A stretch of 56,050 nt of DNA from assembly GCA_031362085.1 (NCBI GenBank), contig JANLSA010000450.1:1-56050 (forward strand), read 5' to 3'. The notes under the pieces are model-generated. The model was given only the letters and a program-made list of their open reading frames with translations. It did not search any database and was not told the DNA's origin. The DNA comes from Bacteroidota bacterium. Its GTDB lineage: Bacteria; Bacteroidota; Bacteroidia; Chitinophagales; Chitinophagaceae. Positions 1-56,050 of this stretch are shown here, piece after piece; position 1 is the first letter of the stretch; each line of letters opens with the position of its first letter. The translations under genes and the position numbers were made by a program.

Positions 1-72
1 AAAAGGCAGGGGATTTTATCAGGGGATAGGCATGAAAGCCTTGTGTCCGGTACTAATGAGCCCCTGCCTTTT
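1..72 (+). other. Long stem-loop at the window edge (12-bp perfect stem, 48-nt interior, then TTTT). Terminator-like, or the end of a structured RNA.
   Basis: aaaaggcagggg (1-12) is the exact reverse complement of cccctgcctttt (61-72). No ORF here. Confidence 0.35.
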
Positions 73-198
73 GACTGTCTTGTGAACAATAATTAATCAG
101 TATAAAAGTAATCCTGATTATACGAGGTGAAACTAAAGGATGTCCGTAGTCTCCATCTTCACAATACCAATAATAAATATACAAATTATAGGGTTGTT

Positions 199-238
199 AT
201 GTTTAGTCTGCGACTAAACATCGGCTTCAAAGAAGCCG
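199..238. other. Two abutting perfect hairpins inside a ~600-nt ORF-free region
   Basis: atgtttagtc-tgc-gactaaacat (199-221, 10 bp) is followed immediately by cggcttc-aaa-gaagccg (222-238, 7 bp). Confidence 0.3.
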
Positions 239-596
239 TAAGATAAAAATCAATTTTACAAAAATACCAAGTCAAGCAACCCGCATTTCTTAGCATGAAA
301 ATAATTCTAGCATGCTGGCAGGAAACAGAGCAGGAACCCCACTCAGTAAATTATCATTCCAAAAGAATCCTCTGGTCAAATCTAAAGAATTCTGAAATTG
401 AAATGTTCATTGTTTCACTTTATTTTAAGTTTCCTATAAATCGGGGTTGCAGCCGGACACAAAGCCCACACACAACAAAACCCGCTTAGACATTTTCCTT
501 TTATTATAGAAATTTAATTGAAGACCCCGAAGGAAAAGAAAAATGAAAAAACTAAAGTAGGTGGAAAAGAAAAAATGAGTAATATGCGATAAACAG

Positions 597-1337
597 CTAA
601 TAGGGTTTTATAATCAACCCTTTTTTCTTGAATCTATCATGGATGGCTTTTGCAAATTCCGCCGCATATACTCCATCTCCATGAATACAAATTGTATCAG
701 CATCAAGTTGAATTGTTTTTCCCGATGCCGTTATAACAGTTCCGTCTTTTACCAATTGTATTGCCTGTTGAACAGTCGTATCAATATCAGTTATTACAGC
801 ACCATCCATAGTTCGGGGCATTAAACTTCCATCATCTAAATAAATTCTGTCTGCAAAAACTTCATTACAAGTTGTTAATCCAATCTTTTTTGCTTCAGCA
901 ATAGAATGACTGTTACTTAATCCGAATAAAATAAGCTGATGATTAAAATCTTTTACTGCATTCGCAATTGCACTGGCTACTTTTTTGTCTTTTGCAGAAA
1001 GATTATATAAAGCTCCATGCGGCTTTACATGATGAATAGAAGTTTCTGATTCAGAAACAATTTCATCCAGAATTATTAATTGTTGAGTTACGATGTCATA
1101 AATATCTGCTGCATTAGAATTTAATTCTATTCTTCCGAAATTTATTTTGTCAAGAAAGGATGGATGTGCGCCAATGGCAACATTATTTTTTAAACACAAC
1201 TCTACCGTATGCCAGATTGTATTTTCATCACCTGCATGATAACCACAAGCAATATTTGCTGAGGAAATAAATGGCAGAATAGCTTCTTCATTTCCGAAGC
1301 CTTCACCTAAATCGCAATTAAGGTCAATTGTCTTCAT
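597..1337 (-). CDS. pxpA: 5-oxoprolinase subunit A (LamB/YcsF family)
   Basis: N-terminus MKTIDLNCDLGEGFG...ANIACGYHAGD is the LamB/YcsF signature. Start overlaps the upstream gene stop, and it sits next to pxpB/pxpC-type genes. Confidence 0.9.
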   Translation of the reverse strand: MKTIDLNCDLGEGFGNEEAILPFISSANIACGYHAGDENTIWHTVELCLKNNVAIGAHPSFLDKINFGRIELNSNAADIYDIVTQQLIILDEIVSESETSIHHVKPHGALYNLSAKDKKVASAIANAVKDFNHQLILFGLSNSHSIAEAKKIGLTTCNEVFADRIYLDDGSLMPRTMDGAVITDIDTTVQQAIQLVKDGTVITASGKTIQLDADTICIHGDGVYAAEFAKAIHDRFKKKGLIIKPY

Positions 1338-2317
1338 TTAAAAAATTGTTGCAATCTGAAATTACATCCGTTTTTTAATTGTTGCAAATGCAATTGCTGT
1401 TTCACAAATAAATTTTCGGCAGTTTGCTGATTTACGATCGTAAATTTTATTGTTGAGCCGGGTTGTTTCTGCGAAAGTTTAGAAAGATGTGCTGAGATAA
1501 TATGTGCCACCCGGGGATAGCCACCAGTTGTTTGACTGTCTGCCATTAAAACAATCAATTCGCCATTGGGTAATAATTGAATGGTGCCAAAGTTTACAGC
1601 CGAAGATATAAGTTCCTCTTTATTTGCTGAAACCAGGTTTTCTCCTTTTAATCGATATCCCATTCTGTCAGAAGAAACATCGGTTAGAAATTTCTTATTT
1701 GTAAAATTCTTTTTTGACTGCGCCGTTAGATAATCCCATTCATTGCCCGGGATAACAAAAATTTCATCTTCAGCAGATTCATTATTAAAACAAACTGAAC
1801 GCCAGGGAAGTTTATAAAAGTCATTTTTCTTCAGCCGCTCATTTTTAAAGTCAGCGTCGAATTCAAGAATATCTCCTTTCATTAATTTTCTTCCTTCATA
1901 TCCGCCAGCCATTGCTTTTAAGTTGGTGCTGTTGCTGTTCAGCCATGGCAACAAATTAAACCCACCCTGTACAGTTAAATAACAACATTGCCCATTCTTC
2001 TTTTTTGAAAAAGCAAGAACTGATTTTTTCTTCACCATCAAGGGTACACCATTTTTAATTCTATGTCCGTTTAGAGTTGGTGAAAAATTTGCACCTGTAA
2101 TTGCAATCAACGCATTTTTTTCAAAAAAGATTTCTGCTGCCGGGTAAAAAAATTCAATCACGGGCTTATTCATTTCATTTGCTACCAGCAGATTTGCTGT
2201 TTGCATAGCAAGCAAATCCATAGCACCACCGGGGTTGATGCCGAGATGCTGATAACCAAAACGACCTTCGTCCTGTATGGTGTCAAGTATTCCTGCTTTT
2301 AATATTTTCAAACTCAT
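1334..2317 (-). CDS. pxpC: 5-oxoprolinase subunit C (allophanate hydrolase subunit 2 / KipA family)
   Basis: MSLKILKAGILDTIQDEGRFGYQHLGINPGGAMD is typical of the KipA/PxpC family. Its ATG overlaps the pxpB stop as ATGA. Confidence 0.88.
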   Translation of the reverse strand: MSLKILKAGILDTIQDEGRFGYQHLGINPGGAMDLLAMQTANLLVANEMNKPVIEFFYPAAEIFFEKNALIAITGANFSPTLNGHRIKNGVPLMVKKKSVLAFSKKKNGQCCYLTVQGGFNLLPWLNSNSTNLKAMAGGYEGRKLMKGDILEFDADFKNERLKKNDFYKLPWRSVCFNNESAEDEIFVIPGNEWDYLTAQSKKNFTNKKFLTDVSSDRMGYRLKGENLVSANKEELISSAVNFGTIQLLPNGELIVLMADSQTTGGYPRVAHIISAHLSKLSQKQPGSTIKFTIVNQQTAENLFVKQQLHLQQLKNGCNFRLQQFFK

Positions 2318-3069
2318 GCCTCACCCCCCAACCCCCTCTCCCGTGGGAGAGGGGGAGTTTTATTAAGCGAATAAAATTCTTCAGAAGTTATTGAATAAAA
2401 CTGAACAGTATCTCCTGCTTTTAAAAAAGTTATTTCTTCTTTTTCTCTGTCAAACATTTTTATTGGAGTTCTTCCAATTATCTGCCAGCCACCTGGCGAG
2501 TCAATTGGATAAATTCCCGTTTGACGACCTGCAATTCCTACACTACCTGCTTTAATGGACTCCGGCTGCTTTTTTCTTGCATAATCAAGTTGCTCATCGG
2601 TTATTCCCATATAGGCAAAGCCGTGCAAAAAGCCAAGCATATAAACCCGGTAGTTAACCGAGGTGTGTAACTGAATAATTTCCGCAACACTTATTTTTTT
2701 TTCAGTAGCGAGCAATTCAATATCAGTTGCAAATTCTTTTTCATAACAGACAGGAATACGAATCACTCTTTCTTCAACACGATTATTTTGTAAATCAAAA
2801 TCCAGGGAACTTATAAGTTTTTCCTTCATCCATTCATAAGCAGTAGAATACGTTTCAACGTTTTTTCTTAAATTATATAAATGATAATAAATTGTTATCG
2901 AACTAAAGGACGAAACAATTTCTTTCTGGTACGGCAATGGATGATCAGACATATATTGAAACAGCGAAATAATATATTGATTGATTTGTTCGTCAATTAC
3001 ATTTCCAAAATCGATAGTTATGCCAGAATCGCCAAGTGGAAATATTTTATATGGATAGGATTGAATCAT
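2314..3069 (-). CDS. pxpB: 5-oxoprolinase subunit B (allophanate hydrolase subunit 1 / KipI family)
   Basis: YKIFPLGDSGITIDFG...GGWQIIGRTP motifs. The ORF is open to 3111, but the ATG at 3069 (MIQSYPYKIF) fits the family N-terminus and avoids overlap with the divergent gene. The last ~14 codons are encoded by a GC-rich palindrome. Confidence 0.85.
   Translation of the reverse strand: MIQSYPYKIFPLGDSGITIDFGNVIDEQINQYIISLFQYMSDHPLPYQKEIVSSFSSITIYYHLYNLRKNVETYSTAYEWMKEKLISSLDFDLQNNRVEERVIRIPVCYEKEFATDIELLATEKKISVAEIIQLHTSVNYRVYMLGFLHGFAYMGITDEQLDYARKKQPESIKAGSVGIAGRQTGIYPIDSPGGWQIIGRTPIKMFDREKEEITFLKAGDTVQFYSITSEEFYSLNKTPPLPRERGLGGEA
2332..2355. repeat. GC-rich perfect palindrome / hairpin embedded in the 3' end of pxpB
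   Basis: ccccctctccc-gt-gggagaggggg. It translates on the minus strand as ...PLPRERGLGGEA*. Confidence 0.8.
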
Positions 3070-3109
3070 AATAATCTCATTTGAAGATACTGACTTACTT
3101 TTACACTCC

Positions 3110-4138
3110 ATGCCCCGATTAAACAGAAACGATACACTGAATCTTATCTCGAAACTTAGTTTTAGCCGTGTCCTGAATGGGATAAAAGTTTTGAGTAGTT
3201 ATTATATAAGTAAATGGTTTAAAAAACCGGTACAATGGGGCTATCCTATATCAATTTCTTTTGAGCCAACCACAAGCTGTAACCTTCGCTGTCCCGAATG
3301 CCCGAGTGGTTTAAGGGCATTTACCCGGCCAATCGGGATGCTTCAAAAAAACTTTTTTAAAGAAACTATTGATCAGTTGGCAAAAGAACTTTGGTATTTG
3401 GTTTTTTATTTCCAGGGCGAGCCATATCTTAATCCCGATTTTTTAGATATGGTAAAATATGCTTCATCAAAAAAAATTTACACAGCCACATCTACCAATG
3501 CACATTACCTGAATGATGAAAATGCAAAGCGGACTATTGAAAGCGGACTAGACCGGTTAATTATTTCTATTGATGGGACTACGCAGGAAGTTTATCAGCA
3601 ATATCGCATTGGCGGCAATCTTGAAAAAGTAATTGAAGGCACAAAAAATATTGTGAAATGGAAAAAAGCAATGAAAAGTAAAACGCCTTTTGTCGTTTTC
3701 CAATTTTTAGTTGTAAAACCAAATGAACACCAGATCGAAGATGTAAAACAACTGGCAAAACAAATTGGAGTGGATGATGTGTGGTTTAAAACTGCACAGG
3801 TTTATGATTTTGCCAATGATCCGAATAAATTAATCCCTTCAATAGATAAATACAGCCGCTACCGGAAAACAAAAAACGGGAATGAATTTAAAGGGAATCT
3901 CTCAAACCATTGCTGGCGGCTCTGGCACGACCCGGTAATTACCTGGGATGGTTTGGTAGCTCCTTGTTGTTTTGATAAAGATGCGCAGCACCGACTTGGG
4001 GATTTAAAACAAAAGCCATTTAAAGAAATCTGGAACAACAGCGAGTATAAAAAATTCAGAACCGGTTTATTACACGGCAGAAAAAATATTGATATCTGTT
4101 CGAACTGCAGCGAGGGAACAAAGGTTTGGGAGGTATAA
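3110..4138 (+). CDS. Radical SAM protein with C-terminal SPASM-like Cys cluster
   Basis: CNLRCPECPSG (CxxxCxxC) near the N-terminus. C-terminal Cys-rich region HCWRLW...APCCFDKD...CSNCSEG. Confidence 0.85.
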   Translation: MPRLNRNDTLNLISKLSFSRVLNGIKVLSSYYISKWFKKPVQWGYPISISFEPTTSCNLRCPECPSGLRAFTRPIGMLQKNFFKETIDQLAKELWYLVFYFQGEPYLNPDFLDMVKYASSKKIYTATSTNAHYLNDENAKRTIESGLDRLIISIDGTTQEVYQQYRIGGNLEKVIEGTKNIVKWKKAMKSKTPFVVFQFLVVKPNEHQIEDVKQLAKQIGVDDVWFKTAQVYDFANDPNKLIPSIDKYSRYRKTKNGNEFKGNLSNHCWRLWHDPVITWDGLVAPCCFDKDAQHRLGDLKQKPFKEIWNNSEYKKFRTGLLHGRKNIDICSNCSEGTKVWEV

Positions 4139-4523
4139 AAAAATTACCTACAAAAAAAAGGATACACAATAAAATTACATACCCCTCATTTCATCATATA
4201 TCGAAGTATAAAAAGAAGAAAATCCTTCCCAGAAATTTCTGAAAGATTCGACTAACATTTTCATGGTGTGGTAGTTTGATGGTATATCAAAGTAAAGAAG
4301 ATTTTTATTCATAAAAAATACCACTTTTGGGGTATTCCCCAAAAAAATACAGATTGTTGATAAATGTTTTTGAAATTTGGCATGGACTTGGCAACTCAAA
4401 AACACGAAAACCCGTTTACGTATTCAATTTAATTGATTTGTAACTTTTAACTTGATCCTACTTTTTATGAAAATCTAAGTAACGGCATTATTAAATAACT
4501 AAGTTTAAATTTTAAACAGTAGC

Positions 4524-4973
4524 ATGGGAATAGAAAATGACATTAATCAGCAGAAATTCAGGAATGATTATCAACGGGCTTATATCAATTTATTTTACAC
4601 TTACGGCTGGTTAATGGAAAAAATAAAACAAATTCTGGCCTCTTCCGATATAACGCCACAGCAATATAATATTCTCCGCATACTTCGGGGCAGTCATCCT
4701 AAACCGCTTTCCACTTTACAAATCCGGGAAAGGCTGCTTGACAAAATGAGTGATACCAGCCGGATTGTAGACCGGTTGCTGATTAAAAAATTAGTAATTA
4801 AAAAATCAAGCAATATTGATAAGCGTTTGGTTGATATTACCATTACCGAAAACGGACTTGCACTTTTATTGATACTCGATGAAAGAAACAAAGAAATGGA
4901 TTCAATTGTAAGCAATCTTTCCAAAGAAGAAGCAATTGTGTTAAGTAAATTGTTAGATAAAATACGAGAGTAA
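4524..4973 (+). CDS. MarR family transcriptional regulator
   Basis: ITPQQYNILRIL...LSTLQIRERL...SRIVDRLLIKKLV...DKRLVDITITENG, a winged-helix MarR pattern. Confidence 0.85.
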   Translation: MGIENDINQQKFRNDYQRAYINLFYTYGWLMEKIKQILASSDITPQQYNILRILRGSHPKPLSTLQIRERLLDKMSDTSRIVDRLLIKKLVIKKSSNIDKRLVDITITENGLALLLILDERNKEMDSIVSNLSKEEAIVLSKLLDKIRE

Positions 4974-5024
4974 AAATTGTTTCTTTTCTTTTTATAAGAA
5001 AAAGGGATTAGTTCAATATTTGTC

Positions 5025-5471
5025 TTAATTATCCAAAAGCCGTCTATGATAATTTATTTGCCCAAGATGATAACCTAGATGTGCTATCAGGTGCACCAAG
5101 AAATATTCAGTCGTAGTTTTCTTTTCAAATACCAGCATCGGGTATTCCTTACTTAAATCCTCAGCTTTCATTTTGTTTAAAGCATTTTGAACAACCTGTA
5201 TTGTATCATCAATTTTTTGGAGTAACTCAGTTCTTGGAACATCTTTAAGTGAAAATTCAAGCTCTCTGTTTCGAACATAATGGGTTTTACCAATCTCCTT
5301 ACCAATATATGTATTCAGGTTGCCAACTAAATGTAAACAAAGATTTCCGGAAGAGTTGGCTATCGCTTTATCGGTTAGCCATAAATTCTTTTCATCCTGA
5401 TATAATCCGATTTCAGATTTTAATTTGAGTAAGTCCCTGTTAAAAAGGGATTTTAATGTTTCGATAAGCAT
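5025..5471 (-). CDS. DinB-superfamily (DUF1572-like) protein
   Basis: Four-helix-bundle pattern with conserved His: LHLVGNL ... HLIAHLGYHLGQI. Confidence 0.75.
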   Translation of the reverse strand: MLIETLKSLFNRDLLKLKSEIGLYQDEKNLWLTDKAIANSSGNLCLHLVGNLNTYIGKEIGKTHYVRNRELEFSLKDVPRTELLQKIDDTIQVVQNALNKMKAEDLSKEYPMLVFEKKTTTEYFLVHLIAHLGYHLGQINYHRRLLDN

Positions 5472-5495
5472 ACTATTCGTTATGTGAATTTAATT

Positions 5496-6617
5496 TTACA
5501 ATTTCAATCCTATCTTCTTACCCGATTTAACAGATGCATAAATAGCATCTATAATTATTAAATCTTTCAATGCTTCTTCACCATCAACCGGCACAATCGG
5601 CATCTTGCCTTCCAATAGTATACTTGCCATCTCATCCATCTGTACTGATTGATGAGTTTTATGTTCCTGCATAAGTTCTCCTTTATTCGTCTTTCCTTTT
5701 ATAGGCCCATATCCGGTTGAAGGTTGCATTTCAGCAAAACCTTTTTCAGCATTCAGATAAAATTTATCCAACCCATTCATTGCATAGGTAGATAAGCAAC
5801 TTGCAACTGCGCCACTTGGAAAACCTAACTGAAATTGAATTGTTTCATCAACTCCCTCTTTAAATTTTATAGTATCAGTTTTTGTTTCCTGTGCAGTTAC
5901 CCAGATGGGTTCTTCACCCACCATATATCTTGCACCATTCACTGCGTAGATACCAATATCCATCATTGAACCACCTCCAGCAAGTTGTTTGTTTAACCTC
6001 CATTGAGTTGGATCGCCAATCCGGAAACCACACAAACCCTGGAAGAACATTATTTTTCCAAATTCACCTTCCTTTCTCATCCGAATAATTTCCAATGTCT
6101 TTGCTTCAAAGTGCATCCGGTATCCAATTAATAAATTCACATTCGATTTTTTACAGGCAGCAATCATTTGTTCTCCTTCTTTAGCATTTAATGCCATAGG
6201 TTTTTCACATATTACATGTTTACCAGCTTTAGCTACTCTTATTGCCTGGTCTATATGCAATGCATTTGGTGTAATGATATATACTGCATCAATATCCGGG
6301 TTGTCTTTTATTTCATCAAAATTTTCGTAGTTATAGCAATTCTTTGCAGGGATATTATATTTAGTTTGCCATGCAGTTATTTTAGATGGAGTGCCGCTTA
6401 TAACACCCACCAATTTTGCTTTCGTGCAGGCTAGCATGCCATCAGCCACTCGGGTGCCGTAACTACCGAGACCCATAATGGCCACACGCAATACCGGTCC
6501 ATCATAAGAATCATTTTTAACACTCTTAAATTCTGAAAGCAAATCTTCCTTTGATATAAATGGAAAAATCAGCAGTGGGCCAGCAAGCTTCTGTAAAAAA
6601 TTACGACGTGTATTCAT
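5496..6617 (-). CDS. Gfo/Idh/MocA family oxidoreductase with twin-arginine (Tat) signal; candidate periplasmic sugar dehydrogenase
   Basis: MNTRRNFLQKLAG matches the Tat consensus (S/T-R-R-x-F-L-K). Rossmann segment VAIMGLGSYG; the EKP motif is present as ICEKPMA. Confidence 0.85.
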   Translation of the reverse strand: MNTRRNFLQKLAGPLLIFPFISKEDLLSEFKSVKNDSYDGPVLRVAIMGLGSYGTRVADGMLACTKAKLVGVISGTPSKITAWQTKYNIPAKNCYNYENFDEIKDNPDIDAVYIITPNALHIDQAIRVAKAGKHVICEKPMALNAKEGEQMIAACKKSNVNLLIGYRMHFEAKTLEIIRMRKEGEFGKIMFFQGLCGFRIGDPTQWRLNKQLAGGGSMMDIGIYAVNGARYMVGEEPIWVTAQETKTDTIKFKEGVDETIQFQLGFPSGAVASCLSTYAMNGLDKFYLNAEKGFAEMQPSTGYGPIKGKTNKGELMQEHKTHQSVQMDEMASILLEGKMPIVPVDGEEALKDLIIIDAIYASVKSGKKIGLKL

Positions 6618-6728
6618 AATATTAAAGGTTTTGTAATCGGTATCAAAAATTATAAAATATATTTGAACTTACACAATCTTATATAAACTTTCCGATTTAT
6701 CAGATGAAGTTGTATTAAACTTTCAATC

Positions 6729-8447
6729 ATGAGTAAAAAATTAAGAAGCCAGGATTGGTTTGGCAAAAAAGATAAAGACGGTATCATTTACAGAAGCTGG
6801 ATGAAGAACCAGGGAATGCCAACTGATATGTTTGATGGCCGCCCGGTGATTGGCATTTGTAATACATTCAGTGAACTCACACCCTGCAATGCACATTTTA
6901 GAAGTCATGCTGAATCAGTAAAACGAGGTGTGCTGGAAGCAGGTGGATTCCCTGTTGAATTTCCAATAATGAGTTTAGGTGAAACATTGCTGAAACCAAC
7001 TGCAATGCTATTCAGAAATTTGGCAAGCATGGATGCAGAAGAATCGATTCGGGGTAATCCAATAGACGGCGTTGTATTATTAACAGGTTGTGATAAAACA
7101 ACTCCTTCAACTGTGATGGGCGCAGCAAGTGTTGGTTTACCCACAATAGTCGTTCCCGGCGGACCAATGTTAAATGGAAAATATAAAGGACAGGATATTG
7201 GATCGGGTACACATGTGTGGAAGTTTGATGAAGACATGAAAACAGGTAAGATGACACAGGAGGATTGTGAGTATGCAGAAAGTTGTATGAGTCGCAGTAT
7301 TGGGCATTGCATGACGATGGGTACGGCATCCACAATGGCATGTATGGTTGAGTCGCTGGGATTAACATTATCCGGTGCCTCTGCAATACCTGCTGCTGAT
7401 TCAAGAAAAAAAGTAATGGCTCAACTAAGTGGAAGACGAATTGTGGAAATGGTAAAAGAAAATTTAACCATTGATAAAATTTTGACAAGAGAAGCATTTG
7501 AAAATTCTATCAAAGTAAATGCAGCAGTTGGTGGCTCATCCAATTTTATTATTCACCTTACAGCAATTGCCGGAAGAATAGGTGTTGAATTAAATCTGGA
7601 AGACTTTGATTCCATTGGAAGTAAAACCCCTTTGTTGCTGAATTTGATGCCATCCGGGAAATACCTGATGGAAGATTTTTATTATGCTGGCGGTTTACCG
7701 GTAATATTAAATGAATTAAAAAATCATTTGCATAAAAATGTAGTTACCGTTACCGGAAAAAATCATCACGATAATATTTATGGAAATACGGCATGTTATA
7801 ATGAAGATGTAATTGCCACTTACGAAAACCCATTTCAAACTGAAGCAGGTTGCGTAGTCGTAAAAGGTAATCTTGCATTAAATGGTGCTGTAATAAAACC
7901 ATCTGCTGCCACGCCTGCATTACTGAAACACAGAGGAAGAGCCGTCGTATTCGAGAGCATCGAAGATTATAATAAAAGAATTGATGACCCTAACCTGGAC
8001 ATTGATGAAAATTGTGTAATGGTATTGAAATATGTTGGGCCTGTCGGCTATCCCGGTATGCCAGAGGTTGGTAATATGGCATTGCCAAAAAAAATATTAC
8101 AGAAAGGAATTAAAGATATGGTTCGGATAAGTGATGGAAGAATGAGCGGAACTGCCTATGGTACTGCAGTGTTGCATGTTTCACCCGAGAGTGCTATTGG
8201 TGGCAATCTTGCATTGGTGCAAAACGGAGATATGATTGAGTTGGATGTATCGCAAAGAAAATTGCATTTAGATATAACTGATGAGGAACTGGCAAATCGC
8301 AGGGCTAAATGGGTAGCACCAAAACTTGCTGCTGACCGTGGTTATGTAAATCTTTATGTAAAACATGTGATGGGTGCTGATAAAGGCGCCGATTTGGATT
8401 TTTTACAGGGAAGTTCGGGAAGTGTGGTTACAAGAGATTCGCATTAG
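6729..8447 (+). CDS. IlvD/Edd family dehydratase, sugar-acid (xylonate/arabinonate) dehydratase-like
   Basis: N-terminus LRSQDWFG...GRPVIGICNTFSELTPCNAH, then TGCDKTTP, HCMTMGTASTM and SDGRMSGTA. The RS-DWF N-terminus resembles the XylD/AraC branch rather than canonical IlvD. Confidence 0.85.
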   Translation: MSKKLRSQDWFGKKDKDGIIYRSWMKNQGMPTDMFDGRPVIGICNTFSELTPCNAHFRSHAESVKRGVLEAGGFPVEFPIMSLGETLLKPTAMLFRNLASMDAEESIRGNPIDGVVLLTGCDKTTPSTVMGAASVGLPTIVVPGGPMLNGKYKGQDIGSGTHVWKFDEDMKTGKMTQEDCEYAESCMSRSIGHCMTMGTASTMACMVESLGLTLSGASAIPAADSRKKVMAQLSGRRIVEMVKENLTIDKILTREAFENSIKVNAAVGGSSNFIIHLTAIAGRIGVELNLEDFDSIGSKTPLLLNLMPSGKYLMEDFYYAGGLPVILNELKNHLHKNVVTVTGKNHHDNIYGNTACYNEDVIATYENPFQTEAGCVVVKGNLALNGAVIKPSAATPALLKHRGRAVVFESIEDYNKRIDDPNLDIDENCVMVLKYVGPVGYPGMPEVGNMALPKKILQKGIKDMVRISDGRMSGTAYGTAVLHVSPESAIGGNLALVQNGDMIELDVSQRKLHLDITDEELANRRAKWVAPKLAADRGYVNLYVKHVMGADKGADLDFLQGSSGSVVTRDSH

Positions 8448-8558
8448 AGAAAAGCTCACACAAAGGCACTAAGCACACTAAGGCATATTGCATTTATAAA
8501 ATCTTTGTGGGCTTAGTGTCTTTGTGGGAAACAAATAATTTATTTTCAAAACAGAAAA

Positions 8559-9587
8559 ATGAACAAATTTTTTACCCTTATATCCGTACTGGCATTCATT
8601 TCGTGTAAAACTAACCAAAACAAAACTCAATCCGTGGAAGAAAAATATAAAACAATAGGAACCATTGAACGCTTTGATGCTGCATTGGACAATATCATTT
8701 CCAAAGATGCCAAAGCAGAAATTATTGCTGAAGGTTTTGAATGGAGTGAAGGACCCCTGTGGATTGAAAAACATCAAATGCTTTTATTTTCCGATGTGCC
8801 GATGAATACAGTTTACAAATGGACTGAAGAAAAAGGAAAAGAAGTTTATTTAAAACCCAGCGGATATACAGGAGAATTATCAAGTGATTGCAAAGAGCCG
8901 GGCAGTAATGGATTGACATTGAATAATGATGGCAATTTGGTTTTATGCCAGCATGGTGATAGAAAAGTTTCCAGGATGGATGCGCCACTTGACAAACCAG
9001 CGGCAAAATTTATTTCACTGGCAGACAAGTTTAATGGCAAAAGATTCAGTAGTCCGAATGATTTGGTATTTAACAGTAACGGAGAATTATTTTTTACGGA
9101 TCCACCCTACGGTTTAAAAACACAGGATGATAGTGATCCTAAAAAAGAAATTTCATTTAATGGTGTGTATAAAGTAAAGAAGGACGGGACAGTAATCCTG
9201 TTGACAGATTCTATAACAAGGCCAAACGGGATTGCTCTTTTCCCGGGTGAAAAAAGATTACTGGTAGCAAATTCTGATCCGGATAAACCAAACTGGTATG
9301 TGTTTGATATAAATGGCGATTCATTAATGAATGGAAAAATATTTTACGGTACTGCAGGCTATGATAAATCATGGAGTGGTTTACCGGATGGCTTTAAGAT
9401 TGATAAAAATGGAAATGTTTTTGCTACCGGCCCGGGCGGTGTTTATATTTTCAACAGTGAGGGAAAGAAATTAGGTAAGATACGGTTAAAGGATGCAGCT
9501 AGCAATTGTGCTTTATCTCCGGATCAAAAAATTTTGTATGTAACCAATGATATGTATGTGCTGAGGATAATAATGAAAGCCCTCTAA
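8559..9587 (+). CDS. SMP-30/gluconolactonase/LRE family lactonase, lipoprotein-type signal
   Basis: Lipobox LAFISC. Beta-propeller motifs EGPLW, SPNDLVF, FTDPPYG, PNGIALF and LPDGFKID. Confidence 0.85.
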   Translation: MNKFFTLISVLAFISCKTNQNKTQSVEEKYKTIGTIERFDAALDNIISKDAKAEIIAEGFEWSEGPLWIEKHQMLLFSDVPMNTVYKWTEEKGKEVYLKPSGYTGELSSDCKEPGSNGLTLNNDGNLVLCQHGDRKVSRMDAPLDKPAAKFISLADKFNGKRFSSPNDLVFNSNGELFFTDPPYGLKTQDDSDPKKEISFNGVYKVKKDGTVILLTDSITRPNGIALFPGEKRLLVANSDPDKPNWYVFDINGDSLMNGKIFYGTAGYDKSWSGLPDGFKIDKNGNVFATGPGGVYIFNSEGKKLGKIRLKDAASNCALSPDQKILYVTNDMYVLRIIMKAL

Positions 9588-9588
9588 A

Positions 9589-9603
9589 TCCCCCGAAGGG
9601 GGA
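9589..9603. repeat. GC-rich hairpin immediately after the lactonase stop codon
   Basis: tccccc-gaa-ggggga starts 2 nt after the TAA at 9585-9587. Confidence 0.5.
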
Positions 9604-9647
9604 CTTTAAGATTGTGATTATTTAATTTTCTCTTTATTATAAAAAAT

Positions 9648-10478
9648 ATGAACCTCTACAAAACCAAAGCCGGTATTGTAATAGAAAAGGAAAATCAATT
9701 CTATTCAATTTCCAATGAAAACTGGGATAGTTTTATTAATGATGATTCTTTGTTTCAAAAATCAGAGCAACTTACTCAATCATTGCCTGCTACTACAGGT
9801 AATCTGCTAAAAGATATACTTGCACCTGTAGGTTCTAACCAGGAATTATGGGCCTGTGGTGTTACATACTTGAGAAGTAAAGTTGGCCGGCAGGAAGAAA
9901 GTAAATCATCAGGTGGTGCAGATTTTTATGCAAAAGTTTATGAAGCGGAAAGACCAGAAGTTTTTTTTAAATCCAGTCCCCATAGAATTGTTGGCACAAA
10001 TGATTTTGTACGGATAAGAAAAGACTCTACCTGGGATGTACCAGAACCAGAGTTGACCTTAGTTGTTACCTCATCAGGAAAAATTATTGGTTACACCATC
10101 GGCAATGATATGAGCAGTCGGAGTATAGAAGGTGAAAATCCTTTGTACCTTCCCCAAGCTAAAACGTATGATAAATGTGCAGCATTGGGACCATGTGTTT
10201 ATGTGACTGATAAACCTCTTGACAGTAACACAATGATTCAACTTGAAATTAAGAGAAATCAGGTAATTGTTTTTAAAGATAATATCGCTATCAGCCAGAT
10301 GAAACGAACAGCAGAAGAACTAGTGTCTTTTGTTTATCGTGAATGTTCTTTTCCGCATGGTTGTTTAATTATGACCGGAACGGGGATTGTACCCGGAAGT
10401 GATTTCACTTTAAAAAGTGGCGATGAAATTAAAATTTCTATTGATGGAATTGGGGAATTGAAAAATATTGTTGAATAA
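9648..10478 (+). CDS. Fumarylacetoacetate hydrolase (FAH) family protein, 2-keto-3-deoxy-pentonate dehydratase (XylX/KdaD)-like
   Basis: The C-terminal half has the FAH pattern (WDVPEPELTLVV...IGNDMSSRSIEG...GTGIVPG). Sits next to the aldonate dehydratase and the lactonase. Confidence 0.75.
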   Translation: MNLYKTKAGIVIEKENQFYSISNENWDSFINDDSLFQKSEQLTQSLPATTGNLLKDILAPVGSNQELWACGVTYLRSKVGRQEESKSSGGADFYAKVYEAERPEVFFKSSPHRIVGTNDFVRIRKDSTWDVPEPELTLVVTSSGKIIGYTIGNDMSSRSIEGENPLYLPQAKTYDKCAALGPCVYVTDKPLDSNTMIQLEIKRNQVIVFKDNIAISQMKRTAEELVSFVYRECSFPHGCLIMTGTGIVPGSDFTLKSGDEIKISIDGIGELKNIVE

Positions 10479-10539
10479 AAACTCATTCATAGTAAACTTT
10501 AATACTCTTTGCCAATTGGCGGAGATGGGGGCTTAATAA

Positions 10540-11853
10540 ATGACATTTATCATCATCTTACTCGCTATTGCATTACAGGTTTTTCTTTCTGTAAAAAAAG
10601 TAAGCCCGTTTATATCACTGATTTTTGTAGCCATACTTACTGGTTTGTGTTTGGGCATTCAACCGGGTGCTTTAATTAAAACAGTGGAAAAAGGAGTAGG
10701 TAGCACATTGGGTGGGTTAGCATTAATCATTTGTCTTGGAGCTATACTGGGAAAGATTTTAGGAATAAGCGGAGCTGCTGAACAAATCTCAGCAACACTT
10801 ATTAAAAGTTTTGGACAAAAAAATATTCAGTGGGCAGTTTTACTCACCGGGTTTTTAATTGGCATACCACTTTATTATAATGCAGGTTTTGTCATTCTTG
10901 TTCCTTTGGTTTTTACATTAGCCAGAAAAACAGGACTGCCATTATTGTACATTGTTATACCGATGGCGGCTTCACTCAGCACCACACATTGTTTTTTGCC
11001 TCCCCATCCAGGCCCCGTTGTTTTGGTAAATGCATTTCATGCAAATATGGGAATGGTTCTTATTTATGGAATCATTATCGCTATACCAACAGTTATCATT
11101 GCGGGTCCTTTTCTTGGACGAATATTGCAAAGAATTAAAACAGATACGACTTCATTATTTTCAACTGAAGAAAATTCAGCAATAAAAAAATTACCCGGAG
11201 TATTTCCAAGTTTTATGATTGCATTGCTCCCGGTTTTTTTAATTACACTATCTGTACTTGCCAATACATTTCTTACAGAACCGTCTCTTTTTAAAACAAC
11301 TATCTTATTTATCGGCGATTCAACAATAGCATTACTCGTTTCGGTAATTGCAGCTATTTACTTTTTTGGATTACGAAACGGGCATAAAATGGAAACGGTA
11401 ATGAAATGGTTAAGCGATGCGATTGCTGGTATTGCTATGATTTTATTAATTATTACTGCGGGCGGCGTATTTAAACAAGTGCTGATTGATAGCGGCACTG
11501 GAGAATATATTGCATCCTTCAGTACAAAATGGCAAATGCCGCCATTACTATTTGGATGGGTTATAACGGCATTATTGCGAGTGGCAATTGGTTCTGCAAC
11601 AGTTGCTGGCATTACTGCTGCAGGAATCGTTTCTCCTTTAGTAGTTTCTGGCGTTGTCTCACCGGAGTTGATGGTATTGGCAGTTGGTGCAGGCAGTGTA
11701 TTCGGATCTCATATCAACGATTCGGGTTTTTGGATGTTCAAAGAATTTTTCAGACTAACACTTAAACAAACATTTCTTTCGTGGACAGTAATGGAAACTA
11801 TTATTTCTATTTTGGGTTTACTAGGTGTTTTACTACTTGAACTGTTTATATAG
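10540..11853 (+). CDS. GntP family (gluconate/aldonate:H+) permease
   Basis: 437-aa polytopic membrane protein. VEKGVGSTLGGLALIICLGAILGKIL and AGGVFKQVL are typical of GntP. Confidence 0.85.
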   Translation: MTFIIILLAIALQVFLSVKKVSPFISLIFVAILTGLCLGIQPGALIKTVEKGVGSTLGGLALIICLGAILGKILGISGAAEQISATLIKSFGQKNIQWAVLLTGFLIGIPLYYNAGFVILVPLVFTLARKTGLPLLYIVIPMAASLSTTHCFLPPHPGPVVLVNAFHANMGMVLIYGIIIAIPTVIIAGPFLGRILQRIKTDTTSLFSTEENSAIKKLPGVFPSFMIALLPVFLITLSVLANTFLTEPSLFKTTILFIGDSTIALLVSVIAAIYFFGLRNGHKMETVMKWLSDAIAGIAMILLIITAGGVFKQVLIDSGTGEYIASFSTKWQMPPLLFGWVITALLRVAIGSATVAGITAAGIVSPLVVSGVVSPELMVLAVGAGSVFGSHINDSGFWMFKEFFRLTLKQTFLSWTVMETIISILGLLGVLLLELFI

Positions 11854-11858
11854 TTTTT

Positions 11859-13001
11859 ATGAAAAAAATATCTTCCATTTTATGTTTAATTGTTATTTGT
11901 ATTATATATGTAAAATGCAACAGCAGCAGGCGGGCACAAACACACTCAGCTGCTAACAGCACATTAAAGGATGTTTATAAAGATTATTTTACAATCGGCG
12001 TTGCTGTTTCACCACAATCATTAAAAACAGATGAAGCAGGTTTAATAATTGAACAGTTTGGAAGTTTGACTCCAGAGAATGCAATGAAGATGGGACCTGT
12101 TCATCCGCAGGAAAAATTTTACAATTGGGCTGGAGGTGATTCGATTGCTGCATTTGCAAAACGAAATAATATGAAACTTCGTGGACATTGTTTATGCTGG
12201 CATAACCAGGTACCAGGTTGGTTTTTTACTGATTCATCAACGGTCCCAGCAAAACAAGTGAATAAGGAAGTTTTGTTATTGCGGTTGAAAGAACATATCA
12301 CTTCAGTTGTTTCGAGATATAAAGGAACTATCTATGCATGGGATGTAGTGAATGAAGTGATATCTGATAAAGCAGATGAATATTTCCGCCCTTCATTATT
12401 TTACCAGATCTGCGGCGAAGATTATGTTGAAAAAGCATTTGAATATGCACATGCAGCAGATCCCAATGCATTATTATTTTATAACGACTATAATGAAATC
12501 TCTCCTGTAAAAAGAGAAAAAATTATTAAGATGGTTAAAGGGTTGCAGGCAAAAGGAATTCCGATTCATGGAATTGGATTACAGGCACATTGGGCAACCA
12601 ATGAACCATCAGGCGAACAATTAGAAAAAACACTGGAAGATTTCTCAAAGCTTGATTTAAAAATACAAATTACAGAACTGGATATATCTGTGTATCCAAA
12701 ACAACACGAATCAAGAGAAAGAAAAGCTTCGGATTATGATACCACGTTTACTCCTGAAAAAGAAATGAAGCAACAGCAGGTTTATCAAATGTGTTTTAAG
12801 TTATTCAGAAAATACAAAGAACATATTACGGGTATTACATTCTGGAACATTTCTGACCGCCACAGTTGGTTAGATAATTTTCCGGTAAGAGAAAGAAAAG
12901 ATTATCCGTTATTATTTGATAAAAACTTAAAAAGGAAAAAAGCTTTTTGGGATGTAGTGAATTTTGATAGTGGCAAGCCCGAAGCAACAAAAGCTTTTTA
13001 A
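11859..13001 (+). CDS. Endo-1,4-beta-xylanase, glycoside hydrolase family 10, secreted or lipoprotein
   Basis: GH10 catalytic motifs WDVVNE (acid/base) and ITELDIS (nucleophile). N-terminal signal ending in C. Confidence 0.9.
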   Translation: MKKISSILCLIVICIIYVKCNSSRRAQTHSAANSTLKDVYKDYFTIGVAVSPQSLKTDEAGLIIEQFGSLTPENAMKMGPVHPQEKFYNWAGGDSIAAFAKRNNMKLRGHCLCWHNQVPGWFFTDSSTVPAKQVNKEVLLLRLKEHITSVVSRYKGTIYAWDVVNEVISDKADEYFRPSLFYQICGEDYVEKAFEYAHAADPNALLFYNDYNEISPVKREKIIKMVKGLQAKGIPIHGIGLQAHWATNEPSGEQLEKTLEDFSKLDLKIQITELDISVYPKQHESRERKASDYDTTFTPEKEMKQQQVYQMCFKLFRKYKEHITGITFWNISDRHSWLDNFPVRERKDYPLLFDKNLKRKKAFWDVVNFDSGKPEATKAF

Positions 13002-13003
13002 AA

Positions 13004-13243
13004 TTATTTTATCTCTTCATATTCGATATAATCACCGGGTTTCTCCATTGTCTTTTTCGGTTGCTCAGGCTTTGTTGTTTGTTCTTGTTGTTGATTCATA
13101 TGATCATTCATCCGCTCATTCATTTCCCGGAATCCCTTTTTTACCTGTTTGGTAGTACGATAAACAGGAACTATTACATCAAAAATAATTTTATAAGCCA
13201 GGTAAAACAGGAAGGCATAAAGTAGAATTCTAAAAACTGACAT
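13004..13243 (-). CDS. DUF4834-like small membrane protein
   Basis: MSVFRILLYAFLFYLAYKIIF TM helix followed by a polar, Q/E/K-rich tail ending GDYIEYEEI. The ORF is open to 13300, but the ATG at 13243 fits the family. Confidence 0.7.
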   Translation of the reverse strand: MSVFRILLYAFLFYLAYKIIFDVIVPVYRTTKQVKKGFREMNERMNDHMNQQQEQTTKPEQPKKTMEKPGDYIEYEEIK

Positions 13244-13355
13244 ATGCAAATTTAAGGAGGGATTACAAAAGAGAGGCGTTTCTATAACTAAGGGGGCCAT
13301 ACTTTAAATAATTATTTACTTTTCATAAAATTTTGGCTGAAAGCCGCCACATCCT

Positions 13356-13363
13356 TACATTTG
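13356..13363 (+). promoter_or_regulatory. Bacteroidota -7 promoter box (TAnnTTTG) for the rimP-nusA-infB operon
   Basis: tacatttg lies 55 nt upstream of the rimP ATG in a divergent intergenic region. Confidence 0.5.
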
Positions 13364-13378
13364 TGCCAGAAAGCTAGC

Positions 13379-13404
13379 AGAAGGGAACGAATTCGTTCCC
13401 TTCT
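13379..13404 (+). promoter_or_regulatory. Perfect 26-nt palindrome in the rimP-nusA-infB leader (candidate attenuator or leader hairpin)
   Basis: agaagggaacgaattcgttcccttct is followed by T-rich tcattttc and ends 14 nt before the rimP ATG. Confidence 0.5.
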
Positions 13405-13417
13405 TCATTTTCAATTC

Positions 13418-13888
13418 ATGAATGAAGGCAAACAAATACAAGTTCTGGAAAAAATTATTGGTAGTATTATAGACGCTACACCCGGTATTTTCCTGGTAGA
13501 AATGAAGATGCTACCCGGTAATAATATTAAGGTGTTTGTAGATGGAGACAACGGCGTATCAATTGACAAATTAGTCAAATACAACCGCAGTTTTTACAAA
13601 CAAATTGAAGAAAATGGCTTTTTCCCGGATGGCGATTTTTCATTAGAAGTTTCATCGCCAGGGCTTGATGAACCATTGATACTGCACCGCCAGTATTTGA
13701 AAAATATAAACCGGGATGTGGAAGTGGTAATGAAAGATGGAATTAAGTTAGAAGGGAAAATGGTGAGTGTACTGGAAAATGAAATAGTAATAAACGAAGA
13801 AAAAGGGAAAGGGAAAAAAAAGCAAACGATTGCTCACACCCTTCCTTATTCAGATATAAAATCAACTATAATAAAAATAAAATTTTGA
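13418..13888 (+). CDS. rimP: Ribosome maturation factor RimP
   Basis: FLVEMKM...IKVFVDGDNGVSIDK...LEVSSPGLDEPL motif; directly upstream of nusA. The ATG at 13418 is preferred over the upstream alternative start at 13361. Confidence 0.88.
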   Translation: MNEGKQIQVLEKIIGSIIDATPGIFLVEMKMLPGNNIKVFVDGDNGVSIDKLVKYNRSFYKQIEENGFFPDGDFSLEVSSPGLDEPLILHRQYLKNINRDVEVVMKDGIKLEGKMVSVLENEIVINEEKGKGKKKQTIAHTLPYSDIKSTIIKIKF

Positions 13889-13951
13889 CGATTCAGCAGC
13901 AAGTTCCGGCAACCTGTAATTTGCGATCTGAAATTTTAAATCGAAAACGTT

Positions 13952-15198
13952 ATGGCAAGTATCAATTTAATTGAAGCGTTTCAGGAATTTAAAGATGCGG
14001 AAAATATTGACCGCCCTACCATGATGAAAGTGGTGGAAGATGTTTTTAAACATTGCTTCGCAAAAAATATGGCAGCGACGAAAATTTTGATGTAATCGTA
14101 AATGCTGAAAAAGGCGATTTGGAAATCATACGTCGTCGTATGATTGTGGAAGATGGACAAGTAGAAGATCCATTAGCACAGATTGCATACAGCGATGCGG
14201 TAAAAATTGAACCCGATTTTGAAGTGGGTGAGGAATTATACCAGGAAATTGATTTGTTTGATTTTGGTCGCCGTGCTATTCTTGCTGCGAAACAAACACT
14301 GGCAAGCCGCATCAGCGATTTGAAGAAAAATGTATTGGCAAAAAAATATGGCGAACGGGTAGGCGATATTGTAAACGCAGAAGTTTACCAGGTTTGGAAA
14401 AAAGAAATTTTATTGCTTGACGAAGAAGGGAATGAATTGATATTGCCCAAAAGCGAACAGATACCACAAGACTATTTTAAAAAAGGAGAAAGCATCCGAG
14501 CTGTTGTAGCCAGGGTAGATATGAAAAATAATTCCCCGGTAATTATTTTATCAAGAACTGCCCCCGAGTTTCTGGCGAAATTGCTTGAAATAGAAGTACC
14601 TGAAATTTTTGATGGTTTAATTGTTATTAAAAAAATTGTTCGGGATCCGGGAGAAAGAGCAAAAGTTGCCGTAGAGTCTTTTGATGATCGTATTGATCCG
14701 GTTGGCGCATGCGTAGGTATGAAGGGAAGCCGGATTCATGGCATTGTTCGTGAATTAAAAAATGAAAATATTGATGTTATCAACTGGACAGCTAATACGC
14801 AGTTACTAATCCAGCGATCTTTAACACCTTCTAAAATTACCAGCATGGATCTGGATCAGGATAAAAAACATGCAAGTGTTTTTCTAAAACCCGATCAGGT
14901 TTCATTGGCTATCGGCCGCCGGGGTGTAAATATTAAATTAGCTTGTGAACTGACCGGATATGAAATTGATGTCTTCCGCGATAATGAAGGAGAAGTAGAA
15001 GAGTTTGATATAGACCTGGAAGAATTTAGCGATGAAATAGAACCCTGGGTAATAGAAGCATTAAAGAAAATTGGTTGTGATACCGGAAGAAGTGTTATGG
15101 CATTAACAGCAGAAGAGTTAGAACGCCGTACCGATCTTGAAAAAGAGACAATTGCGGAAGTAAGAAAAGTACTGGAAGAAGAATTTAAGCAAGAATAA
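13952..15198 (+). CDS. nusA: Transcription termination/antitermination factor NusA, interrupted by an apparent 1-nt frame break near 14045-14053
   Basis: The ATG at 13952 gives MASINLIEAFQEFKDAENIDRPTMMKVVEDVFK (NusA N-terminus) and stops at 14093-14095. The NusA body (LLRKKYGSDENFDVIVN..., S1 and KH domains) runs in the adjacent frame from 14053 to 15198. Confidence 0.85.
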
Positions 15199-15274
15199 AA
15201 AAGTGAGTTGTGAATTGCGACTAATTAATTACCCGCAATTCATCATTAACTCTAAGACAATCTAAAAAAACTGA

Positions 15275-18130
15275 ATGGCAGAATTAAAACTACCGAGATT
15301 ATTAGCAGCCGCCAAAGAATTTAACATTGGCCAGGATACGTTAATTGATTTTCTCATCGGCAAGGGGTTTCCAAAAGACGATTTGAAACCAACTTCAAAG
15401 ATGACGGAAGAAATGTACCGTGCCCTGCAAAACGAATTTTCGAGTGATAAGGCAGCAAAAATAAAAAGCAATGCGGTCGATCTGCCAAAGGGTGGAATAG
15501 CCGAAGCCAAAAAGAAAAAAGAAGAAGAAGAAATTTATTTTGGTAAAGAAGGTAAGAAGATTGTTAAACAGGAACAGCCTGTTGTACCAGCAGAAGAAGT
15601 AAAGCCGGTGATTGTAAAGAAAGAAGAACCTAAACCAGTTGAAGAAATTACAAAAGTTGAATCTCCGGAAATAGAAGCTCCCAAAGTATTAGATAAAATC
15701 GATCTTTCTACCATCGACTCTTCTACAAGACCAAAGAAAATTATAAAGAAAAAGAAAGATGATGCCACACCGGCTGAAGAAGAGAAACCGGTAGAAGAGA
15801 AAAAATCAGGAAAAGCGGAATCAAAGAAAAAATCAAAAAAAGAAATTCAGGAAATACCCTTAATTGTTGAAAAAGCGGAAGACCCTATAGAGGAAGATGG
15901 ACCTCGGGTAATAGAAAACATAAGAGCCGATAAATTAGAGGGCCCAAAAATTTTAGGTAAAATAGATTTGCCAATAGATAGCGATACGAGACCAAAAAAA
16001 GATGAGAAAAGAAAACGCAAACGTATTCCTATCGAGAAGAAAGATACTCCGCAACAGGACAACCGTGGCGGAAACAGGCCACAACAAGGTGGCGGATTTC
16101 AAAGAGGCGGCGGAGATAGAAGAGGTGCTGCACCAACCGGTACAGGTGCACCGCGTCGGGATCTTCGTGGTGGAACTAGTGGTGCAACCGGTGGAAGAAG
16201 AGAAGAGAAACAAATAGATGTAAAAGAGATTCAGGAAAAAATAAGACAGACACAAGCTAAACTTACCGGTGGCTCTGGTCGTGGTAAGAGTATGAAAGCA
16301 AAAATGCGCCGCGAGAAAAGAAATGAAATGGCAGAATCGATGGGCGAACAAGTGGATGATAAAAGATTGCAGCTTACAGAATTTATCAGTGTAAGCGAGT
16401 TGGCAAGTTTGATGGATGTAAGTTTTGCCGATGTAATCAGTAAGTGTATGGGTCTTGGTATCATGGTTTCTATTAATCAGCGTTTGGATGCAGAAGTGAT
16501 TGAATTAGTAGCAAGCGAATTTGGATTCAACGTTGAGTTTATTGATATGGAAAAACAAATGGAGATGGAAGAATCAGATGACGAAGATGACGAGGAAGAT
16601 CTTCAGCCACGTTCACCAATCGTTACCATCATGGGTCACGTGGATCATGGTAAAACATCATTGCTGGATTATATACGTAGAGAAAATGTTGTTGCTGGTG
16701 AAGCGGGTGGTATCACTCAGCACATCGGTGCCTACCAGGTTACTTTACAAAACGGGAAAGAAATTACATTCCTCGATACACCGGGTCACGAAGCATTTAC
16801 AGCCATGCGTGCCAGAGGTGCCAAGGTTACAGATATTGCAGTAATTGTAGTAGCGGCAGATGATGCAGTAATGCCTCAAACACGTGAAGCAATCAGTCAT
16901 GCTCAGGCTGCGAATGTGCCCATGATTTTTGCAATAAATAAAATAGATAAAGACGGAGCTAATTCTCAAAAAATTTACGAGCAACTTTCATCTATGAATA
17001 TTTTAGTGGAAGCTTGGGGTGGTAAATTTCAAAGCCAGGAATTATCGGCTAAAAAAGGATTGAATGTTGACTTGTTATTAGAGAAAATTTTATTAGAAGC
17101 AGAGTTATTGGAACTTAAAGCAAACCCCGATCGTGAAGCAGTTGGTACAATCATCGAAGCATCATTGGATAAAGGCCGGGGTTATGTTGCTACTGTTTTA
17201 GTTGAAAACGGAACATTGAAATTAGGTGATCTTGTGGTAAGTGGTCAACACTATGGCCGTATCAAAGCCATGTTCAATGAAAGAACGAAGAAAGAAACAA
17301 AAGCAGGTCCTGCATCACCGGTATTAATTCTTGGATTGAACGGTGCACCACAAGCCGGCGAAAAGTTTAAAGTGTATGAAGATGAGGCCGAAGCAAAAGA
17401 AGTAGCAAACCGTCGTGCACAAATTTTACGAGAGCAGGGCATCCGGACTAAAAAACATATTACACTCGATGAAATAGGAAGACGCCTGGCACTTGGAAAC
17501 TTTAAAGAGTTGAATGTAATTATTAAAGGCGATGTGGATGGATCGGTAGAAGCATTAAGCGACAGCTTACAAAAATTAAGTACGCAGGAAATTGTGGTGA
17601 AAGTAATTCATAAAGCAGTTGGTCAGATTACGGAGAGTGATGTTACGCTGGCAAATGCATCCGATGCAATTATATTAGGGTTCAACGTACGTCCATCATT
17701 ACAGGCATCGAAGCTGGCAGAAAACGAAGCAATTGAAATAAAATTATATTCTATCATTTACAATGCCATTGAAGAAATTAAGAGTGCAATGGAAGGAATG
17801 CTGGAGCCAACCGTTCAGGAAAAAATTGTGGCGAATGTGGAAATACGGGAGGTGTATAAATTTGATAAAGCAACCGTTGCCGGATGTTATGTACGGGATG
17901 GTAAATTAAAACGTGATTCTAAAATCCGTCTTATTCGTGATGGTATTGTTGTATATCCGACAGCAGAAGGTGTAACAGCAGAGCTTGGCTCATTGAAACG
18001 ATTTAAAGATGATGCGAAGGAAGTAGTGAGCAATATGGAATGCGGATTAACTATAAAAAATTACAGCGATTATAAAGTGGGTGATGTGGTAGAGGCTTAT
18101 GAGCAGGAAGAAGTGAAAAGAACATTGTAA
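15275..18130 (+). CDS. infB: Translation initiation factor IF-2
   Basis: GTPase motifs [20 protein letters not shown] and NKID. Long K/E/P- and RGG-rich N-terminal region. Follows nusA. Confidence 0.95.
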
Positions 18131-18249
18131 GCCGAAAGCTTTAAGACAAATACATTTTTTGCTTGCAGCTTGAAGCGTAATACTTGAAGCTTCTCCCAAA
18201 ACTTTTGTTAAATACCCTAACAGTGGCTGATAAACAGGGTAACTGAATT

Positions 18250-18257
18250 TATTTTTG
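18250..18257 (+). promoter_or_regulatory. TAnnTTTG -7 box directly upstream of the SurA-like gene
   Basis: tatttttg ends 5 nt before the ATG at 18263, implying a very short or absent leader. Confidence 0.4.
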
Positions 18258-18262
18258 AATTT

Positions 18263-19639
18263 ATGCGAAACTTAAAAAATATTCTGACTGCATTTTCTTT
18301 GTTGTTTTTGTTTGCAAACTCAACAAATGCACAACCTCTAAAAGTAGTAGCCGATAAAGTGATTGCTGTTGTTGGCGACAGAATCATTCTTTATTCTGAT
18401 ATAAGAAACTCGATTCTGGATGCACAACGCCAGGGTGCGGAAGTGCCGCCGAATGCTGAATGCGTTTTATTGGAGCAGGCATTGGTTTCGAAAGTACTGA
18501 TGATACAGGCAGAAAAAGATTCATTGCCGGTAACAGATGAGGAAGTAGAAGCAGAATTGGAACAAAGAATACGGTATTTCGTTGGTCAGGTTGGCACCAT
18601 CGAGGCATTGGAAGAAATGGCGGGTAAAACAGTTTATCAGATAAAAGATGATGCAAGAGAAAGTGTAAAAGAAAGAAAGCTGGCAGAGGCTATGCAACGG
18701 AAAATTGTGGAGAAGGTGACCATAACACCCAACGAAGTAAAAACATTTTTTGAAAAACTTTCGAAAGACAGTTTGCCATTTTTCGAATCGGAACTGGAAG
18801 TAGGTCAGATTATTTCATATCCCAAACCAAGCCGGGATCTGGAAAAATATATTATAGATGAAATGAATAATTACCGCCGTCAGTTATTGAACAAGACAGC
18901 AACATTTGATCAAATGGCAAAACGGTTTTCCGAAGACGAAGGAACAAAAGACAGAGGCGGATTATTTCAAATGAACAGAGGTGATAAAGGAGTTGATCCT
19001 GTTTTTCTCTCTACCGCCTTTCGCCTTAAAATAGATTCTATTTCACCTCCGGTAAAATCCAAATTCGGTTTTCATATTATACAGATGATAGAACGTAACG
19101 GAGACGAAGCTACTGTAAAACATATATTACGTTTTGTACCCATCACCGATTTAGAAATGGGACAATCCAGACAGAAATTAGATACAGTACGTACTAAAAT
19201 ACTGGCAGGCAAATTAGAATTCAACGAGGCAGCCTTGAAATACAGTGATGATGAATCAGTAAAATTTTCAAGCCCCTTCTTCAAAGCACAGGATGGTTCT
19301 ACCTATGTTACCATCGATCAATTGGATAAAGATGTGGTGGCACAAATAACAAAAATGAAAGTTGGCGATATTTCGTTACCCATGAACTTTGAAGATGAAC
19401 GGAAAAAGAAAGGTGTAAAAATTATTTATTTTAAAAGCCGCACCGAACCACACCGCATGAACATGAAAGATGATTACAGCCGGATTTCTCAAATGGCATT
19501 GGAGCAAAAAAAATCGAAGGTGCTAGATAAATGGTTTAAAGAAAAACTACCTGCAAACCATATTGAAGTTGCAGACGAAAACAGAGCATCTTGCAGCAAC
19601 CTGGAAAAATTATTAGGCAAGGAAATAAAAGGGTTTTAA
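18263..19639 (+). CDS. SurA-like periplasmic chaperone / PpiC-type peptidyl-prolyl isomerase
   Basis: Signal peptide, a SurA N-terminal-like segment (VIAVVGDRIILYSDI), and the parvulin motif SKFGFHIIQM. Confidence 0.8.
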   Translation: MRNLKNILTAFSLLFLFANSTNAQPLKVVADKVIAVVGDRIILYSDIRNSILDAQRQGAEVPPNAECVLLEQALVSKVLMIQAEKDSLPVTDEEVEAELEQRIRYFVGQVGTIEALEEMAGKTVYQIKDDARESVKERKLAEAMQRKIVEKVTITPNEVKTFFEKLSKDSLPFFESELEVGQIISYPKPSRDLEKYIIDEMNNYRRQLLNKTATFDQMAKRFSEDEGTKDRGGLFQMNRGDKGVDPVFLSTAFRLKIDSISPPVKSKFGFHIIQMIERNGDEATVKHILRFVPITDLEMGQSRQKLDTVRTKILAGKLEFNEAALKYSDDESVKFSSPFFKAQDGSTYVTIDQLDKDVVAQITKMKVGDISLPMNFEDERKKKGVKIIYFKSRTEPHRMNMKDDYSRISQMALEQKKSKVLDKWFKEKLPANHIEVADENRASCSNLEKLLGKEIKGF

Positions 19640-19663
19640 AAGAATCTTTTTTTAAATATTTTA

Positions 19664-19696
19664 CAAACCCCGCTGAATGGCGGGGTTTGTTGTTTG
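19664..19696 (+). terminator. Rho-independent terminator after the SurA-like gene
   Basis: caaaccccgc-tgaatg-gcggggtttg (10-bp stem) followed by ttgtttg. Confidence 0.75.
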
Positions 19697-19811
19697 TCGA
19701 ATATTATTAAAACCAACCACTGCAAAAAAACAGGAATGATTACCTTTCCAGTAGATGAAATAAAAAGTTCAATAAGCGATGATGTTTTTTTTGTAAAATA
19801 TTTCTATAACC

Positions 19812-20579
19812 ATGTTTACAAATTTATTTAAAGAACAGGTAGCTATTATCACCGGAGCGGGGCAGGGCATTGGTTTTGAAATTGCCCGGCAGCTTTCTGC
19901 TAATGGAGCATCCGTATTGCTGAATGACATAGATAAAAATCTTGCACAACAGGCTGCTTCAAAAATTTCGCAGAAAGGTATTTGTCATCCGATGGCGGGT
20001 GATGCTGCAGATGTAAATTTTATAAGGAGCATGGTAGATGAAGCGGTTAATCGTTTTGGCAAACTCAGTATTGCTATTGCCAATGCGGGCATTACTTTGT
20101 ATGGCGATTTTTTTGAATACAAACCAGAAACTTTACAACAAGTGATGAATCTGAATCTTGGCGGTAGTTTTTTCTTAGTGCAAGCCGCTGCTACGCAAAT
20201 GAAAAAACAATTAGGCGGCGGAAGTATTTTATTAATGTCGTCTGTAACCGGACACCAGGCACACCGGAATCTTGCTGCTTATGGTATGACCAAGGCTGCA
20301 CTTGAAATGCTCGCCAAAACACTGGTAATAGAATTATCTCCATTTAATATTTCCATCAATGCAATTGCACCAGGTGCAACCAAAACCGAACGAACCACTG
20401 AAGATCCTGACTATGATAGAATATGGAGTGGCATAACACCCATTGGCAAACCAGCAACAGTAGCAGATATTGCTAATGCAGCTTTGTTTATGATATCACC
20501 TGCATCAAGACATATTACCGGGCAAAGCCTTATTATTGATGGGGGCTGGACATCGGTGAGTCCTTCGCCTTATGATTAA
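19812..20579 (+). CDS. SDR family oxidoreductase
   Basis: TGAGQGIG cofactor motif, NAG, and the S...YxxxK triad (YGMTKAA). Confidence 0.85.
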   Translation: MFTNLFKEQVAIITGAGQGIGFEIARQLSANGASVLLNDIDKNLAQQAASKISQKGICHPMAGDAADVNFIRSMVDEAVNRFGKLSIAIANAGITLYGDFFEYKPETLQQVMNLNLGGSFFLVQAAATQMKKQLGGGSILLMSSVTGHQAHRNLAAYGMTKAALEMLAKTLVIELSPFNISINAIAPGATKTERTTEDPDYDRIWSGITPIGKPATVADIANAALFMISPASRHITGQSLIIDGGWTSVSPSPYD

Positions 20580-20664
20580 TGAAGTTCTTTCTGTCGGTAT
20601 GCCGAAGATGAAATCAATACTCATTAGTTTAAAAATTGAGTAAAAAAAATTCATACTGCACCCC

Positions 20665-20672
20665 TACCTTTG
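20665..20672 (+). promoter_or_regulatory. TAnnTTTG -7 box upstream of purF
   Basis: tacctttg ends 9 nt before the ATG at 20682. Confidence 0.45.
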
Positions 20673-20681
20673 CGCCTTCAG

Positions 20682-22529
20682 ATGAGCGACCCGATAAAAC
20701 ACGAATGCGGTCTTGCATTCATACGACTTCGTAAAAACTTCTCTTACTACCAGAAAAAATATGGTACCGTAATGTGGGGGCTTAATAAGCTGTACCTGCT
20801 GATGGAAAAACAACATAACCGGGGACAAGATGGCGCCGGTATTGCATCTGTAAAATTAAATGTAGAACCCGGCTATCCTTTTATGAACCGGATGCGCAGC
20901 AATGCACCGCAGGCCATTGCCGATATTTTTCAAAAAGTGGGTAAAGAAGTTGAAGAGCTGGAGGAGTATCATCCCGATATAAAAAAACATCCCGGACTTA
21001 TGAAAGGGCATGTAAATTTTTTGGGTGAGTTACTGTTGGGGCATCTGCGTTATGGCACGCAAGGAAAAAATAAAGTAGAATACTGTCATCCGTTTATTAA
21101 CCGGGATACCATTCCCTCACGCAACCTTGCATTGGCAGGAAATTTTAATTTAGTTAACACCGATGAACTTTTTTCTCTGATTGGTAAAGAACCGACAGAC
21201 ACCATGCGTTTCAGCGACCTGGCTGCTATGATAGAATTAATGCATGTATTTCTATGTAAAGAAGATGATCAGTCGCCGGAGAAAATGGATATTAAAAAAG
21301 TGTTGAAGAAAACTATTTCAAAATTTGATGGCGGTTTTCATGTAGCAGGTATGACGGGCAGCGGAATTGGTTTTGTTTTTCGTGATGCACACGGCATCCG
21401 CCCTTCGTATTATTATATAAATGATGAAGTGGTAGTGGCTGCAAGTGAACGGGCTGCTATCCGTACCTGTTTTCATGTAGGCGAAAATGAAGTAATGGAA
21501 TTAATGCCCGGTCAGGCCTTGATTGTAAATGAAATTGGTGAAATAGAAATATCACAGATACTGGAACCTAAAGAAAGAAAAGCATGCAGCTTTGAAAGGA
21601 TCTATTTTTCCCGGGGTAGCGATGAAAAAATTTATAAAGAAAGAAAAGCGTTAGGATTTAATTTAAGCGAGCCGGTGCTGAATGCAATTGATCATGATTT
21701 AAAAAACACTATTTTTTCTTTTATCCCAAATACAGCAGAAACGGCTTTTTATGGAATGGTAAAAGGGATGGAACAATATTTAAACAAAGTAAAAGTAGAA
21801 AGAATCTTAAGCTGGGGAAAAGAATATGATGAAGAGAAGCTGACCGAAATGATTAACCGCCGCATCCGCATTGAGAAAATAGCAATCAAAGATGTGAAGA
21901 TGCGAACCTTTATAACCGAAGATGTAAGCCGCAATGAATTGGTACAACATGTTTACGATATTACCTATGGTACCGTTCGCCCCGGTATTGATACATTAGT
22001 TGTGATTGATGATTCAATTGTCCGTGGCACCACACTCAAAGAAAGTATTATACGCATGCTTTCCCGGTTGCAACCGAAAAAGATTATTGTTGTTTCCTCA
22101 TCACCACAAATACGCTATCCCGATTGCTATGGAATTGATATGAGCAAGATGGGTGAGTTCATTGCTTTTAATGCAGCCGTAGAATTGGCAAAAGAAAATA
22201 ATAAGATGGAATGTATGAAGGAGCTGTTGAATAAATGTAAAGAATTGCAACGCGGCAACCAATTAGAAACTGAAAATGTAGTGAAGCAGTTTTATAAATT
22301 ATTTACGACCGACGAGATTACAAAAAAAATTGCGCAGCTCATTACGCCACCAGATTTAAAAATCCCGGTTGAAGTCATTTTTCAAACAATTGAAGATTTG
22401 CATAAAGCTTGTCCCAATAACCTTGGGGATTGGTATTTTACAGGCAACTATCCTACACCCGGCGGTATCAAGGTAGTGAACCGTGCATTTATAAATTATA
22501 TGGAAGGGAAAAAAGTAAGAGGGTATTAA
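20682..22529 (+). CDS. purF: Amidophosphoribosyltransferase (long Bacteroidota type)
   Basis: N-terminal MSDPIKHECGLAF (Ntn Cys), GQDGAGIA, and the PRTase motif LVVIDDSIVRGTT. The ATG at 20682 is preferred over the upstream non-ATG start. Confidence 0.88.
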   Translation: MSDPIKHECGLAFIRLRKNFSYYQKKYGTVMWGLNKLYLLMEKQHNRGQDGAGIASVKLNVEPGYPFMNRMRSNAPQAIADIFQKVGKEVEELEEYHPDIKKHPGLMKGHVNFLGELLLGHLRYGTQGKNKVEYCHPFINRDTIPSRNLALAGNFNLVNTDELFSLIGKEPTDTMRFSDLAAMIELMHVFLCKEDDQSPEKMDIKKVLKKTISKFDGGFHVAGMTGSGIGFVFRDAHGIRPSYYYINDEVVVAASERAAIRTCFHVGENEVMELMPGQALIVNEIGEIEISQILEPKERKACSFERIYFSRGSDEKIYKERKALGFNLSEPVLNAIDHDLKNTIFSFIPNTAETAFYGMVKGMEQYLNKVKVERILSWGKEYDEEKLTEMINRRIRIEKIAIKDVKMRTFITEDVSRNELVQHVYDITYGTVRPGIDTLVVIDDSIVRGTTLKESIIRMLSRLQPKKIIVVSSSPQIRYPDCYGIDMSKMGEFIAFNAAVELAKENNKMECMKELLNKCKELQRGNQLETENVVKQFYKLFTTDEITKKIAQLITPPDLKIPVEVIFQTIEDLHKACPNNLGDWYFTGNYPTPGGIKVVNRAFINYMEGKKVRGY

Positions 22530-22545
22530 TTTTTTTTGATTTCAG

Positions 22546-22567
22546 ACCTGCCTGCCGGCAGGCAGGT
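22546..22567. repeat. 22-nt perfect GC-rich palindrome, copy 1 (intergenic, terminator-like, after purF)
   Basis: acctgcctgccggcaggcaggt. An identical copy lies at 31847-31868. Confidence 0.85.
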
Positions 22568-22594
22568 TGCAGATTTTAAATTTAACTTCACAGT

Positions 22595-23089
22595 ATGAAG
22601 ACTCTGATATTAGTTCGTCATGCAAAAAGCGATTGGGCCGATTCATCGCTTACGGATTTTGACCGGCCACTAAATGAGCGGGGAAAAAGAGATGCTCCTT
22701 TGATGGCCCAGCGGTTATTTGATAAAAAAATAAAAATTGATCTGATAATCGCAAGCCCGGCAAAACGGGCAGCCAAAACAGCAAAAATATTTGCTGAAAC
22801 ACTGAGCTTTAAAAAGGACAATATCATTTACAAGCCGGAATTATATTTAGCGGGTTCAGAAGTTTTTTATTCAGTTGTTGAAAATGCAACGAGTACTACT
22901 GATTGTATTGCCCTTTTTTCTCACAACAACGGCATCACAGATTTTGCCAACATGCTCACCAATTCCAGGGTTGATAATATTCCCACCTGTGGCGTATTTG
23001 CTATTCAACTAAAATTGAACAACTGGAAAGATTTCAGGAATGCAGAAAAAGAATTTTGGTTTTTCGATTACCCCAAGAATTCTGTGTAA
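22595..23089 (+). CDS. Histidine phosphatase family protein (SixA-like)
   Basis: LILVRHAKSDW (RH motif) and a second His in LFSHNNG. Confidence 0.8.
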   Translation: MKTLILVRHAKSDWADSSLTDFDRPLNERGKRDAPLMAQRLFDKKIKIDLIIASPAKRAAKTAKIFAETLSFKKDNIIYKPELYLAGSEVFYSVVENATSTTDCIALFSHNNGITDFANMLTNSRVDNIPTCGVFAIQLKLNNWKDFRNAEKEFWFFDYPKNSV

Positions 23090-24219
23090 AGTGCAGGATT
23101 AATTCTTGTAACGAGTTTCCCCACAAAATCTTTTATTATTTTTTTAAACTCCGCATCATGATAATCGGGAAAGGATGTGTATGAAAAATTTTTTCCTTTT
23201 TCAATGGCTTCCAGTAGCGAAAAATTTTGCTGATCGATACATAAAGCCTTCCCGGATTCTGATAAGTACTTTCCAATATATTCCTGTTCCGGTTGCCCCG
23301 GTGTAGGAATTAAAATTGATTTCTTTTTCAACTTCGCAATATCCATTACAGTGCTATACCCACTCCGGCTTATTACAAATTCTGCCTGTTCCATTTCTTT
23401 GTTTAATTCTTCTGCAGGTAAATAATTATAAAATTTTATGGTGTTGGTGGATGGAATAAAATTTGTGGCTGTCAATAAGCCCCGGACTACAGATGCTGTT
23501 CCATTATGCTGTGAAATTTTTTGTACAATCATATTTTCAAGAATACTACGTTGCGGTTCCGGGCCTGAAAGCACAACAAGGATATGATTTTTTTGTTCTT
23601 GAATTCCGGTAGAATGAAACCGGGATAATAATCCCAGGTAATGAACCGGGCGTTTTGGTAATTTATCCGGATGAGATAATTTACCTGCAAGGTTGTTTTC
23701 ACTTTTTTCATCAGGCACCCAGCAAGCTTGAAATTTTCTGATATAAGCGTAATTTATTTTTCGTAGTATGCTATCAAAAAAACCACCTAAGCCTGTTTTT
23801 ATTTGCAGTTGATGTGTTATAAATACATTGTAAACTTTCTTATTGAAAAATCCGTATCGGTTATCGGAAATAACAGCATCAAATTCCAATGCTACATTTT
23901 TTATTTTAAGCCACCTGTTTTCATAACTTATAATATCCAGCATTTTTGGAATCTGGCCTATCAATCTAAAAAAAAGCCCAGTCTTGGTTTTTGAATACTT
24001 AATATTATAGCCCGTTAAATCAAGGATTGTTATATCAGGAAATTCTTTTGCCAGTAATTTATGCTGTATACCATCACCAGCAATCCACACATCGCATTCA
24101 TTTACCAATAACTCACGAATGATAGGAATACAGCGGGTGGCATGACCTAAACCCCAATCGAGCGGAGCAATAAGAATGCGTGGTTTTCGCAAGGAATTTT
24201 CGCTTATAGCATCATTCAT
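23068..24219 (-). CDS. Glycosyltransferase (GT28/MurG-like GT-B fold)
   Basis: PRILIAPLDWGLGHATRCIPIIREL N-terminus; C-terminal FVISRSGYSTVMD...PTPGQPEQ. Confidence 0.75.
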   Translation of the reverse strand: MNDAISENSLRKPRILIAPLDWGLGHATRCIPIIRELLVNECDVWIAGDGIQHKLLAKEFPDITILDLTGYNIKYSKTKTGLFFRLIGQIPKMLDIISYENRWLKIKNVALEFDAVISDNRYGFFNKKVYNVFITHQLQIKTGLGGFFDSILRKINYAYIRKFQACWVPDEKSENNLAGKLSHPDKLPKRPVHYLGLLSRFHSTGIQEQKNHILVVLSGPEPQRSILENMIVQKISQHNGTASVVRGLLTATNFIPSTNTIKFYNYLPAEELNKEMEQAEFVISRSGYSTVMDIAKLKKKSILIPTPGQPEQEYIGKYLSESGKALCIDQQNFSLLEAIEKGKNFSYTSFPDYHDAEFKKIIKDFVGKLVTRINPALYTEFLG

Positions 24220-24311
24220 GGAAAATATTATCTTTTTTTTTGTGGTGGTTATACTAAATTGTCTCTAAAATAGTTTTAATTTAGTTATTCCGGTTTTTAT
24301 CCGGCAAATTT

Positions 24312-24449
24312 ATGAAAGCATCACTTAAAATAACAGCATCTGTAATAATAGTTATCCTGTTTGTTGCCACATCCTGCAGCCGTAATTATTATTCGGGGAA
24401 TGGAAAATTTAAAAGTAGCCAGTGTGGCTGCCCGGGAACAAAGGGATAA
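24312..24449 (+). CDS. Small predicted lipoprotein (45 aa), below the ORF-track cutoff
   Basis: MKASLKITASVIIVILFVATSCSRNYYSGNGKFKSSQCGCPGTKG*, with a clean signal plus lipobox (VATSC). Translated by hand. Confidence 0.45.
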   Translation: MKASLKITASVIIVILFVATSCSRNYYSGNGKFKSSQCGCPGTKG

Positions 24450-24472
24450 TAAGATTTTAATGACTAACTGCA

Positions 24473-24715
24473 ATGAAAGCAATAAACCGAGAAATATTGG
24501 TTGTAGTAAAACATGATTTTGTAAGCCAATCAGCGATTGAAAAGGAAATGGAAGGGCTAAACGAAATTTGTACAGTCATCGAATCCGCTAAAAATTTTTG
24601 TACTGCACATGAATTGGTAAACCGCAACCGCATTACTCAAAACAAAAAGAAAATTTTAAACGCAATTAAATATTCCGAACTGAAACCATTCTTTTTTTTA
24701 ATAGCTAAGAATTAG
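24473..24715 (+). CDS. Hypothetical 80-aa protein (weakly supported)
   Basis: ORF only, no recognisable motif. Overlaps the 3' end of the convergent aminotransferase gene by 4 nt. Confidence 0.25.
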   Translation: MKAINREILVVVKHDFVSQSAIEKEMEGLNEICTVIESAKNFCTAHELVNRNRITQNKKKILNAIKYSELKPFFFLIAKN

Positions 24716-25968
24716 TTTAATTTTTTCAGAGCATCACCCAGATTTTCCAGCATTTCACTAATCTCTTCTTTTTTACAAGTACCAACACTTAAGCGATACC
24801 AGGGATTATTTATATCGCTTCCAAATGCATAAAAAGGAACAATAGCAAGTTTTGCTTCATTTAAAAGATAAGCCGTTACCTCAGCTTGTGTGTTTAACGT
24901 TTTCCCTTCTGCATTTTTCTTACCTGCTAAATCAATTTTGATAGTAAGATAAATTGCTGCTTCCGGCGCAATAGCATCTACATTATATCCAGCCTCTTTC
25001 AGTTTTATAATTCCATCATATATTCTGTGTAGTCGTATTTCGATTTCTTTTTTAAAATGAATAAGATACTGATGGATGCTTTCATTGTTACCCAAATAAC
25101 CGGCAACTGCTTTTTGTTCAGCCATAGGTGCCCATGCACCCACATGCCCGAGAATTGCTTTCATTTTTGAAATAATATTTCCAGGCCCCATACTCCAACC
25201 CACTCTTACACCTGTGGCAGCAAATACTTTACTGATTGCATCAATAAATACAGTGTAATCTTTCATTGCCGGTCTTAAAGAGACGGGGTTGTAATGTTTA
25301 ATTTCTCCATAAGTCAGATGCCAGTACATCTGATCAAACATGATATATAATTTTTTTTCACCGGTATCACGTCTTGCATTTTCTGCTAACACTAAATCAC
25401 ATATCGCTTCTAATTCTTCTTTTCTAAATGTAGTGCCTGTTGGATTTTGCGGCGAGCATAACGAAATCAATACGGCATCTTTAATAAAAGGTCGGATATC
25501 GTTTGCAGCGGGCATAAAATTATTTTCTGCAACCGTATCAATTACGATATGCTCCCCTTCTACAAAATGGGTGTAATGATTATTATTCCAGGATGGGGTG
25601 GCATAAATAATTTTATCGCCTTTATCGCAGATAGCTCTGAATGTTGCATAGATCAAAGGACGGCCACCCGATGCAACTAATATTTCATTTAAGCCATAAT
25701 CCAATGCTTCCGTTTTCTTTATGAAGGATGCAAGGGCTTCGCGTAAATCAAGATTGCCTTCTGCTGCAGGATAATTGGTAAAATGATTCCGGTATGCTGC
25801 TACGATTGCATCTTCTAATTCTTTTGGTATTGGAAAAACTGCCGGATCAAAATCGCCAACGGTAAAATTAAAAATACGTTCACCCTGTCTTATTTTTTCA
25901 CGTATCTCGCCACCCAATTTTACAATTTCGGAACCAATCAATGTTTCAGAAAGATGCGACAGCTTCAT
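24712..25968 (-). CDS. Pyridoxal-phosphate-dependent aminotransferase, class I/II
   Basis: NPxNPTG-type motif (SPQNPTGT) and PLP-lysine context SKVFAATGVRVGW. Confidence 0.85.
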   Translation of the reverse strand: MKLSHLSETLIGSEIVKLGGEIREKIRQGERIFNFTVGDFDPAVFPIPKELEDAIVAAYRNHFTNYPAAEGNLDLREALASFIKKTEALDYGLNEILVASGGRPLIYATFRAICDKGDKIIYATPSWNNNHYTHFVEGEHIVIDTVAENNFMPAANDIRPFIKDAVLISLCSPQNPTGTTFRKEELEAICDLVLAENARRDTGEKKLYIMFDQMYWHLTYGEIKHYNPVSLRPAMKDYTVFIDAISKVFAATGVRVGWSMGPGNIISKMKAILGHVGAWAPMAEQKAVAGYLGNNESIHQYLIHFKKEIEIRLHRIYDGIIKLKEAGYNVDAIAPEAAIYLTIKIDLAGKKNAEGKTLNTQAEVTAYLLNEAKLAIVPFYAFGSDINNPWYRLSVGTCKKEEISEMLENLGDALKKLN

Positions 25969-26009
25969 TTCGGTCTTGTTTTTTTAAAAAGAATAAAATA
26001 GTAAAGAGA

Positions 26010-26017
26010 CAAATGTA
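26010..26017 (-). promoter_or_regulatory. TAnnTTTG -7 box for the aminotransferase gene
   Basis: The minus strand reads gcttacatttgtctc. The same 15-mer recurs upstream of lptB. Confidence 0.45.
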
Positions 26018-26162
26018 AGCGGATTGCAGCAAATCGATCCGACTTATGGTCTGTAATCTAAATTGACCGGTGGTAATTTGTCTTCGGAATTATTAAACTA
26101 ATTTAACGGCTGAATTTTTCCGCATTTTTCCGGACTCTTAAGTCACGGATAAAAACAAAAAC

Positions 26163-28595
26163 ATGAGAAAAATATTTTTTACTTTATTATCTGTATTTTT
26201 TCTGTTACAATTACAAGCCCAGGATCCGGTTGCAGTTTTTAACAGGCACCGCGACAGTATTCCGTCTGAGCAGATTTATTTGCATTTTAATAAACAGGCT
26301 TATGTTGCCGGAGAAACAATTTGGTTTAAAGCATATACCTATGCGGCCGGAATGATTCAACCCGTAAGTACAAATCTGTTTGCTGAACTACTTAATGAAA
26401 GAGGTGAAATTATTCAATCACGAAGATTGGCTGTTTTAAATGGTTTAGCTGTTACAGGCCAATTTATACTGCCGTTAAATGCTGCACAAGGAATTTATTT
26501 TGTAAGATCATGGACTAATTATACTCGGAATTTAGATCAATCTTATGTTTTTAAGAAAGGGATACCGGTATTTAATCCAGCTAATACAGCGTCATCAACA
26601 ATACAAAATAATCCAGGCTATAGTTTTGAGTGGTTTCCTGAAGGGGGTAAACTGGCTAGTGGTGTAGATAATGTAATTGGTTTCCGATGTCTTGATAAAC
26701 AATTGCAACCTGTAAAAGTGAATGGCAATTTGCTTGATTCAAAAGGAGCAAGTCTTGGAACATTTGCTACTAATAAATTTGGACTGGGATATTTTAGCAT
26801 AACTCCTGCAAAAGGAGAAAAATATTTTGGAGAAGTACAGTTGCCGGATAACAGTAAACAGAAATTTGAATTACCGGCTGCTTTTGATCATGTTGTCGTA
26901 TTATCTGTTGTCGATCATGAACTGGGAAAATTATTTACAATACTCACCCCTCCGGGTAATGCCGATAACCCGAAAGAAGTAACGCTGCTTGCCGTAATGA
27001 ACAATAACATTGTACTGAATACTAAAATTGCAATTAAAGATAACCAGGCTCAGGCTTTAGTAAGTAATGAAAAACTAAATGAAGGAATCATACGACTGAT
27101 GATTTTTGATGCCGCTAATAATTTACTGGCACAACGTGCAGCTTATATTTCAACAGAAAACAGTAAAGTGCCGGTGGAATTAAAAACGAATGAATTCGGA
27201 ACAACCTCCAAAGCAATCAATCGCTGGAGTTTTGTTTTGCCAGAAGGTGTTGAAGGACAATTTTCCATTTCAATAACTGATGCGGACAAAGAACTTGTTT
27301 CAAAAAATGAGGATAATATTATTTCTTCCTTGTTATGGCAGGCAGGTAGTTCAAATTATCTTGCCAACACCCAGGTAAAAGATGATGAAGTAAAAGATAT
27401 GATAATGTTTACCGGCAACTGGTTTGATGAAAACTGGGGGGCATTTGCAAAAATGAAAAAACCAGACATCAGCGATGAATTGCATTTGCCCATGAAAGGA
27501 AAATTATTTGAAACCGGAAATAATAAACCGGTATCACAGGGGCAATTGAATTTTTTGGTAAAAACAAAAGACTCTTTAAGTAAAGAATATAATGTGCCGG
27601 TAATGAAAGATGGCAGTTTTAAATTATATGAACTGGTATTTGAAGATACAGCCCGTATTTATTATCGTTGGAAGGGAGCAAAAAATGAAAATGCAATTGC
27701 AACCGAACTGGAGCTTGAGAAAGAAACCAATGAATATGGGTCTTTATTAAAAAACATTTCAATGGAGCCTTATCTACTTTTGAAAAAACCCTTGTTACAG
27801 GATGCTTCTGCAATTGCCATGGCACCAAAGCTTATTGAAAATGTAAAAAGTGAAATGAAACTGGCTAACAGCATAACTGCAAAAGTTCAATCAACTACAA
27901 CTGAAAAAAATACAGGCAATTCAAAAGATGTAAACAAGCGTTACACCAGTGGTGCCTTTAGCAGCATGGGGAACACACGGATGATAGATTTATTAAACAA
28001 CCCTCCGAATAACAAGAGTGGAAATGTTTTTGATTTTGTTACGGGACAAATTAGTGGATTAACAATCGAAAAATCGGGAGGACGTTATACATTAAGAACA
28101 GTACGGGGTTCCTCTACTTTGGAAGTACTAAGAGGTAATAGTAGTGGACAAGTTGCAGCAAAGGTTTTTCTGAATGAATCTGAAACTACCACGGATGCCA
28201 TTGCCAGAATTTCTGTGGATGATATTGCATTGGTTAAGTTTTTTCCCACCGGGGCAATTAGTTTACCGGGCATTGGCCTTTCAGCAGTATTTTGTGTTTA
28301 TACAAAAAAAGTTGAAGATTTGGGAACAACTGATAATCGCTATTTCAATAGTATTGTATTTCCGGGGTACGATGCAGTTAAAAAATTTCCAATGCCGGAT
28401 TATTCAGTGGATGATATAAAAAAACCGGATAACCGAACTACATTATACTGGAAACCTGATATTACACTATTTGATAATAACCGGGAAATTAAAGTCAGTT
28501 TTTATAACAGTGATAACGCAAAACGTTTTCATGTGGTGCTGGAGGGAATAACTACTGACGGAAGGTTAGTAAGCTTTGAAAAAATCATAGAATAA
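26163..28595 (+). CDS. Large secreted protein of unknown function (possible MG2/alpha-2-macroglobulin-like N-terminus and Plug-like C-terminal segment)
   Basis: Signal peptide FLLQLQAQ; IYLHFNKQAYVAGETIWFKAY resembles MG2-type domains. The function is not assignable by eye. Confidence 0.6.
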   Translation: MRKIFFTLLSVFFLLQLQAQDPVAVFNRHRDSIPSEQIYLHFNKQAYVAGETIWFKAYTYAAGMIQPVSTNLFAELLNERGEIIQSRRLAVLNGLAVTGQFILPLNAAQGIYFVRSWTNYTRNLDQSYVFKKGIPVFNPANTASSTIQNNPGYSFEWFPEGGKLASGVDNVIGFRCLDKQLQPVKVNGNLLDSKGASLGTFATNKFGLGYFSITPAKGEKYFGEVQLPDNSKQKFELPAAFDHVVVLSVVDHELGKLFTILTPPGNADNPKEVTLLAVMNNNIVLNTKIAIKDNQAQALVSNEKLNEGIIRLMIFDAANNLLAQRAAYISTENSKVPVELKTNEFGTTSKAINRWSFVLPEGVEGQFSISITDADKELVSKNEDNIISSLLWQAGSSNYLANTQVKDDEVKDMIMFTGNWFDENWGAFAKMKKPDISDELHLPMKGKLFETGNNKPVSQGQLNFLVKTKDSLSKEYNVPVMKDGSFKLYELVFEDTARIYYRWKGAKNENAIATELELEKETNEYGSLLKNISMEPYLLLKKPLLQDASAIAMAPKLIENVKSEMKLANSITAKVQSTTTEKNTGNSKDVNKRYTSGAFSSMGNTRMIDLLNNPPNNKSGNVFDFVTGQISGLTIEKSGGRYTLRTVRGSSTLEVLRGNSSGQVAAKVFLNESETTTDAIARISVDDIALVKFFPTGAISLPGIGLSAVFCVYTKKVEDLGTTDNRYFNSIVFPGYDAVKKFPMPDYSVDDIKKPDNRTTLYWKPDITLFDNNREIKVSFYNSDNAKRFHVVLEGITTDGRLVSFEKIIE

Positions 28596-28599
28596 GAAA

Positions 28600-28622
28600 A
28601 ACGGGGCCACTAATGCCCCGTT
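28600..28622. terminator. Bidirectional terminator hairpin between convergent genes
   Basis: aacggggc-cactaat-gccccgtt flanked by A-run and T-run. Confidence 0.7.
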
Positions 28623-28635
28623 CAATTTTATTTGC

Positions 28636-31600
28636 TTACTCAATTTTTTTATAATCCTTAAACAAATTCACTTTAGTTCCTTCCACCTGTTGGCGATAAG
28701 CTGCCCATTTTACAGTATAGAAAGTATTTATTTTTTCAAGAATATCTTTTACTGCTTTCTCAGCATTATTAATTAATGTTTCTACCTGAGATCCCGGAGC
28801 TACTTGTTTACTGCCGATAGATTGTTGTGCTGTTTGCAATGCTGTCATTACGGTTATTTCAAACGGACTTCTTGACAATCCCTGTTTATCGCTTGTTTTT
28901 CCATTTATCAATTCACGTATTGTTTTTATTTCATCCTGAAGTTTAGTTGTTGTTTTTCTTAATGAATCAATTTCTTTTCCTTCAACACCTTTTAGCTGTG
29001 TTTGCATTTTAGTTAGTAATTCATCGCTTTCTGTAAGTTGATCCATTCCAGTTGTTAATTTATCTGCAGCCTTTTTTAATCGATCATACATTTTACGTTG
29101 AGCCAATTTTATATCATTCCGATTTCCCAACCGTGGGTCATCTTTTACATTTATTAAAGTAGAATCAGAACTTCTCGAGTAGGTCATTACTAATTTATAG
29201 GTGCCCGGTAAAACGGTAAATCCTCCCGGCTCTGGTGCACCCGGTAATGGTTTTGGTGAGCCCGGCTGACGAAATCCTTTTTCTTCCATGCCCCAATAAT
29301 TTCTATTAAAGCCTGAATCTACTGACCAGCGTAATGTTCTTATTAATTCATTATTTGAATTATAAATTCTAACCATTGCGCTATCGGTTCTTCTGCCCCC
29401 ACCCGGCCCGCCTTGACCAGATCCACCACCTCCAAAACCACCTCGTCCTCCACCACCGCGGTTTCCACCACCTTGTTGCCCTGCTACAGGTTGTTCAGCA
29501 GTAGCGGGAGTAGTTTGTTGTTTAGCAGCAGTATCTTGTTTTGGTTTATTTATAAAAAAAGAAACAGATGCCCCTCGTTTTCTATTTTCGGCATCATATA
29601 AACCATAAGTACTCCACTCATATCCTGTTGCCGCTTTGTATTGTGCTTGTATTGCATCTGGAGATGTAAATAAAGTAACCGGGTTTGTAAATTTCATTCC
29701 TTTATTTGCTGCCACTTTTCTTAGCGGACGAATATCATCCAATACCCATAATGCTCTGCCAAATGTTGCAATCACTAAATCAGCTTCACGTTCTTGTATG
29801 GCAAAATCAAAAGTAGAAACCGAAGGATAACCATTTTTAAATTGTTCAAACGAATTTCCATTGTCAAAACTTATCCATAAACCATTTTCGGTACCAACAA
29901 ATATTAAATTTGGTTCAGTTGGATCCTGTTGCACACAAAGAGCATAACCCTTTACTTTATTTTCATCAATCATTCTTGTCCATGTTTTGCCATAATCTGT
30001 TGTACGAAAAATATAAGGTTTCATATCGCCACGTCTGTAATCGTTGGCTACAACAAAAGCTTCACCTGCATTATATACAGATGCTTTTACCTGTGGAGTC
30101 CAGCAACCTGTTGGCATTCCGGGAATTTTTCCACGGAAGCTTGTCCATGTTTTTCCACCATCTCTTGTCAGTTGTACATTGCCATCATCGGTGCTTACCC
30201 AAATCGTTCCCTGTTCTTTTGCTGATGGTTCAATTGAAAGAATACTGCAATGTGTTTCTGCTCCTGTAATATCTAATGTTAATCCACCCGTATTTTGAAA
30301 GGCGGCAATTTTTATTGAATCATTGGAAGTAAGATCAGGTGATATAATTTCCCAGGTCACACCTTTATCATTACTCTTATGTACGTATTGACTGCCGAAA
30401 TAAATTGTTTTTTTATCAAAAGGATCTTGTGCAATAGCAGAGTTCCAGTTAAAACGTAATTTAATTGTTGGATCTAATGCCGGCGGTTTTATAAACCAAC
30501 TTTCACCTGTTTTCCAATTTCTTCTACCTACACTTCCACCCTGGCTCTGACTATAAACCCAACTTGCATCTTCCGGATCGGTCATTGCATCAAAACCATC
30601 GCCACCACCTATGTTGTTCCAATAATAATTTCGAATGCCACCATTTGTCCAGGTGTAAGCAGGTCCGAGCCAGCTACCATTATCCTGCATACCGCCCATT
30701 ACATTGTACGGAATTTCATTGTCAACATTTACATGATAAAATTGACCCACTGGAATTTTTTCATCAAACACCCATATTTTACCCCGATCTCTTGAAATGC
30801 CGATACCGCCATCATTACCTTCAATAATCAGGTTTGCATCTTCGGGATTAATCCACCATGCATGATGATCCGGATGAATTCCTGAATAGGGAATCATTGT
30901 TGAAAACGATTTACCTCCATCTTCACTAAATGTGATGGTTGAATGCACATCATAAATCCGGGTTTCATTTTTTGGATCTACATAAATTTCCTGGTAATAA
31001 AAAGGCCGATCTGTTATTTGAGCCGCATCACTGTTAACCAATGTCCATTTAAAACCACCATCTTCACTTTTATACAAACCATTTTTTGTTGCTTCTATTT
31101 TTGCATATACCCGGCTTGGCATACTGCGGCTAAAAGCAACACCGATTCTTCCCAATTGCCCATCGGGCATTCCATCATCTTTGCTTAACTGCTTCCAGTT
31201 TTTACCACCATCTACTGTAATAAATAAACCGCTCCCTCTACCACCGCTTTTTAAATCCCATGGTGTTCTTCTGAATTGCCACATGGCAGCTATCAGTTTA
31301 TTGGGATTGGATGGATCCATAATTAAATCGGCACAACCAGTAGTATCATTTGCATACAAAATTTTATTCCAGGTTTCTCCGCCATCGGTTGTTTTAAAAA
31401 CGCCCCGATCAGGATGCTCTGCATAAGGATTACCAATTGCTGCTGCATACACGGTATTGGGATTTGTTGGGTCAATCACTACACGATGAATACAAATGGT
31501 TTTATCCAGCCCCATCTTCTTCCACGATTTACCTGCATCCAAACTTTTATAAATGCCACCCCCAAGATTCAATGAGTTTCTTGGATTGCCTTCACCCGTA

Positions 31601-31932
31601 CCCACCCAAACAACCGACGGATTGGATTGCTGTATAGCAATAGAACCAATATTCTGAATTGGCTGTTCATCAAATACAGGTGTCCATGATTGTCCACTGT
31701 TTTCTGTTTTCCATACACCACCACTTGCTGCGCCAACATATACAATATTTGGATTGGCTACCACTGCATCAATAGAAGTGATACGGCCGCTCATACCGGC
31801 GGGTCCGATATTGCGGGGCTTAAGATTTTTAAATTGATCAAGAGAAACCTGCCTGCCGGCAGGCAGGTCTTTTTGTGCTGGAATAAAAAGGCATAGAAAT
31901 AATGCCGGTACCAATGAAAATAGTTTTCTCAT
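28636..31932 (-). CDS. Sortilin/VPS10-like BNR (Asp-box) repeat protein, secreted
   Basis: Repeated Asp-boxes (TENSGQSW, SLDAGKSW, TTDGGETW, TVDGGKNW, SEDGGFKW, TRDGGKTW, TTDYGKTW). The ATG at 31932 (MRKLFSLVPALFL) gives a signal peptide; the ORF is open to 31986. Confidence 0.85.
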   Translation of the reverse strand: MRKLFSLVPALFLCLFIPAQKDLPAGRQVSLDQFKNLKPRNIGPAGMSGRITSIDAVVANPNIVYVGAASGGVWKTENSGQSWTPVFDEQPIQNIGSIAIQQSNPSVVWVGTGEGNPRNSLNLGGGIYKSLDAGKSWKKMGLDKTICIHRVVIDPTNPNTVYAAAIGNPYAEHPDRGVFKTTDGGETWNKILYANDTTGCADLIMDPSNPNKLIAAMWQFRRTPWDLKSGGRGSGLFITVDGGKNWKQLSKDDGMPDGQLGRIGVAFSRSMPSRVYAKIEATKNGLYKSEDGGFKWTLVNSDAAQITDRPFYYQEIYVDPKNETRIYDVHSTITFSEDGGKSFSTMIPYSGIHPDHHAWWINPEDANLIIEGNDGGIGISRDRGKIWVFDEKIPVGQFYHVNVDNEIPYNVMGGMQDNGSWLGPAYTWTNGGIRNYYWNNIGGGDGFDAMTDPEDASWVYSQSQGGSVGRRNWKTGESWFIKPPALDPTIKLRFNWNSAIAQDPFDKKTIYFGSQYVHKSNDKGVTWEIISPDLTSNDSIKIAAFQNTGGLTLDITGAETHCSILSIEPSAKEQGTIWVSTDDGNVQLTRDGGKTWTSFRGKIPGMPTGCWTPQVKASVYNAGEAFVVANDYRRGDMKPYIFRTTDYGKTWTRMIDENKVKGYALCVQQDPTEPNLIFVGTENGLWISFDNGNSFEQFKNGYPSVSTFDFAIQEREADLVIATFGRALWVLDDIRPLRKVAANKGMKFTNPVTLFTSPDAIQAQYKAATGYEWSTYGLYDAENRKRGASVSFFINKPKQDTAAKQQTTPATAEQPVAGQQGGGNRGGGGRGGFGGGGSGQGGPGGGRRTDSAMVRIYNSNNELIRTLRWSVDSGFNRNYWGMEEKGFRQPGSPKPLPGAPEPGGFTVLPGTYKLVMTYSRSSDSTLINVKDDPRLGNRNDIKLAQRKMYDRLKKAADKLTTGMDQLTESDELLTKMQTQLKGVEGKEIDSLRKTTTKLQDEIKTIRELINGKTSDKQGLSRSPFEITVMTALQTAQQSIGSKQVAPGSQVETLINNAEKAVKDILEKINTFYTVKWAAYRQQVEGTKVNLFKDYKKIE
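31847..31868. repeat. 22-nt perfect GC-rich palindrome, copy 2, in frame inside the sortilin-like CDS
   Basis: acctgcctgccggcaggcaggt is identical to 22546-22567. It encodes DLPAGRQV just after the signal peptide. Confidence 0.85.
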
Positions 31933-32083
31933 ATATGTGTTTTGTTTTTGGAACGCTAAACTTACTGATAAGATGCGGAGCAGCAAAAATTGTTTGGGTC
32001 AGGGGTGAATATGGGGGAGTAGTGGAAACAAAGAACCCCTCTTGTTTTAAGAAGGATTCTTTGCAAATTAAATAAGTATTTTA

Positions 32084-32611
32084 TTATTCATATTTAAAAA
32101 TGGAGTCAATTTTTTCACTGATTCTGATAGCAGTTGTATCCTTATTTGACCCAATTAACTTAAACTCATCTTCATTTTTTAAAACTAGGATTATGTAATA
32201 TCTTCTATATGCCATCCAAAAACCACCTGAGTAATAATTTGACTTAGCAGAGATTTTTTGCACTTCATCAAAATCTATTACTTTTTTCTTTTTAAAAGGA
32301 GACAAAAAAATATTTGGATAAACTGTAATTTTCCTTTGTTTAATATCAATATGAACTGTATTGTAAGTTCGTAATTCTGAGATAATAAAAAAAACCATTA
32401 CTCCAACAAGTAAAAAGAAAATAAGATTTATTGTTGTTTCATTTTGAAAAGTAAGTCCATAAGCCGAGACAAAAATTCCCACAAAATTCATTAAAAAAGA
32501 ATAACTAAAATAATATGGTTGAATTATGACGAGCTCATTTTTGATTTTTATTTTTGGATCAAATGTTTTTAATTCTTTAAACTCGTCAAGTTTTTCTTGA
32601 AATTCGGTCAT
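32084..32611 (-). CDS. Hypothetical membrane protein (two TM helices plus a soluble C-terminal domain)
   Basis: The ORF has hydrophobic segments FVGIFVSAYGL and LIFFLLVGVMVFFII. Visibly more AT-rich than its neighbours. No recognisable family. Confidence 0.55.
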   Translation of the reverse strand: MTEFQEKLDEFKELKTFDPKIKIKNELVIIQPYYFSYSFLMNFVGIFVSAYGLTFQNETTINLIFFLLVGVMVFFIISELRTYNTVHIDIKQRKITVYPNIFLSPFKKKKVIDFDEVQKISAKSNYYSGGFWMAYRRYYIILVLKNEDEFKLIGSNKDTTAIRISEKIDSIFKYE

Positions 32612-32700
32612 TGTAAAAATTTGATTTCTGAGATCAAATATCAGAAACAAAAGCCATTCTCATCACAAGAATAGCGTTTGCTCATTATATAAGAAATTTA

Positions 32701-35553
32701 TCAAAATGCTTTCAATGTCTTCACTTCCTGTTTTACATCCGAGCTTTCTGGATACAAAACAAATTTTACCATATTGTTTAAAGTAAGATACTTTTTAGCT
32801 GCGGATTGAACTCGTTCTACTGTCAACTCATCAACCTTTTGTTCATAATCTAAAATATTTTCAGGATTGTTTTGATCTATAAATGCAGTTGATAGCCCGG
32901 TAAGCCAGTAATCATTGCTTTGCAGATTAACATGATATTGTTTTTTCCATGTCTCTTTTACCTTATCCAAATCTTTCTGTTCGATACCTTTTTCCTGTGC
33001 ATCTTTTATCAAATTGATCAATGCTGTTGTAAGCTTTTCTACATTTTCAGGACCGCAGGGCATTGTGGCTACAATATTATAATGTGAATAGGGCCTTTTA
33101 ATAATTGAGCCGCCCATGCCTCCGCCATAAATACCGCTCATTTCTTCACGCAGTTTTTCAATGATTCGGATATTCATTACTTCCATCAATGCAGCAAGAT
33201 TCATATTTTCTTCGCGGCTATATTCTGTTTCGCCTTCAAATTGTAAGTTGATATAACTTTGTTTTTCTTTTCCACGTTTTAAATTTCCTTCCGTAAATCC
33301 TTTTATCAAACGGATTCCATTGTCTTTATATTTATTTTCTTTTGGTGTGGCTGGTAAAGAACCAATGTATTTTTCTAATAGCGGTTTCGCAGCATTTACA
33401 TCTATATTACCTACAAAGGTGAAGTGCATGCCATAGGCATTTCCGAAAATAGTTTTATAAATTTCAAATGTCCTGTCGAGGTTTATTTTATCAAAATCTT
33501 CTGAAGCAGGTACACCATCTGCCCAGGGGTTATTATTGTATTTTATTTTACTCATCGTATCCTGGTACCATGCCTGTGGATTTTGTTTCAGAAACTGAAG
33601 CTGAGCTTTGTTGCCCGAAATAAATGCTTTGAATAAACTTTCATCTTTTCGTGGCGATGTAAAATAAAGATTGAGCAATTGCATATATGTCTCAAAATCT
33701 TTTACACTACTTCTTCCTTCAATTCCTTCATCATGCGTATTTAAATAAGGGGTTACAGAAAGTGTTTTACCCGACAAAAATTTTTGAAGATCTGTCGGCG
33801 ACATATCTTTTACTCCCATCTGATCTGCAATGGTGGCAGCATATTGAGCATTAAATTTATCAGCAATATCAAAATTATGATAACCACCCCAACGCCAGGC
33901 ATCCATTTGTATTTCATCATTTTTAAAAGTTGTTGGCTTAATCGTTATCGTAACACCATTGCTTAATGTAAGGTTAGTCGTTCCTAATTTTTCGTTTTTT
34001 GTTTCAGCCGTAATTTTTCCAGCTTTCATTTCAGCATTACCTAATGATGATGCAACCGCTTTTTCTTCATAAGCTTTTACCGGTTTTAATGTAGCTGCAA
34101 TCACCGATTTTAAAAAAGTAGTATTATCGGGCAGCTTATCTTTCATATTGGCAGGAGCCTGAATCATGGCAAATGCATTGTTTGCTGAGGGCATTTTTTT
34201 AGCAATGGCATTTATTTCTCCAAGTGTTACGGTTGGTAAAATTTGTTGCAAAAATTTATATCGATGTTCCGGACCAGTTATAGGTGAGCCCTGTAAAAAA
34301 TTATTTACATAGCCTGAAACAATTTGCCCCGATTGCGATTTATCCTTTTCATTAAATGCTTTTTCTGCTCCATTTAACAAGCTGGCTTTTGCCCGGTCCA
34401 TTTCTGTTTTTAAAAAACCATAAAGCCTTGCACGGTTTGTTTCAGCCATCAATGCATCGATTGCTTCCTGGGCAGAACCTTCTCCGAGAACTGCAACCGA
34501 ATTGAATGTAGTATATCCGCGGATAAATTGCTGGCTACCTGTATTGGCAAAAAGAAAAGGAGGGTTTTCTTTTTGTGTCAATTCTGACAACCGCTGATTA
34601 ATAAGCGAACTCACCAATCCTTCAACAATTGATTCACGATAAGCAGCCCAGGTATTAATTTTTTTTGCAGGCTTGATAAAATTATAAATCTGAATTACGG
34701 TATTCGTCATCTCATCATCCGAAACAATTAATCCTTCCGGTGAGGTTCTTTGTTTAATGGGAATAATAGCCGGACGAACCGGAGCATTTGCCGGGTCTTT
34801 AAACTTTCCAAAATGCTCAATGATTTTCTTTTCTGCTTCTGCGGGGTCAATATCGCCAACAACAATTACAGCCATCAAACTTGGGCGGTACCAGTTTTTA
34901 TAAAAACTTTTAAGTGTTTCATGTTTAAAATTTTTCAACACATCATCTTTTCCAATAGGTAACCGGTCAGCATATTTTGATCCGTTAAACAATTTTGGAA
35001 AATACTGACGACTCATTCTTTCAAATGATCCTTTGCTCAATCTCGATTCTTCCAGTACCACACCTCTTTCTTTTTCCACTTCAGCTTTGTCAAATAAATT
35101 ATTGAATGCCCAGTCTTCTAAAACGGTAAATCCTTTTTCTACCATTCCAGGATCTTCGGTTGGTACGGGTAAAATATAAACGGTTTCATCAAAACCTGTG
35201 TAAGCATTCAGGTCGGCGCCGAACTTCACGCCGCTTTTTTGTAAAAAATCAACTAACTCATTTTTAGGAAAATTCTTTGAGCCATTAAACCCCATATGCT
35301 CCATAAAATGTGCAAGGCCCCGCTGGTTATCATTTTCTAAAACAGACCCGGCATTTACAGCCAGACGCAGTTCCACTTTTTTTTCAGGCTTTATATTTTT
35401 ACGGATATAATAAGTAAGCCCATTGGATAATTTTCCAATTTTTACATTCGGGTCTGCAGGCAATTTGTCTGTTAGTTTGTATTGAGCTGAAAGCTGAAAA
35501 CAAAAAAGGAGAATAAATAAAACCGGGCCAATTGATTTTTTGATAAGATTCAT
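32701..35553 (-). CDS. M16 (insulinase/pitrilysin) family zinc peptidase, secreted
   Basis: Inverted zinc motif HFMEHMGFNGS (HxxEH), a signal peptide, and a 950-aa double-M16 architecture. Confidence 0.9.
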   Translation of the reverse strand: MNLIKKSIGPVLFILLFCFQLSAQYKLTDKLPADPNVKIGKLSNGLTYYIRKNIKPEKKVELRLAVNAGSVLENDNQRGLAHFMEHMGFNGSKNFPKNELVDFLQKSGVKFGADLNAYTGFDETVYILPVPTEDPGMVEKGFTVLEDWAFNNLFDKAEVEKERGVVLEESRLSKGSFERMSRQYFPKLFNGSKYADRLPIGKDDVLKNFKHETLKSFYKNWYRPSLMAVIVVGDIDPAEAEKKIIEHFGKFKDPANAPVRPAIIPIKQRTSPEGLIVSDDEMTNTVIQIYNFIKPAKKINTWAAYRESIVEGLVSSLINQRLSELTQKENPPFLFANTGSQQFIRGYTTFNSVAVLGEGSAQEAIDALMAETNRARLYGFLKTEMDRAKASLLNGAEKAFNEKDKSQSGQIVSGYVNNFLQGSPITGPEHRYKFLQQILPTVTLGEINAIAKKMPSANNAFAMIQAPANMKDKLPDNTTFLKSVIAATLKPVKAYEEKAVASSLGNAEMKAGKITAETKNEKLGTTNLTLSNGVTITIKPTTFKNDEIQMDAWRWGGYHNFDIADKFNAQYAATIADQMGVKDMSPTDLQKFLSGKTLSVTPYLNTHDEGIEGRSSVKDFETYMQLLNLYFTSPRKDESLFKAFISGNKAQLQFLKQNPQAWYQDTMSKIKYNNNPWADGVPASEDFDKINLDRTFEIYKTIFGNAYGMHFTFVGNIDVNAAKPLLEKYIGSLPATPKENKYKDNGIRLIKGFTEGNLKRGKEKQSYINLQFEGETEYSREENMNLAALMEVMNIRIIEKLREEMSGIYGGGMGGSIIKRPYSHYNIVATMPCGPENVEKLTTALINLIKDAQEKGIEQKDLDKVKETWKKQYHVNLQSNDYWLTGLSTAFIDQNNPENILDYEQKVDELTVERVQSAAKKYLTLNNMVKFVLYPESSDVKQEVKTLKAF

Positions 35554-35599
35554 AATGATTTTTTTTGAGGCGATAAATTTAAACGCATTTCTGCGTTAA

Positions 35600-35639
35600 G
35601 AAAAATAAAAAACCCCTCTTTGTGATAAAAGGGGTTTTT
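35600..35639 (-). terminator. Rho-independent terminator of msrB
   Basis: Minus strand: aaaaacccc-(14 nt)-ggggtttttt followed by atttttc. Confidence 0.65.
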
Positions 35640-35664
35640 AAATTATGAATTTGATTAAAATTTA

Positions 35665-36243
35665 TTACTGTGGTTTTTCATTCTCTTTAAAATTCTTCTC
35701 AGCCTCTTTTGCTTTTTCAAAATCAAGGACAACACCATTTATACAAAACCGGAGCCCTGTTGGCGGCGGGCCATCATTAAACACATGACCTAAATGTGCT
35801 TTGCATCTTCCGCATTGTGTTTCTGTTCTTGTCATGCCATGTGTATTGTCGTCTGTATAGATAATGCTTGTTTTACTAAAGGGCTCATAAAAACTGGGCC
35901 AGCCACAACCGCTGTCAAATTTTGTATTGCTTTTAAACAAAGCGTTGCCACATGCAGCACAATAGTATGTTCCCGTATCAGAAAATTTTTCAAATTTACT
36001 CGTCCAGGGTCTTTCAGTACCTTTTAAACGGGCAATATTGTAAACTTCGTTCGGAAGAATCTTTTTCCATTCCTCTTCACTCATATTTACTTTAGAAGAA
36101 TCGGTTCTTGAATAAGCAGTATGCTTTTTATCATTGCTTTCCATAGATGTAGTTTTATTTTTTTCGCATGATGAATTTTGTGAGTAGCTGCATTGCTGAA
36201 AAAATCCGGCAATCAGAATAATAATTAAGTTCCCCTTTTTCAT
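35665..36243 (-). CDS. msrB: Peptide-methionine (R)-S-oxide reductase MsrB with N-terminal signal/lipoprotein extension
   Basis: CAACGNALF...GCGWPSF...CGRCKAHLGHVFNDGP. The ATG at 36243 (MKKGNLIIILIAG) is preferred. Confidence 0.88.
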   Translation of the reverse strand: MKKGNLIIILIAGFFQQCSYSQNSSCEKNKTTSMESNDKKHTAYSRTDSSKVNMSEEEWKKILPNEVYNIARLKGTERPWTSKFEKFSDTGTYYCAACGNALFKSNTKFDSGCGWPSFYEPFSKTSIIYTDDNTHGMTRTETQCGRCKAHLGHVFNDGPPPTGLRFCINGVVLDFEKAKEAEKNFKENEKPQ

Positions 36244-36342
36244 TTTCTTTTTAATTGGTGTAACAAATGTACGCAATCAAGTGCTTGGTGGTTTGTCGGC
36301 ACGTGGACATCTATCTATGGCTTAACATTCTATTTGCGAAGT

Positions 36343-36397
36343 ATGCCATACCTGCACGGCTTATTGCGTTAGAAATCGCTTTTATCAGGTATGGCAT
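36343..36397 (+). other. 12-bp perfect stem with 31-nt loop in the msrB/adk divergent intergenic region
   Basis: atgccatacctg (36343-36354) pairs exactly with caggtatggcat (36386-36397). Confidence 0.4.
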
Positions 36398-36493
36398 TCT
36401 AAACAAACAACTGTTTTCCCCGGCATTCTGCGGGGCTGGCATCTTTATTTTGCCAAACAATGGCTTGTTGTGAGATTATTAATAAGGGGTTAT

Positions 36494-36501
36494 TATATTT
36501 G
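36494..36501 (+). promoter_or_regulatory. TAnnTTTG -7 box upstream of adk
   Basis: tatatttg lies 27 nt upstream of the adk ATG. Confidence 0.5.
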
Positions 36502-36527
36502 TCGTTCACCTAAGGCTAGTCAGTTAC

Positions 36528-37106
36528 ATGTTCAATCTTATTTTATTTGGTCCGCCGGGAAGCGGTAAAGGCACACAGTCAGATAACCTGGTTGCGAAAT
36601 ATAAATTGGTTCATTTGTCAACTGGTAATTTGCTGCGTAGTGAAATAGCTGATAAAACGCCATTGGGTTTAGAAGCCAAGCAATTTATTGATAAAGGCAG
36701 GTTAGTACCAGATGAAGTAGTAATTGGTATGGTAGATTCTTTTTTTGATAAACATACAGAAGCAAATGGGTTTTTATTTGATGGATTTCCCCGTACCTCA
36801 GCACAAGCAATAGCATTAGATAAATTACTGGCATTAAAGAAAACTGAAATTTCGGCTGTGCTTTCATTAGAAGTAAATGAAGAAGAGTTGGTGCAACGAT
36901 TATTGAACCGTGGTAAAACATCCGGGAGAAGTGATGATACCAATGAAGATGTTATCCGGAAACGGTTTGATGTTTATCTGAAAGAAACCAGCCCCGTGGC
37001 TGACCATTATAAGAAAGCCGGAAAATTTAAAGTGATTGCCGGCGAGGGAACCGTGGATGAGATATTTGAAAGACTATCTGCAGCTATTCATAAAAAAATA
37101 AAATAA
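36528..37106 (+). CDS. adk: Adenylate kinase
   Basis: P-loop GPPGSGKGTQ and the GFLFDGFPRT motif; short lid variant. Confidence 0.95.
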   Translation: MFNLILFGPPGSGKGTQSDNLVAKYKLVHLSTGNLLRSEIADKTPLGLEAKQFIDKGRLVPDEVVIGMVDSFFDKHTEANGFLFDGFPRTSAQAIALDKLLALKKTEISAVLSLEVNEEELVQRLLNRGKTSGRSDDTNEDVIRKRFDVYLKETSPVADHYKKAGKFKVIAGEGTVDEIFERLSAAIHKKIK

Positions 37107-37129
37107 AATTTCAGTTTTAATTGTGTTTT

Positions 37130-37154
37130 GCTCTGCCGTTGGTAGAGCTTTTTT
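37130..37154 (+). terminator. Putative terminator after adk
   Basis: gctct-gccgttggt-agagc followed by ttttttg. Confidence 0.5.
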
Positions 37155-37203
37155 GTTTTGTTGATAATGTTTGTTGTAAACTTGCATCGATTATTACACA
37201 TAC

Positions 37204-37671
37204 ATGAGCCTCGAAAAAGAAAATTTTTTGCGTACTAAATTTATCCCGTTGCTTCAGCGGATAGATCCTGCTACTACCGGCAAATGGGGTAAAATGAGTT
37301 TGCAGCAGATGATAGAACATTTTGCCGATGTAATGATGATAGCTTCCGGTAAAATAAAATTGCAAACGGTTACTCCTTCCGACAAACTTCTGGCTTATAA
37401 AGAATTTTTACTGAGTGAAAAAAGATTTAAACAAAATACAAAGAGCCCGGTATTACCAACTGACCCGCCTCCATTACGCAGGAATACTACACAGGCTGCC
37501 ATCGGAAAGCTGAAAGAGGAGTTAATTACTTTTTTCGAAAATTTTGATAAAAACCCTGAATTGAAAACAATGAACCCGGTTTTTGGTGAATTGGACTTCG
37601 CAGAAAATATTCAATTGCTTTATAAACATGCTTTACATCACCTGAACCAGTTTGCCGTGGAGGTAATTTAA
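37204..37671 (+). CDS. DUF1569/DinB-like family protein
   Basis: GKWGKMSLQQMIEHF ... LLYKHALHHLNQF pattern. Confidence 0.65.
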   Translation: MSLEKENFLRTKFIPLLQRIDPATTGKWGKMSLQQMIEHFADVMMIASGKIKLQTVTPSDKLLAYKEFLLSEKRFKQNTKSPVLPTDPPPLRRNTTQAAIGKLKEELITFFENFDKNPELKTMNPVFGELDFAENIQLLYKHALHHLNQFAVEVI

Positions 37672-37692
37672 TTTTAAGACAGACTACTTTAC

Positions 37693-37724
37693 GAGCTTTC
37701 ATTTTTGAAAGCTCTTTTTATTTT
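37693..37724 (+). terminator. Rho-independent terminator
   Basis: gagctttc-attttt-gaaagctc followed by tttttatttt. Confidence 0.75.
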
Positions 37725-37755
37725 CGGCTACCTTTACAAAAACACTTGTTTGCCC

Positions 37756-39828
37756 ATGAATAAATTAGAAAATTATATTACCGGGAAATGGATATCAGGC
37801 GATGGGGATGGCCAACTATTATATAATGCTGTAACGGGTCAACCCATTGCAACCGCATCAACAAAAGGGTTGGACTTTATATCAATGACTGAATATGCAA
37901 GAGCAGTTGGCAATCCTGCTTTGCGAAAAATGACTTTTCATGCACGGGGAAATATGTTGAAAGCTCTTGCATTGCATTTACGAAATGACCTGGATAAATT
38001 TTATAAAATAAGTTATCAGACCGGCGCCACCAAAGCGGATAGCTGGGTAGATATAGAAGGCGGCATCGGAAATTTATTTGCCAATGCATCACTTCGGCGG
38101 AAATTTCCGGATGAAGTTTTTTGTATTGATGGGGAAAGCCATAACCTTGGCAAGAACAATACATTTATGGGAACACATATTCTTGTTCCCAAAGAAGGCG
38201 TTGCTATACATATCAATGCTTTTAATTTTCCGGTTTGGGGCATGTTGGAAAAGATAGCAGTGAATTTATTAGCCGGTATGCCCTGTATCGTAAAACCGGC
38301 ATCTATTACTTCCTATTTAACAGAAGCAGTGGTAAAAGAAATAATTGCATCAAAAATTTTACCGGAAGGTTCTTTACAATTAATCTGCGGAAGTGCAGGA
38401 GATTTATTGGATCATGTTACTTCGCAGGATGTAGTCACGTTTACCGGCAGTGCATCTACCGGATTGATGTTAAAACAAAATGCAAATATATTAAGAGAGA
38501 ATGTTCCGTTTACAATGGAGGCAGATTCGCTTAACTGTATCGTTTTGGGAGAAGATGTAACACCTGATAAACCTGAATGGGAAATTTTTGTAAAAGAAGT
38601 AAGAAAAGAAATGACATTGAAAGCAGGCCAGCGTTGTACAGGCATCCGTAGAATATTTGTACCCTCAACTAAAATGGAAGATTTATGGAAAGCAATTTCT
38701 AAAGCCTTGTCACAAACTGTAATTGGAAATCCATTAAATGAAAAAGTGAGAATGGGAAGTTTAGCCGGCGAAATTCAACGCAAAGAAGTTCGAGAGCAGG
38801 TACAGAAATTATTAGCTTCATCGCAGATTATTTATGGTTCATTAGACAGTGTTGAATTAATTGATGCAGATGCAAGCAAAGGTGCATTCCTATCTCCTGT
38901 TTTGTTAATGAATGAAAAACCCTTTGAAGCAAAAGAAGTACACGAAGTAGAAGCATTTGGTCCGGTAAGTACTATCATGCCATATAAAAGTATTGACGAT
39001 GCAATTGCATTGAGTAAATTGGGTAAAGGAAGTTTATGCACTTCAATTGTAACAGCAGACTATAAAATTGCAAAGCAATATGTAATTGGTGCCGCCACAC
39101 ATCATGGAAGAATCTTAGTATTGAATAATGAATGTGCAAAAGAAAGCACCGGTCATGGTTCACCTTTACCTTTATTGGTGCACGGCGGTCCGGGGCGTGC
39201 TGGTGGTGGCGAAGAAATGGGCGGCATACGGGGTGTAAAACATTATTTGCAAAGAACCGCTTTGCAAGGCTCGCCAACTACGATTACGGCAATCACAAAT
39301 GTTTACCAGCAAAATGCGATTGGTAAAAAAACAGATAAACATCCCTTTACAAAATATTTTGATGAATTAGAAATAGGTGAACAAATTATTACGGAAAAAA
39401 GAATCATCACAAGCGAAGACATAGATAAGTTTGCTGATTTAAGCGGCGATCATTTTTATGCGCATATCAAAACGACTGATTTTACCGGAACCATGTTCGA
39501 ACAACAGGTGGCACATGGCTATTTTATTATGAGCATTGCTGCCGGTTTGTTTGTGGATAGTTATGAAAAAAATCCGGTGTTATTAAATTACGGTATAGAT
39601 GAATTGCGTTTTACGAAACCCGTTTATCCCGGTAGCGAAATTCATATTCGGTTTACCTGTAAAGAAAAATTGCCGAATGATAAACGAGTTGTTGAAAATC
39701 CCGAAGACTTTAAACGAGGAGATGATTTAGAAAAAGGAATTGTAAAATGGCTGGTAGAAATGATAGATGAAACAAATGAAGTGACGGGAGTGGCAACAAT
39801 TTTGACAATGGTAGCAAGAATGAAATAA
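37756..39828 (+). CDS. paaZ: Bifunctional aldehyde dehydrogenase / MaoC-type enoyl-CoA hydratase (PaaZ-like)
   Basis: N-terminal ALDH fold (FTGSASTG, catalytic Cys context GQRCTGIRR) plus a C-terminal hot-dog/MaoC domain (DLSGDHFYAH). The ATG at 37756 is preferred, because the track start lies inside the upstream terminator. Confidence 0.85.
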   Translation: MNKLENYITGKWISGDGDGQLLYNAVTGQPIATASTKGLDFISMTEYARAVGNPALRKMTFHARGNMLKALALHLRNDLDKFYKISYQTGATKADSWVDIEGGIGNLFANASLRRKFPDEVFCIDGESHNLGKNNTFMGTHILVPKEGVAIHINAFNFPVWGMLEKIAVNLLAGMPCIVKPASITSYLTEAVVKEIIASKILPEGSLQLICGSAGDLLDHVTSQDVVTFTGSASTGLMLKQNANILRENVPFTMEADSLNCIVLGEDVTPDKPEWEIFVKEVRKEMTLKAGQRCTGIRRIFVPSTKMEDLWKAISKALSQTVIGNPLNEKVRMGSLAGEIQRKEVREQVQKLLASSQIIYGSLDSVELIDADASKGAFLSPVLLMNEKPFEAKEVHEVEAFGPVSTIMPYKSIDDAIALSKLGKGSLCTSIVTADYKIAKQYVIGAATHHGRILVLNNECAKESTGHGSPLPLLVHGGPGRAGGGEEMGGIRGVKHYLQRTALQGSPTTITAITNVYQQNAIGKKTDKHPFTKYFDELEIGEQIITEKRIITSEDIDKFADLSGDHFYAHIKTTDFTGTMFEQQVAHGYFIMSIAAGLFVDSYEKNPVLLNYGIDELRFTKPVYPGSEIHIRFTCKEKLPNDKRVVENPEDFKRGDDLEKGIVKWLVEMIDETNEVTGVATILTMVARMK

Positions 39829-39845
39829 TTTTTTATCTTTACTAT

Positions 39846-40490
39846 GTGGAAGATTTTAAATTGTTTAAAAATGAGTTACAAAATATCATTACAAGAGATG
39901 ACGCTGAAGGGGAAAGTTATCTTATTAAAGCAGTCCAAACCTACCTTAAAACAATTCATCATGCAGGTGCAAAAACTGAAGACAAGCAGTTTACAAGATC
40001 AGAAGAAGAAAGGGCATTAATCCTTTATTCTGCTGAAAACAATTTGTGGATTGATGAAACAAATTTTGGCACTTTTATAACGGCAGGCGCCGAGCAGAAA
40101 GTATATTTTCCCGGGGATACAGATTATGTTTTAAAAATTTCCGATGCAATATTTTACACTTATTGGGTAGATTATTTCAATAATCTTCTCTTACATAATG
40201 CTTTTTTCAGTAATACCGCTTATGAACTGATTGGCTTTTACCAACACGATGAAAAACTATTTGCAGTTTTAAAACAATCATTTATAGAAATAACAGAATT
40301 GACGAATCTTGAAAACGTTAAGCAGTTTCTCCTGACAAATGGGTTTGAGAATAAAAAGAACAATGATTATTATCATCCGGTGCTTGGTATCATTTTAGAG
40401 GATTTACACGATGAGAATATTTTAACTAATAACGGGGTTTTATTTTTTGTGGATACAGTTTTCTTTCTAACGGATACTTTTTATGTTTAA
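39846..40490 (+). CDS. Hypothetical protein with small atypical protein-kinase-like motifs (possibly polyvalent-protein kinase-like); inserted between paaZ and the hydratase gene
   Basis: GTG start. GAEQKVYF...DYVLKI (Gly-rich loop / Lys-like) and ILEDLHDENILTNNGVLFFVDT (DLHxxN catalytic-loop-like plus D-T). The family assignment is inference only. Confidence 0.6.
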   Translation: MEDFKLFKNELQNIITRDDAEGESYLIKAVQTYLKTIHHAGAKTEDKQFTRSEEERALILYSAENNLWIDETNFGTFITAGAEQKVYFPGDTDYVLKISDAIFYTYWVDYFNNLLLHNAFFSNTAYELIGFYQHDEKLFAVLKQSFIEITELTNLENVKQFLLTNGFENKKNNDYYHPVLGIILEDLHDENILTNNGVLFFVDTVFFLTDTFYV

Positions 40491-40492
40491 AT

Positions 40493-40573
40493 ATGGCTGT
40501 AGAAATGATTGATGAGACCAATGAAATAACAGGAGTGGCAACAATTTTGACAATGGTATCAAAAAAAAGTTAA
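40493..40573 (+). pseudogene. Duplicated remnant of the paaZ 3' end (last ~22 codons)
   Basis: 40493-40558 aligns to 39747-39813 with 6 substitutions and 1 gap. Encodes VEMIDETNEITGVATILTMVSKKS* versus the paaZ tail VEMIDETNEVTGVATILTMVARMK*. Confidence 0.8.
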
Positions 40574-40584
40574 ATAAATATTTT

Positions 40585-41343
40585 ATGGCAGAAGGATATG
40601 TAAGGTCTGAATTTCATAAAGGAGTTACATCAATAGAGTTTTTTCATCCTCAAAGCAATTCATTACCCGGAAAAATTTTGAATGAGCTGGCTCAAGCTAT
40701 TCATGCAGCAGGCAACGATGCTGAAACAATACTTGTTCTGTTAAGAAGTGCCGGAGATAAAACATTTTGTTCAGGTGCCTCCTTTGATGAATTGTTAGAA
40801 ATAAAAACGAAGGAGCAGGGATTAGAATTTTTCAGTGGTTTTGCAAAAGTGATAAATGCAATCCGAATTTGCCCAAAGTTTGTGATTGGCAGAATACAAG
40901 GTAAATGTGTTGGCGGTGGTGTGGGTATTGCAGCTGCAGTTGATTATGCAATTGCAACGGATAAAGCAGAAGTAAAATTAAGTGAATTGGCTGTTGGCAT
41001 CGGCCCATTTGTTGTTGGTCCGGCGGTTGAAAGAAAAATTGGAATAGCAGCCTTTAGTGTATTGGCAATAGATGCTACCATGTGGAGCAATGCCGATTGG
41101 GCTAAAAGAAAAGGATTGTTTGCTGAGGTTCATGACTCGATTGAAAATATGGATGAATCGATTCAACGATTAACGGATACACTTTCGCATTCTTCACCCG
41201 AAGCCATGGCAGCAATGAAAAAAATATTCTGGAAAGGAACTGAACATTGGGATAAATTGTTATTAGAAAGAGCAGCAATCAGTGGTAACCTGGTATTAAG
41301 TGAATTTACAAAACAGGCAATCCGAAAATTTAAATCAAAATAA
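40585..41343 (+). CDS. Enoyl-CoA hydratase/isomerase (crotonase) family protein
   Basis: FCSGASFDEL oxyanion-hole motif and GKCVGGGVGIAAA. Confidence 0.85.
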   Translation: MAEGYVRSEFHKGVTSIEFFHPQSNSLPGKILNELAQAIHAAGNDAETILVLLRSAGDKTFCSGASFDELLEIKTKEQGLEFFSGFAKVINAIRICPKFVIGRIQGKCVGGGVGIAAAVDYAIATDKAEVKLSELAVGIGPFVVGPAVERKIGIAAFSVLAIDATMWSNADWAKRKGLFAEVHDSIENMDESIQRLTDTLSHSSPEAMAAMKKIFWKGTEHWDKLLLERAAISGNLVLSEFTKQAIRKFKSK

Positions 41344-42030
41344 ATGAAGCAAATTATTTCAATAGCATTTTTTTCATTGCTACTATTTTTTTCAGGTTGT
41401 AGTACGATGAAAAATTTATTATCACCCAGCGATGCAGAAGAGGCTATACGTGAGGCACTTTCTATCGGAAGTAATTTTGGCGGAAATGTATTGGGTCAAA
41501 AGGGGGCATTTTCAAAAAACACTTTGATTGACGCCTTGTTTCCTGAAGATATTCGTAAAGTGTTAAACACATTAGAAACATTGGGCTTAAGTAAAGAAGT
41601 TGACAGGTTTACAACTACACTTGGCGCAGCAGCAGAAAAAACGGCCGAGCAATCAGTTCCTGTTTTTTTAATGGGCATTAAAAAAATGAATTTTAAAGAT
41701 GCTGTAGGGATCGTTAAAAATGGAGGCACGTCCGGTACTGATTATTTAAGAAAAACAATTGGCGATACACTTCGGGCATCTATTACACCCGTAATGCACT
41801 CTGCACTGGAAGAATATAAATTGGAAACAGAATGGAATAAATTGGTAGCACCCGTGCAATTATTTGCCGGCGATAAATTGAATCTTAATTTGTCAAACCT
41901 GATGAGTGGGTTAGTTGCAAACCTGATGTTTAATAAAATTGCTGAAAAAGAAAGGGACATAAGAACAAAAGCAGAAGAAAGAAAAACGGTACTACTCCAA
42001 AAAGTTTTTGGCAGGGTTTGGGATAAATAA
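41344..42030 (+). CDS. DUF4197-like lipoprotein
   Basis: Lipobox FFSGC; helical repeats with AIREALSIGSNFGGNVLG, typical of DUF4197. Confidence 0.6.
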   Translation: MKQIISIAFFSLLLFFSGCSTMKNLLSPSDAEEAIREALSIGSNFGGNVLGQKGAFSKNTLIDALFPEDIRKVLNTLETLGLSKEVDRFTTTLGAAAEKTAEQSVPVFLMGIKKMNFKDAVGIVKNGGTSGTDYLRKTIGDTLRASITPVMHSALEEYKLETEWNKLVAPVQLFAGDKLNLNLSNLMSGLVANLMFNKIAEKERDIRTKAEERKTVLLQKVFGRVWDK

Positions 42031-42046
42031 AAAAGAACAAGTGAAA

Positions 42047-42685
42047 ATGATTCAACAATTTTCCGCAACAAATTTTTATAGATTCTGCGATCAACTTTCC
42101 CAAAAGGATAAAAATTTACAAACTATTATAAAACAGCACAGCTATCCTCCCATGTGGACCCGACCTGCAACATTTCAAACATTGATACTTACAATTCTTG
42201 AGCAGCAGGTTTCTTTAGCATCGGCTTATTCTGCATTTAAAAAACTTAAAGAGAAAATTGGTTTTGTCACACCTTCAAAAATTCTTTCATTATCCGATAC
42301 TGAATTAAGAGCATGCTATTTTAGCCGGCAAAAAATCGTTTATGTAAGAGAACTTGCCTATGCTATTCAAAACAAACAACTTAAAATTAAAAAACTTACC
42401 GGTAAACAGGATGATGAAGTTCGCCATGAATTAAAAAAGATAAAAGGTATTGGCGACTGGACAGTTGATGTATACCTGATGCATGCCTTGCAACGAACTG
42501 ATTTATTTCCGTTGGGGGATATTGCATTAGTTAATAGTTTGAAAGAGGTAAAACAATTACATCCTCAAATAACGAAAGAAGAAATGCTGATTATTGCCGA
42601 AGCTTGGCGACCCTACCGAACTATCGCTGCCATGATTTTGTGGCATGCATATATAAAGAAGAAAGGAATAAAGCTGCAGAGCTGA
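42047..42685 (+). CDS. DNA-3-methyladenine glycosylase II family (HhH-GPD, AlkA-like)
   Basis: ILEQQVSLASA and the helix-hairpin-helix IKGIGDWTVDVYLM, followed by the catalytic Asp context PLGDIAL. The ATG at 42047 is preferred. Confidence 0.8.
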   Translation: MIQQFSATNFYRFCDQLSQKDKNLQTIIKQHSYPPMWTRPATFQTLILTILEQQVSLASAYSAFKKLKEKIGFVTPSKILSLSDTELRACYFSRQKIVYVRELAYAIQNKQLKIKKLTGKQDDEVRHELKKIKGIGDWTVDVYLMHALQRTDLFPLGDIALVNSLKEVKQLHPQITKEEMLIIAEAWRPYRTIAAMILWHAYIKKKGIKLQS

Positions 42686-42774
42686 AATTGATTTAATAAA
42701 AATTTGTTTTTGGAATTAAACTGAATGTTAGTAGCTTCAATATCTACTACCATTAATTCTATAAACTTAATTTT

Positions 42775-43698
42775 ATGAGCGACTACTCCTTCGGTTGGTT
42801 GCCTGATTATCCCGATATGCGGGATAGATCTGTCACTTACATGGAACCAAATGATAAGCCTGTAATTGATCCAAAAGAAAAAGTTTCTGTGCACCGGCTT
42901 TGGGCAAAAGCATCTGCTGTTTCAAAAAAAGCCGCAATAAAAAACCCGCCCAAAAAAGTTTTGGATTTGGAAAAATATTTTCCGCCGGTAGATAATCAGG
43001 AAGATATAAACAGTTGTACTGCACATGCAGGGACAGCATTAGTTGAGTATTTTGAAAACCGCTCCGGGGGAGATTATGAAAAAAAATCAAGATTGTTTTT
43101 ATATAAAGCCACCCGGAATCTATTGAAATTCGAAGGAGATACCGGCGCATTTCTTCGTACAACAATGAAAGCAATGGTACTGTTTGGTGTACCACCCGAA
43201 AAGTACTGGACTTATGATAAAGAAAACATGAATGCAGAGCCAACCCCTTTTTGTTATTCTTATGCACAAAATTATCAGGCAATTCAATATTACCGGCTCG
43301 ACACTTTTAATTATGAAAAGAATGTAGATATACAGAAAGAGCATTTGCTGGAAGAAATAAAACGCAATCTTGTAAAAGGACTTCCATTAATGTTTGGCTT
43401 TACTGTTTACAGTTGTTTTAGACATTGTAATGATGGGTTTGTAAAATACCCGACAGAAAAAAATAAACAACTAGGGGGTCATGCGGTAGTGGCCGTAGGG
43501 TACGATGACAGCGTAGAAATAACCGGCGAAGATGGGAAAAAAACAAAAGGGGCAATCCGGATTCGCAATTCCTGGGGTGCCAAATGGGGAGATAATGGAT
43601 ATGGTTGGTTGCCGTACGAATATATATTAAATGGATTAACAAAAGACTGGTGGAGTATTATCAAAAATGAATGGATAGATAATAAAGTATTTGAATAA
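42775..43698 (+). CDS. Papain-like cysteine peptidase (family C1), no signal peptide
   Basis: Complete catalytic set: Q...C in VDNQEDINSCTAHA, His in GGHAVVAVGYDD, Asn-Ser-Trp in IRIRNSWGAKWGDNGYGW. The N-terminus GWLPDYPDMRD is typical of bacterial cytoplasmic C1 homologues. Confidence 0.85.
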   Translation: MSDYSFGWLPDYPDMRDRSVTYMEPNDKPVIDPKEKVSVHRLWAKASAVSKKAAIKNPPKKVLDLEKYFPPVDNQEDINSCTAHAGTALVEYFENRSGGDYEKKSRLFLYKATRNLLKFEGDTGAFLRTTMKAMVLFGVPPEKYWTYDKENMNAEPTPFCYSYAQNYQAIQYYRLDTFNYEKNVDIQKEHLLEEIKRNLVKGLPLMFGFTVYSCFRHCNDGFVKYPTEKNKQLGGHAVVAVGYDDSVEITGEDGKKTKGAIRIRNSWGAKWGDNGYGWLPYEYILNGLTKDWWSIIKNEWIDNKVFE

Positions 43699-43730
43699 CC
43701 AATTTATAGAACCATTAAAATTTTATTGTT

Positions 43731-44573
43731 ATGGCAAAAGGATATGCACTAGCCATCGGTCTCAACAGTGTTGATAAAAAACACTATGATGGTTGGGATG
43801 GCCAATTGAATGTTTGTGAAAATGACGTGACTGATTTCTCTGCATTTTTAAAAAAGAAAAAAATCGCTGTTACCAGTTTGCTTACAAAGAATGCCACACG
43901 CAGCAATGTGTTAAATGGTCTTGATAAACTGGCCTCAAAAGCGGTAGCCGGAGATCTTGTTGTTGTGTTTTACTCCGGTCATGGTGGCAATGAAATACCA
44001 GACTTAAATAAAGATGAAGACGACCCCTGGAGCGATAAGTTTGATGAAAGCTGGTGCTTGTATGATGCGCAGTTAATAGACGATGAATTATATTTCCAAT
44101 GGAAAAAATTTAAAAAAGGAGTTCGCATTATTGTTGTAAGCGATAGCTGCTTTAGCGGGGATATCGTAAAGGCAATAAATGGCAGGCAGCAAAAATCAAA
44201 AGCTATGGAAACTGAGGTTGGGAATAATACCTGGAAAAAAAATATTAAAACATATAAAGCTATTTTAAAACAATTAGAATCAAAGGAGCTGCAATTATTT
44301 AAATCAACAAAGATTGATATGGTAAAGGCCACTTTGTTACAGATTTCAAGTAGCCAGGAAGGGCAGCCTTCCGTACCGGAATCACAATGGTTTCCCAATA
44401 ACAGTTTGTTTACAGGTGTTTTGTTGAAAGCATTTGCCGATACAAAATATAAAAGCTATGAACATCTGGTTTCAGAATTGAAAAAAATTATGCCCGATTT
44501 TCAAACTCCCAATGAACAGGTACTTGGAGAAAAGAAAATAAAAATTTTACTACAATCACCTTTTAAAATTTAA
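43731..44573 (+). CDS. Caspase-like cysteine peptidase (family C14), no signal peptide
   Basis: YALAIGLNSV start strand; catalytic His in VVFYSGHGG and Cys in IIVVSDSCFSG; p10-like LLQISSSQEGQPS...SLFTGVLL. Confidence 0.85.
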   Translation: MAKGYALAIGLNSVDKKHYDGWDGQLNVCENDVTDFSAFLKKKKIAVTSLLTKNATRSNVLNGLDKLASKAVAGDLVVVFYSGHGGNEIPDLNKDEDDPWSDKFDESWCLYDAQLIDDELYFQWKKFKKGVRIIVVSDSCFSGDIVKAINGRQQKSKAMETEVGNNTWKKNIKTYKAILKQLESKELQLFKSTKIDMVKATLLQISSSQEGQPSVPESQWFPNNSLFTGVLLKAFADTKYKSYEHLVSELKKIMPDFQTPNEQVLGEKKIKILLQSPFKI

Positions 44574-44577
44574 GACC

Positions 44578-46317
44578 ATGACAAACCGCAATACAATTGA
44601 CCTGATTATTAATACCGGAATGCCGGGTGTTTTAAAAGGAAGACAGCCCCAACCAGAATTTGTAAAAAAATTAAAAGCTAAAGGCATCAGCTTTGAGTTA
44701 AAAGATTTTAAAGGTGCAGATGTAACCTCAGTAAAAGCAAAGGGGGCAAAAAAATTAGTGTTGAGTAATAAAAAATATATAGCTAAAACCAATGTTAGTG
44801 AATCTGAAATTAATCCATGGGATCTTGCACATATTACAAATAAAAATATAGAAGCGCTGCAAAGCTTTGTAGAGCCGGATGCAATTAATGAACTGGTGGT
44901 GGATGATAAAATGCGGGGTGGCTTTAAAGGGATAGAAGATGAAATTATTGAACCAACTGATGATAGCGATAATTTTGATCCGGACTGGAACCCGCATAAA
45001 AATATTATCTGGCATCTGGTTGATGAATATTCGCAATTAAAAACTGCAAGGGATGCAGTAATGAATGTTGAGGGTACTATTCGCATCGGGCATTTAGATA
45101 CGGGTTATGGAAAAGGTCATCCGCAACTTCCCGCAAATCTTAATTTAAAACTGCAAAAAAATTTTGTAAAAGGGGAAGATATAAATGATGCAAGCGACAG
45201 AAAAATAAGTGGCTTGTTGCGAATGCCGGGTCATGGCACCGGTACCGGTGGAATACTGGCAGGAGATATCTATAAAACAGCAGATGCAAAATTTAATGAT
45301 TATCTCGGAGGCGCCCCGTTTGCCGAAGTAATTCCTTGCCGTATAGCAAACAGTGTTGTGTTATTAAAAACAAGTGCATTTGCCGAAGCAATAAAATACC
45401 TGACTGATCTCACTAACAATGGAACAACCATTCATGTAGTAAGTATGAGTATGGGGGGTGTGCCATCACAGGCTTGGGCAGATGCAGTAAATGCTGCTTA
45501 TGAAAGCGGGATAACATTGGTTACAGCAGCTGGAAATAATTTTAATGGATTACCAACAAAAAAATTAATTTATCCCGCACGGTTCAACAGGGTGATTGCT
45601 GCCTGTGGCGTTACCTACGATTATGCTCCTTATCATCATAAAAAATTAGGTGAAATGCAGGGATGCTGGGGGCCCAAACGATATATGACTAAGGCTCTGG
45701 CTGCATTTACACCCAATACACCGTGGGCAAGAATGAAAACAAAAACGATAAGTTTTTCTGGAGCAGGTACTTCATCTGCTACACCACAAATAGCGGCGGC
45801 AGCTGCCTGTTATTATAAAAAATATAAAAAACAACTGGATGCTTTACCTGAAGCATGGATGCGGGTAGAAGCAATAAGAAATGCATTATATAAATCTGCA
45901 CTCAAACTGGTGAAGTTTGCAGATGAAGGGTATGAAGTATATTTTGGAAATGGAATCATTCATGCAAAAGACGCTTTAGCTATTACAGTTCCATCCGTTT
46001 TGGCATTGAAGGCTATGAAAAGCAACGTGGATGATGTTCCTTTTTTCCCACTTCTTTCTATTTTGTTCAAAGAAAAAAAGAAACCTGTGAATACACAGGA
46101 ATTGCAAATGTTTAATGTAGAGCTGCAACAGTTGATACATAATTATGCAGATTTGCAAAAACTATTGGACGAAGATGAAAAAACGTTTGCAGAATTAGAT
46201 ATGAAAGAAAGGAAAAAATTTATGGATGCTGTTATCTCCAACCGAAGTGCATCCAAAACGCTTAAAAAATTTTTACAGGAGTATTATAATATTTTATCCA
46301 TTGCTAAGTTGAATTAA
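44578..46317 (+). CDS. Subtilisin-like serine peptidase (family S8) with an unassigned ~135-aa N-terminal and ~110-aa C-terminal extension, no signal peptide
   Basis: Catalytic triad contexts IGHLDTGY (Asp), PGHGTGTGGILAG (His) and GAGTSSATPQIAAAAA (Ser); oxyanion Asn in TAAGNN. Starts 4 nt after the caspase-like gene. Confidence 0.85.
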   Translation: MTNRNTIDLIINTGMPGVLKGRQPQPEFVKKLKAKGISFELKDFKGADVTSVKAKGAKKLVLSNKKYIAKTNVSESEINPWDLAHITNKNIEALQSFVEPDAINELVVDDKMRGGFKGIEDEIIEPTDDSDNFDPDWNPHKNIIWHLVDEYSQLKTARDAVMNVEGTIRIGHLDTGYGKGHPQLPANLNLKLQKNFVKGEDINDASDRKISGLLRMPGHGTGTGGILAGDIYKTADAKFNDYLGGAPFAEVIPCRIANSVVLLKTSAFAEAIKYLTDLTNNGTTIHVVSMSMGGVPSQAWADAVNAAYESGITLVTAAGNNFNGLPTKKLIYPARFNRVIAACGVTYDYAPYHHKKLGEMQGCWGPKRYMTKALAAFTPNTPWARMKTKTISFSGAGTSSATPQIAAAAACYYKKYKKQLDALPEAWMRVEAIRNALYKSALKLVKFADEGYEVYFGNGIIHAKDALAITVPSVLALKAMKSNVDDVPFFPLLSILFKEKKKPVNTQELQMFNVELQQLIHNYADLQKLLDEDEKTFAELDMKERKKFMDAVISNRSASKTLKKFLQEYYNILSIAKLN

Positions 46318-46336
46318 TACTATTTTTTTCACCTTG

Positions 46337-47092
46337 CTAAATATTTAACCCACCGCAAACACTAATTGTTTGCCCGGTAATATAATTTCCCATTTCACAC
46401 GAAAGAAATAAAGCTGCATTGGCTATATCTTCTGATGATGCAAAACGACCTAACGGAATACCCGCTTTGTACTTATCTGCCGCTTCACCTTCTTTTAAAT
46501 AACTCGTCATATCCGTTTCTACAAAACCGGGTGCAATCGCATTGCAGCGGATATTTCTACTGCCCAATTCTTTGGCCACTGATTTTGTAAAACCAATAAT
46601 ACCGGCTTTGCTTGCTGCATAACTTGATTGACCGGCATTGCCAATTTCACCAATAATAGAACTCATATTTATGATAACACCATTTTTTGCTTTCATCATT
46701 GGTCTGATCACCTGCTTGGTCATATAAAATACACTATTCAGGTTTACCTGTATCACATCATTCCATTGTTCCGGAGTCATACGAAGCAGTAAATTGTCTT
46801 TTGATATGCCCGCATTATTTACACAAATGTCAACCGAACCAAACTCTTTCAGCACATCATTTACTAAAACTTCGCATTGTGCAAAATCACCTGCATTACT
46901 TTTATATGCTTTCGCTTTTACACCCAAGGCCTGTAGTTTGGTTTGCAAGGCAGCTGCTTTTTCTGCACTGCTATCACTTACATACGAAAAGGCAACGTTA
47001 GCTCCATGCTCTGCAAATTTGATAGCAATAGCTTCGCCGATACCACGGGCAGCCCCGGTTACAATTGCATTTTTTCCTTCGAGTAGTTTCAT
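46337..47092 (-). CDS. fabG: 3-oxoacyl-[ACP] reductase
   Basis: TGAARGIG, NNAG and the S...YAASKAG triad; length and pattern typical of FabG. Confidence 0.85.
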   Translation of the reverse strand: MKLLEGKNAIVTGAARGIGEAIAIKFAEHGANVAFSYVSDSSAEKAAALQTKLQALGVKAKAYKSNAGDFAQCEVLVNDVLKEFGSVDICVNNAGISKDNLLLRMTPEQWNDVIQVNLNSVFYMTKQVIRPMMKAKNGVIINMSSIIGEIGNAGQSSYAASKAGIIGFTKSVAKELGSRNIRCNAIAPGFVETDMTSYLKEGEAADKYKAGIPLGRFASSEDIANAALFLSCEMGNYITGQTISVCGGLNI

Positions 47093-47102
47093 ATCAGTTA
47101 GT

Positions 47103-47951
47103 TTATATAAAAATCATTGTGGTGAAAAATAAAATAATTCTGTAAAGCGGAATAATAATAATTAAAAAGATGATCAAAAATAGTAATGATTTTACAACCG
47201 TCCACAGCCAATTTTGGTTATAAAATCTTTTCAGTGCAGAAACTATCATTATAAGAAAACCGCCTTCGATGATGAACTCGATTGTCGCATTACTGATAGG
47301 AAGATGAAAATCGTTGCTTATAAAATGACCCAACCGGTCAATTAAATACAATGATAATGGCAAAATTAAAAAACCAAAAACCACCAGGAAAGAATTCAAT
47401 TCAGCAGAAAGTATAAAATGATCAAAAAAATACCTTCGTTGTTTGAAATATAACCCGGACAATACAAGTGCCGTAAGCGGGAGATAGAGAAGTAGTAAAA
47501 TTTTTGATACTTTGGCAGATTTTTCATCATACTTTTTTGCCAGCACTTCAAAACTTAAATCCCTGTTTATTGCCTTTTGCTTTGCAACCGGCATTGTTAT
47601 CCGCTGATATTCGGAATTCTTGTTTGTGTATGCATAAAACTCCATATTCAGCCCTCTGAAGAAAGGGAAAAGCAAATAGACTACAACACATAGGAGGTAG
47701 AGTGAAACCGGTTTAAAATATTTTTTCCTGATCCCTGCGACGTATTCTGATGATACAAGCCCCGGATGGATAAAGACTGATTTTATTGTCTTGAAGAATG
47801 CTCCGTCAAAATGGGTAATAAAGTGAACTGCCTCATGCAGTATATGATGAAGGGTTTTATCATGCTGATGATAAATTTTTTCACCGCAATTGCTGCAATA
47901 ATTACCGGTAAATGTATGACCGCAGTTTTTACAAATAGTTGCTTCGTCCAA
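47103..47951 (-). CDS. DUF3667-like membrane protein with N-terminal zinc ribbon
   Basis: CKNCGHTFTGNYCSNCGEK followed by multiple TM helices. Confidence 0.7.
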   Translation of the reverse strand: MDEATICKNCGHTFTGNYCSNCGEKIYHQHDKTLHHILHEAVHFITHFDGAFFKTIKSVFIHPGLVSSEYVAGIRKKYFKPVSLYLLCVVVYLLFPFFRGLNMEFYAYTNKNSEYQRITMPVAKQKAINRDLSFEVLAKKYDEKSAKVSKILLLLYLPLTALVLSGLYFKQRRYFFDHFILSAELNSFLVVFGFLILPLSLYLIDRLGHFISNDFHLPISNATIEFIIEGGFLIMIVSALKRFYNQNWLWTVVKSLLFLIIFLIIIIPLYRIILFFTTMIFI

Positions 47952-47954
47952 AAG

Positions 47955-49460
47955 CTAGATTTTTATTGCCAGTATTTCTTCCAACGTTTTTCTTTCATTA
48001 CTCAGCCTTGGTACTTTGTGCTGCCCGCCCAATTTACTCTTACTGCGTAGCCATTCTGTAAAAACTCCCTTTTTTAATGAATGAACGATTGGCAAACGCA
48101 ATGCAATATCCTTATGCCGCTTTACTTCATAATCACTGTTAATGTTTTTTAAAGCAGCATCTAATTCTTTTGTAAATAAAATCAGATCGGAGGGTTCTTT
48201 TTCAAATTCTATCAACCATTCATGCGCCCCATTCGAAGATTCGGAAAAATATACCGGCGCAGCTGTATAATCATTTACTAATGCTCCTGTTTTTTCGCAT
48301 GCCATGGTAATTGCATTGTCTGTATTATCCACCATCACTTCTTCGCCAAATGCATTCATATAATGTTTTATTCTACCCGAAACTTTTATCCGGAATGGTT
48401 TTAAGCAAGTGAATTGAATGGTATCACCCAATTGATAACGCCACAATCCACCGTTGGTAGAAATAATAGGTGCATAGTTTTTTCCCAACTCCACTTCTTC
48501 CAATCCAATGGTATCAGGATTTTTTTTACCCGCTTCATTTGTTGGCATAAATTCAAAAAATATTCCATGATCCAGGAACAATAACATATCCTCACCATTA
48601 CTTGCCTGAGCCGAAATAAATCCTTCGCTTGCATTATATATTTCAAGATAGTTAATGTCTTTACCAATCAATTTCTGAAACTGTTCTTTATAAGGTGTAA
48701 ACGAAACGCCACCGTGCATATATAATTCTAATGAGGGCCATACCTCACTCATTGATTTTTTACCGGATATTTCCAAAATGCGTTTAAATAAAACAATTGT
48801 CCAGGTGGGTACACCCGAAATCGATGTCACATTTTCTCCTATTGTACTCTGCGCCAGTTTTTCAATCTTACTTTCCCATTCATCCATCAGTGCAATACTT
48901 AAATCAGGAGTACGTAACCAATGACCCCAGAAAGGAGTGTTTTGCAAAAGCACTGCACTTAAATCTCCAAACTGTGCTTCTTCATTCAATGGATTGATCG
49001 TATGACTGCCACCAATTACCAAACCTTTACCAGTAAGTAATTCAGATTCGGGATGAGTATGATAGTACATCGTCAGTACATCTTTGGTTGCTTTGTAATG
49101 ACAATCTTCCAGGCTTTCATCGCTGATAGGGATGAATTTACTTTTGTCATTTGTAGTACCGCTGCTTTTAGCAAACCAATAGATGGGGGTATTCCATAAA
49201 ACATTTTGTTCTCCATTCATCATACGAAGAATATAGGGCTTCAAGTCATCATACTCATGTACCGGCACAGAATCCTTAAAAGAACGAATCGTAAACAGTT
49301 TTGAAAAATCATATTTTTTACCAAACTCCGTGTATTGGGCTGCAGTTACTAAACTTTGAAGTACTTCACGTTGCGCCTCCACGGGGTTATTTATCCATGC
49401 TTCTATTCGCCACATACGCATACGGGCAAGAGATGATATGGCAGGTGAAAGTATTTTCAT
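47955..49460 (-). CDS. GH3 (auxin-responsive promoter) family acyl-adenylate-forming enzyme
   Basis: Bacteroidota GH3-type N-terminus (RMRMWRIEAWINNPVEAQREVL...TEFGKKY) and SSGTT motif. Confidence 0.8.
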   Translation of the reverse strand: MKILSPAISSLARMRMWRIEAWINNPVEAQREVLQSLVTAAQYTEFGKKYDFSKLFTIRSFKDSVPVHEYDDLKPYILRMMNGEQNVLWNTPIYWFAKSSGTTNDKSKFIPISDESLEDCHYKATKDVLTMYYHTHPESELLTGKGLVIGGSHTINPLNEEAQFGDLSAVLLQNTPFWGHWLRTPDLSIALMDEWESKIEKLAQSTIGENVTSISGVPTWTIVLFKRILEISGKKSMSEVWPSLELYMHGGVSFTPYKEQFQKLIGKDINYLEIYNASEGFISAQASNGEDMLLFLDHGIFFEFMPTNEAGKKNPDTIGLEEVELGKNYAPIISTNGGLWRYQLGDTIQFTCLKPFRIKVSGRIKHYMNAFGEEVMVDNTDNAITMACEKTGALVNDYTAAPVYFSESSNGAHEWLIEFEKEPSDLILFTKELDAALKNINSDYEVKRHKDIALRLPIVHSLKKGVFTEWLRSKSKLGGQHKVPRLSNERKTLEEILAIKI

Positions 49461-49490
49461 TACAGTACCAAAATAAATAATATTTCGAGA

Positions 49491-50483
49491 TTAGTTGGTG
49501 TTATATGCAACAATGATTTGTTGTTTCAGCTTTTCTTTTAATGCAGTATCGCAAAAGGAGTGGGCAATGGCTTCCAGGTTGCATTTTAAAAAATGAGCTT
49601 TACCCCAATTAAACGTTTTTTCAAGCAATCCGTATTCACCAGATAAAGTGACGGGAGTAACTGTTTTCGCATCCGTATTGATGCTCATGGAAACTCCCCA
49701 ATTATAAATTTTTTCTGCTGGATGATCGGTAATCGTATTTACAACATTTGTCTGCACATTACTGGTGGGGCAAACTTCCAGGTGTATATTATTATTTTTC
49801 AAAAACTCAAGTAGTTTATCATCTTCAGCACTTCTTATGCCATGCCCGATGCGTGAAGGATGAAAATACTGCAATGTTTCCCAAACACTGTCTGCGCCTT
49901 TTGCTTCGCCGGCATGTGATGTAATATGAATGCCATGTTCTTTTGCAAACAGAAATGCAGTTGTATGTTCATCAACAGGAAATCCGGCTTCATCACCTGC
50001 AATATCAAATGCAACAACGTTAGTGCCTTTGAATTTTTCCACTAACTGAACAGTTTCCATGCTTTGTTCTTCAAAAAAATGACGAAGCGTACATAATATA
50101 ATTCTAGCTTCTACACCTGTACTTTTTATTCCTTCTGTTACAGCAGCATTTACGGTTTCCACCACTTCGGTTGGCGAAAGACCATTTGCAATATGTAATA
50201 AAGGTGCAAATCGTATTTCTGCATAGATGACATTATCAGCTTTTAATTGTTCAAGCAAATCCAGTGTCACCAAACGTAACTGTTCTTTTGTCTGCATCAG
50301 TTCATACCCTTTAACTGCCCTCACCAGATAATCAACAAGGTCAGTACATTTTGCAGGGGCTATAAATGATTGTTGATATACTTCAAAAGATATTGCAGGA
50401 TCAATTTTCTGTACAACAGAATAACTTAAACTGCAATCAAGATGCAGATGCAATTCAATCTTTGGAAGGGTTTGATATTTCAT
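49491..50483 (-). CDS. add: Adenosine deaminase
   Basis: LPKIELHLHLDCS metal-binding motif, SHAGE, and SINTDA (catalytic Asp). Confidence 0.88.
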   Translation of the reverse strand: MKYQTLPKIELHLHLDCSLSYSVVQKIDPAISFEVYQQSFIAPAKCTDLVDYLVRAVKGYELMQTKEQLRLVTLDLLEQLKADNVIYAEIRFAPLLHIANGLSPTEVVETVNAAVTEGIKSTGVEARIILCTLRHFFEEQSMETVQLVEKFKGTNVVAFDIAGDEAGFPVDEHTTAFLFAKEHGIHITSHAGEAKGADSVWETLQYFHPSRIGHGIRSAEDDKLLEFLKNNNIHLEVCPTSNVQTNVVNTITDHPAEKIYNWGVSMSINTDAKTVTPVTLSGEYGLLEKTFNWGKAHFLKCNLEAIAHSFCDTALKEKLKQQIIVAYNTN

Positions 50484-50516
50484 AATAAACAGAACAGCAA
50501 AATAATCTGAAAAAAA

Positions 50517-51206
50517 TCAGGAATCTAATTCCGGAAGAATATCTTTTATACTTTCCACCTGTCGGAAATTTTTATGCTCAATTGTTTCTTCCACATGTTC
50601 ATGCACCCAGGTTGTATGATATGGAATATGTACGGCATGACCACCGATAGCCAGCACAGGCATCACATCCGATTTTAATGAATTGCCGATCATTAAAAAT
50701 TCTTCAGGTTGTATGTCTAGATGTTTGATTAGTTTAAGATAATCGGACTCCTGTTTATCACTCATAATTTCTATATGATGAAAATAATGTTCCAGCCCCG
50801 ACTTTCTGAGTTTTCTTTCCTGATCTAATAAATCACCTTTGGTAGCAACCACTAAACGGTATTTATTTTTCAATTGCTTCAAAACATTTTCCATTCCATC
50901 TAATATTTCAATGGGTTTTTCCAGTTGATCTTTTCCATACTGAATTATTTTTTCAAGTACACCCATGCTTACATTCTTATTTGAAATACGCAGAGCTGTT
51001 TCAATCATTGAAAGAACAAATCCTTTTATTCCATATCCATACAGGGGAATATTCTGCATTTCGGTTTTGTACAATTCATTCATAACCGAATGAAGTGGCA
51101 GATAATCTTCCAGCAAGGCAGCAAATTTTTCTTCCGTTTCCCTGAAGTATGGTTCATTTACCCAAAGGGTATCATCAGCATCGAAGGCAATTACTTTCAG
51201 GGGCAT
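50517..51206 (-). CDS. HAD-superfamily hydrolase
   Basis: FDADDTLW (DxDxT), TKGD and GNSLKSD motifs. Confidence 0.8.
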   Translation of the reverse strand: MPLKVIAFDADDTLWVNEPYFRETEEKFAALLEDYLPLHSVMNELYKTEMQNIPLYGYGIKGFVLSMIETALRISNKNVSMGVLEKIIQYGKDQLEKPIEILDGMENVLKQLKNKYRLVVATKGDLLDQERKLRKSGLEHYFHHIEIMSDKQESDYLKLIKHLDIQPEEFLMIGNSLKSDVMPVLAIGGHAVHIPYHTTWVHEHVEETIEHKNFRQVESIKDILPELDS

Positions 51207-51229
51207 ATTGATGTAGAGTAGTTGAGATT

Positions 51230-52003
51230 TTAATTTTCTGCGGAATCCCTCGCTTCTTCATGCAGATAATCTTTTCTTTTTAATTCAAAATTTCTTCCAA
51301 GGTATAATCGGCGCACATCTTCATCATCAGCTAATTCTTCTGCCGTACCGTGCTTAAATATTTTTCCATCAATCATTAAATAAGCACGGTCGCATATCGA
51401 GAGTGTCTCAGTTACGTTATGATCGGTTATCAGTATGCCAATGTTTTTATATTTCATTTTTGCAACAACAGCCTGTATATCTTCCACTGCTATCGGGTCA
51501 ATACCCGCAAAAGGTTCGTCCAATAAAATAAATTTAGGATCAACGGCCAATGCCCTGGCAATCTCGGTTCTTCTTCTTTCACCACCGCTTAGCACATCGC
51601 CATTGCTTTTACGTACATGGCCCAGCCGGAATTCTAAAATAAGTGATTCCCGTTTTGCATGCTGATCCTGTTTTGAAAGATTTGTCATTTCAAGTACGGC
51701 AGCAATATTATCTTCCACACTTAGCTTACGAAAGATGGATGCTTCCTGTGGAAGGTAGCCAATTCCCATTTTTGCCCGTTTATACATTGCAAGTTTGGTA
51801 ATATTTTCATCATCTAAATAAACGTTTCCTTCATCGGGTTTTATTAGTCCCACCACCTGGTAAAAAGTTGTTGTTTTACCAGCACCATTCGGCCCGAGTA
51901 AACCAACAATCTCTCCCTGTTTTACCTCAATAGAAACCTGGTTGACAACAACCCGTTGCCCGTATTTCTTTACTAAATTTTTTGTATGGATGGTATGGAA
52001 CAT
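51230..52003 (-). CDS. lptB: LPS export ABC transporter ATP-binding protein
   Basis: Walker [10 protein letters not shown], signature LSGGERRR, Walker [10 protein letters not shown]. The ATG at 52003 is preferred, because the upstream TTG at 52012 lies inside the -7 promoter box. Confidence 0.88.
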
Positions 52004-52009
52004 TGGAGA

Positions 52010-52017
52010 CAAATGTA
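52010..52017 (-). promoter_or_regulatory. TAnnTTTG -7 box for lptB
   Basis: The minus strand reads gcttacatttgtctc, and the box ends 6 nt before the ATG at 52003. Confidence 0.45.
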
Positions 52018-52112
52018 AGCATTGAAAAAGAATTGACTCAATTTGTAAGATGCTTTAACGTAGTTTTTGTTCAATGGCATTACATGCTTAGTTTTGCCAC
52101 CAATTTACAAGA

Positions 52113-53063
52113 ATGAAAGTAACAGATCATATAGCACAGGCAAAAGGTACACTTATCTCATTTGAAGTATTGCCTCCTTTAAAAGGCAAAGGTATCGAAG
52201 CATTATATAAGCATCTTGATCCATTAATGGAATTTAAACCGGCTTATATTAATGTTACCTACCACCGCAGTGAGCATGTTTTTAAAAAACAAGCCAATGG
52301 ATCTTTTCAAAAAGTGGTGGTTCGTAAAAGACCGGGAACAGAAAGTATTTGTGCCGCAATAATGAACCGGTATAATGTGGACACTGTTCCGCATCTTATT
52401 TGCGGCGGCTTTGGTGTGATGGAAACAGAAGATGCACTTATTAACTTACATTATCTCGGTATTGATAATGTGCTTGTGCTTCGTGGCGATGCTGCAAAAA
52501 ATGAAACGAGTTTTGAGCCCGAACCCGGCGGACATAAATATGCAATTGATTTATTGAAACAAGTTGCCAATCTTAATGCCGGCGTTTACCTGGAAGAAGA
52601 TTTAAAAGATACTTCCAAAACAAAATTCTGTATTGGTGTGGCGGGCTATCCTGAAAAACATTTTGAAGCACCGAATATGGACAGCGACATTCAGCACCTG
52701 AAAGCCAAAGTGGATTCCGGTGCAGATTATATTGTAACGCAAATGTTTTTTGACAATAAAAAATATTTTGCTTTTGTGGAAAAATGCAAAGCAGCAGGCA
52801 TCAATGTTCCAATTATTCCGGGACTAAAACCCATTACTACAAAAAAGCAACTGACCATGCTGCCCCGTACATTCTATGTTGACCTTCCAACAGATTTACT
52901 CAATGCTATGCTGCAGTGTAAAACAGATGAAGATTGTGAAAAGGTAGGAGGTGAATGGCTGCTGGCACAATCAAAAGAATTAAAAGCTGCCGGAGTTCAG
53001 GTGTTGCATTATTATACCCTGGGCAAACCACATGTTGTTGCAAACGTAGTGAAGCAGCTTTGA
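52113..53063 (+). CDS. metF: Methylenetetrahydrofolate reductase
   Basis: ISFEVLPP...YINVTYH...GVAGYPEKH...GADYIVTQMFFD motifs. Confidence 0.9.
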   Translation: MKVTDHIAQAKGTLISFEVLPPLKGKGIEALYKHLDPLMEFKPAYINVTYHRSEHVFKKQANGSFQKVVVRKRPGTESICAAIMNRYNVDTVPHLICGGFGVMETEDALINLHYLGIDNVLVLRGDAAKNETSFEPEPGGHKYAIDLLKQVANLNAGVYLEEDLKDTSKTKFCIGVAGYPEKHFEAPNMDSDIQHLKAKVDSGADYIVTQMFFDNKKYFAFVEKCKAAGINVPIIPGLKPITTKKQLTMLPRTFYVDLPTDLLNAMLQCKTDEDCEKVGGEWLLAQSKELKAAGVQVLHYYTLGKPHVVANVVKQL

Positions 53064-53064
53064 T

Positions 53065-53176
53065 GGAATTAGGAATTGGTAATTTGGAATTTTATTGTGA
53101 ACGTATGCAAGGACAGAAACATTTATTTTATTTGTAATAAATTCCTCCCAATTCCTAAATCCTAATTACCAATTCC
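53065..53176. repeat. GGAATT-based imperfect inverted repeat between convergent genes
   Basis: ggaattggtaatt (53072-53084) pairs perfectly with aattaccaattcc (53164-53176). More ggaatt/aattcc units flank both arms. Confidence 0.6.
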
Positions 53177-53178
53177 AC

Positions 53179-55119
53179 TTACTTAAGAATTGAAGCAAGC
53201 ACTGCTTGATTCACCACAACCGCATACTTCTTCTTCAAAGCTGCTACCCATTTATTTTCCATTACATTTTGATAATCGTTTATTACAAGCCCTTTTGCTT
53301 CGGCAAAACTTCTTGGCGTGATAGCGTTGTATATTTTTAAAACGTAAGCAAATGAAGCAGACTTGTCATCGTTATTCACAACAGGTGTTGTTACTGCACC
53401 CGCAGAAAGTGTAATTTTATTTTTGTTGGGAATATTTTCTAATTCTATTCTTGATGAATCGGATAAAACTTTTTCTTCATACGTTGAAATTGCATTTTGC
53501 CAGCCAGCAGGGTTTTTCTTTATTTTTTCATAAGCTTCATTAGCTGTTGCTTCATCAGTACAGAAAAAAAGGATAGCATCTGCACTTGGCTTCCAGTTAT
53601 ACTTCGTTTTGTTTTTTTCAAAATAATTTTTTAATGCGGCTGTATCTGTTTGTGCATTGTTCCAGATTTCCCGCTGCATTATTTCGAAAAACAGATTACC
53701 ATCCCTGAATTCATTCATCTGATTGCGGAAGTCTTCATTATATTTTTCAAGATGCTCACGATAGTAAAGCATTACATTACTTTGAATAAATTCTTCCATC
53801 AGCTCGTCGTGTGTTTTCAATCCGCCGGCATTATTAAACCGGAATACCTGCGCATATCCAATCCAGTCTGCAATGTGAAAGCTGCTGTCACCAATTTTAA
53901 AAAGCGTTGCCAATTTATCCTGCTGCGACCCAATCCCTAATTTCTTCATATCGATAATGCTGTCCGTGTAAGCCTGAAGTACAGGTGCATTGTATGGGAA
54001 AAATTTACAACCGGCCTGTTTTTTTATTTTTTCAAGCATGGTTTTTTGCGAAGCAGAAGTTCTTTCTGCATTGTTTACAGCTGTTTTTAATTCACTCCAG
54101 TTTATTTTATCTATAGTGTCTTTTATAACAGGAACTGCACTCAACCTCTTTATAATATGAAAGCCATGTGAAGTTTCAAAGGGCATACTTATAGCACCAT
54201 CTTTTTTTAAACCAAAAGCATTTTTTTCAAATTCTGGTTCATATTGCCCAATGCCAAATGTTTGCATATTACCCATTGCAGCTGCAGAAATATAATCGTT
54301 GCTGAATGCAGTTGCTAATTTCGAAAAATCATCGCCAGCTTTTAATCTTTCGTAAATCGAATCTATTTTTGATTTTATAATTTTTTTCTCATTTTCTTCA
54401 GCACCGGGAGGAAAAGCAAGTAAAATCTGTTGTGCCTTTAATTTGCCAATGGCACTACGTTCTTCTATATTTTTAAAAATATGATAACCGCTTTTAGACC
54501 GATACGGTGCGGAAGACTTTCCAATAGGAGTTGAGTAAATAATGTTTTCAAAAACATAAGGCAAGGTAAAAACAGTTATGAAGCCAATATCGCCTTTATT
54601 ATTTTTGGCTGAAGGATCGTCAGAAAACTCCCCGGCAAGTTTCATAAAATCTTCGCCAGCTGCCAGTCGTTTTATTATTTCATCCTTCTTTTTATCTGCG
54701 CCAGCCAGATCGGTGGCCCCGGTATTCGTTTTAAATGCAATAAAAATATGTGCAACATGGATATCTTTCTGGCTTCGGTGAAATGCCTCCAGAGTTAGTT
54801 TATCCAGAGCACCCGGGTCAGTCATATAGTTATCTATAATCTGTAACCGGAGATTTTCCACTTCGCTGATCAGGGATGGTATTGTATCATATTTTCTGGA
54901 ATAGGCTTCTCTTACTTTTAGTTTTGATTTGATATAAAGGTCCAGATAATCTTTAATTGCCTTGCTGCGATTGACAGCAGGTGAAATGGAATTGTTTTTT
55001 TCGAAGGCTCTTAAAAATTCTTTAGCATCTACAGAATACTTGCCATAAGTAAAAAGTTTTTGAGTGAAGGCGGATGAAATAAAAAGAACAAGGGCCGCAG
55101 TCAAAAATATTTTTTTCAT
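53179..55119 (-). CDS. PpiD/SurA-like periplasmic peptidyl-prolyl isomerase (PpiC/parvulin type)
   Basis: Signal/anchor sequence; parvulin motifs SKSGYHIFK and TSHGFHIIK. Confidence 0.8.
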   Translation of the reverse strand: MKKIFLTAALVLFISSAFTQKLFTYGKYSVDAKEFLRAFEKNNSISPAVNRSKAIKDYLDLYIKSKLKVREAYSRKYDTIPSLISEVENLRLQIIDNYMTDPGALDKLTLEAFHRSQKDIHVAHIFIAFKTNTGATDLAGADKKKDEIIKRLAAGEDFMKLAGEFSDDPSAKNNKGDIGFITVFTLPYVFENIIYSTPIGKSSAPYRSKSGYHIFKNIEERSAIGKLKAQQILLAFPPGAEENEKKIIKSKIDSIYERLKAGDDFSKLATAFSNDYISAAAMGNMQTFGIGQYEPEFEKNAFGLKKDGAISMPFETSHGFHIIKRLSAVPVIKDTIDKINWSELKTAVNNAERTSASQKTMLEKIKKQAGCKFFPYNAPVLQAYTDSIIDMKKLGIGSQQDKLATLFKIGDSSFHIADWIGYAQVFRFNNAGGLKTHDELMEEFIQSNVMLYYREHLEKYNEDFRNQMNEFRDGNLFFEIMQREIWNNAQTDTAALKNYFEKNKTKYNWKPSADAILFFCTDEATANEAYEKIKKNPAGWQNAISTYEEKVLSDSSRIELENIPNKNKITLSAGAVTTPVVNNDDKSASFAYVLKIYNAITPRSFAEAKGLVINDYQNVMENKWVAALKKKYAVVVNQAVLASILK

Positions 55120-55141
55120 GTAATTGAATTTATTAATGGGT

Positions 55142-56050
55142 TTAGTTATTTGCTTTCATTTTCATAGTCAGTACTTCATCCATCTGCAGGTAAGTTAGTT
55201 TTTTGGCAATGATTCGTTTGTCTTTGTCCAACAAATATAGTGTAGGAAAAGATTGTACATCATACAACTGGGAATAACCGGGTATGTTATTGGTCACTCT
55301 TTCTTTTTCCTCGGCTTTTGAATAAAACACATTCATCCATTCCAATTTATTTTCTGTGATAAAATTTTTCCAATCATTAATCGTTCCGTCTGTTTGTTTT
55401 GAAACGGCATAAATTTTTAATCCTGCTGCTTTCCATTTAGTACGGTAGATGCTGTCAATCTTAGGTAATGTTTCTTTGCAATGGCCACAGGTGGCATCCC
55501 AAAAACACACAAGGGTATAGGGAAAATTTTGTGCATACAGGCTTATTTTTTTACCGGAACTGTCTGGCAACTCTATATCAGCGGCGGGTGTTCCATATAT
55601 ATTTGCCATCAAACTAAAAGCCCGGTCTGTAACCAATTTTTTTGCTTTCTCATTCAGAAATGAATATTCTTTATTGGCTAAATATTTTTCATATAAATGC
55701 ACAAACACCGCATCTTCCCACATATATTTTTGATTGTAATAGCGGTTAATGAGTTTGGGCATCAGAAAGCGGGTCATTTCGGGGCTTATAGATGCGTATG
55801 CAAGCATCCAGTCAATTTCTTTTATTATAGAATCTGCATTGGGTGCAACTACTTGTTCAAAATATTTATCAAACTTGCCTTCAAAGAAAGAGGTACGTGC
55901 AAACATGTCATCATAGAAATCAACACCATTCCAATAATTATTTTTATAATACCGGTAAGCATAAGCCGAATCATATTTACCACCGGGATGTAATGCTGCC
56001 GGGGGAACAATGGGTTCTTCCATTCCTTTTAATAAGCGGCTTAATATTCC
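55142..56050 (-). CDS. TlpA-like thioredoxin-fold thiol:disulfide oxidoreductase with DUF5106-like N-terminal domain (5' end may run off the window)
   Basis: Redox motif WDATCGHCKE. The reading frame stays open upstream of the ATG at 56023, up to the window edge. Confidence 0.75.
   Translation of the reverse strand, partial: GILSRLLKGMEEPIVPPAALHPGGKYDSAYAYRYYKNNYWNGVDFYDDMFARTSFFEGKFDKYFEQVVAPNADSIIKEIDWMLAYASISPEMTRFLMPKLINRYYNQKYMWEDAVFVHLYEKYLANKEYSFLNEKAKKLVTDRAFSLMANIYGTPAADIELPDSSGKKISLYAQNFPYTLVCFWDATCGHCKETLPKIDSIYRTKWKAAGLKIYAVSKQTDGTINDWKNFITENKLEWMNVFYSKAEEKERVTNNIPGYSQLYDVQSFPTLYLLDKDKRIIAKKLTYLQMDEVLTMKMKANN

Follow-up and report, generated by a model that had tools for sequence, protein, structure and literature searches.

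What is the function of three adjacent genes from a member of the Chitinophagaceae that encode proteases of three catalytic classes: papain-like (C1), caspase-like (C14) and subtilisin-like (S8)? They lie in a 56,050-nucleotide stretch of contig JANLSA010000450.1 (the window) as three consecutive plus-strand open reading frames, each initiated by ATG, with 32 nt between the C1 and C14 genes and 4 nt between the C14 and S8 genes (Table 1). An HhH-GPD gene is found 89 nt from the cassette on its 5' side and a convergent fabG gene 19 nt away on its 3' side. An earlier note on this DNA had given coordinates, strand and spacing that match the open reading frame listing and our script exactly, and its description of the flanks as an alkA-like glycosylase gene and a convergent fabG was borne out. 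All three Pfam matches exceed their gathering scores, and the catalytic motifs that the note had read as intact were found by script and are conserved in orthologs.

Table 1. Features of the three-protease cassette, with positions in the window
Feature	Residues	Position	Strand	Basis
C1: xylellain-type papain-family (C1A) cysteine peptidase, no signal peptide	307 aa	42775..43698	+	PF00112 4e-13
C1 N-terminal segment G-W-L-P-D-Y-P-D-M-R-D, candidate pro-segment/cleavage region	7-17	42793..42825	+	Trio orthologs
C14: compact caspase-like cysteine peptidase	280 aa	43731..44573	+	PF00656 6e-18
S8: subtilisin-like serine peptidase	579 aa	44578..46317	+	PF00082 4e-23
S8 I9-type prodomain-like module, β-α-β-β-α-β	~6-100	44593..44877	+	AF2, Foldseek
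S8 linker, mostly low-confidence/disordered, candidate processing/docking site	~101-165	44878..45072	+	AF2, alignment
S8 catalytic domain	~166-465	45073..45972	+	Pfam aa 168-459; Foldseek subtilisins E ~1e-15
S8 C-terminal family-specific helical domain, ~six helices	~466-579	45973..46314	+	AF2

The three genes form a genuine unit that is conserved and inherited together. The note had called for a survey of co-occurrence, and C1, C14 and S8 proved to be linked in no fewer than five genomic contexts that are unrelated to one another and in which S8 identity is 38-62%, so their linkage is not due to chance. Chance adjacency, whose only support is that no clear partner is seen in the window, is vanishingly improbable and is ruled out by these recurrences, in which the gene order is mostly kept. 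The order C1-C14-S8 is seen in the window, in an independent metagenome assembly (L174) that has the identical gene order and a C14 protein 96% identical to that of the window, in the L001/L008-14 clade, in L033 (S8 49% identical, in another genomic context), in L093 and in a Hymenobacter trio (L045; S8 38% identical). It is permuted in L002, where it reads C1-S8-x-C14-EndoNS.

The cassette is also accessory and evolves faster than its flanks. Among loci that span the housekeeping interval from fabG to ECH in close relatives, the trio is carried by only 4 of 31; flank identity is 70-92% as against 58-63% for the trio proteins. The trio in the window sits at a different junction from those four, and among fully spanning relatives the closest one, L095, has no trio. 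A single horizontally mobile accessory cassette is the best explanation for the three genes. The variable block in which it lies is not a dedicated defence island: the other inserts comprise M16 peptidases, FGE-sulfatases and unknowns, and an AbiEii/OLD-like ATPase occurs just once. The window lacks a sensor NTPase, an EAD domain and any gene recognised as defensive, and PADLOC, which the note had proposed to run on it, returned no known system, the sole hit being a partial match of C14 to its 'caspase' HMM (4e-12). The S8 family was not found in viral contigs.

The S8 protein, which has more than 700 full-length homologs, possesses a D174 (HLDTG), H219 (GHGTGT) and S399 (GTSSATP) triad and an oxyanion residue, N320 (AAGNN), all invariant in 52 aligned homologs. 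Its AF2 model (pTM 0.87) places strands at residues 6-16, 39-43, 64-74 and 97-100 and helices at 27-34 and 80-89 in the N-terminal region, and Foldseek aligns it over the greatest length (478-516 columns) with unautoprocessed pro-subtilisin E (3WHI) and pro-Tk-subtilisin (2E1P/2Z2Z). The model is that of a signal-less pro-subtilisin whose prodomain is still in place. The earlier note had seen no inhibitor; the I9-like prodomain, which superposes on the unautoprocessed pro-subtilisins, speaks against this. In the linker, pLDDT falls below 50 at residues 107-130 and the motif D134-x-D136-W137-x-P139...W145 is invariant in the 52 sequences. The C-terminal helical domain, modelled alone, has a pTM of 0.70 and its motifs are conserved even in long forms from other phyla; it gave no significant match to PDB folds (best E 2.5), and the fold search detected no death-like or EAD fold in it. 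The best solved sequence relatives of S8 include the intracellular subtilisin proteases 2X8J, 2XRM, 2WV7, 7Y6M and 7XR8.

In the C14 protein, the H84 (SGHGG) and C140 (DSCFSG) dyad is conserved in 17 of 17 aligned C14 partner proteins, and residues ~147-198 form a variable Lys-rich insert between the p20-like and p10-like parts. It is a full-length homolog (2e-52) of Geobacter GSU0716 (PDB 3BIJ), deposited as an uncharacterised protein. The C1 protein has Q75, C81 (NSCTAH), H236 (GGHAV) and N265-S-W as its catalytic residues, and these are conserved in all orthologs that are complete there, with the exception of that of the L033 trio, in which Pro replaces the catalytic His, a loss that counts against the reading favoured below. 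C1 matches PDB 3OIS (1.4e-27), a 291-aa entry deposited as 'Cysteine protease' that we take to be the xylellain of Xylella fastidiosa. The match takes in the N-terminal motif: residues 7-17 align with GYIPDIADIRD of 3OIS, the common pattern being G-W-L-P-D-x-x-D-x-R-D, and a variable Lys-rich linker follows, extending to about residue 67. An inhibitory role for this segment may be supposed from the xylellain structure paper. A weaker match is to Legionella Lpg2622, presumably a secreted protein. The substrate of xylellain is reported as unknown. Both partners are evidently functional outside the trio, because members of the huge xylellain-type family are often solitary in genomes, archaea included, and more distant GSU0716-like C14 proteins occur without S8 or C1; tandem caspase pairs were also seen without any S8. 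Since S8 carries an I9-like prodomain and C1 an N-terminal segment in common with 3OIS, latency is probably built into these two proteins themselves.

The S8 protein is the only component that is constant across all of the architectures in our neighbourhood comparison. The partner sets follow the S8 neighbour-joining tree, itself approximate, in which the C1+C14 lineages are basal within the short-form clade of the Bacteroidota. Relatives of S8 occur with a C25-like protease and a protein of ~87 aa (about 25 loci, one of which also has a KAP NTPase); with C14, AAA, VWA, a second caspase and pYEATS; with Trypsin_2, EAD1-SIR2 and nSTAND1; beside EAD1/EAD11 proteins; and beside Endonuclease_NS. 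One relative has a C-terminal GDPD fusion. A long form is fused to ~650 unassigned residues and adjoins an MBL-fold effector-type protein; the first ~75 residues of the latter match MBL-type PADLOC models (LmuA 2e-10, Avs1a 6e-4), and it also has a weak Pfam Lactamase_B match. The cassette, pictured in the earlier note as self-contained, is no isolated case but one of the arrangements found in a broader family built around S8; the connection to gasdermins that the note had raised did not materialise.

Because relatives of S8 adjoin defence-type genes and the trio is patchy among close relatives, a role in conflict or cell death is favoured, and the cassette, composed of proteases alone, probably serves in defence or self-destruction. 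The best reading, by analogy with published cascades, is that S8 acts as the activator of two latent effector proteases. More specifically, there is perhaps an even chance that the trio is a sensor-less, all-protease variant of S8-centred protease-effector modules (conflict, abortive infection or regulated cell death) that works as an S8-first relay. We infer a defence or cell-death function together with the trigger, cascade direction and cleavage sites of the following scheme. S8 would be made in the cytoplasm in latent form, as a pro-subtilisin that keeps its I9-like prodomain because no secretion step separates the two. A trigger would then relieve this latency: the prodomain might be lost or cleaved upon infection, or a signal might arrive by way of the conserved C-terminal helical domain or from an unlinked sensor. 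Active S8 would cleave both cysteine proteases, C1 probably in the Lys-rich linker that follows its N-terminal pro-segment and C14 probably in its inter-subunit-like insert, and the enzymes so licensed would broadly degrade proteins of the cell (or of the invader), leading to growth arrest or cell death. A single argument sets the direction of the cascade: the constant component would be the activator and the variable components the effectors.

The same genes could serve in conflict with other wiring, as parallel, independently triggered effectors or with C14 or C1 upstream of S8, under the control of an unlinked sensor. Separate sensors (nSTAND1, KAP NTPase, AAA-VWA) and EAD adaptor proteins do accompany relatives of S8, an EAD-linked effector can lie at a distance from the gene for its NTPase (Kaur et al., PMC7159879), caspases pair in tandem without S8, and the invariant Asp-rich motif of the S8 linker could be a target site. 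Nevertheless, such wiring is rather unlikely, given that the three proteins of the window showed no EAD domain, that S8 alone is constant in all architectures and that the protease is the activator in published S8/trypsin/caspase-MBL modules. It is unlikely, too, that the trio is a niche-specific set for intracellular protein turnover or peptide processing in starvation or stationary phase, with no part in conflict. Such a housekeeping or stress function would suit the intracellular subtilisins among the best solved relatives of S8, the setting among metabolic genes, the mixed and mostly non-defence inserts of the variable block, the often solitary C1 homologs and a window without a sensor, and the intracellular subtilisins of Bacillus provide a parallel. 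It accords poorly with the patchiness and divergence of the trio, with the repeated presence of S8 relatives among STAND, EAD, SIR2, pYEATS, MBL and EndoNS genes, and with a prodomain and C-terminal helical domain that are unlike those subtilisins.

Non-classical export of the three as degradative enzymes, for nutrient acquisition or for interaction with hosts or competitors, is very unlikely. Xylellain-like peptidases have been hypothesised to be secreted in phytopathogens, secreted subtilisins typically have an I9-type prodomain, and Lpg2622, the weaker match of C1, is presumably secreted. Against this, and in keeping with the earlier note, C1, C14 and S8 contain no signal-peptide-like or TM-like hydrophobic stretch (maximum KD19 0.83, 1.25 and 1.39, respectively), whereas the adjacent DUF4197 lipoprotein, our control, scores 2.0 at its N-terminus; none of the three has a lipobox. 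Nor did the type IX route that the note had mentioned find support: no T9SS-type β-sandwich C-terminal domain was found, the C-terminus of S8 being a predicted helical bundle. Cytoplasmic action is also favoured by the tight packing of these genes with one for a caspase-like enzyme and by relatives of the conflict type.

Among known proteins, intracellular subtilisins (2X8J, 2XRM, 2WV7) resemble S8 in its predicted cytoplasmic location without a signal peptide, and they are kept latent by an N-terminal extension. That extension is short and they are not known to have partner proteases; S8, in contrast, has an I9-like prodomain of ~100 aa, a 65 aa linker, a C-terminal helical domain and always variable partners. 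Neither 3OIS nor GSU0716 is described in a three-protease operon, and distant members of both families occur without S8.

A close parallel for the proposed cascade is the type III-B CRISPR/CBASS hybrid of Haliangium ochraceum, in which SAVED-CHAT cleaves and activates PCaspase (H79/C146), which degrades many proteins and brings about abortive infection (Steens et al., 10.1101/2023.06.23.546230). Clustered genes, cytoplasmic proteins and a compact caspase-like protease are shared features. There, a CHAT cysteine protease that senses cA3 through its SAVED domain acts upstream, and a PCi inhibitor and a sigma-factor substrate are encoded alongside; in the window, we find a pro-subtilisin-like S8 without a recognisable sensor, an additional papain-like protease and no linkage to CRISPR or CBASS. 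In type IV Thoeris, too, a caspase-like protease degrades cell proteins indiscriminately, and a caspase-like protease that comes without an effector gives E. coli protection against phages.

Evans et al. 2025 (PMC12642450) describe a clade of MBL-fold effectors paired with S8 subtilisin-like proteases as defence modules in which S8 lies beside a latent effector licensed by site-specific cleavage, protease and partner being phylogenetically congruent. The long S8 form and its MBL neighbour fit their 'MBL clade 3 with S8 subtilisin-like proteases'. The S8 of the window differs in being a short form that has neither the ~650 aa extension nor a fused sensor, and its partners are two proteases rather than an MBL nuclease, α/β-hydrolase, Pepco or EACC1; papain-like partners have no occurrences in the text of that paper. 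The peptidase-cascade conflict systems of Kaur et al. 2020 (PMC7159879) use a number of peptidase domains to set a threshold for toxic effectors or to activate them, and the multiple-peptidase logic of 'System 3' and the EAD/STAND systems is like that proposed here. Their components (Endonuclease_NS, EAD1, nSTAND1, caspase, trypsin and occasional S8) surround the S8 family in L002, L043, L044, L047 and L049. System 3 itself combines NucA/Endonuclease_NS with a trypsin-like peptidase and is mostly alphaproteobacterial, and the window has neither component; papain-like domains appear in that study only as EAD1-fused peptidoglycan peptidases, and the C1+C14+S8 trio is not described there. The earlier note did not recognise the cassette as a described system. 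Its kind is already known, because protease-activates-protease cascades and S8-linked effector modules have been published (10.1101/2023.06.23.546230; PMC12642450; PMC7159879); what is apparently new is only its all-protease, three-class and sensor-less make-up.

The C1 (papain-like), C14 (caspase-like) and S8 (subtilisin-like) genes lie on one strand with intergenic gaps of 32 and 4 nt, as the earlier note had claimed, and their neighbours are those that it named: an HhH-GPD glycosylase gene 89 nt upstream and a convergent fabG gene 19 nt downstream. The catalytic residues that were said to be intact are in place in all three products, namely Q75, C81, H236 and N265 (in N-S-W) in C1, H84 and C140 in C14, and D174, H219, N320 and S399 in S8. 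Hydropathy agrees with the proposed absence of signal peptides and transmembrane segments: the maximum 19-residue Kyte-Doolittle scores of the three proteins are 0.83, 1.25 and 1.39, while the N-terminus of the neighbouring DUF4197 lipoprotein, taken as a control, scores 2.0. L174, a locus from an independent metagenome assembly whose C14 protein is 96% identical, repeats the gene order of the window, which rules out an artefact of assembly. A promoter and terminator scan gave counts near those of shuffled sequences, with a consensus that did not include Bacteroidota promoters. The HhH-GPD open reading frame, when read from its TTG start, overlaps that of the DUF4197 lipoprotein by 23 nt, and its true start may lie further downstream.

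Coordinates of the protease cassette, of neighbouring genes and of features in comparison loci (L-numbers, loci fetched from other genomes or metagenomes)
Feature	Locus	Position	Strand	Description
C1 gene	window	42775-43698	+	307 aa; ATG start; Pfam Peptidase_C1, 4e-13
C14 gene	window	43731-44573	+	280 aa; ATG start; Pfam Peptidase_C14, 6e-18
S8 gene	window	44578-46317	+	579 aa; ATG start; Pfam Peptidase_S8, 4e-23
S8 N-terminal unit	window	aa ~6-100		βαββαβ, I9-type prodomain-like (AlphaFold2 model)
S8 linker	window	aa ~101-153		low confidence; invariant D134-x-D-W-x-P...W145 (AlphaFold2 model and alignment)
S8 catalytic domain	window	aa ~166-465		subtilisin domain (AlphaFold2 model)
S8 C-terminal domain	window	aa ~490-575		bundle of about six helices (AlphaFold2 model)
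Kinase-PolyVal gene	window	39846-40490	+	214 aa; PF18762, 1e-58
DUF4197 lipoprotein ORF	window	41344-42030
HhH-GPD ORF	window	42008-42685
HhH-GPD gene	L001	9766-10404
HhH-GPD gene	L003	7039-7626
C1 gene of trio	L033	8075-9013
Architecture B	L004	8001-11518
Architecture C	L052	9800-13567 + 13577-15193
Architecture D	L041	9929-20264
C1 with pYEATS and Endonuclease_NS	L088	6001-9361
Tandem caspase pair	L091	4122-6840		611 + 279 aa
Tandem caspase pair	L092	6001-7706		276 + 276 aa

Reference genomes scanned with an S8 alignment yielded 355 relatives, and we clustered the open reading frames, crudely called, in the neighbourhoods of the best 80 of the 355. The earlier note had allowed that the three genes might not be found together in other genomes; the trio recurs, mostly in the same order. 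C1, C14 and S8 are arranged as in the window in L001 and L008-L014 of a sister clade (S8 identity about 62%), and the same series is present in L033 (S8 identity 49%; unrelated context), in L045 from Hymenobacter fodinae (38%), where the C1-containing protein has 787 aa, and in L093 from a soil metagenome. A Saprospiraceae genome (L002) has the variant C1-S8-(228 aa)-C14-Endonuclease_NS. With the window, these loci make up architecture A of the S8 family. An approximate neighbour-joining tree built on the S8 domain shows the partner sets tracking the phylogeny, the lineages with C1 and C14 being basal in the Bacteroidota short-form clade. The search for a recurrent fourth component 3' of trio loci gave one similar pair (211 aa in L004, 186 aa in L045), with no match in the window.

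The presence of the cassette was scored in 80 metagenomic loci anchored on the conserved GH3-family gene downstream (GH3 identity 76-91%) and not on the proteases. The trio lies between HhH-GPD and ECH in 4 of the 31 loci that span fabG to ECH, the remaining 27 being without it; a fifth carrier, L131, ends before ECH. The window trio sits at the other junction, between fabG and HhH-GPD, and the nearest fully spanning relative of the window (L095) has the same flanks, DUF4197 included, with the trio absent. Identity to the window proteins is 71-92% for the flanks of the carriers (70-92% over all fetched loci) and 58-63% for the trio. It follows from this patchy presence, the different junctions and the lower identity of the trio that the cassette has been repeatedly gained or lost and evolves faster than its surroundings.

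The housekeeping block GH3–fabG–HhH-GPD–ECH–paaZ is a hotspot for small insertions. Other inserts within L095-L171 include an M16 peptidase pair (L134), an FGE-sulfatase pair (L096), an AAA_15/AAA_21 (AbiEii/OLD-like) ATPase (L114) and, between HhH-GPD and ECH, pairs of ~190 aa proteins (L133, L134, L138, L154); given this mixture, we rejected the idea that the variable block is a defence island. In the window and in L001, which represent the two ways in which the trio is inserted, the HhH-GPD gene directly adjoins the S8 cassette; in L003, where the context is unrelated, it is divergent from an adjacent C25-type cassette. This adjacency may be a coincidence or may mark a preferred insertion neighbourhood. 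Between the paaZ-like and enoyl-CoA hydratase genes of the window is a gene for Kinase-PolyVal, a kinase typical of mobile-element polyvalent proteins. It is shared with the near-identical L174 and missing from all 80 GH3-anchored relatives, and thus looks like a lineage-specific insertion.

The C1 protein is a papain of the C1A, xylellain type (PF00112, 50.3 bits against a cutoff of 20.7). It matches PDB 3OIS (deposited as 'Cysteine protease'), which we take to be xylellain, at 1.4e-27, and the alignment takes in the N-terminal G-[WY]-x-P-D-x-x-D-x-R-D segment; the N-terminal region of xylellain reportedly fills the active-site cleft. Every ortholog that is complete at the catalytic positions keeps the full set, save L033, whose C1 has Pro at the position of the catalytic His (…PEGPAVLAVGYDD…) and retains Cys and Asn; this copy may have lost activity and be regulatory, or the change may be a sequencing error. 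The C1 family has very many members and is highly conserved from phylum to phylum, methanogens included, a spread that agrees with the extensive horizontal transfer described by Kordis & Turk. Its contexts range from solitary genes in some genomes to C1-pYEATS-...-Endonuclease_NS in one Ignavibacteriales genome (L088, CP065001), another conflict-like setting for the xylellain-type family: there the C1 protein, 51% identical to that of the window, has a pYEATS protein of 200 aa after it and, past a gap, Endonuclease_NS.

The C14 protein is a compact bacterial caspase (PF00656, 65.9 bits against a cutoff of 21.4) and a full-length homolog of the uncharacterised GSU0716 of Geobacter (PDB 3BIJ, 2e-52). 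Its dyad is kept in 17 of 17 aligned C14 partner proteins. Sampled loci with C14 identities of about 44-63% are of the trio type; the two sampled members near 42% (L091, L092) are tandem caspase pairs with neither S8 nor C1, which may make up separate two-caspase modules. By analogy, in its size and the position of its dyad, the C14 protein resembles a PCaspase-type effector.

The S8 protein (PF00082, 82.6 bits against a cutoff of 21.8) carries D-T-G, H-G-T and G-T-S-x-A-x-P motifs in the order Asp-His-Ser; more than 700 full-length homologs were found, and D174, H219, N320 and S399 are unvaried across 52 homologs. An AlphaFold2 model built on 52 sequences (pTM 0.87) has four parts, and Foldseek aligns it to subtilisins with E about 1e-15. 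The longest of these alignments (478-516 columns) are with unautoprocessed pro-subtilisin E (3WHI) and pro-Tk-subtilisin (2E1P/2Z2Z), so the N-terminal unit superposes as an I9-type prodomain; the Pfam scan returned no I9 match in the protein. On the model, S8 looks like a pro-subtilisin zymogen that is never secreted. The earlier note had seen no inhibitor at the locus, a view that has to be revised: this predicted prodomain and the N-terminal motif that C1 has in common with 3OIS are visible as putative latency elements. The top PDB sequence match of S8 is chain B of the recent entry 9rk9 (9rk9_B, 'Subtilisin-like serine protease', 332 aa, E 4.5e-10). The C-terminal helical domain is kept even in long forms of S8; modelled alone (pTM 0.70) it found no significant fold in the PDB, and with a best match at E 2.5 the notion that it is an EAD or death-like adaptor is unsupported.

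The S8-centred family, found in six or more named phyla or lineages, has at least five partner sets. Most of its architectures are uncharacterised, as are the ~650 aa extension of the long forms and the C-terminal helical domain. The commonest in Bacteroidota (architecture B, about 25 loci within L003-L007, L015-L040 and L061) joins S8 to a Peptidase_C25-like protein of ~500 aa and a small protein of ~87 aa; it has no PADLOC match and, as far as we found, the pair has no characterisation in the literature. Downstream of it in L004 are proteins of 164 and 211 aa and then a KAP NTPase of 1,065 aa. Outside Bacteroidota, in Planctomycetota, Acidobacteriota, Gemmatimonadota, Verrucomicrobiota and Proteobacteria (architecture C, L050-L087), an S8 protein of ~1,200 aa has a C-terminal extension of ~650 aa and is usually followed by a ~530 aa protein whose N-terminus matches the PADLOC LmuA (2e-10) and Avs1a MBL models; in L078 a GDPD phosphodiesterase is fused at the S8 end. 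The extension is a candidate sensor. It has no Pfam match and no PDB sequence match, and hhalign comparisons with the C25-like, C14, C1, MBL, 386 aa and small-protein profiles gave probabilities of at most 0.3%. Architecture D (L041, L042, L046) runs S8, C14 (550 aa), AAA, VWA (CoxE-like), a protein of 852 aa that bears another caspase domain, and pYEATS (707 aa); it is similar to the MoxR-vWA ternary systems that Kaur et al. 2020 (PMC7159879) describe, with S8 added. Architecture E, in Spirosoma and Fibrella, consists of S8, a 386 aa protein, Trypsin_2, EAD1-SIR2 and nSTAND1; in L047 and L057 an N-terminally extended S8 is flanked by one-cluster proteins (EAD1/EAD11 for the L047 member). IMG/VR viral contigs held no relative of the S8 family. 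Matched to the systems catalogued by Kaur et al. (PMC7159879), the partners of S8 are the vocabulary of NTPase-dependent conflict systems.

Because S8 is the constant component of the family and its partners are variable and effector-like, the most economical model places S8 first. Its own prodomain would keep the cytoplasmic S8 protein latent, some trigger would free it, and the freed protease would then cleave the C1 and C14 zymogens at putative processing sites, after which these two would carry out broad proteolysis. Such a relay has precedents. SAVED-CHAT cleaves and activates PCaspase, which in turn degrades many proteins, with abortive infection as the outcome (Steens et al., 10.1101/2023.06.23.546230), and in type IV Thoeris a caspase-like protease, switched on by a TIR-made nucleotide, degrades cell proteins indiscriminately. 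Effectors of the MBL, α/β-hydrolase, Pepco and EACC1 types depend for their licensing on trypsin-like and caspase-like proteases; one MBL clade has S8-type proteases as its partners, and a caspase-like protease that has no effector can still protect E. coli (Evans et al. 2025, PMC12642450). We consider the chances about even that the cassette is an S8-first protease module serving defence or cell death, a judgement that, like our other functional statements, draws on comparative genomics and structure prediction. The analysis itself establishes that the genes are linked and conserved, that their active sites are intact and export signals absent, that the distribution is accessory, that a prodomain is predicted and that the family keeps defence-type company; the role in defence or cell death, the trigger, the order of the relay and the sites of cleavage are inferred from these.

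The conflict-type company of the family would also suit a conflict module that is wired differently, with the proteases acting in another order; we hold this to be possible but unlikely. Proteolysis inside the cell with no role in conflict seems rather unlikely to us. It would sit well with the solved structures closest to S8 by sequence, which include intracellular subtilisins (ISPs), and S8 shares with ISPs the lack of a signal peptide. An ISP has a short N-terminal extension of about 18 aa with a LIPY/F motif as its sole regulatory element, whereas S8 has an N-terminal region of about 165 aa with a folded prodomain (predicted) and an extra C-terminal domain, and no LIPY/F motif was seen in its aa 1-40. 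Export of the proteases is improbable: neither T9SS nor Sec features were found, the trio giving no hydropathy signal and the C-terminus of S8 being predicted as helical. Maturation of a RiPP or bacteriocin was set aside because none of the architectures has a linked gene for a precursor, a modification enzyme or a transporter, and chance adjacency of the three genes is excluded, to all practical purposes, by the recurrence of the neighbourhood.

A bolder form of the S8-first reading, which we put forward as doubtful, is a self-contained three-tier death switch in which the pro-subtilisin would be the sensor, its prodomain or conserved C-terminal helical domain would serve as a guard or decoy, to be removed or bound when infection occurs, and the two executioner proteases, of different catalytic classes, would amplify the signal. 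Were it correct, the cassette would parallel, in bacteria, the initiator and executioner caspases, while dispensing with an NTPase, a nucleotide second messenger and a non-protease effector. The gating of cell death by proteases is coming to be seen as a main logic in prokaryotic immunity (gasdermins, PCaspase, type IV Thoeris, the MBL/Pepco/EACC1 modules), and an all-protease module of three catalytic classes with no dedicated sensor encoded would pose the questions of how it senses and how it stays silent. If the trio instead carries out ordinary intracellular proteolysis, it would provide a functional context for two widespread orphan families, the xylellain-type C1 peptidases and the GSU0716-type caspases. 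At 3.5 kb the cassette is easily tested, and little of the S8-centred family beyond it has been explored.

The view that the trio is not a described system holds for the cassette itself: searches of the literature on the trio, on Pfam-name combinations and on pYEATS found no C1+C14+S8 cassette, but the concept of a proteolytic cascade had already been published. The PADLOC check that the earlier note had called for, run on the trio and partner proteins, returned no known system, only partial matches to 'caspase', 'subtilase' and LmuA/Avs1a-type MBL models, and NCBIfam gave sub-threshold matches alone (mycosin, caspase_w_EACC1). Papain-like partners go unmentioned by Evans et al. (PMC12642450), and in Kaur et al. 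(PMC7159879) S8 is mentioned only inside NucA polypeptides and papain solely as a peptidoglycan peptidase fused to EAD1. Like the modules of Evans et al. (PMC12642450), the cassette places a protease directly beside its partner genes, and partner sets track S8 phylogeny; unlike them, it has no fused or linked sensor (STAND, Hachiman, DRT) in the window trio or its neighbours, sensor-like linkage being confined to S8 relatives (nSTAND1, the KAP NTPase, the ~650 aa extension). Architecture C fits their 'MBL clade 3, adjacent to subtilisin-like serine proteases', in which the MBL protein is a nuclease zymogen licensed by its own protease. The cassette differs from gasdermin–protease systems in having no gasdermin beside it, its neighbours being HhH-GPD, DUF4197, ECH, Kinase-PolyVal and fabG; PADLOC found no gasdermin system in the window, and Pfam and PADLOC scans of the submitted partner proteins found no gasdermin family match. 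It departs from System 3 of Kaur et al. (PMC7159879) in that the window has neither NucA/Endonuclease_NS nor a trypsin-like peptidase, Endonuclease_NS being a neighbour of S8 family genes in no loci but L002, L044 and L049, and from EAD-coupled STAND systems in that the three window proteins have no EAD Pfam match. The cassette, which has no linked sensor or gasdermin and neither a NucA/trypsin core nor an EAD, would by analogy work like a protease–effector module or proteolytic cascade.
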